A DNA stretch of 64,000 bases from NCBI RefSeq assembly GCF_001194135.2, contig NC_069001.1:8273725-8337724 (forward strand), written 5' to 3'. The position numbers and the translations under genes were made by a program. Below the pieces are notes generated by a model that was not told where the DNA came from, did no database searches, and saw only the letters and a list, made by a program, of their open reading frames with translations. This DNA comes from Octopus bimaculoides (lineage: Eukaryota). Shown piece after piece: positions 1-64,000 of the stretch. Numbering within the stretch: the first letter of the stretch is position 1; the number at the start of each line of letters is the position of its first letter.

Positions 1-13074: not shown

Positions 13075-14575
13075 ATATAGTTCTTAGAACATCTCTTTCT
13101 TCTTGCATTCATTGACATGCAGGTCTTCTGGGATTTGGCTGCTATTTCTAGCAGTTTTAGTGACCATGTAGAGATTCTCCCATTGACATGTAAAAGAAAA
13201 AGCTTACAGCACTGGGTTTTTAAAAATGTTTTTGTGGTCACCAATTGACCTACAGCTGTTCATATTGAACATGAACCTACACTGATTTCATTATTCTTGG
13301 AGGAGCTGTAAATTCCACAAGGCACAGCTCCCCTATTTTTGATTAACTTAGACAGAAAAAGAAATTCTCTGTCAACACTTGCATGGCTGTTTCTTTAAAG
13401 TGTGGCCACAGTCAAAATGACTGAAACAAGTAAAGGAATAAAAGAATATTCCTGGATTCCTTTGTGAACCCCAGGGTGGGAACTGCTGGCATAGATGTTC
13501 ACATTTTGGCTTGATAGGGAATGAATGATACTTGCTAAATCCAGAAAGTTTTCCCTTTTTTTTTTAATCATAAAACATGAGCGGTCCCAGATTTATAGGT
13601 GAGGGGTGGCAGGAAACCACAGGAGTGATGTATACTGCTTCTCTCTGTTTTGAGAGAGAGAGAGAGAAAGAGAGTGAGCATCTGAAAACTGGGTCATAGA
13701 TATTTGTCTCTCTTTAGCTCTGTTTCTCTCTGCTCTACTCTGAGTAGATGGCTAGCTCTCATTTGAAACCCATTGAGAAGTTTTAAGTAGAAAGAGTCAA
13801 TGAAACAATTACACAGTTTTACTTATTTAATAAGTTGGGAGACACTTTTTTTTATTTAATCATTTCATTTCATTTAAAAATATTTTCATAATCTCATTTA
13901 GTTTGAATTAGAGGAGGAGGCTTAGAGTGGTGTGGAAGGGTAGTGTGTTTATAACATTCATGAATCAGAGGAGGGAGATGTAGTGAGAGTGGAGAGGAGG
14001 CTGGGATAGAAGGGGTGATGAAAGTCTGTTCTTCCAGTGTCTGTTGGCTCCTCTTAACCTACATAGGTGTTTCTACATTTATTTATTCATTTCCTACTGT
14101 TGCCAACTGAGAAGCCTGTCTACTGCATGTGGTTGTTCAACTTGCTAGAAATATCAGCAAGTATCCCTTAAATCACACCCTACCAACCTTAAAAAAAAAA
14201 AGAAAAAAGGGAAGGACACATTGGAAGCTGTAGTCATAAATTACACTGTCAGAATTATAGACAGGGTGGAAGAGACCTTTGATCATGGGTCTGCTATATG
14301 GGGTTACCAACAACTTTTGTCATGTCCCCTGCCCCCAGCCATTATGCCATATCAAGGATGAACTTCTTTTTTCTGTTTTAAAAAAAAAAATTTTTTTTTT
14401 TAATAATTTGGCCTCAAGTAGGGGTGGAAAAGGTTTTTAGTACTGAGGGACAAAGTGCGAGAGCATAAAAGAACTTGTGGGAACACATCTGTAGAGTTAA
14501 TGATAATGAATCTTAAATTTTTACAAATTATACCAAGCAGTTATGCTTAGCCTTGCCTAGATTTAGTAATGACTG

Positions 14576-14621
<46 letters not shown>

Positions 14622-15661
14622 GTTGTATAGTGCTGCAAATTCTCATTTATTTTTGTTGATTTACAGTTCATATTACGTGAGTTAACTTGGTTGACAACAC
14701 TCACTTGTAAGGTCACTTGCTAACAGAAATTTAGTACTTGTGAACCGCTGTCCTCTGCAAATTCGCATTCCATGAAAGTGGGAATCAAGCCCAAGAACTC
14801 TTGATTGCAAAACAAATTTCTTAATCATCCTTCAGCCATATTCTGTGCCCATGTAATACAATATTACATAGCTTCTAGACAAAAGTTTATTCACCAACAT
14901 AGTATAACTCGTGACACATTGGTTCATGTTCTTTCTGTTTCTTCTATTATGACCACTACTATTGCTACTTTCAGCCAATATGGAAGTCTTTATAGAGTCA
15001 CTTGACCTACTAGAAATAACCAAAATAGGAAAAATTTGTTTTTCCACACACACACATGACAGGCTTCCACACAGTTTTCATCAAGTAAATCCATTCACAA
15101 CATATTAATTGGCCCAGGGCTATAGCAGAAGTCACTTGCCCAAGATGCCATGTTGTAGGACTGAAACTCTGTGTATGTGCACGTGTGCGTTTGTGTTTTT
15201 TTTTTGTCTCCCTACCATCGTTTGAAAACCCGGTGTTGGTTTGTTCATGTTACCATAACTCAGCGGTTTGGTAAAAGAGACATGTAGAATAAGTACCAGA
15301 CTTTAAAATAACTACTGGGGTTGATTTGATTGACTAAACCTTTCAAAGCAGTGCTCCAGCATGGCTGCAGTTCATTTACTGAAGCAAGTAAAAAAATAAG
15401 AGATTTTAGATGCATTCTAGAGGCTAGGTCTTGTATGTTCTAATTTTGTTATGGTTTCTATGGCTGGATTCCCATTACCATCCAATTTATAGAGTGTACC
15501 AAGTACATTTTCTTTGTGGCACCAGCACTGGAAAGGTTGTCATGCCTCTGGCAAGACTAAAGGATTCTCTTCATGTTGTTTCTGTTTGTTCACTGGCGCC
15601 AGAAGGGTTATCTTGTCTCTGACAAGACTTAAGGAGAGTCTCCTATGTGTTGTTTCCATTT

Positions 15662-15965
15662 GTGAGAGGGAGGGAGGGAGAGATGGAAGAGGTTCATAGG
15701 AAAAAGGAGAGGTGGTGGTGGTGGTGGTGGGGGCTAGGATGACAGGAATGGTAGGAAAGGAAGAAGAAATAGTAATGGAGGAGAGTGGTAGGAGAATGCC
15801 TGGGTGAAAGAAGTAGGAAGGCAGAGAAGAAGATTAAAAGGGTGTGAGATAATGATAGAAGGAAGACAGGGTGATGGAAGAAGGAGAAAGAGAGTAAAAG
15901 AAGAGGGAAAGAATATTTAAAGAGAACAAGAGATATAATGGTAAAAAGTAACCAGTTGATTGGTG
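15662..15965. repeat. Purine-rich (GA-rich) low-complexity tract
   Basis: About 300 bp dominated by G/A on the + strand. Confidence 0.8.
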
Positions 15966-16273
15966 ACAGAGAGACTTGATATGAGTATAAATTGGCAAGA
16001 AAGATTGAAATGTGGGTGTTAAACATCCCAAACTTTATTCGTATTATTATTTTTTATGTTTGTTTTTCATGTGGGTTGGATAGGTTTTTCCCCATTCCAG
16101 TACAACATTTTGCCTCTTGTGTTCATCTTTTGTCATCATCTTGATGAGGTCCAGCTTCTTGAGATCTGTCTTCATCAGTCTTCTTATTTACCATCTTCCA
16201 CAGATTCTTTCTTCCAGTTATGTATATATGCTTATACACACGCACACACACACACACACATTTGTACATACCT

Positions 16274-16456
16274 CTTTTACTTTTTTACTTGTTTCAGTCA
16301 TTTGACTGCGGCCATGCTGGAGCACTGCCTTCAGTCGAGCAAATAGGCCCCAGGACTTATTCTTTGGAAGCCTAGTACTTATTCTAAGTTACGGGGACGT
16401 AAACACACCACCATCAGTTGTCAAGCGATGCTGGTGGGACAAACACAAACACACAC

Positions 16457-16491
<35 letters not shown>

Positions 16492-16706
16492 CGACAGGCT
16501 TCTTTCAGTTTCCATCTACCAAATTCACTCACAAGGCTTTGGTCGGCCCGAAGCTATAGTAGAAGACACTTGCNNNNNNNNNNCAAGGCTTTGGTCGGCC
16601 CGAAGCTATAGTAGAAGACACTTGCTCAAGGTGCCACGCAGTGGGAATGAACCCAGAACCATGTGGTTGGTAAGCAAGCTACTTACCACACAGCCACTCC
16701 TACACC
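16274..16706 (-). mobile_element. SINE family 1 copy (young; spans a 10-N gap)
   Basis: cagtcatttgactgcggccatgctggagcactgcc...acgacaggcttctttcagtttccatctacc..gaagacacttgctcaaggtgccacgcagtggg; CpGs retained. Confidence 0.85.
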
Positions 16707-17224
16707 TATATAAATATAAAATTTCGATATATATATATACATATAATCTCAAAATACAAAAACTAATTATAGTAAATTGCAATTTATTCTTACTTCAGGT
16801 CATAATGTTTATAGGATAATAGTGAATAAAGAAGTAACATAAATTAAATATATTATGGTGAGAAAAGAAAAAGAAAGTTGTGCAGTTAACAATTTTCAAA
16901 TTATTTTTACTAGAAATGAACAATCAAGTGATGGTTTATTCTTATGGATTAAGAAAGAATTTTTGATCCTATATCTAGATACATTTTAGGTTCTCATTAA
17001 AACACAGCTATCATAATAATTATTATTTCTGACTTGTTATGTTACTGTGTTTCAGTCAGTCCGACAAACTAGATTACTTCCAGTTAATTAGACCCCATTG
17101 TTATCAAAATGATTTAGGCTTGCACTTATATAAGAATTCTTTAAACTGACTGAAATTCCAAGAATTCCTTTTATATTTTATTGTTGCATTCAGGGAATGT
17201 TTTCATTTAACTCAGGCTAAAGCT

Positions 17225-17261
<37 letters not shown>

Positions 17262-18649
17262 NNNNNNNNNNNNNNNNNNNNNNNNNNNNNNNNNNNNNNN
17301 NNNNNNNNNNNNNNNNNNNNNNNNNNNNNNNNNNNNNNNNNNNNNNNNNNNNNNNNNNNNNNNNNNNNNNNNNNNNNNNNNNNNNNNNNNNNNNNNNNNN
17401 NNNNNNNNNNNNNNNNNNNNNNNNNNNNNNNNNNNNNNNNNNNNNNNNNNNNNNNNNNNNNNNNNNNNNNNNNNNNNNNNNNNNNNNNNNNNNNNNNNNN
17501 NNNNNNNNNNNNNNNNNNNNNNNNNNNNNNNNNNNNNNNNNNNNNNNNNNNNNNNNNNNNNNNNNNNNNNNNNNNNNNNNNNTTACACATACACACGTAT
17601 GTGTGTATGAAAACATTTTTGTCTTTTATTCTTTTGGTGGGGGTTGATAATCAAAATACTTGTCCAGGACAGAATTGTGTGTGTGTGTGTGTGTGTGGGT
17701 GGGTCTTCTGCAAATACTTGACAATCTCACTAGTGCTGGTGCCACGTGGAAAAAAAAAAACAAAAAAAAAACACCCAATACACTCTGTAAAGTGGTTGAA
17801 ATGGTTGGCATTCGGGAGAGCATCCAGTTGTAAGAACCATACCAAAGCAGATAATAGTTTGTTATGACTGGTAGACCATGAACTTTTTTGAGAAGAGAAA
17901 ACTTGTAGTTTCTCTATCCCTGAGGGAGATGGTCTGAAGATAGCATTTGTTATCAGTTTGAGACAGGTAGCAGTGGTCTGTTAACTGTAGTGGCATTTGT
18001 GATCTGATTAGGGTGATAGAATTTGTTTTATTGAGTGGAGTGATATTTGTAGTGTGTTTGGGGTGGTAGAATATGGTCTGCTTAATGAAGCGGCCTAAAT
18101 CTAACCCTCTATCATTTCTGTTGGTTTGGAAATCTTATCTGTGAATCATCTATATTTGTTAACTTTCAGTCACTCTTTTGTGTATTCCTTTCTCTTGGTG
18201 ACCAAGCTAAACTTGTAGCTGACAAAAGAGTTTACAGAACCCAAGACAATAAATCAAAATGTCAAATAAGCAGAGTGTGAAAGTGTGACATGAATATATA
18301 TATATATACAAATAATATACACATGCGTGTGGGTGATAGTGTTTGCATTTCCTTGTTTTCACATTGTGTGATGGCTGTAAATGGATGTGTTACTACTGTG
18401 CAAGTGGTGTCCTTAGTTTCCACGAAAACATGTTGAACCATGGGGAAATATTACTTTGCTTGGAAACAGGTGACAGTTAGCGACAGGAAGGGCTTCAACT
18501 GTCAGATGTTCACCTCAGTGAATTTCTGTCTGATCTATGCAAGCATGGGAACATTGGCTTCTACCTCTCCCACAGAAGTATAGCTTTGTCTGATATGTCA
18601 TAGTACTTGACAGTCTGATAGCTATGGAGTAAAGTTTGTAACTATCATT

Positions 18650-18680
<31 letters not shown>

Positions 18681-18827
18681 CGTGTGTGATACATTTGCTG
18701 AGTGTTGTCTGCAACTCTTCCTTTCAGGATCAATAACATAAAGTACCAGTTGAGCGCTGGGGTTGATGTGATTGACTAGCCTCTGCTTCATAGATTGCAG
18801 GTCTTTGAGCCTAAAGTAGAAAGGATG

Positions 18828-18896
<69 letters not shown>

Positions 18897-18984
18897 TTTT
18901 CGGACAAAACCTTTTGTAACCTTCATCCTGTCTTTGTCCTTACATGTTTTTAATTGATATTAGCCCTTGTAGCCAATAAAACAA

Positions 18985-19029
<45 letters not shown>

Positions 19030-19052
19030 TATTATTATTATTATTATTATTA
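18828..19052. repeat. Trinucleotide microsatellites: (ATT)n at 18828-18893, then back-to-back (AAT)n(ATT)n at 18987-19052
   Basis: Directly visible. Confidence 0.9.
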
Positions 19053-19285
19053 CCACCATCATTGAGCTGGTGTTTGAAGGAATTTTGATTTGATGGAAGG
19101 ATTTAAAATGGGAAGTTTTTATTGTAGAACCAAGGGGGCAGGGTTGCTATAAAAAGGACTAAGATTAACGGTGTAAGTATTCCTTATCTGAACAGTGGTA
19201 TGGTATGAATGGCACATACTGTGCTATCATATCAAACACACTTTCTTTGAATGGAAGAAAAGTGCTTGATGGCACTCCCATGTAT

Positions 19286-19327
<42 letters not shown>

Positions 19328-19917
19328 GAATGCAGTCTTGGTTGTGGTTAACCAATATGTATTTTTCAAGTTTGGTTTCACTGCATGGCCTCTTAAATTG
19401 ACTAAAACCTTTTGAATGAAATATGGTTGAGAGAACTTGTACAGAAGCTTGTCATGTGTGTGTGTGAGTGCCCTTGTTCATGTTTACACCATGTCACAGC
19501 TAGTGCTGTTCATTCTTGTCTTGTAATATAGTAGTTTGCCTTGTGAATGAAATTGGTAAATGGAAACTGAAAGAATGGCTTGTGTATCTATTCATATATT
19601 GCTTATGTGTGATTGTATGAGTGCATGTGTTTGTATTTTCACTTTGTTATCTTGTCTTTATGTGATACTGCTTGGCAATTGGTGTTACTCTGTTTACATC
19701 CTTGTAACTGAATGGTTTGGCAAAATAGAAACTAATAAAGCAAGTACTTAACATGAAAAATATATACTGGGGGTATTTTAATTCATTAAACTCTTCATGG
19801 TAGTGCCTCAGTGTGACCATCATCCAATTACCAAAATCCGTGTGTGTGTGTACCATAAATATTACACCCCTTTATATCAAGAAGACTGTTCTGATTTTTG
19901 ACTCTATGGGTATACTG

Positions 19918-20052
19918 ACACACACACACACACACACATGCACACACACACATGCATGCACACACACATGCATGCATGCACACACACATGCATGCACACA
20001 CACATGCATGCACACACGGTCTCACGCACACACACGGTCTCACACACACACA
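19918..20052. repeat. Compound (CA)n/(CATG)n microsatellite
   Basis: Mostly alternating purine-pyrimidine tract with higher-order repetition. Representative of dozens of (CA)n, (TA)n, (TATG)n and (CT)n tracts in the window. Confidence 0.9.
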
Positions 20053-21215
20053 CAAGCCCTTGAAGACTAGATCTCTGTGATTGGATGTTCTTGAAAAAAT
20101 GCATGTTGATAAGAAAAATGTGGGTAGTGAAGGGAATCCAGAATGTTGACATGCCTGTATGTTCATGTGTGTGTGTGTATGTATATGTACACATATATGT
20201 GTGTGTATGTACAATTATATTTACCATACTCATGTACATTCATACCTGAAAAAGCTATCACAGTGGAAATTGTCTTGGGAGAAAATTCTCATAGACAATG
20301 TGTGTGAAAACAGAGTGCAGGGCTTTGAGTGATGTCATCAGACCATAGGTTGCAGTCACTTCTTTGTTGTTACACTTCATTAGCTATGGACACTGCATCT
20401 GTCATTCATAGCTCACTATGAAACAGGCGTTCTTATATTTAATCAGAAAATAGTACAATTGCTGATGTCTCTAAAGCTTGGTCAGGCTGGAATTAGCTAA
20501 GGGTACATGCAGCAGTGATGATTCAAATATATGTGTGGACAATTATATTTAACATATCTGTGTGCATTCAGATATGGAAAGACCTTCACTGCGGAAATTG
20601 TCTTAGAAAAAATTCTCCTTATACATTGTTTGTGAGTGTATATGCATATCTGTGTGTTATCATCATAGATACATGCACATATGTGTGTTTGTGTGTATAT
20701 GTATGTGTATATATATCCTTGTCTCATATATTTTGGCACGCCTCCTAAAGCGGTTTCTGATATGTTTGTGACAATATAGTCTTTAAAACTGAGGAGGATG
20801 TGGTATGTATGTGAATGCATGTATGTATGGTTGGGTTGTGGGTTGGTATGCATGGGTGTATATTTGAGTGTTTATGGCTGTGGGTGTGTGTATAGTTGTC
20901 TATCTGTCTGTATGTATGTATGAAACATTAATTGTTGCTAGCAGTCAACCAAGTAGCTATTTAATACAATAAAACACTAAACACTGAAATTTAGTGTCTT
21001 TATTCAAGTATCTTTTGAGTGTTTTTTTCTAAATTTTATTTCTATCCTATATTCATGTAAACAGTAGCATTGTTGTTAGAGGTTTTCAAATAGCCAGCCT
21101 CTACTCTGAATTTCTAAGCGTAACAAGTGACTGCGCAAGTGGATCAGAGTATTTTTTTTTAATTTGAAGTCAGCTGTTTTATTTGTTTTGTCACTGATGT
21201 GTACAGTTTTCATTC

Positions 21216-21247
<32 letters not shown>

Positions 21248-21346
21248 NNNNNNNNNNNNNNNNNNNNNNNNNNNNNNNNNNNNNNNNNNNNNNNNNNNNN
21301 NNNNNNNNNNNNNNNNNNNNNNNNNNNNNNNNNNNNNNNNNNNNNN

Positions 21347-21712
21347 CTTTTACTCATTCCAGTCATTAGACTGCGGCCATGCTGGGGCATTGCCTTGAAG
21401 AACCTGTGGTCAGATGTATCAAACTCGATACTTATTCTTTTCTTTGTAAGCCTAGTACTTACTCTATCGGTCTCTTTTGCTGAACCATTATGGGGACATA
21501 AACACACAAACACTGGTTGTTAAGCAGTGGTGGGGAACACACACACATGTATGATGGACTTCTTTCAGTTTTCGTCTACCAAATTCAGTTAGAAGGCTTT
21601 GGTCAGGCTATAGTAGAAGACACTTGCCCAAAGTGCCATGCAGTGGGACTGAAATCAGAACCACATGGCTGGGAAGCAAAATTCTTACCACACAGCCATT
21701 CCTGCTCCTATG
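21347..21712 (-). mobile_element. SINE family 1 copy
   Basis: Same head and tail as 16274-16706, with more substitutions. Confidence 0.8.
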
Positions 21713-22372
21713 CGAGATGTTTTTTTTTGTTTTTGTTTTCATGTTTCACCTACTCTTACTATTCCCCATCTCGCAACTCACCATGTTTTTTTTTTGTCTC
21801 CCCACATGCTGTAGTGTTTTGTCTGGTCCTCCATCTATTTGAGCCTTGGTTTTGTTGCTGGCTGTAGTTCTGTATAACTCTTCCTCTTTTAGAAATCATT
21901 GCCTCACAATACAGAGGTGCTGGCTAACTGTTGTACTGCCTGTCATCTTCTTTGAGTGTGTGTGTGTGTATCTTTCTTTCTTTCTTTCTTTATTAATTAA
22001 TTAAAAGTGAGTTTGTAAGGATATATTACCCAGGCGGATACCATGTTGGCTCTCTGTTTGGTTGCAGATGCCAGCTGACCACAATGGTCATTATCCAATG
22101 ACAGTGCAGTACTTACAACAAATTGTTAGTCACTAGTAAATTCTCGTGTTCTGTAATTCCGTGTGTGCTACTCAGGACTGTAAAGATTCCTTATAGTGTA
22201 TAATAATATTATTAATATTATTATACACTCCTTATTATATATATATAGATAGATATGTTTATGTATATATGTGCATAAATATATATATATATATGTTTGT
22301 ATGTATGTGTATGATATATGCTTATATGTATGTATATTAATATTTATGAATGTATATAAGTATGTGTGTGTG

Positions 22373-22403
<31 letters not shown>

Positions 22404-22550
22404 GGAGTATTTTTATTTGTTTAGATAGAGGTCAGTTGTGATCTAACAGATCTACGATCAAAGGTGTTCTTTGTTTTTGAAGACAGGAGGGGGTATTTTT
22501 AAAGAAATTTGCTAGATATTTTTAGTGGATTGTGTGACCATGAGCTCTCT

Positions 22551-22591
<41 letters not shown>

Positions 22592-23212
22592 TGTGTTTGT
22601 ATGTGTATGGAAGTGTATAGATAATCATTTAGGTTTACAAACAGGAAGAAAATGTACTCAACATGAAAGGTAGTGTGTGTAAGATATTTTTGGGGAGCTG
22701 AGTTATCTTGATTCATAACTTCAAATTTTACATTGCTGATAGCTGAATCGTGTTACTTTAATATTTAAGAATTTCATCAGTGGATCTTGCATCTTTGCAT
22801 GTACTATACTGGGAAGATGCCAGCCACTAACTAAATGTTGATACAATATGACAGCCATATCTCGTACAACATTAACGATCATATGAAACTGCTGTAATAA
22901 AGATAATTGATAGCTACACTCTGCTGATGTTTTTGTATGATTCATCACAGAACACACTATGCATCCTGAGTTCTGTTTGAATACTGGTTCACCTGACCTT
23001 TAAATCAGGTGAACCAGTATTCAAGCAGTATACATATTAATGTATGTGTATAAACAAGGAACTCTCTATATATTTATTCATTTTGCTAAAAATCAGACCT
23101 TTCCATAACATCAATCAAAGTTGAACTGCAGACTAAACAACACAACCACCTCCACCACCAGAGTCAGAAAGAAAGAAACAAACAAAAAAATTTTTTTTTT
23201 TTTTCTTGTTTG

Positions 23213-23261
<49 letters not shown>

Positions 23262-24039
23262 TGTGTGTGTGTGTGTGTTCATATCTACATAAATGTACAT
23301 ATGAATTCATGAACATTCCAGACTTCACCTTTCTTTGTCTCTTTCCCTCTCAAACCATTCCACCCGCCTTTTATGGATAACATAAGCCCAACAGGTTATG
23401 CATACTTTCATATGTGGAGCTTTTGGGTCTCCTTGTATATATGTTGTTCTGCAACTGCCCATTACTGAAAAAAACCCCCCAAAAAAACAGGTGACATACA
23501 TCAGTCTGTAGAAAGCCATCAACTTTCAACGAAAGAGCCTTTATGCATTTGCTTGAACTATGAGAAATAGCAGTCAAATCTCCCTCAGATCACTCCCCAG
23601 CTAAACATTTTAAATAAAGAAAGACACATTGCACAATCCCGGATGCATTAAAAAAGAAAAGAAAAGAAAGATGAGATAGTTATGGCTGCTGCTCTAGTAA
23701 TTATTGGTCTGCAATATCAGGGTTTACCTGAGCTAAACAACAATAATCAACTCTCAGCTTTTGATCTTTTATCAAAGGTTCAATTCTTAGCAGTTGACAT
23801 AGATTTGGTCATTGTTGTCTGTCTGTCTCTCAATTCACCTGGCTACCCAATTGCTTCCCCTCAACTCCACTACTACATCCAATTTCCTTCCTCTTCAGTC
23901 CGTGTTCTATTATGCAATTTCTCCCTTTCTTAACATGGATATTCTATTTTATTGATCTTCATTTTATTGATTTCTCTCCTCTTTGCAATAACAATTTTCT
24001 ATTCATAATTTTCTCTCTTACTCTGTATATGTGCATGTG

Positions 24040-24070
<31 letters not shown>

Positions 24071-24617
24071 CTGTATGCATGTATATATAAATATGTATGT
24101 GTATGCATGCATGTGTTTATGTTTATGTAAATGTGTATGTGTGAGGGCAGGGTTTGTGTTAATAAAAGATTCTTATTAGGAATATATGTCAGTCTTTAAT
24201 ATGTTTTCCCCTACCATCTCCATCCATCACCTCTCCTCTTTACCCCTTCATTGATATTTGAACTATTGATCTTCTCTTTTTTCCTTCTTAACATCCATTA
24301 CTTTAAAACGTCCCCCACCTTTCTTTCTAGTGTTATTTCACTCGGAATGATTTGTTCCCTCTTGCCTTTATGAGTCTGTCTTTCAGTCTCTTTTGTCTCT
24401 GTGGTCCTCCTTATTTGTCTTTATGGGTGTCTTACCACCACTGCCCTTCCCAATCACTATCACAAATACCACAGTCATTATCATCATTACCATCGCTAAT
24501 ATTGGATCTTCATCGCATCATCATCATCATCATATCTCCATAATTGAACTGTATTACCATAATTATTAGCATTTGCTAGAATCTTGAAAAGCTATATATG
24601 TTTGTGTGTATGTGTGT

Positions 24618-24653
<36 letters not shown>

Positions 24654-25164
24654 ATATATATACACACACATACACGCACACACACTCACATATGCATGCA
24701 CATATATGCATCCAATATATCCAATATTCTAAATTGGTAAATTCACTGCCAAATACATAATTTGGTCAAATGTTGGAGGAGTTCAGGATTGATAAACTTG
24801 ATTTTAAAAGTTCAGCCAGTATAAATATGTCTTTATTTATCGAACAGATGACCTATTATCATTATTGGATCTAGACTATCATGATCACTGTATCTTCATA
24901 ATTGAAGTGTGATTAATAATCATTGGTTAAGGGCTATGAGTTTATATCTTTAGGTTAATCTAGTTAGGTTTATTAATTAATCAGTCCACCCTGTGCATGT
25001 TTGCACATCAGGCAGCAGCTCTCCTTCAGTGTCTTGGATTGTTTCTGGAAAGGTAAAAATGACTGCCACAGCTGTAATAACTGTTTGTTACACCCCACCC
25101 AGTTCATGGTAAGGTCTTTGACAGGGTTATTCTAAACAGAGTTTGAAATCATCTGCTTGCCTCT

Positions 25165-25472
25165 CAGTGGCCAGAGCAGTCAGAGTTTACACCAAAGACG
25201 TCAGCTACTGACAGGATCCTGGCTCTTCATATACTCATTGAACAGCAGCAGGGTTTTCAGCGGAGGCTTCTTGCAGCTTATGGCAATGTCTGCCGGGGTG
25301 TTTGACTCAGTGGGCTGGGATGTGCTCTGGAGGATTCTGGAGCTGCAAGGTATACCTCACTGACTTGTTGGGTTGATGACAGTCTTGTATACTAGAACAG
25401 TGAATACAGTTCAGATTGGGGGTTCAGCATTTGACTTTTTCCCAGTTAGATGTGGGGCCCCATCAGGATTTG
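25165..25472 (+). mobile_element. RTE-clade LINE reverse transcriptase fragment
   Basis: PEQSEFTPKTSATDRILALHILIEQQQGFQRRLLAAY..[frameshift]..VFDSVGWDVLWRILELQGIP*LVGLMTVLY..DFFPVRCG. Follows the RT order Q-x-GF..ST.D.I / AAYVDxxKAFDSV / GVRQG. One frameshift and one stop. Confidence 0.85.
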
Positions 25473-26769
25473 AAATCAGAATGTAAGGAGCCAAAATAAA
25501 TACTGTGAAGCATTTCATCCAACATTCTAATATCTCTGATGGTTTGCTATTGGTTGTGTGTGTTTTTCTATATTTTCCCAGTAGTTTTCTTCATCCTTTT
25601 GAGGAAGTCCATCTTGCATTGCTGATTTTTGCTTATTCATGGTCTGGCCACTGTACAGTGTGACCTGTCTGTCCACATTTTTTATTACTATCTTGGAGAG
25701 TTTTTGTGATGATTCTCTTCTTAAGACTTCATTTATATTATAAGATGTTCATTTACAATATGATCATGTTAAGATATTTTCAGGATTTCATTAGGTCGAC
25801 TGGTTTTATTGCCTAAATTTGGGTAGATAGTTGTTAAGTACTTTTTTTCTTTTGACCTACCTTACTTAATATTAGATTACATACTTAAGATCTTGGATTA
25901 TTATTATTATTTTTTTATTGTTATTGCTTGTCTTCCCGCCCCTTTCTCCATACTCTCCATCTCTTGCTCTAGCCATACACCCTTGCAATCCTCTCATCCC
26001 TATCCAACCACACCCCTAATTCCTCTTCCCCCATTCACTTTGACTCACTTTGTGCCTTGAGGGGGGCCACCTGGACACCTCATCACCACTATTTATCACT
26101 TTGCAGTTTCTCCTGATCAATCACATCTCTTCTTATCCCTTTAGCATTCAAATTATTCTGTCAAATGTAACGTTTATTTATTCACACTGCTTTGGATTAA
26201 TTGCAAATTGTCTCATAGTTTTGATATTTCAATGCTACGATTATTTATTTTTAGAATGACAATGTAGGGTAGATGTAAGAGGCTGGACCTGTCCAGTTGG
26301 AACAATAAGAAAAACAAAAGATAGAATATTTGGGCCAGATATTGTTGGTTTGAATGCCTAAGGGTAAAATGTGAGTGACTATGTAGCTCCTTTATAACAG
26401 GAAACTGTTCTTCCTCCTTCTTTCATGCTTTAACCTCCTCATCTCCTAACATAAAGATGAGCCTTCCCTCCCCCTCAGGGTTTCATAGTCTTGCAAGCTA
26501 TATGGCAAAAACTTATTAATGCTGATGACATGAAAATCCAGTACACATTGTAAAGTGGCTGGCATTAGGAAGGGCAAACAACTGTAGAAACCATGCCAAA
26601 GCAGACATTGGAGTGCAATTTTGTCCTTGGATCCATCAAATTGTGTCAAATCATCCAGTCCATGCCAGCATGAACCATGGACATTATAACCATTGGTTCC
26701 ATCCATAATAGTTTAGTGGTGGGATGATTGCTGTAAGTGAATTTAGACATTAGTGCACTGTTGAGGATA

Positions 26770-28030
26770 TTGTTGTTGCTGTTTATAACAGCTTAGTTCT
26801 GACCCAGCAGACTTACGTTCAAATATGTTCCAGTTGTGATTAATCCTTCTATTATTCAGTTATTGTGTATCCAAAGTATCTTTCCTATTGTTGTTTAACT
26901 CTTGGCCAATTCTAATACAACAGACTTATGATCAAAGACATTCCCACCATGATCATCCATCCTTTCTTTTATTCTGATGGTATTTCTTAAACTATATTAT
27001 CCAAGATATCCTTCTTCTTTGTTGTTTTGCTTCAGATTAGCTTTGTGACCAGAGCATTCCAGCTATGACCACACCATCTTATTTTTAGACTATGTATCCA
27101 GGACTATATTTTAAAATGTTTTCCCCTTTTTTTTTTTACAATGGTAGGGTGTGATTTGAATGAGATATACCTGATATTGCTAGCAGGTCAAATAGTAGTG
27201 GTTGTTGTTTCGCTCTTTGTCCTGTTTGAGTAAATCTATGGTAAAAAGTGTTCGAACTATGACCATCCCGTCTTTTGTCCATGCAATGTAGTTAAAAAGA
27301 CTACATTATCCATGGTTTTATTTTTTTTATTTTGAAAACTGCATTCTATTCTGTTTAGCTTACACGTCTGGTTCTTTACTAATTGTTACGCTTAGTAGTC
27401 TAACAACTACTATAGCTACAGCTATTACTGCTACTACTTCTACTCTTGTTGCAGTTGTATTTGTTCTCTAAAGCATGTTAAAAATGTTTTTATACATTAC
27501 AACATACTAACTTGTAACTGTCTATCAGTATTTGTGCACACATACAAAAATAATACAATACGACTAAATCATCATAATTTGCAGGACAATGGAATGTCAA
27601 TGGAATGTAGCTATATCGCTGGTGAAATCTCTTTCTATAAACTCGATCTCTAAAACTTCCTTCACATATTAGTCGTAAATCTTTTGTACAGATAACAATA
27701 CAAATGAACATGAAGACAGGATGTCATAGGAGAATGCTCCGCTGGACATCCTGGAGTGTTAAGTAACACAGCTTAAACTAATAGGCCAACACTTAGCAGG
27801 AATAAAATTTTAATTGGTGGATGGGTAGGTGGATGGGCTTATTTTCAATTCTAGATTACATTCTGCTTACCTTTTAAAATACATGGTTGTTGTTTAGCCA
27901 CAAATAAACCATGGTTGAGCACACCTATGATCAAGCCAGCCAGCTGTGAGCATTCTGTATTTTTTGGGTGTGATTTGAAAGAGATTTGGTTGATATTTCT
28001 AGCAGGTTGAACAACAACATGGTGGTTAAC
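26770..28030. repeat. Cluster of about five copies of an old abundant dispersed repeat (gttgttgtttagccccaggtcag...ggtagggtgtgatttgagggagatttggctgctatttctagcagg)
   Basis: Copies start near 26770, 26890, 27020, 27200 and 27885. About 22 decayed copies are recognisable by eye across the window. Confidence 0.65.
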
Positions 28031-29533
28031 TTGTTTGCTCTCTTTCTTTTATTGGCTAAATAATAAAATTGTGTTTATATAGGAATGTAAGTATGCCACT
28101 CATCATCTTAATTTTAACATCTGTTTATCTTACAAGTCAGAAGTGTAGCACATCATCACTTGATCCTGTGTCATCACCTATGCAAGATTCAACAGTCTGA
28201 GATCTGATCTCCTCATTTCTTCCAGTGCCTTGCTTGGTTTTTCTCTGGTGTGTTTCACTGTCAACATGCAAACCCACCACTGCCTATTCACATCATCATC
28301 ATCTGACATTCGTTTTTCCATGCTGGCATGGGTTAGATGGTTTGACTGGAGCTGGTAAGCTGGAGAGCTGCACCAGACAGTCTGTTTTGCCTTGGTTTCT
28401 ACGGCCGAATGCCCTTCCTAATGCCAACCACTCCATAGAGTGTACTGGATGCTTTTAATGTGTCACTGGCATGGGTACCTCTCTCTTCCCCTATATTGAC
28501 TGATGTCTTTAAAGCTCTGATACATTCATTTTTCAAACAAGGCACTGTTAATCTTTTTGATACCAACCTGCCTGAGACTACCTGTAGTTCTATGATACAA
28601 ACTTCTTGTTTGAAAGTGATCTAAATTAAAACCTGTGATCAAACTCCTTATCAATTTATGTTCCAACAACAACACTATTATGACATTACACATGAACCAC
28701 TTACACATTAATTTAATGAGATTAACATTTCGTTGATTGAACAACTTAATATGCATTGTTGAAACCAATGGAGGCTCCATTATATATATATATACACACT
28801 GCTGAGTGGTTGTGTTAGGAAGGGTATCCAGCTGTAAAAATCCTGCCAAAACAGTCACAGAAGTTTGGCGCAGACTTCTGCCTGACCGGCTCTTGTAGTA
28901 CCGCCCTGCCCATGCTAGCATGGAACATGAATGTTAAATGAGGATGATGATGATGACAGTGTATTTCAATAGAAATATGGTGAAAAGGAGTTAAACACTT
29001 AAGGGATTCATTTGCCCTATGTCTTGCTTCATTTCCCTCGTATCTTCACTTATTTTCCATATTCACTGTCCATGTTTCACTATTATGTAGTACCATGCTT
29101 CTAATAAATACTTTATATAATCTATCATCTGCTGTATTCACAAATCTTCCACATTCAATGTCCATACCCTATTACCATGTTGCATCACAGTCCTTACACC
29201 TACTTAGTGCAGTCAGCACTGTACATGTATAAACTTGATTGAATGTCTGTGTTGATTTTTTAGCCCCAGGTAAACCCTGACTGGGCAATAACACATGATC
29301 AAAAGCAGTTCAACTTTGACTGTTCAGTTTTTTTAAGATATCTTGTATTACAATGCATAACATGTCTTGTTTTGAAAGATGTTAGCATGTTGGGTGAGAT
29401 TTGGCTGGTGTTTCCAGCAGTTTAAGCAAACATGTAGAACTGCCTCAATGGTTTAGTCTGTAGCATTAGCTTGAGCGTGTGCATGTGTCTGTGTATAGAT
29501 AGTCACTGTAACGAATTAGTTAAATTCCAATTG

Positions 29534-29580
<47 letters not shown>

Positions 29581-30092
29581 NNNNNNNNNNNNNNNNNNNN
29601 NNNNNNNNNNNNNNNNNNNNNNNNNNNNNNNNNNNNNNNNNNNNNNNNNNNNNNNNNNNNNNNNNNNNNNNNNNNNNNNNNNNNNNNNNNNNNNNNNNNN
29701 NNNNNNNNNNNNNNNNNNNNNNNNNNNNNNNNNNNNNNNNNNNNNNNNNNNNNNNNNNNNNNNNNNNNNNNNNNNNNNNNNNNNNNNNNNNNNNNNNNNN
29801 NNNNNNNNNNNNNNNNNNNNNNNNNNNNNNNNNNNNNNNNNNNNNNNNNNNNNNNNNNNNNNNNNNNNNNNNNNNNNNNNNNNNNNNNNNNNNNNNNNNN
29901 NNNNNNNNNNNNNNNNNNNNNNNNNNNNNNNNNNNNNNNNNNNNNNNNNNNNNNNNNNNNNNNNNNNNNNNNNNNNNNNNNNNNNNNNNNNNNNNNNNNN
30001 NNNNNNNNNNNNNNNNNNNNNNNNNNNNNNNNNNNNNNNNNNNNNNNNNNNNNNNNNNNNNNNNNNNNNNNNNNNNNNNNNNNNNNNNNNNN

Positions 30093-30137
<45 letters not shown>

Positions 30138-30611
30138 TTCAGCTGTTTTATCAGCTGATGGATAGTTTTATTGTGAGAAGTGTACAAACATTGGTGAACA
30201 CGACCTAGATAATAACAAAAACAATAATAGTAATAATATAAACAACAGCAATTATCACCATCACCAATGTCCTCCATCCTATCTCCATTTTTTTGGGTTC
30301 CATTACCAGGGCTTACATTAAGTCATAATTAGTGGGTTTTATTGTGCCATTGTTTTCATTTTCTAAAGGGAAGCAAAATACAAGAAATAAATGGTCTATT
30401 TTTAAAGTTTTCATTACAACAACTATTTCCACTATTTCCACAAGAATCTAACCTATGAGTCTGTTGTTTCCTGTGTTCTCTGGTATTCAGGTTGGATGAA
30501 AGTAGCCTTGAATCTTCTGAGAAGATAGGAAGTTAAACGACCACCATAACTACCAGCTGGTACTCACTTGTAGCATGTACCATTATGAGAATATATAAAT
30601 ACTTCATATAG

Positions 30612-30910
30612 AGGCATGGGTGTATGGTTAAGAAACTCAATTTGCAACCAAGCGGTTTTAGGTTCAATCCCACTTAGTTGTCACTTGTACAGAAGCTTGT
30701 TGTTTGTGTGTGTCTTTGGGTTTGTGTTTGTCCTGCCATCATCATTTGACTACCAGTGTCGGTTTGTTTATATTCCCTTAGTGGTTTGGCAAAAGAAATC
30801 AATAGCATAAGTACCAGGCTTAAAAAATAACTACTAGGTTTGCTTTGTTTGACTAAATCCTTCAAGGTAGTACTCCAGCCTGACCACAGTCCAATGACTT
30901 AAGTAAAAAG
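30612..30910 (+). mobile_element. SINE family 1 copy, internally deleted
   Basis: gaggcatgggtgtatggttaagaaac..ggttcaatccc, then the tail gtaccaggcttaaaaaataactactagg..ccacagtccaatgact. Confidence 0.65.
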
Positions 30911-31636
30911 ATAGAGATGTGTGTGTGTGTGTGTGTGGACACAGGCACAGTTGAATGGTTAAGAAGTTTACTTTGCAATCTTGAGGTTCCAGGTTCAGTT
31001 CCACTATGTGGTTGTCTTTATCATGGCTTCAGGTGACCCTAAGCTTTGTGAGTGAAATTGGGTAAACAAAAACTATATGAAAACTTGCCAAATTCAAAGG
31101 TCCATCCCTCTTGTATATTGTGTCAGGCTGATTTGGATTGTACTGAACCACTTACACATTAATTTAATGAGATGAACATTTTGTTGATTGAACAACTTAA
31201 TATGCATTGTTGAAACCAATGGAGGCTCCATTATAAATATATATATATATATATATCTTTATATATATATATATATAGGAGAGTATTGTAGTTCTCTTGA
31301 AGCATTGTGTATTGTTTGTAAAGAATAAAAAGTATCGAATGGTACGACAATGCACTATAATACAAAAAGTGGACTATATGCCTGTTGTAATTTAGTTATC
31401 TATAGTCCGATTATGATATAAACAACAGCAATTAGCACCATCGCCAATGGTTCAGTCTGTAGCATTAGCTTGAGCGTGTGCATGTGTCTGTGTATAGATA
31501 GTGACTGTAATGAATTAGTTAAATTCCTATTGCCCTATATAGATATATAGATATATATAGATAACTAAATTACAACAGGTATGTAGTCCATTTTTTGTAT
31601 TACAATGCATTGTTGTACCATTCAAAACTTTTTATT

Positions 31637-31685
<49 letters not shown>

Positions 31686-31689
31686 TATA

Positions 31690-31725
31690 TACGAGGGGGT
31701 GCTGAAAAGTTCTTAGCTTTAAGGG
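31690..31725 (+). mobile_element. Isolated mariner-type terminus fragment
   Basis: TA|CGAGGGGGTGCTGAAAAGTTC directly after a (TA)n run resembles mariner TACGAGGG termini. No partner end found. Confidence 0.4.
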
Positions 31726-31789
31726 TCTTGTGAAAGGCCGGGTAAAAACACATACAAAGACACACACTCATAGCAATGTATACATATAC

Positions 31790-31948
31790 AACAGGCTTCT
31801 TTCAGTTTCCATCTGCCAAATCTTCTCAAGGCTTTTGTTGGTCTGAGGATGTAGTAGAAAACACTTGCCCAAAGTACCATGGAGTGGGACTGAAACTGGA
31901 ACCATGTGGTTGGGAAGCAAGCTTCTTACTACACAACCATGCCTGCAC
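31790..31948 (-). mobile_element. SINE family 1 head
   Basis: caggcttctttcagtttccatctgcc..gtagaaaacacttgcccaaagtacc..tgggaagcaagcttcttactacacaacc. Confidence 0.75.
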
Positions 31949-33862
31949 CTATATATGTGTGTGTGTATGTGTGTGTGTGTGTATCAAATATAGTAAAGCT
32001 TGAATATTGTGTATGTTATTATTTAATCACAGGTCGGCTCTGATCCTGCAGACCTACAATCTCATTCCTGCCATGACCATCTCATCTGTTATTTAGGCAA
32101 TATATGTAGGGCTACATCATCTAATGGCTCTCATTATTTTTATGGAAAATAGTAGTGTATGATATGAGGGTCATTTCTTGCAGACCAAGCACGGCTATGT
32201 AGATACTACATTTATGGCTCTATGATGTTGTTGATGATAATGATGATGACATTGACTAATTGGTATAAAAATGATCCACAAATGCCTGAATCAAACTTAA
32301 GTAAACTGAAGCATCCGGATTGATGATAAATAAATTTGACCGAGTGAAATAGCATATTAGTTTAAGTGTGAAATAAATCCTGTTTAGTTGAGTGTGAAAG
32401 TATTCCTGGACTGAGAGTGATTTTATTTTTTAATTTTTATTTCTTCTGTCTTAAGCAGCTTTCCAAATACCTTGGTCTTACTTCCATCATTACATGATAT
32501 GAAATAACTGCTTTATCACTCCAGTGGATTTAATCTTCCTTAATCCATCTCCCCTTCCTTCTAGCTTAAAAGCTATGCTTTCATCCTCTCACTCACAGCA
32601 CTGTGTGTGGTAAGAGAGATGGTTTGTATATATATATGTGTGTGCTTGTTGTGTCAGGTGGGCAGAAATGGAGGAACCAAGAGATTGATATTATCATCAT
32701 CATCATCATTATTAATGCAGCAAGCTGGCAGTATCATTAGTGTGCTGGACGAAATGCTTAGTGGTATTTTGCCAGTCACTACGCTTTGAGTTCAAATTCC
32801 ACTGAGGTTGACTTTGCCTTTCATCCTTTCTGGGTCCATAAATTAAGTACCAGTTGGACACTGGAGTTGATGTAATTGACACATGCCTCCCTCAAAATGG
32901 CTGCCCCTGTGTCAAAATTTGAAACCATTAGTATTATTTACATTATTTACAATTGACGGATATTTGTCCTCAACTTGTTTGTTGTTAACACGTTTCGGCT
33001 GATATACCCTCCCTGGGGGTAGTTGAAATTTCCAAGGGAGTGTTGAAGAAAAGTGAGGTGATAATGGGGTAGCTATTCATGTAAAAACAACAAAGTAATG
33101 GGTTCATTAGGTTAAATTTTATTTGTGAAATACATTTGCATTGAATTTGCTTCAGAAAGAGGTCTCTGTTTGTGATGGTTAGTTGGGGTTGCAGCACTAG
33201 GAATTTGGCCTGGGTGTGAAGGCGGCAGCTGCTCGAAAAAGGTTGGGAACCACTGACGTAGAACGATAGAACAGTAGTGCATGAATTTGTTCAGTGTCCA
33301 AGCATTGTTTTCTTGTGGAGTTATGTCAGCCAGCTGCTGTATTATGTGGAATGGATCTAGCTATCAGCTGTGCCCATTTCAATGATTTCCTTGCCACTTG
33401 CTTTTAATTGGGCAGAGAAGGCAGTTTCCTTTCTGTTTGGTGGCTTCAGCAAAAGAGGATGTGCGGTGGATGAGGTTGAAATGAACGAAGGCAGAAACTT
33501 TCCTCTTTGGTGAAGTTAAACTTGAAAAGGAAGGCGAGGCACTACTTTCCTCTAGTGAACTTAATGAAATGTGGGTGAGAGTGGTAAAAAAAGAGCACTC
33601 TAAGTAGAAGCCTGTACATCAGAGAACAACAACTAGAGAGTGCACTTACTCTTGGTGTTCAAAGAAATCTGGGGTTGTGGGGTTCTTCAGTCGGCCTTAA
33701 AGCTCTTCCTGTATCAGGAAGATTGCATTATCATTTTTCCTCATTTTTTAATTTCCATTTAATGTCCACTTTTCCAAGCTTGCATGGGCCATTTTCTTAA
33801 TGTTGTATACCATGTGTATTTATATTTTATGACTTATATATATATATATATATATTTTATGA

Positions 33863-33918
<56 letters not shown>

Positions 33919-34384
33919 CACACACACACGTGTATAAGGGATGACNNNNNNNNNNNNNNNNNNNNNNNNNNNNNNNNNNNNNNNNNNNNNNNNNNNNNNN
34001 NNNNNNNNNNNNNNNNNNNNNNNNNNNNNNNNNNNNNNNNNNNNNNNNNNNNNNNNNNNNNNNNNNNNNNNNNNNNNNNNNNNNNNNNNNNNNNNNNNNN
34101 NNNNNNNNNNNNNNNNNNNNNNNNNNNNNNNNNNNNNNNNNNNNNNNNNNNNNNNNNNNNNNNNNNNNNNNNNNNNNNNNNNNNNNNNNNNNNNNNNNNN
34201 NNNNNNNNNNNNNNNNNNNNNNNNNNNNNNNNNNNNNNNNNNNNNNNNNNNNNNNNNNNNNNNNNNNNNNNNNNNNNNNNNNNNNNNNATAAATAAATAC
34301 CCAAAGTGCAATGCTTACTTTTAGAACATTTTGTTTGGTTTATTTCAACTGCTTCATTCAAAATTTCCTTTCTGTCTTTTTCAG

Positions 34385-34501
34385 TTTTTATGCCTGAAAA
34401 ATATAAGGACATTTTTACAGACATGCAAGAAAGTATTTGGTTTAAAGGATCAGGATTTGTTTGATCCACCAGATCTGTTTGATGTGAAAGATTTTCGGAA
34501 G
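34385..34501 (+). CDS. VAV: Vav-family guanine nucleotide exchange factor, internal coding exon (CH domain; equivalent to vertebrate exon 2)
   Basis: Polypyrimidine tract + cag acceptor (..ctgtctttttcag) and AAG|gtaggt donor. 117 nt, phase 0-0, reading [39 protein letters not shown]. This matches the recalled human VAV1 CH segment [39 protein letters not shown], also 39 codons. Confidence 0.96.
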
Positions 34502-35890
34502 GTAGGTGAAAAAGATTTTTTTAAAAAAATTGTATGTGTGCATGCCTGTACATGCACACACACTCACAGACGCATTCACACACATGCAGGTACACACACA
34601 GGTGAGTGAAGAAACAAAAGAAAGTAGCACTCAATAGAGTTTGTTGGAGTTACATGTATTTCATAACAGTTTGGCTCAACTTCAAACTAGCTGGAAGTTT
34701 CATGAGTGTGGGACTTGTCCACATCATCAGATGTTCAAAGTCAGCGTGGAGAGAATTTAAAAGAAATCTAAAATGGCTTCTAAGTGAGAGTATTTAGGTT
34801 TCCATTTGTCTCATGCTTGTTATTACTATTACACAGTTATTAATATTACACATTTTTTTAAAACCCTGTAGAATGTTGGTGTAATTTTTGTTGGCTTTCT
34901 GCTGAAGGTGGCATCAGTTGTCATTCTGTATTGTATGGTGTTTCCGTAATAGTCATAGTCATGTGGGTAAGTAGCCAGTTTGAAGGTGTTAGGTGACAGG
35001 AGTTTATGTGACTGATGTGAATTATAGTAGGCAGCAATGTTTGTGGACAACAAAATTTTTATATCATGCTGAGAGTGGTTATATCAGAGTTATCAGTGTT
35101 GCCTTTTTTTGCCCAGTAGAAACACTGTGAAACGAGTGATTTTATAGCATTCATGATGAATCTAATTTCAAGAATTATTTGGTTAATTGTCTATCAAAGG
35201 CTAGGACTTTCAGGAGGAGGTATTAGATGAACTTGCAGGCTGCTTTATTCTCAGTGTGGGGAACCTGTTAATTACAGTAGTGCTGCAATCCCATTGGAGC
35301 AACTCTGTGATCCTTCACACATTGGATTTGTACTTTCAAGGCTTTGTATTGCCCACTACTGTTGTAGAAGACACTAGCCCAAGGTACTGGGACTGAATTT
35401 GAAACTGTATGGTTAGTAAGTGAATTTACCATAATAGTTTTGACTTAGGAACTACTGACTTTCTGATTGCAGAAGTGGTACCCAACTAACGCAGTGGTGA
35501 CTCCCACCCATCCTGTATATGAAAAGTGTTGCTTTCTTATATTCATGTTGAATTACTCTCCAATAAAAGAAAGCAAACCTCTTCATATAATATTACTTAG
35601 AAATATAATTGAGTGTACAGTGTGTTTTTATCATCATCTTCATCATTGTTGTTGTTATATTACATCCGCTTTCTATGCCGGCATATGTGTATGCTTGTTT
35701 GTGTGTAACTATTGGTCAGTATATATGAATATGCGTGTGTGTGTGCATGCATTTGTCAATCTGCATGTTTGCATTTGTTTGTGTACATGTGTGCATATAT
35801 TTGTCAGTGTATGCCTGTGTGTGTGTTTTCTATATAACTATCCTATCAAACATGCAAGCATGCATTTGTCATGTGTGTGTGTATATATAT

Positions 35891-35969
<79 letters not shown>

Positions 35970-36515
35970 NNNNNNNNNNNNNNNNNNNNNNNNNNNNNNN
36001 NNNNNNNNNNNNNNNNNNNNNNNNNNNNNNNNNNNNNNNNNNNNNNNNNNNNNNNNNNNNNNNNNNNNNNNNNNNNNNNNNNNNNNNNNNNNNNNNNNNN
36101 NNNNNNNNNNNNNNNNNNNNNNNNNNNNNNNNNNNNNNNNNNNNNNNNNNNNNNNNNNNNNNNNNNNNNNNNNNNNNNNNNNNNNNNNNNNNNNNNNNNN
36201 NNNNNNNNNNNNNNNNNNNNNNNNNNNNNNNNNNNNNNNNNNNNNNNNNNNNNNNNNNNNNNNNNNNNNNNNNNNNNNNNNNNNNNNNNNNNNNNNNNNN
36301 NNNNNNNNNNNNNNNNNNNNNNNNNNNNNNNNNNNNNNNNNNNNNNNNNNNNNNNNNNNNNNNNNNNNNNNNNNNNNNNNNNNNNNNNNNNNNNNNNNNN
36401 NNNNNNNNNNNNNNNNNNNNNNNNNNNNNNNNNNGTAGGGTAAAGAACTAACAGATGTTATTGCCTGGGATGTAACCCATCTAACTCCAAAGACCCACTC
36501 TCTTTTGAAGTGACA

Positions 36516-36549
<34 letters not shown>

Positions 36550-36629
36550 CGATGATGATGATGATTTCAAATTTTGGCACAAGGCCGGCAGTTTTGGGGA
36601 AGAGATAAGTTGATATGAATAATAATAAT

Positions 36630-36950
36630 CCTCAAAATCGAAATTGTAATTGAACCAAATTCGATGACTGGCACCTGTGCCAGTGGAGCACTAACAGCAC
36701 CGTCTGAGCGTGATCGTTGCCAGAGCAGCTGTTTGGCTTCCGTGCCAGTGGCACGTAAATAGCACCATTTGAGCGTAATCGTTACCAGCATCGCCTTACT
36801 GGCACTTGTGCCGGTGGCACGTGAAAAAACATTTGAGCGAGGTTGTTGCCAGTGCCACTGGACTGGCTCCTGTGCAGTTGGCACGTAAAACACACCATTT
36901 TGAGCATGGCTGTTGCCAGTACCGCCTGACTGGCTCTTGTGCGCAGGTGC
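36630..36950 (+). mobile_element. Retroposon 3' UTR fragment with about 4 copies of a roughly 60-bp GC-rich unit
   Basis: Repeated ggcacgtaaa..gcaccatttgagcg..tcgttgccag..actggc units. 36841-36940 is about 87% identical (hand count) to the reverse complement of 54105-54205. Confidence 0.7.
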
Positions 36951-37147
36951 CATAATGATAATAATGATATTGATACAAGATAATACATTTTGAGGAAAGG
37001 CACTAGTGGTTAATTTAACACTAGTATTTTTCTCAGTGTACGACATCCAGACCTTGGGTCACATTCAAGACTCTCTATTCCCCTCCTAAATTCAGTTGCC
37101 CACTTATACGCTGTGGATAAAGGAGGAGTGTCATCCCTTAGTGCAGT

Positions 37148-37249
37148 GAGGCTATAGTAGAAGACACTTTCCCAAGGTGCCATGCAGTGGGACTGTACCC
37201 AGAACCATGTGGATCGTAAGCAAGCTACTTACCACACAGCCACTCCTAC
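37148..37249 (-). mobile_element. SINE family 1 head fragment
   Basis: gaggctatagtagaagacactttcccaaggtgccatgcagtgggactg..caagctacttaccacacagccactcc. Confidence 0.75.
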
Positions 37250-37522
37250 ATATGTATATATGTACATGTGTCTGTTGAACATTCACTAACTTACATGGTT
37301 GATTTATTCAGTGAGTAGGTAGTTCTTTTGATTGCACAATTGGAATATTTATTATCAAGTGCACTTTACAAATACAATCTGTAAATGGGACAGTGAAAAT
37401 ATGCAAGTGTTTTCTAAAGCTCAGCATGTGCCACTTATCATTAACATAATTCCATCAATGGAGCTTTCTGTTTGTCTTAGAAACCAGCCCCTTCCGTATA
37501 GAAAGAAAAAAAAAACATGTAC

Positions 37523-37554
<32 letters not shown>

Positions 37555-38030
37555 NNNNNNNNNNNNNNNNNNNNNNNNNNNNNNNNNNNNNNNNNNNNNN
37601 NNNNNNNNNNNNNNNNNNNNNNNAAACATACACACATTTAATTAAAAGATATACGTATAAGTCTATTAACCAAAAAAACACTGTCTTGCTTCTATTAATT
37701 AGTTTATACACACTGCCAGAGACTTGCACTGTTATAAAAATTAGGGCAGATCAATTCAGCTGTATCGGAGTCTGTGTATATTATAAATAGCTATAAGTAC
37801 AATTCTTTTTGTGGTCAGGAAAATGAATGCCTCATCTCTGATAAAGTGGGGTTGGGGGTGGGGGAAAATTATTGAAACTAATGAAACCAATCTTTTTTTG
37901 GTCACAGAGAGAAGAACATGTGGTGTAACCACTGTATCTTCTTTCACACAGAGAGGCTATAAATCAGTGTTTATTAAAAAGCATGCACCTGTAAGTCTGT
38001 TTTCTCCTTCCTTCCCTTCCTGTATTTATA

Positions 38031-38031
<1 letters not shown>

Positions 38032-38072
<41 letters not shown>

Positions 38073-38077
38073 GTTTA

Positions 38078-38114
<37 letters not shown>

Positions 38115-38122
38115 CTATCTAT
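38032..38122. repeat. (ATCT)n/(CT)n microsatellite
   Basis: Directly visible. Confidence 0.9.
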
Positions 38123-39029
38123 CCATCAATCATTTTACATCCTCTTTCCATGCTAACACACATACAAATACAAATGTATGAATGTATGTATGTTTACATG
38201 TACATGTGTATGTATGTACGTTTGTATTTGTGTGTAATAGTTGTAAGACTAGGAGTATTGTTAATTTTAAAAAAATTATATTAGTTAGTAGTATTAGAGT
38301 TATATTTTGTAGTTCACACTGAAACAATGTGAAGACTTTCAGGTGATGAATCAAATCAAACAGGTGGTGGTGTAACTTGTGTTTCTCCCGGAGATGATGG
38401 TATACACTTCAACATGCTATGAAGGCTCATACACAGAGGGAAGGTGGTGGTAGGCATTGTGGTAGCCATATTAGTGTTGTTGATGGTGGTGGAGCTAATG
38501 ATTGTGTTTGTGACAACAGTAGCAACCAAAGATGATAGTAATAACAATAATAGTGGTTGTAGTAGTGTTGGTGTTGGTAGCAATTGTATTAGTGGAGGCA
38601 GTGTTGATGGTGGTGGTGGCATAAGTATGGAGGGAGTAATGATTGTGGTGGTGAAAAGTCAGCTAAGATTTGATATCTTTAGGCTGTGACCTAATTTCAG
38701 AACATAACTCTTCATACCTGCATTTTGAGAAATTTCTGTATAATTAATACTATTTTTTCTACACTAGGGTAGAGAGGGTAGTAGGTAGGTTGAGGTTAGA
38801 GTAAAAAAGAACAGGAAATTGTTTTACTTGAGGTGTTTAAGAAATAAAAACAAAAACAAAAGGCAGAAAGAAATAAAAAAAAAACAAACATCTTAATTAA
38901 GAATGTTTTTTATTGGAGTTTTTTCTTGTGTTGGTTTTTTTTATTGTTTTGTTCTATTATTGTACAACTGGATCTATTTGGTTTGCAGTTTTAAACCTTA
39001 CATCTGATATTTTATAGATTTGTGTGCGT

Positions 39030-39080
<51 letters not shown>

Positions 39081-39088
39081 CATACTCT

Positions 39089-39139
<51 letters not shown>

Positions 39140-39715
39140 ACATATATACACCACACATGCACACCTACTTAAAGATATACACACTCTCACAATCACATAC
39201 ATTCATGAATACTTTGTTGGAAAAACCATGTATAATTGCACACATTTGACATTTTTTTTTCTTTTTTGTTTCTGGTCATGCTTAGTGAATTAGCCTTCTA
39301 TTTTTTTGAATCGCCTTCAATCAGTGACACTATCAAAGTGAATGGCAGATAGTAATGTCTTCTACTTCTAAATGGTTCATGCTGCCCCTCTTCAAAGGGT
39401 CTTCACTTGGTCTTTGAACAGTTTCATTGATCTTCCAGTCAGTCAGACATTGGTCCTGATGTAGGCAGCTGTAGTTAGCATAACTTGGCTATTCAATAAA
39501 TATGGATGAGCAATGTAAGTACTAGTGTCTTCTTGATAGACTAAAGATAGACCCTTGATAAGATCCTTGATAGACTAAAGATAGACCCTTGAAGCTGATA
39601 GAAACTATTGAAAAGAAATTATGTGTGCATATATACATATATCTAGTAGTTAGGATTCTCCAGGTGGCCTGTGTTTGATTCCTGGCAGGGGAACACAGTT
39701 ATTTGTAGGCATAGG

Positions 39716-40072
39716 ACTGGCTGTGTGGTAAGAAACTTGCTTCCCAACCACATAGTTCCAGGTTCAGTCCTACTGTGTGGTACCTTGAGCGAGTGTTTTC
39801 TACTGTATCCTTGGACTAACCAAAGCCTTGTAAGTGGATTTGGTAGATGGAAACTGAAAGAAGTCCATTGTATATAGACATACATACATATATATATGTA
39901 TGTATGTGTATCTATGTGTATATGTCTTTCTGTCTGCTTGTTCCACCCCCCTGTTTGACAACTGGTGTTGGTGTGTTTGCATTCCTGTAACTTAGCAGTT
40001 CGGCACAAGTGACCAATGGAATATGTACCAGGCTTAAAAAATAAGTACTGGGGTTGATTCATTCAAGTAAAA
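39716..40072 (+). mobile_element. SINE family 1 copy
   Basis: ggctgtgtggtaagaaacttgcttcccaaccacatagttccaggttcagtcc...gtaccaggcttaaaaaataagtactggggttgattc. Confidence 0.8.
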
Positions 40073-40124
<52 letters not shown>

Positions 40125-41404
40125 TTTTAAGTCGAATTTATAACCGTATGAGTATGTATAAAAAGTTGGTTGCCTAATTTGAGTTTATATCTTAATTCTT
40201 ATATGTATGTATATATATATATCTGAAATACAAGAAATTGTATAGTAGGACCTCTATAAAGCTGATTATCTTAGAACCTCTTAAAATGCAGCCTTCTACC
40301 CGAATATATTACTGCTACAAATCATTTACTGAAGAAGCCCAGATGTTAGTGGATGTTATGGAATAGTGTAAAGCCCTAGGAGACTGAACATGTAACACAT
40401 TTTTCAGTTGATCCTTACACAGTTTTTGTTTACCCGAAACTATTTACTAGTTCCCCTTATTCTACACATATGTACACACTTGTGTGTGTGCATGCATGTG
40501 CATGCATGCATATGCTCTCTACGAGTGTGTATGTATGTGTGTGAACTAAGTTCATGAATTCAATAATTGCTGTAAATATCCTTCAGAAAACCTACTGTGT
40601 AGTGCATTGAGTGTTGATGAAGTAACTACACCCTCCCTTTCTCTTTCTTCCCCCGCCCCCCATGTATGCATGTATATGTGTACATCTGTGTAATATTCTC
40701 GCTAGTTGTTGACTACTATAATTGATATGATGACATTAACATTAACAAGAATGAATTGATTCTTGGCAGAACAAAGAAAACTGTGGTAGCATTTGATAGT
40801 TTGGTGGTGGTAGTGGTAGTAGTGGGGATGCTCTGTTGCATATGTAATCTGTGGTTGGGCATTTTTGTAAACAGATTAAAAGGCTTAAGAGGTTGACTGC
40901 CTTTTATTTGTGACTAGTTAGTGATTTGTAATGTCATTTGACTATCAAGCCCATATGAATTGTAATTTGACTGGCTAGCCCTTTTTTTTTTTTTTATGTG
41001 ATTTGGTGAGCTAGACTTATTAATGAGCTAAACTTGATAATGTTACTGGGTTATTTGTTCATCTTTCTCTGTCTTTTAGTCTACATCTCTGTCTTTTAGT
41101 CTGTATACCTGTCCTTCTTAGCCTTTCCCTTCATTCATATAGTTAGTCAACCCTTGTTAGTCCTTGTTCATATTGTAGTTGACCTCTAATATGATGTTGA
41201 TTTTTAAGGTTAACCCTAAGTAGAACTGCAATCAAAGGCGTTCCAGCCCTGACCATCCATCCAACCATTTTTAGAGCTATATAGGCCTACATTATCTAAT
41301 GTGTCCTTCACATTTTTAAGACAGTAGGTGTGAGTTGAGAGAGATTCGGTTGCTACTTCTAGCAGGTCAAATGATTACATAGGGACCTACTTCTTGTTGG
41401 GTAG

Positions 41405-41945
41405 TCCTTGTTAATGTAATTTATCTAGTTAATTACTTAGTCCTTGTTAATATCGTTTGGCTAGCTCTCTCTCTTGTTAATGCTATTTGGCTAACTTTCC
41501 CTTGTTGATATTATTTGGTTAAGTTAAGGCAGTGAGCTAACAGAAAAGGTTAGCACGCCGGGTGAAAAGGTTTAGCGGTATTTCGTCTGTCTTCATGTTC
41601 TGAGTTCAAATTCTGCCAAGGTCAACTTTGCCTTTCATCTTTTCGGGGTTGATAAATTAAGTACCAGTTGTGTACTGGGTCGATCTAATCGACTGGTTCT
41701 CTCCCCCCAAAATTTTGGGCCTTGTGCCTAGAATAGAAAAGATTATTTGGTTAAGCTTTCTTTATGCCATTTCACTAACTAAGCTTTATTGAAGTTATTT
41801 GGCTAGCTATCCCTTGTTAAAGTCATTTGACTAACTAAGCTTTTTTAATGACATTTGCTTTATTAGTGTCATTTGTCTAACAGAGCTTCTTTAATTCCAG
41901 TTGGCTAAATAAACCTTGTTAATTCCATTTGACCAACAAAGCTTT
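41405..41945. repeat. Degenerate roughly 30-bp minisatellite (cttgttaat..atttggctaact..) interrupted by a SINE
   Basis: Recurrent cttgttaa / atttggcta / atttgactaac motifs on both sides of the SINE at 41524-41741; similar motifs at 40900-41050. Confidence 0.6.
41524..41741 (+). mobile_element. tRNA-type SINE, near full length, with 14-bp target-site duplication
   Basis: aaggcagtgagctaacagaa..gttagcacgccgggtgaaa..gttctgagttcaaattc (B-box-like)..gtaccagttg..ccttgtgcctagaatagaaaag. Flanked by the exact repeat attatttggttaag at 41510-41523 and 41742-41755. Related copies at 32720-32925, 43719-43843, 44220-44385 (-) and 18730-18828 (-). Confidence 0.8.
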
Positions 41946-42749
41946 GTGAACATGTTTAATCTGTCCTACAAAAATATTGTGAGTAATTTTCTCATGACAA
42001 CACCCAAATGAAAAATAAGACTTTCAATGGAAAAAATTTAGATTATTTTTACTCTGTCTCTTTCATGATTGCACATGTTATTATTATTTTTTTTATTCTA
42101 CTCACTGTCAGGCTGCTGAAGATTCACTTGTGCTGCATTCCTGGCAATAGTATCTGTTGATTTTTTTTCTTCATAAGTTTGAATAGGTGGAAAAGTGCCC
42201 ATGATGTTTGTGGTTAGTTGAAGATTGGTAAGAATGATAACGATGATGTTAAATTTGAACATTTGTTGGGTGCTACTTAGTAGATGAAAACATGAATTGA
42301 GAGGATCTTGTAATATATATATATATATATATTCCTTTATTCTTTTATTTGTTTCAGTCATTTGACTGTCTCAATAAGTCTTATTTTATCCATGCCAGCA
42401 TGGAAAAGAGTGGATGTGAAGACGATGATTATGAACTCCCTGAGTTGCTAAACTTTGCTGGGAGTAGTAATGAAAAGTTTCTAGGATCTGGTTCACCCCT
42501 TCTCTTTATGTCCTAAAAATCCCAACTCTAACATCATCACACTATATCTCAAATGATAGGTACATCAGTATATCATCTAGTGATACCAAAGACAATTGTA
42601 GCCGAAGTAGGTGCCTCTACATAGAAGCTGAAAATGCCAAGTCCCACTCAAATTACACCCTACCATTTAGAAAAAGAAATGACACTTTAGATAATGTAGT
42701 TTTAGATATAATCTGAATACAAGCTGGGATGGTCATGACTGAAATGTTT

Positions 42750-43000
42750 TTCATTATAGATCTGCTGAAACATGGCTAACCTGAACAACTGAAACAAGCA
42801 TTTTGTTGTCTGTTTGAAGTAAAAATTTCTCTTGGATGTGTCATTCTGAGAATCTATGTTGAGGAAAATTTCATTCTGTTGGGTAATTTCTGAGAGGAAG
42901 TGGCACTTGGGAAACTTACAGTTTTGTAGAATATCCTGAACATCTGTTAATGTCAGAGATGGCTCTACACATTCCATGTGAGGGTGATGGTTCAAAACTA
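42750..43000 (+). mobile_element. Very decayed RTE-like LINE ORF2 fragment
   Basis: SAETWLT...SWMCH and, in a shifted frame, RWLYTFHVRVM. These resemble the RTE motifs GSETW / RWMC / RWYGHV in the right order. Several stops. Confidence 0.4.
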
Positions 43001-46000
43001 ATGGAGGGAATTCAGATAACATATACACCAGTAAGACAGGCTGCTGTGTTGTATGTATACAGCTGTAAGACTTTGGTGTATTCACATGCGTGTGCACGCA
43101 CACACACACATGCACACAATGTACACACACACCCACATGCATACATAAAGTCACATCTGTAAGACTATATATGTCTATGTTTGTGTATAAATAGCATAAA
43201 ATAATTTTTAACAGTAGAGAATTCAATACAAAGATGTAGCATCTATGAATTTTATCAAATGCTTGAATAAACATATGTGTGTGTGTGTGTGTGCAATAGG
43301 GTTTCACACAGTTTTTATCTGACAAATGGACTCACAAGGTATTGATCAACCTGCAGCTATAATATAAGACACTTGCTTAATGTACCACATAGTGGGACTG
43401 GACCTCACACTTGCTGTGCCTGAGTCTCTCTCTCTCTCTCTCTCTCTCTGTTTCTTTGTTTTGACATCACTGGTGCTGGTGTCATATAAAAAGTACCCAA
43501 TATACTTGTAAAGTGGTTGGCATTAGGAAGGGCATCCAGCTGTTGGAACCATGTCAAAGCAGACATTGCAGCTTGGTACTGTCCTTTGACTCGCCAGCTC
43601 CTTTCAAACTGTCACACACCTCTTTTCTGTTGGTATTTTGATACTGCTGGCATAACATCTAATGTGTTAAAGTCCTCATACTGTCATGCTTGTAGATTAT
43701 TCTTAATATAAGTCAGAGTAAGGCAGTGAGTTGGTGGAATCATTACTGTGTCGAACAAAATGCCTGGGGTATTTCCTCTGACTTATTACATTCTGAGTTC
43801 AAATTCCAATAGGATTAACTTTATCCCTCTGGAGTCAATAAACAAAGACACGTGTCTTTGTTTGTCTTCCCACCACAGTTTGGGACAATTTGAGTCATAA
43901 GTTTGCAGCATCACAGCTGACTTCAGACTAAACAATAACTCATTTATGCAATCCTTCCAACCCATCCTCAAGCTCCTTGAAACTCTTACAACATTTTTTT
44001 TTTTTTATATTTCTTTATTCTGCAAACATAAACTGCAATAACCTCACTAATTTCAGCTGACCTAGAAAAGACACATGCCACCACTCCTGTCTCTGACTAA
44101 ATAACACTTTTTGATCTGGGCACAAACACTGCAATGGGACGTGNNNNNNNNNNNNNNNNNNNNNNNNNNNNNNNNNNNNNNNNNNNNNNNNNNNNNNNNN
44201 NNNNNNNNNNNNNNNNNGAGTAAGTTAATTTCATTGACTCCAATATTTGACTGGTACTTCAGTTTATTGACTCCAGAGGGATAAAGTTAATCCTATTGGA
44301 ATTTGAACTCAGAATGTAATAAGTCAGAAGAAATACCCCAGGCATTTTGTTCGACACAGTAATGATTCCACCAACACACTGCCTTACTCTGACTTATATT
44401 AAGAATAATCTACAAGCATGACATTTTGGTTGGCCTGAGGCCATAGTAGAAAACACTTGCCCAAGGTGTCATGCAGTGGAACTGAACCCCCGAACCATAT
44501 GATTGGGAAGCAAGCTTCTCACCACATGGCCATGGTCAGTTCAGATTCAGATTATAAAAGGCATTCAAGCCCTCTTTTTCTTCAATGTCTAAAACCATAT
44601 TATCCAACACGGCAGTTCTTTTTCAAGATGGTAGGGTGTGATCTGAGGGAGATTAAAGCTATTATTTCTTGAGTATTGAGTGACCACTTTGTTGGCTCAG
44701 GAATAATTCTGTATTAAAATAGAAGTTTGGTGGTTGGGACAATAAGAATGATGACTGAATGAAAGGTATTTATACTGGATGGGTTTGGGAAGTTGTGGTA
44801 CCTAGTCTTATATTGGTGAGTGGATCTTTGACAATAATCAGGGGTGCAGGGCATAGCTTTTGCAGTGCAGATTTAGCAATGCTGTATAAAATCTTCCTTT
44901 GGATCCAAATTCAGTTTCTAGTTACAAACTTTATTTTGTGACTAATTGTGTGCATGCACATGCATGTGTATGTGCATGCATGCATGCAACTGTGTTAAAT
45001 CCATAAGTCAGACAACGGCCACCACAAAATGTAGTTTGTCTCAGATTATACAGGATACATATGATGCCTGCAGTGTAGAACACTACTCCTATCATAGCTC
45101 AGTCTATGTTAATCTCAACAGATGCACATGTAATATTCAGTTGCAGTGGACTTTGACCTCGGGTTCCAAGAGATTTTTAGAAGCAGGTTTTATTTCACTG
45201 AGGATTTGATGTCTACCATAGTCTCAAAGTAAGTGGAACTGTGAGTGAAAACAGGTTGCATGCAATCCATAATGTAAAGTGAATGATAAAAGGAATGACT
45301 TCCCATTTGTGTATGTGTGTGTGTGGGGGGACCCACATGGTTTTTACAATCCTCACAATATGCAACCCAACTGAGAGAATAGTACCACCAAATGGTAGTT
45401 CTACCACAGAAAACCTCTCTAGTGTCAACAGTATGATAAAAAAAAAAAAAAGCATTCAATCCACTTTTTAAGGTGGTTGGTGACAGAAAAGGCATCCAGT
45501 TGTAAAAACAATACCAAAATTTTGACATGCACAAGAAAGACGGTTTGGTTTTTTTCTGTTTATGTGTGTGCCAGATGACACCACTCTGATGAATAATGAG
45601 ATGCTGACATCTGTCCAACCCATGCTAGCATAGAAAGACATGTAAAGATGATGATAATGATGATGACAAAACTGTGTAGAAGCCCTTCAGAAGGTTTCCA
45701 TCTGTTGAGTGGTAGACTTAATTCACTGCTAGGTTTGATCCTGTTACCTAGTCTTTGGGTGCCTTTAGTGGAATGCACTATGTTGCCATCATTCAACTGA
45801 AGACTCTAGTTTGAGGATATGTAATTTGCTGTCTTTATCCACTGTTTCCTACTAAGTGTTGCATTTTCTTTCGTCCTCCTGTCTTTACCCTACCCTCATC
45901 AATCTCAGAAGACCTACAAAAAAGCCATGGGTATTGTCCCTTCATCCTCTATTTAAGACCTAAAATAAATAAAAAGGGCCTCCAGTACCTCCTACATGGT

Positions 46001-46268
46001 AAAGCAAAATAAGTGGATTCAGGCTTTATATATTTGATGCCTGGGACTTCACTGATTATCTGCTCCGAGATATGAACACTCAATTCTGTAGTCCAGTTGT
46101 CAGATGCTGCTAATTAATTAATTTCATTTATGGTCACTTCAGGCAGGATTTGATCTTGGCTAGGCATCAGAAACGTGTAAAGGCCACTAAACTACTCCTG
46201 ACTGCAAATGCTGCGCTTCTCTTCTACATCGGCCTCTTGCTGCATATTCGGGTGAAAGGTTAATGTTT

Positions 46269-46317
<49 letters not shown>

Positions 46318-48645
46318 AACTTCCTCTTTTGACTGAAATGTAAATAAACACTTCATATGGGCTGTTACTATTCCCTTCAAACACCATCACCATCATTGCT
46401 GCTACCATCACTGTTATCCTAAACATCATCACTAACACTACTCATCACTACACAACCACTACCACCAACACCAAACTTTACCATCCCCCATTACACACTG
46501 CCACCACTACACACTGCCATCCGCCCATCCCCAATCACCACCAAACAACTATAAACCACCACCACCTCCTACACTACACACCATTATCTAGCATACACTA
46601 ATTGATGTTTCAAGCTTCAAAACAGGAAACTGTATCTAAAAGCATCTTCAAACTTTTAGTGAGGTTTTGGTGGAAATATTTAATACCAGTGTTGGTGGTG
46701 GTGGTGTTGGTGGTAGTCATGGTAGTTACAATAATGGCGGTGGTGATGATATGGTTATGGTAGTTGTAGTGGTAATTGTGGTAGTAGTGATTGATAGCAA
46801 TGATAGGTGTTAATAGTGATAGAGGTGATAGTTGTTATAATGGTGATGTTGGTGATGATGGTGGTGGTGCTAGTTGTGATTAATAGTAGTAATAGTGCTG
46901 GTTATAGTGGTGGTGGTAGTGTTGTTGTTTAGCTCCAAGCTGGTCCTGATTGAGTAGATTTATCCTTCTTTTGAGACAGTGTATCTTGGATTATATTATC
47001 CATCGTGTCCATTTTTTTCTTAAGATGGTGGGATGTGGTTTGAGGCAGATTTGGCTGCTATTGCTAGCAAGATGATGAATGACTGGCTCCATTGTTGGTT
47101 CACTGGTGCTTGTGTTGATGATGATGATGTTGTTGGTGGTTGTGATGCTGATGTTGTTGGTGGTTGTGATGCTGATGTTCACAGGAATAACAAGGATGGT
47201 GCTTTTGTGGTGGTGGTAGTGGTGGTGGTGGTGGTGGCAGTTGTGATAGTGATATTGATGATGTTGATGTTGATAGCTGTAATAACAATTAGAGGTGCAA
47301 ATAAGGCAGGTGCTTGTCTTGAGGGCTCTTGAGATAGTTAGTATGGGATGTTGTTCGGAAGTGATGCAATACACACTGCATGTATACACCCAAGCACTTG
47401 TATGTCTGTGCATGTGTTAAGTTATAAGCCTGAACAAACTGTATCAACAGCAACCTTTGTTCTTTGATTCTCTGACAGAAATATCAAGATATAATGGTAT
47501 AATGGTCAATGGCCTTCTTACTTCCATCTGTCACGCTTCTTATATCAGTATACATATATCATTATTTATAATGATTTCAAATTGTGACACAAGGTCAGCA
47601 ATTATAGGAGAGAGGCTTAGTTGATTACATTGACACCAATGCGCAGTTGGTACTTATTTTACTGATCTTGGAAGGACGAAAGGCAAAGTTGACCTTGGCA
47701 GCATAATAATAATACTTTTTCCTACTATAGGCACAAGGCCTGAATTTGGTGGGAAGGAGTTAGTCACTTACATCAACCCCAAGACTTATAGCATTGGGGT
47801 TGATTTTTAGGATAACCTCTCTTAAGCATCTCTTGTGAGTTATGTTACCCCTGAGGAAAGGCTTTCCTCTCCCAGGTCTTGTTGGTTGTGAATTGTCATC
47901 AATGCTTCTCTAACTTTCTTCTTTTCTAAGACACACACACACACACACACACATACACAAACACATAAATAGGCTTCTGCACAATTTCCGCCTTCCAAAT
48001 TCTACTCACAAAGTTTTATAACTAATAATGATTTCTAGCATAGATTGGCCTCATCATATGACTTGGTATTTATTTTATTTGCCTCAGAAAAGATATAACA
48101 TTCACCTTGGCAGAGGTAGAACTCAGAGCTAAAAATTAGCATAATTAATTATCACAAGGCATTTTCATCTGGTGTCCTAATGATCTGTCATGCTATTCTC
48201 TCAATTATGAAATAACAATAATAATTATCAGTTCTTTATTTGTGACAATAACATTACAAATGTGGGGTACAAAAACATGTAATTATGTAATTGCCATCAA
48301 ATGAAGAAAAAAATAAATGCACGTGTTAAAACAAGATATGAAATATGAAAATGTAGAAACATATGTTCCAAAAGGGAGATTGTTGCCTAGAGTAACATGG
48401 GGTAGCCCTATAAATCCATAAATGTTCTTCAACACTAAGATAAATATCTTCTTCCTGCTAGAAATTATTAATGAAATTACAAATGGAGCCATTTAGCTGC
48501 ATCAAATTCACTGCTTTCACCATCTTTCAGCAAATTTACTGGAGGGCAGCACTTCTCGCCCTATTTTCACCCTTCTTTTCAAATGGTAATTGAAAATGAG
48601 GTCTTGACAATTTGTCCTTCACATTACCTTTTTTACTATATGTAC

Positions 48646-48789
48646 CAGTGTTTCTCAACTATTTTTTTACCAATGGACCCCGTTGATTCCAATTTTACTG
48701 AGGATGGGGGGGATCTTCTTAGCTAATTTTAACAAGAAAATCTTATATGAACCCCCGAGGGCCATATGAATCTTGGTTGAGAACCTCTG
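48646..48789. mobile_element. hAT-like MITE (144 bp)
   Basis: 14-bp TIRs cagtgtttctcaac / gttgagaacctctg (12/14). Flanking 8-mers atatgtac / atatgcat (6/8) fit an 8-bp hAT target-site duplication. Confidence 0.7.
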
Positions 48790-51657
48790 ATATGCATCAA
48801 TCAGTTAGTGGAAAACTGCCTGCTTTTCCTTATCAAAAGAAGGCAGTGGGTCAATCTTTACAATGAGCATGTCTGACTGCCGGATCCATCTGACATACAC
48901 TAACAGGTGTTTGATGCAACTCCACAAGTCAGTAAAGAACAAGTGCAAGCAGAATGATTTCATTCTTCTGTGTTTGTATCAAACAAGCCAGGCTAATACC
49001 ACTGGCATTTCTGTAGAGTTTATCTCAAACAGGCAACTGTAGGTAGCGCTGTCTATAGTTGCCAGTTTGAGATAAACTCTACAGATATGGTACTGGTGCT
49101 ACATAAGAAGCACCCAGGACACACTGTAAAGTGGTTGGCATTAAGGAAAGCACTAACTGTAGAAACCACACCAAAGCAAACAGTGGAAACTGGTGTGGCT
49201 CCTGGCCTTGTCAGTTCCTGTTAAACTGTCCAACCCATGTCACCATGGAAAATAGATGTTAATAATAATGATGATGATGTATACAAGTTCTTAATGAGTG
49301 TTTCCTCTGAAGGAATCAGAATTATCATTATCATTACCACCACTTTTATTTAAACAGAAACAATTTAGTAAAAAAAAAAACATTACTTCTATAATTATTC
49401 CTGTCCATTATTCTTGATATTGGGTAATGGTGGTGTTGCAGATGGGAGGCAGTTTCTCAGCTATCTTGCTAATTTCCAGTTCCCCTACATCTCCATCAAT
49501 TAGAGGTACTAAATCAATCTGGGTGGAGGTACAGTTTGATGATTCCTATTCCCTGCTATATCTGATCCCATTCTCTTCTCTGCAACTCCTCCTGCCACCT
49601 TACCATTTTCTCTTTCCTATAAAATATGTCAAAGTTTAGTTCTGGTTTGTCTCACTAGGAAAATGCTTGAATTCATTAATTTCTTCAGTGGGAGAAAGGA
49701 ATTATTTGGAAATGTAGCCTTTCAATGAGAGTGAGTAGGGTGTATGTTGGGAGAAACATCAAGGTAATGAATAAATGAAGGGATGGAGAAGTTAAGCATG
49801 CTTGTAAGTCCCCCCACCCTCCATTTTTTTCTTGAAGGTGAAGCAAATTGTTTCATTTCTACAAAGGGTCTCTGCTTAGTTTTGTTTAGACAAAGCGGGT
49901 GTTTTTTTTCTCTTTCAAATGTTACCTCACTCCCCTCTCTTTCAAAGGAATGAAATCCCCAAATTCAGTACCTTACCAGTATACATGCTGACAGGAAATG
50001 ACACTTTGTCATCATTAAATAAGTTTTCTTATTTATTTATTTATTTATTTATCTTTGTAAATTAACTACAGAAATAGTAATTTTTATTATTTCATCCAAA
50101 TTACTGCTGTAGCTATTTGCTGCTGCTGCTGCTACTACTACTGCAACAGCAGTAGTACTGTGGCAGGAATGCTAAAATACCTAACAAAATCCTTTGTGCT
50201 ATTTAGTTGTCTTTATTTACATACAAATCTTGGTGGGTTTAGTTGTTAGTTGCGTCTCTCTTATCTCTGGGTGAATGATTAAGTACCGGTGGTGTACAGA
50301 GGTAAATTTAATCTACTAAGGCTTTCTCCTCAAATTTCTGGCTCTGTGCATGCATTTGTTAGAAATTTTTTATCATGTCTTCAATTGGTGGTTTGAGAAA
50401 TATACCAAGTGCATTGCATCTTGTATTTGAAGACTATATCTTTTATTGCATCAAAAAGAAAGAGCCATTTCTCGGTAAACATGCATAAGAGTGTTCAAGG
50501 TTAACAAATACTGTGTGAAGATGCCCCAGCAATATCTATAAATCTTACTATTTTTTTGGAACATGCCTAAGTCTATCTGTTTAGGCAATCTGCCAATGTA
50601 TTTACAAAAGTGGTTGTTATCATTCCAGCAGAGCCAATTAAAAATGGGATGAGGGACACTTTTTTTAAACTGTCATAATGCCTTTAATTATGTAATTAAC
50701 AACACTTACAGACCTTAGCAATTGCAGTTTTGTGGTACGTTTGTATGTCTTTCATTATTGCTAATATTTTAATGTCTATACTCAAGTGGTTGAGTATTGT
50801 TTTCCATTTGAACTAATTACAAATAAGATGATACACTTTCACTGCTTTAATCATTAGACTGCAGCCATGCTGGGCTACCAGTTGAAGGGTTTCAATCATT
50901 CATATTGATCTTAGTACTTATTTTTACATCTGGTACATATCGATATCTATTTGTTGATCTGCTAAGTTTTGAGACATAAACAAAGGCTTTGTTTTCAAAA
51001 GGTATCTACGTAAAAATAGACCCATACAAATAAGCATGCATGCCTGCCTGCATGAGTCTGTCAACTATGTATATATTGTACAAGTATGTCGCATGTGTAT
51101 AATATATACATATATATCATAAGCATAGCAAAACAGGAAATTGAAAATTTTTGGGTGTTATTTATTCACCATTACACATGTTTCATTTGCTGATAGGAAT
51201 TACAGAGTTTTACATGTTAGATAGACATGTAAGGAATTTCCGATTAGAAATTCTTCGGACAAGAAATTAAATAATCCAAATTTTGCATTTAGGTGAAGCA
51301 TTTATATTTCTTGCAGGTCAATTAATTGCGTAGTGGATATCTCACAAGCTTATTTTAAGTTAGTTACAATCACCTTGGGAAAAACAAAATGCAAAAAGAT
51401 TTTAGAGAATGTAATTTTAGATCATAGTATATCAGAGGCTGAACTGGAAGTAAACAGTTATTTTTAAACTTTAAGAAATAATGCTAAGATTGTCATTTTG
51501 AAAGAAAATACCTATTGGAGATACAAGTTGAGTGTAGATCAAGAGTATTAGGGATTCTCTAGTTGCTATTGGCGACTAAGATCAGTGAGATATTTTACCA
51601 AAGGGTTCATCATATATTTTAGAAATGTATTTTTATATCATTGACATTGCTATCTTA

Positions 51658-51895
51658 GATATTTGACATCAGTACCCTGTATATTTGACTTTGGTACAAT
51701 GTATGTTTAATACAAGTACTCTTTATATTTGACATATGCTCTCTATAAATTTGGCATCTTTATCCTGTACATTCCACATCAATACTTTGTTTATTCTACC
51801 TATGTACTCTATATTCAATGTCCATAATCAGTATATTTGCTACATGCCATATGCCCTCTGTATATTTAACACATGTACTCGTATAATTGACCATG
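51658..51895. repeat. Degenerate 22-bp minisatellite (consensus about tatatttgacatcagtactctg)
   Basis: Unit starts at 51658, 51680, 51702, 51724, 51746, 51768 and 51790 are exactly 22 nt apart; the phase loosens afterwards. Confidence 0.7.
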
Positions 51896-52166
51896 GTCTG
51901 TGTGTTTGGTATAGCAGTGTATTTGTCAAAAGTTGGCTTGACTGATATGGTAGGGTCTGTTGCATGTTTCCCAAATCTCTTTACCATTTACCTTGCCTAT
52001 CAATCCCCTTCCCCTCAAACAAATACTTCTCTAGGCATCATACACTTACTCCTTATTCCTCTCTACCAATACCACAGGAAACAATAAAGATATCCTAAGA
52101 TTTTATTATGAAGAACTTGTTAATATTATTTTCTTTATTGGATGTTCTTTTTTTTCTCCTATCCAG

Positions 52167-52222
52167 GTTTTGTACACATTGTCGAAACTTTCTAAAACAG
52201 AACTAGCTCAAAAGACTGCCAG
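52167..52222 (+). CDS. VAV: Vav-family GEF, next coding exon (end of CH domain)
   Basis: ttttttttctcctatccag acceptor, AG|gtatgc donor. 56 nt, phase 0-2, VLYTLSKLSKTELAQKTA+AG; compare recalled VAV1 VIYTLSALSWTPIAQNRG. In frame with the previous exon. Too short to appear in the ORF track. Confidence 0.93.
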
Positions 52223-52954
52223 GTATGCTTTTTAATAGCTTTATTATTATTGTTGTTGTTGTTGTTATTGTTATTATTATCATTATTATTTTTATTATTA
52301 TTATTATTTCCTGAGCACATTATTTATCTCCTGTCTAATATTTTAGAAAACTTTTAACCCTTTGGCATTCAGATTTCTCTGTCAAATGTAATGCTTATTT
52401 ATTTTACATTGTTTTGAATTAATTACACAGCCTCTTTAACTTTAAGATTTTGATGGTGTAATTGTTTATTTTTATACTGACATTGTCAGTAAGATATACA
52501 TGAGAAACTGAATCCAGCTGGCTTGAACGTAAAATATTCATAAAATATTTTGGTTAGATATGGGCTGATTTAAATGCTAAAGGGTTAAAAATAGTTGTTA
52601 TTCACAAACTCTGCTGTAATGTTGCTAGGGTTCAAATCTTGGATGAACAGACAAAATTAACAAAAAGCATTCTAATCACGACCATCCAATCTTTTTAAGG
52701 TTGGTAGAATGTGAATTGATTGAGATTTGGTTGTGATTTCTAGCAAGACAAGCAACCACATAATGATCTTTATTAGCAATGTGGAGAAGGTGTCTTCCTG
52801 TGTTTTCTTGGCAGTTTTCACACCAACCACACCACTGCCATCATCATCACCATGTGTAAACTGTATATACTACAAATGATGAATTTTATGTATATACAAC
52901 TACTGGAGTGAAATGGTATTGCTATCGTCTTCCAAAGGACATCCAATATGACAT

Positions 52955-53398
52955 TGACCACGGTTGGATGATGCTTTTTACGTGCCACCGGCATGGGGAG
53001 CCAGTCAGGTGGGTCTGGCAGCGATCCATGCATGAATGGTGCTTATTGCGTGCCACCAGCACTGGTAATGACTACAACTACAATTTCATTTGATTTTGAT
53101 TTACTTGACTCAATAGGTCTCCTCAAGCACAGAATGTTGCCCGATGATTCAAAGGTATTTTTTAAATGGGCTGGTTATGCAACACTGGTGTAGGCTACAG
53201 CTGTGACCTCACTTTCCTTGCCAGGTCTTCTCAGTCACAGCATATCTCCAGAGGTCTTAATCTTTCGTCATTGCCTCTGTGAGGCCCAATGTTCGAAGGC
53301 TTCTGCATCACCCACCAGATAAGGTATCAGGGGACCTTGTCAAAGGCTTTCTCCAAGTCAACAAAAGCCAAGTATAGGGGTTTATCTTGGCTAGATAA
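52955..53398 (-). mobile_element. RTE-clade LINE remnant: RT motif fused to ORF2 C-terminus and 3' UTR
   Basis: Minus strand reads KDKPLYLAFVDLEKAFDKVP, then (shifted frame) LIWWVMQK, then directly LRTLGLTEAMTKD*DLWRYAVTEKT, followed by UTR-like sequence carrying the GC-rich repeat units also seen at 53990-54230. Confidence 0.85.

Positions 53399-64000: not shown

What the first reader, a model, noticed from the sequence alone, without database searches (positions are those of the whole stretch)
31144..31641. Patchwork of short segments copied from 1-2.5 kb upstream, joined by microhomology and enclosed in an inverted repeat
Seen: (A') 31144-31235 copies 28693-28784 with 2 mismatches in about 92 bp. 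(C') 31416-31449 copies 30236-30269 with 2 mismatches. (B') 31445-31540 copies 29446-29540 with 4 mismatches. C' and B' are joined out of their genomic order at a shared 5-mer caatg, present at the end of C and the start of B. C'+B' sit inside an 86-bp inverted repeat (31319-31404 / 31556-31641, 8 mismatches, 7 of them transitions), and segments are often bounded by (TA)n runs. Inference: serial template switching (MMBIR/FoSTeS or Pol-theta-type templated insertion), or a foldback/MITE-like element capturing neighbouring host DNA in a Pack-like way, possibly using TA microsatellites as switch points. In pre-mRNA the arms would form an ADAR-suitable stem. This is the most unusual structure in the window.
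Basis: partly seen in the sequence, partly recalled or inferred. Interest (0 to 1): 0.7.

Follow-up and report, generated by a model that had tools for sequence, protein, structure and literature searches.

The report
Patchwork insertion copied from nearby DNA
A 500-base stretch of non-coding animal DNA is stitched together from short copies of sequences lying 1.2-2.5 kb upstream, most likely a scar of error-prone break or replication repair at fragile (TA)n repeats; it is real in this sequence but belongs to a known kind of event.

Summary
A' (31144-31235), C' (31413-31449) and B' (31445-31539) copy 28693-28784, 30233-30269 and 29446-29540. They have 2, 3 and 4 mismatches and sharp borders. 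C' and B' are joined out of order over a shared CAATG. An 86-nt inverted repeat (8 mismatches, 7 transitions) encloses C'+B'. None of these pieces has another copy in the 64 kb.

New points:
- Donors A and B each end at a (TA)n run, and A' and B' each sit just 5' of a TA(-like) run.
- The right arm carries a 16-mer from 29343-29358 (3 of 2000 shuffles reach it).
- Several mismatches are CpG decay, so the copies are aged paralogues, not assembler duplicates.
- The arms are not tails of the two flanking SINEs.

Best reading: breaks at TA runs were repaired by copying synthesis primed in other TA runs, with template switches at microhomology (MMBIR/SDSA type).

A MITE that captured host DNA is weakly disfavoured, because A' lies outside the arms and one arm carries local sequence. 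The stem would be ADAR-suitable, but transcription is unknown and the mismatches show no strand bias.

I could not test contiguity in reads, copy number across the genome, the empty site, or the content of gap 29581-30092. This is a new member of a known kind, of modest interest.

The parts
28693..28784 (+). Donor A. It is followed directly by (TA)6-7 at 28781-28794 and then a SINE copy at 28793-28956.
29343..29358 (+). Candidate donor D, the 16-mer TTGTATTACAATGCAT, 88 nt upstream of B.
29446..29540 (+). Donor B. It is followed directly by (TA)22+ at 29537-29580, which runs into the gap.
29581..30092 (.). Assembly gap of 512 N with pure (TA)n on both edges, lying between donors B and C. Its content is unknown. 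It may be one long TA run, or it may hide the source of the arm and of U1.
30233..30269 (+). Donor C, ending in CCAATG, 97 nt right of the TA run 30093-30135.
31144..31235 (+). Copy A' (2 mismatches in 92). The left junction at 31143/31144 has no microhomology. The right side runs into a TA run.
31236..31279 (.). Interrupted TA run, (TA)n CTT (TA)n, between A' and U1.
31280..31318 (+). U1, 39 nt with no detectable source in the visible window.
31319..31404 (+). Left arm of the inverted repeat, the reverse complement of R. It keeps two CpGs that R has lost. It differs from donor D at two sites where R matches D.
31405..31412 (+). U2, 8 nt (GTCCGATT) between the left arm and C'. TATAGTCC at 31401-31408, which straddles the arm/U2 border, is the reverse complement of 31371-31378.
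31413..31449 (+). Copy C' (3 mismatches in 37). Its last 5 nt, CAATG, are shared with B'.
31445..31539 (+). Copy B' (4 mismatches in 95).
31536..31563 (.). TA-like run (TATATAGA x 2.8) where donor B has pure (TA)n. It overlaps the inner 8 nt of the right arm.
31556..31641 (+). Right arm R. It contains the 16-mer D' at 31595-31610. Abutting D' are an 11-mer shared with A (31605-31615 = 28751-28761) and a 10-mer (31587-31596 = 30284-30293, not significant on its own).
31640..31691 (.). (TA)26 run closing the patch on the right.

Best explanation
The patch 31144-31641 is a fossil of error-prone copying repair at TA-microsatellite fragile sites. It may record one event or a few.

Inferred sequence of events:
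1. A break or collapsed fork occurred at a TA(-like) run.
2. This exposed a 3' end made of TA repeats, which paired with another TA run 1.2-2.5 kb away on the sister or the same chromatid.
3. DNA synthesis then copied the sequence immediately 5' of that donor run.
4. In one case it copied B leftwards to its CAATG. It then dissociated, re-annealed at the CAATG ending C, copied 37 more nt, and was end-joined.
5. In the other case it copied A and was end-joined at 31143/31144.

Because (TA)n is its own reverse complement, the same priming can run in inverted orientation. That offers a route to the 86-nt inverted repeat, in which the left arm is an inverted copy of R. R itself seems partly built from short local pieces.

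Shown by the sequence: the copies, their borders, the CAATG overlap, the TA adjacency, and the post-copy ageing.
Inferred: the break sites, the direction and order of synthesis, the number of events, and the enzymes involved.

The result is a non-coding 323-nt hairpin-forming element with no demonstrated function.
For: - Three high-identity local copies with sharp borders, and none elsewhere in the 64 kb.
- All copies are in direct orientation. They are compact in the patch (about 400 nt) but spread over 1.6 kb of otherwise unique donor DNA, so the copying ran from donor to patch.
- C'/B' are joined over a 5-nt microhomology.
- A and B end exactly at TA runs. A', B' and R are each followed by a TA(-like) run, and homology continues 10 to 24 nt into those runs.
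- The C'-before-B' order is what leftward synthesis from a TA run followed by one switch predicts.
- The 16-mer from 29343-29358 inside R is reached by only 3 of 2000 shuffles. An abutting 11-mer shared with A is reached by 52 of 3000.
- Mismatches include CpG/TpG or CpG/CpA differences in A/A', B/B', C/C' and both arms, with derived states on both arms. The copies therefore aged in the genome.
- TA runs of 40-59 nt are crossed inside contigs elsewhere in this window. The joins across 31236-31279 and 31640-31691 are therefore within the assembler's reach.
- Multi-template insertions of mixed orientation joined at 2-12 nt microhomology are documented as human germline variants (PMC8421209, read).
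- AT/TA repeats are cruciform-forming fragile sites (PMC12972899, abstract).
- Template switching is a documented way to create hairpins in one step (PMC5453318 and PMC8794818, abstracts).
Against: - No read-level or cross-species evidence is available. The empty site, contiguity and genome-wide copy number are all untested.
- The left junction of A' has no microhomology.
- U1 (39 nt), U2 (8 nt) and most of the arms have no visible template.
- U1 sits between the TA run and the left arm, which the simplest inverted TA-priming model does not predict.
- Arm divergence (9.3%) is nominally higher than that of A'+B'+C' (4.0%; Fisher p = 0.09). This hints at more than one event.
- No second example of a copied TA-run flank was found in the window.
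- The TA association is a post hoc observation in a genome with about one TA run per 1.2 kb.
Confidence: 0.55

Rival explanations
1. Two-stage history. An older inverted duplication first made a near-perfect palindrome with a short TA-like centre. Later the palindrome centre and the neighbouring TA run broke, and the breaks were filled with templated DNA (C'+B', and A'). The mechanism is the same as in the best explanation, but with separate events and a pre-existing hairpin as the fragile site.
For: - The arms differ by 9.3%, against 4.0% for A'+B'+C' and 2.2% for A' alone (A+B vs IR p = 0.04; ABC vs IR p = 0.09).
- Without the cargo, the spacer would be about 8 nt plus a TATAGA-type run. That would be an unstable palindrome.
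- Palindrome fragility is well documented (PMC3855049, abstract).
Against: - The four-group heterogeneity test is not significant (p = 0.16), and the counts are tiny.
- R carries local donor sequence that matches its source 16/16. This argues that R is not much older than the other copies.
Confidence: 0.2
2. A foldback or MITE-like transposon (31319-31641) inserted here and acquired neighbouring host DNA between its terminal inverted repeats (Pack-type capture). A' would then be an unrelated event.
For: - 86-nt terminal inverted repeats at 91% identity, total length 323 nt, and TA dinucleotides at both ends that could be a TA target-site duplication.
- Tc1/mariner-type elements are present in the window (DDE_3 ORF at 4828-5658).
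- MITEs are annotated in octopus genomes (PMC13282606).
Against: - There is no other copy of the arm in 64 kb.
- The TA 'duplication' is self-complementary and merges with a (TA)26 run, so it carries no information.
- A', from the same donor region, lies outside the arms.
- R contains a significant 16-mer from the donor region.
- The cargo borders coincide with TA-like sequence and microhomology rather than with the inner ends of the repeats.
Confidence: 0.08
3. Assembly artefact. The TA-bounded block 31280-31641 (about 360 nt) is a small contig placed wrongly, for example belonging in the TA-bounded 512-N gap between B and C. Alternatively the joins across TA runs are chimeric.
For: - This is a draft assembly with 12 gaps in 64 kb, most of them at microsatellites.
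- A 42-nt exact duplicate straddles the 10-N gap at 16574-16583, so artefacts do exist here.
- The block and the gap are both TA-flanked and of compatible size.
Against: - The copies differ from the donors by 2-8%, with CpG-decay changes, so they are distinct genomic sequences.
- A' is continuous with unique upstream sequence. The left arm, U2, C', B' and R are continuous without any pure repeat between them.
- The two TA runs crossed (44 nt interrupted, 52 nt) are no longer than other runs crossed inside contigs.
- Even if the block were relocated into the gap, the C'|B' junction and the inverted repeat would remain a complex local rearrangement.
Confidence: 0.1
4. A, B, C and the arms are fragments of dispersed repeat families, for example microsatellite-associated retroelement ends. 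Their co-occurrence would reflect nested insertions or a decayed segmental duplication, not templated repair.
For: - The window is SINE-rich, and these SINEs carry internal (TA)n(TG)n microsatellites.
- Families of microsatellite flanks spread by retroelements are known in other invertebrates (PMC2887409, abstract).
Against: - None of the pieces has a further copy in 64 kb, whereas the SINE families have 5-10 each.
- The arms show no significant similarity to five SINE tails in the window.
- Three donors within 1.6 kb and three copies within 0.4 kb, 1.2-2.5 kb apart, at 92-98% identity is not what independent insertions give. SINE copies in this window are 69-84% alike.
- The A', C', B' order does not fit a collinear duplication followed by deletions.
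Confidence: 0.07

Closest known systems
MMBIR/FoSTeS-type complex templated insertions (MMB-TI; chromoanasynthesis at small scale)
   Same: - Several templates from nearby DNA, in both orientations, in scrambled order.
- Junction microhomology of a few nt.
- Such events occur as fixed or germline variants in non-coding DNA (PMC8421209: events with 3 templates, microhomology mostly 2-12 nt).
   Different: - The templates here are 1.2-2.5 kb away and 37-119 nt long, whereas the cited survey only searched within 100 nt.
- Two of the junctions lie in long TA-repeat homology rather than in microhomology.
- One junction is blunt.
- Nothing is known about the pathway in this organism.
Short-range template-switch mutations that create hairpins (Loytynoja and Goldman four-point model)
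   Same: One replication error copies the reverse complement of neighbouring sequence and creates an inverted repeat in a single step (PMC5453318 and PMC8794818, abstracts).
   Different: As I know them, those events are typically tens of nt long and replace sequence in place. Here the arm is 86 nt, lies 151 nt from its partner, and is combined with direct-orientation copies from kilobases away.
Polymerase-theta end joining with templated insertions
   Same: Microhomology-primed synthesis with dissociation and re-annealing, leaving inserts copied from flanking DNA. It shapes natural variation in nematodes (PMC4490562 and PMC7165422, abstracts).
   Different: From my own knowledge, such inserts are usually 3-30 nt and templated within about 100 nt of the break. 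The 8-nt U2 with its local inverted 8-mer fits that scale; the large pieces do not.
Pack-MULE / Pack-type MITE gene-fragment capture, and filler DNA in abortive gap repair of DNA transposons
   Same: Host fragments sit between terminal inverted repeats, and patchwork filler is joined at microhomology.
   Different: - No evidence that the arms belong to a transposon family.
- One captured piece lies outside the arms.
- An arm contains local sequence.
- No informative target-site duplication.
AT/TA-repeat and palindrome fragile sites (FRA16D Flex1, PATRR)
   Same: Long (TA)n runs and long AT-rich inverted repeats form cruciforms, break, and are healed with rearrangement (PMC12972899 and PMC3855049, abstracts).
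   Different: Those systems are known for deletions and translocations. Copying of TA-run flanks into another TA run, as proposed here, is my inference and not a described outcome in the papers I read.

Membership tests
Complex templated insertion (MMBIR/FoSTeS/SDSA with template switching) | Every inserted segment has an identifiable template elsewhere, usually nearby | tested here: inconclusive
   A', B', C' and a 16-mer in R have templates 1.2-2.5 kb upstream. U1, U2 and most of the arm sequence have none in the visible window. The 512-N gap inside the donor region could hide them.
Complex templated insertion (MMBIR/FoSTeS/SDSA with template switching) | Microhomology or homeology at the junctions | tested here: inconclusive
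   C'/B' share 5 nt, CAATG. The right junctions of A' and B' lie inside TA-repeat homology. The left junction of A' has 0 nt, and the left junction of C' is unclear.
Complex templated insertion (MMBIR/FoSTeS/SDSA with template switching) | Derived state: an empty site exists in alleles or relatives | not testable with these tools
   No genome of this or a related species could be reached. Searches were all empty. The SINE-based proxy for the empty site was uninformative because the flanking SINE is too decayed.
MITE / foldback transposon | Terminal inverted repeats and small size | tested here: met
   86-nt arms at 91% identity; the element is 323 nt.
MITE / foldback transposon | Target-site duplication flanking the repeats | tested here: inconclusive
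   Only TA/TA is possible. It is palindromic, lies inside the repeat and is continuous with (TA)26. No longer direct repeat flanks the arms.
MITE / foldback transposon | Multiple dispersed copies | tested here: not met
   There is no other copy of either arm in the 64-kb window. This is a weak test, and the genome-wide test could not be run.
Pack-type capture | All captured host fragments lie between the terminal repeats | tested here: not met
   C'+B' are inside. A', from the same donor region, ends 84 nt outside the left arm.
Two convergent SINE insertions forming the arms | The arms align to the SINE family consensus | tested here: not met
   Smith-Waterman alignment of both arms against five SINE tails from the window gave no significant alignment in the expected orientation.
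ADAR-edited dsRNA structure | Long, nearly perfect intramolecular duplex | tested here: met
   The + strand folds at -149.5 kcal/mol (z = -16.6) and the - strand at -133.4 kcal/mol (z = -15.8).
ADAR-edited dsRNA structure | The locus is transcribed and shows A-to-G differences in RNA | not testable with these tools
   No RNA data and no gene model are available. There is no Rfam hit in the window. The genomic mismatches show no strand bias (4 G.U against 3 A.C on the + strand).

The most novel reading that the evidence does not exclude
In this TA-microsatellite-rich genome, self-complementary (TA)n runs might act systematically as ectopic priming sites. Broken TA runs would invade other TA runs in either orientation and copy their flanks. 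This process would disperse microsatellite-flanking DNA, scramble it by secondary switches, and build long hairpins de novo (raw material for dsRNA, ADAR or small-RNA substrates) without any transposon. This locus would be the first dissected example.
Probability: 0.1. Interest if true: 0.55.

Novelty: new member of a known kind. Interest (0 to 1): 0.3.

Why it matters
If the assembly is correct, the locus is a clean, datable natural example of multi-template repair synthesis in a mollusc-like, repeat-rich genome. It suggests a concrete role for TA microsatellites as both the breaking point and the homology used for ectopic priming. That idea can be tested genome-wide: look for TA-run flanks duplicated next to other TA runs, in direct and inverted orientation. 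It also shows how an 86-bp hairpin can arise from local sequence without a transposon. On present evidence it is a single non-coding event with no sign of function, and its mechanism class is already well described in other organisms.

Tried and rejected
1. Independent assemblies of the locus. Exact-protein look-ups of ORFs spanning A, the A' junction and a transposase found nothing. A 260-aa composite of stop-free translations covering every junction of the patch gave no hit at E <= 10 in 5.8 billion proteins. The 24-mer shared by both arms is absent from the metagenome and prokaryote genome collections. No outside evidence could be obtained.

2. Organism identification. The Tc1-like ORF gave a best hit of 69% identity and no informative names. 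The SINE anatomy resembles what I remember of octopus SINEs, but that is memory only.

3. Arms as two convergent SINE tails. A + SINE head lies at 30943-31091 and a - SINE at 31960-31696. I rejected this: there is no significant similarity to five window tails.

4. Using the decayed + SINE as a proxy for the empty site of A'. This was uninformative because the SINE is too diverged beyond about 31091.

5. Gapped search for templates of U1, U2 and the arms in 28000-31143. Only the 16-mer was found.

6. A second example of copied TA-run flanks in the window. None was found. The high-scoring pairs are (TG)n and (TATG)n low complexity.

7. Transition excess as a sign of editing or RIP-like mutation. 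P = 0.2 against a 2:1 transition bias, and part of it is CpG decay.

8. CAATG/CATTG occurs 7 times in the patch against 1.4 expected. The sites are not independent, because some are copied or mirrored, so I treat this as a curiosity.

Full report
**Setting.** The window is AT-rich (about 64% A+T), non-coding-looking animal DNA.
- It has 12 N-gaps, most of them at microsatellites.
- It holds many copies of two or three SINE families and a decayed Tc1-like transposase ORF.
- Rfam and tRNA scans are empty.
- ORFs across the region are short and low-complexity.
- The organism could not be identified with the tools.

**Observation.** Every element of the finding was reproduced.

| Pair | Donor | Copy | Mismatches | blastn E (64-kb window) |
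|---|---|---|---|---|
| A/A' | 28693-28784 | 31144-31235 | 2 of 92 (102 nt at 97% with the TA run) | 1e-43 |
| B/B' | 29446-29540 | 31445-31539 | 4 of 95 (119 nt at 94% with the TA-like tail) | 2e-47 |
| C/C' | 30233-30269 | 31413-31449 | 3 of 37 | 2e-8 |
| Arms | 31319-31404 | 31556-31641 | 8 of 86 (7 transitions) | 2e-28 |

- C' and B' overlap by CAATG.
- Identity collapses within a base or two at each non-TA border.
- None of the pieces recurs elsewhere in the window.

**New anatomical points.**

1. *TA runs.* Both large donors end exactly at a TA run: A at (TA)6-7, and B at (TA)22+ that runs into the 512-N gap.
   - A', B' and the right arm R are each followed by a TA or TA-like run.
   - Homology continues 10-24 nt into those runs.
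   - TA runs occupy 2.3% of positions. Two of six donor ends abutting one has P of about 0.008, post hoc.

2. *Arm R carries local sequence.* R carries the 16-mer TTGTATTACAATGCAT, identical to 29343-29358, 88 nt upstream of B.
   - Only 3 of 2000 dinucleotide shuffles of R reach a 16-mer against 28000-31100, and 38 of 2000 against the whole window.
   - Abutting it are an 11-mer shared with A (52 of 3000 shuffles) and a 10-mer from just right of C, which is not significant.
   - So the arm itself looks partly mosaic.

3. *Polarity of the arms.* At the two sites inside this 16-mer where the arms differ, R matches the donor. At two other sites the left arm keeps CpG where R has TpG or CpA. Both arms have therefore mutated since they were duplicated.

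4. *Ageing of the copies.* CpG-to-TpG/CpA differences also separate A/A', B/B' and C/C'. The copies are aged paralogues, not assembler duplicates.

5. *No visible template for the rest.* U1 (31280-31318), U2 (31405-31412) and the remainder of the arms have no detectable template in the visible window.

6. *Divergence.* Values are 2.2% (A), 4.2% (B), 8.1% (C) and 9.3% (arms). Heterogeneity is not significant over four groups (p = 0.16) and borderline for A+B+C against the arms (p = 0.09).

**Mechanism.** The compact, scrambled copies against dispersed, otherwise unique donors set the direction of copying. The regularity 'donor immediately 5' of a TA run, copy immediately 5' of a TA run' suggests the following.
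- A 3' end made of TA repeats, exposed by breakage or fork collapse in a TA run, paired with another TA run. It was then extended leftwards through the donor flank.
- For the inner insertion, synthesis copied B back to its CAATG. It switched to the CAATG at the end of C, copied 37 nt, and was end-joined, leaving U2.
- This explains without further assumptions why C' precedes B'.
- A' arose the same way from the TA run after A, with a blunt left junction.
- (TA)n is self-complementary, so inverted priming is equally possible. That offers a route to the inverted copy of R, although the 39-nt U1 between the TA run and the left arm is not predicted by the simplest version.
- A circular or tandem intermediate of the B..C segment would give the same C|B junction without a switch. 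I cannot separate that variant.
- The number of events (one, or an older palindrome later filled at its centre) is open.

Published work supports the plausibility of each step:
- Multi-template insertions of mixed orientation at 2-12 nt microhomology occur as germline variants (PMC8421209).
- Template switching creates hairpins (PMC5453318 and PMC8794818).
- AT/TA repeats and palindromes are fragile (PMC12972899 and PMC3855049).

**Rivals.**
- *MITE or Pack-type capture.* It has long inverted repeats and small size in its favour. However, the TA 'duplication' is uninformative, no other arm copy exists in 64 kb, A' lies outside the arms, and R holds local sequence.
- *Arms as two convergent SINE tails.* I tested this directly because a + SINE head (30943-31091) and a - SINE (31960-31696) flank the patch. 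There is no significant similarity to five tails in the window.
- *Dispersed-family origin of A, B and C.* This is unlikely given the absence of further copies while SINE families have 5-10 each, and 92-98% identity against 69-84% among SINE copies.
- *Misassembly.* This cannot be excluded. The block 31280-31641 is TA-bounded, like the 512-N gap between B and C, and the assembly shows a 42-nt duplicate across a 10-N gap. Against it: the copies are diverged, the critical junctions contain no pure repeat, and equally long TA runs are crossed inside contigs elsewhere.

**RNA structure.** The arms fold into a nearly continuous 86-bp stem on either strand: -149.5 kcal/mol (z = -16.6) on the + strand and -133.4 (z = -15.8) on the - strand. 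As DNA the + strand folds at -79.7 (z = -15.0).
- The 7 transitions give 4 G.U and 3 A.C on the + strand, so there is no strand preference.
- 7 of 8 transitions is not unusual against a 2:1 transition bias (P = 0.2).
- The stem would suit ADAR if transcribed, but nothing here shows transcription.

**Limits.** All routes to outside sequence were empty. Contiguity in reads, genome-wide copy number, the empty site and the gap content therefore remain untested.

**Verdict.**
- The template-switching reading is supported and refined to TA-run-anchored copying.
- The transposon-capture reading is disfavoured.
- This is a new member of a known kind.
- Interest is 0.3.

Noticed in passing
window 43677-43843 and 44262-44428: A second, younger inverted repeat with 167-nt arms at 98-99% identity. 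The spacer is 418 nt and includes a 74-N gap. The arm belongs to a dispersed SINE-like family whose other window copies are only 70-82% alike (32713-32815, 41577-41613, 25468-25503). The pair therefore looks like a local inverted duplication or conversion rather than two independent insertions. A perfect 24-nt palindrome (43840-43863, AAACAAAGACACGTGTCTTTGTTT) sits at the inner edge of the left arm.
   Followed up: partly
window 16532-16573 and 16584-16625: A 42-nt exact direct duplicate on either side of a 10-N gap (16574-16583), inside a SINE copy. It looks like an unmerged contig overlap, i.e. an assembly artefact.
   Followed up: no
window 4828-5658 (- strand): A 276-aa ORF with a weak DDE_3 match (E = 5e-5, below the Pfam cut-off). 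It has many Tc1/Tcb2-like transposase homologues of about 350 aa (best 69% identity). This is a 5'-truncated or decayed Tc1-like transposase.
   Followed up: partly
window 30612-30918, 39718-40059, 16243-16712 and others: The main SINE family has a tRNA-like head of about 170 nt, an internal (TA)n(TG)n microsatellite and a tail of about 200 nt. Many TA runs of this window are therefore SINE-internal.
   Followed up: partly
window 54825-55119: A tandem array with a 30-nt period at about 90-92% identity between shifted copies. It lies inside an ORF that reads as repeated FTILPMVIL units.
   Followed up: no
window 31144-31641: CAATG/CATTG occurs 7 times in the 498-nt patch against 1.4 expected from the window. 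ATGCATTGTTG is shared by A' and arm R, and GCATTGT also occurs in U1. The sites are partly non-independent because some are copied or mirrored.
   Followed up: partly
window 18828-19052, 36517-36547, 52265-52308, 57280-57326: Short-period (apparently 3-nt) simple repeats that match one another in both orientations across the window. This is low-complexity sequence and was not examined further.
   Followed up: no
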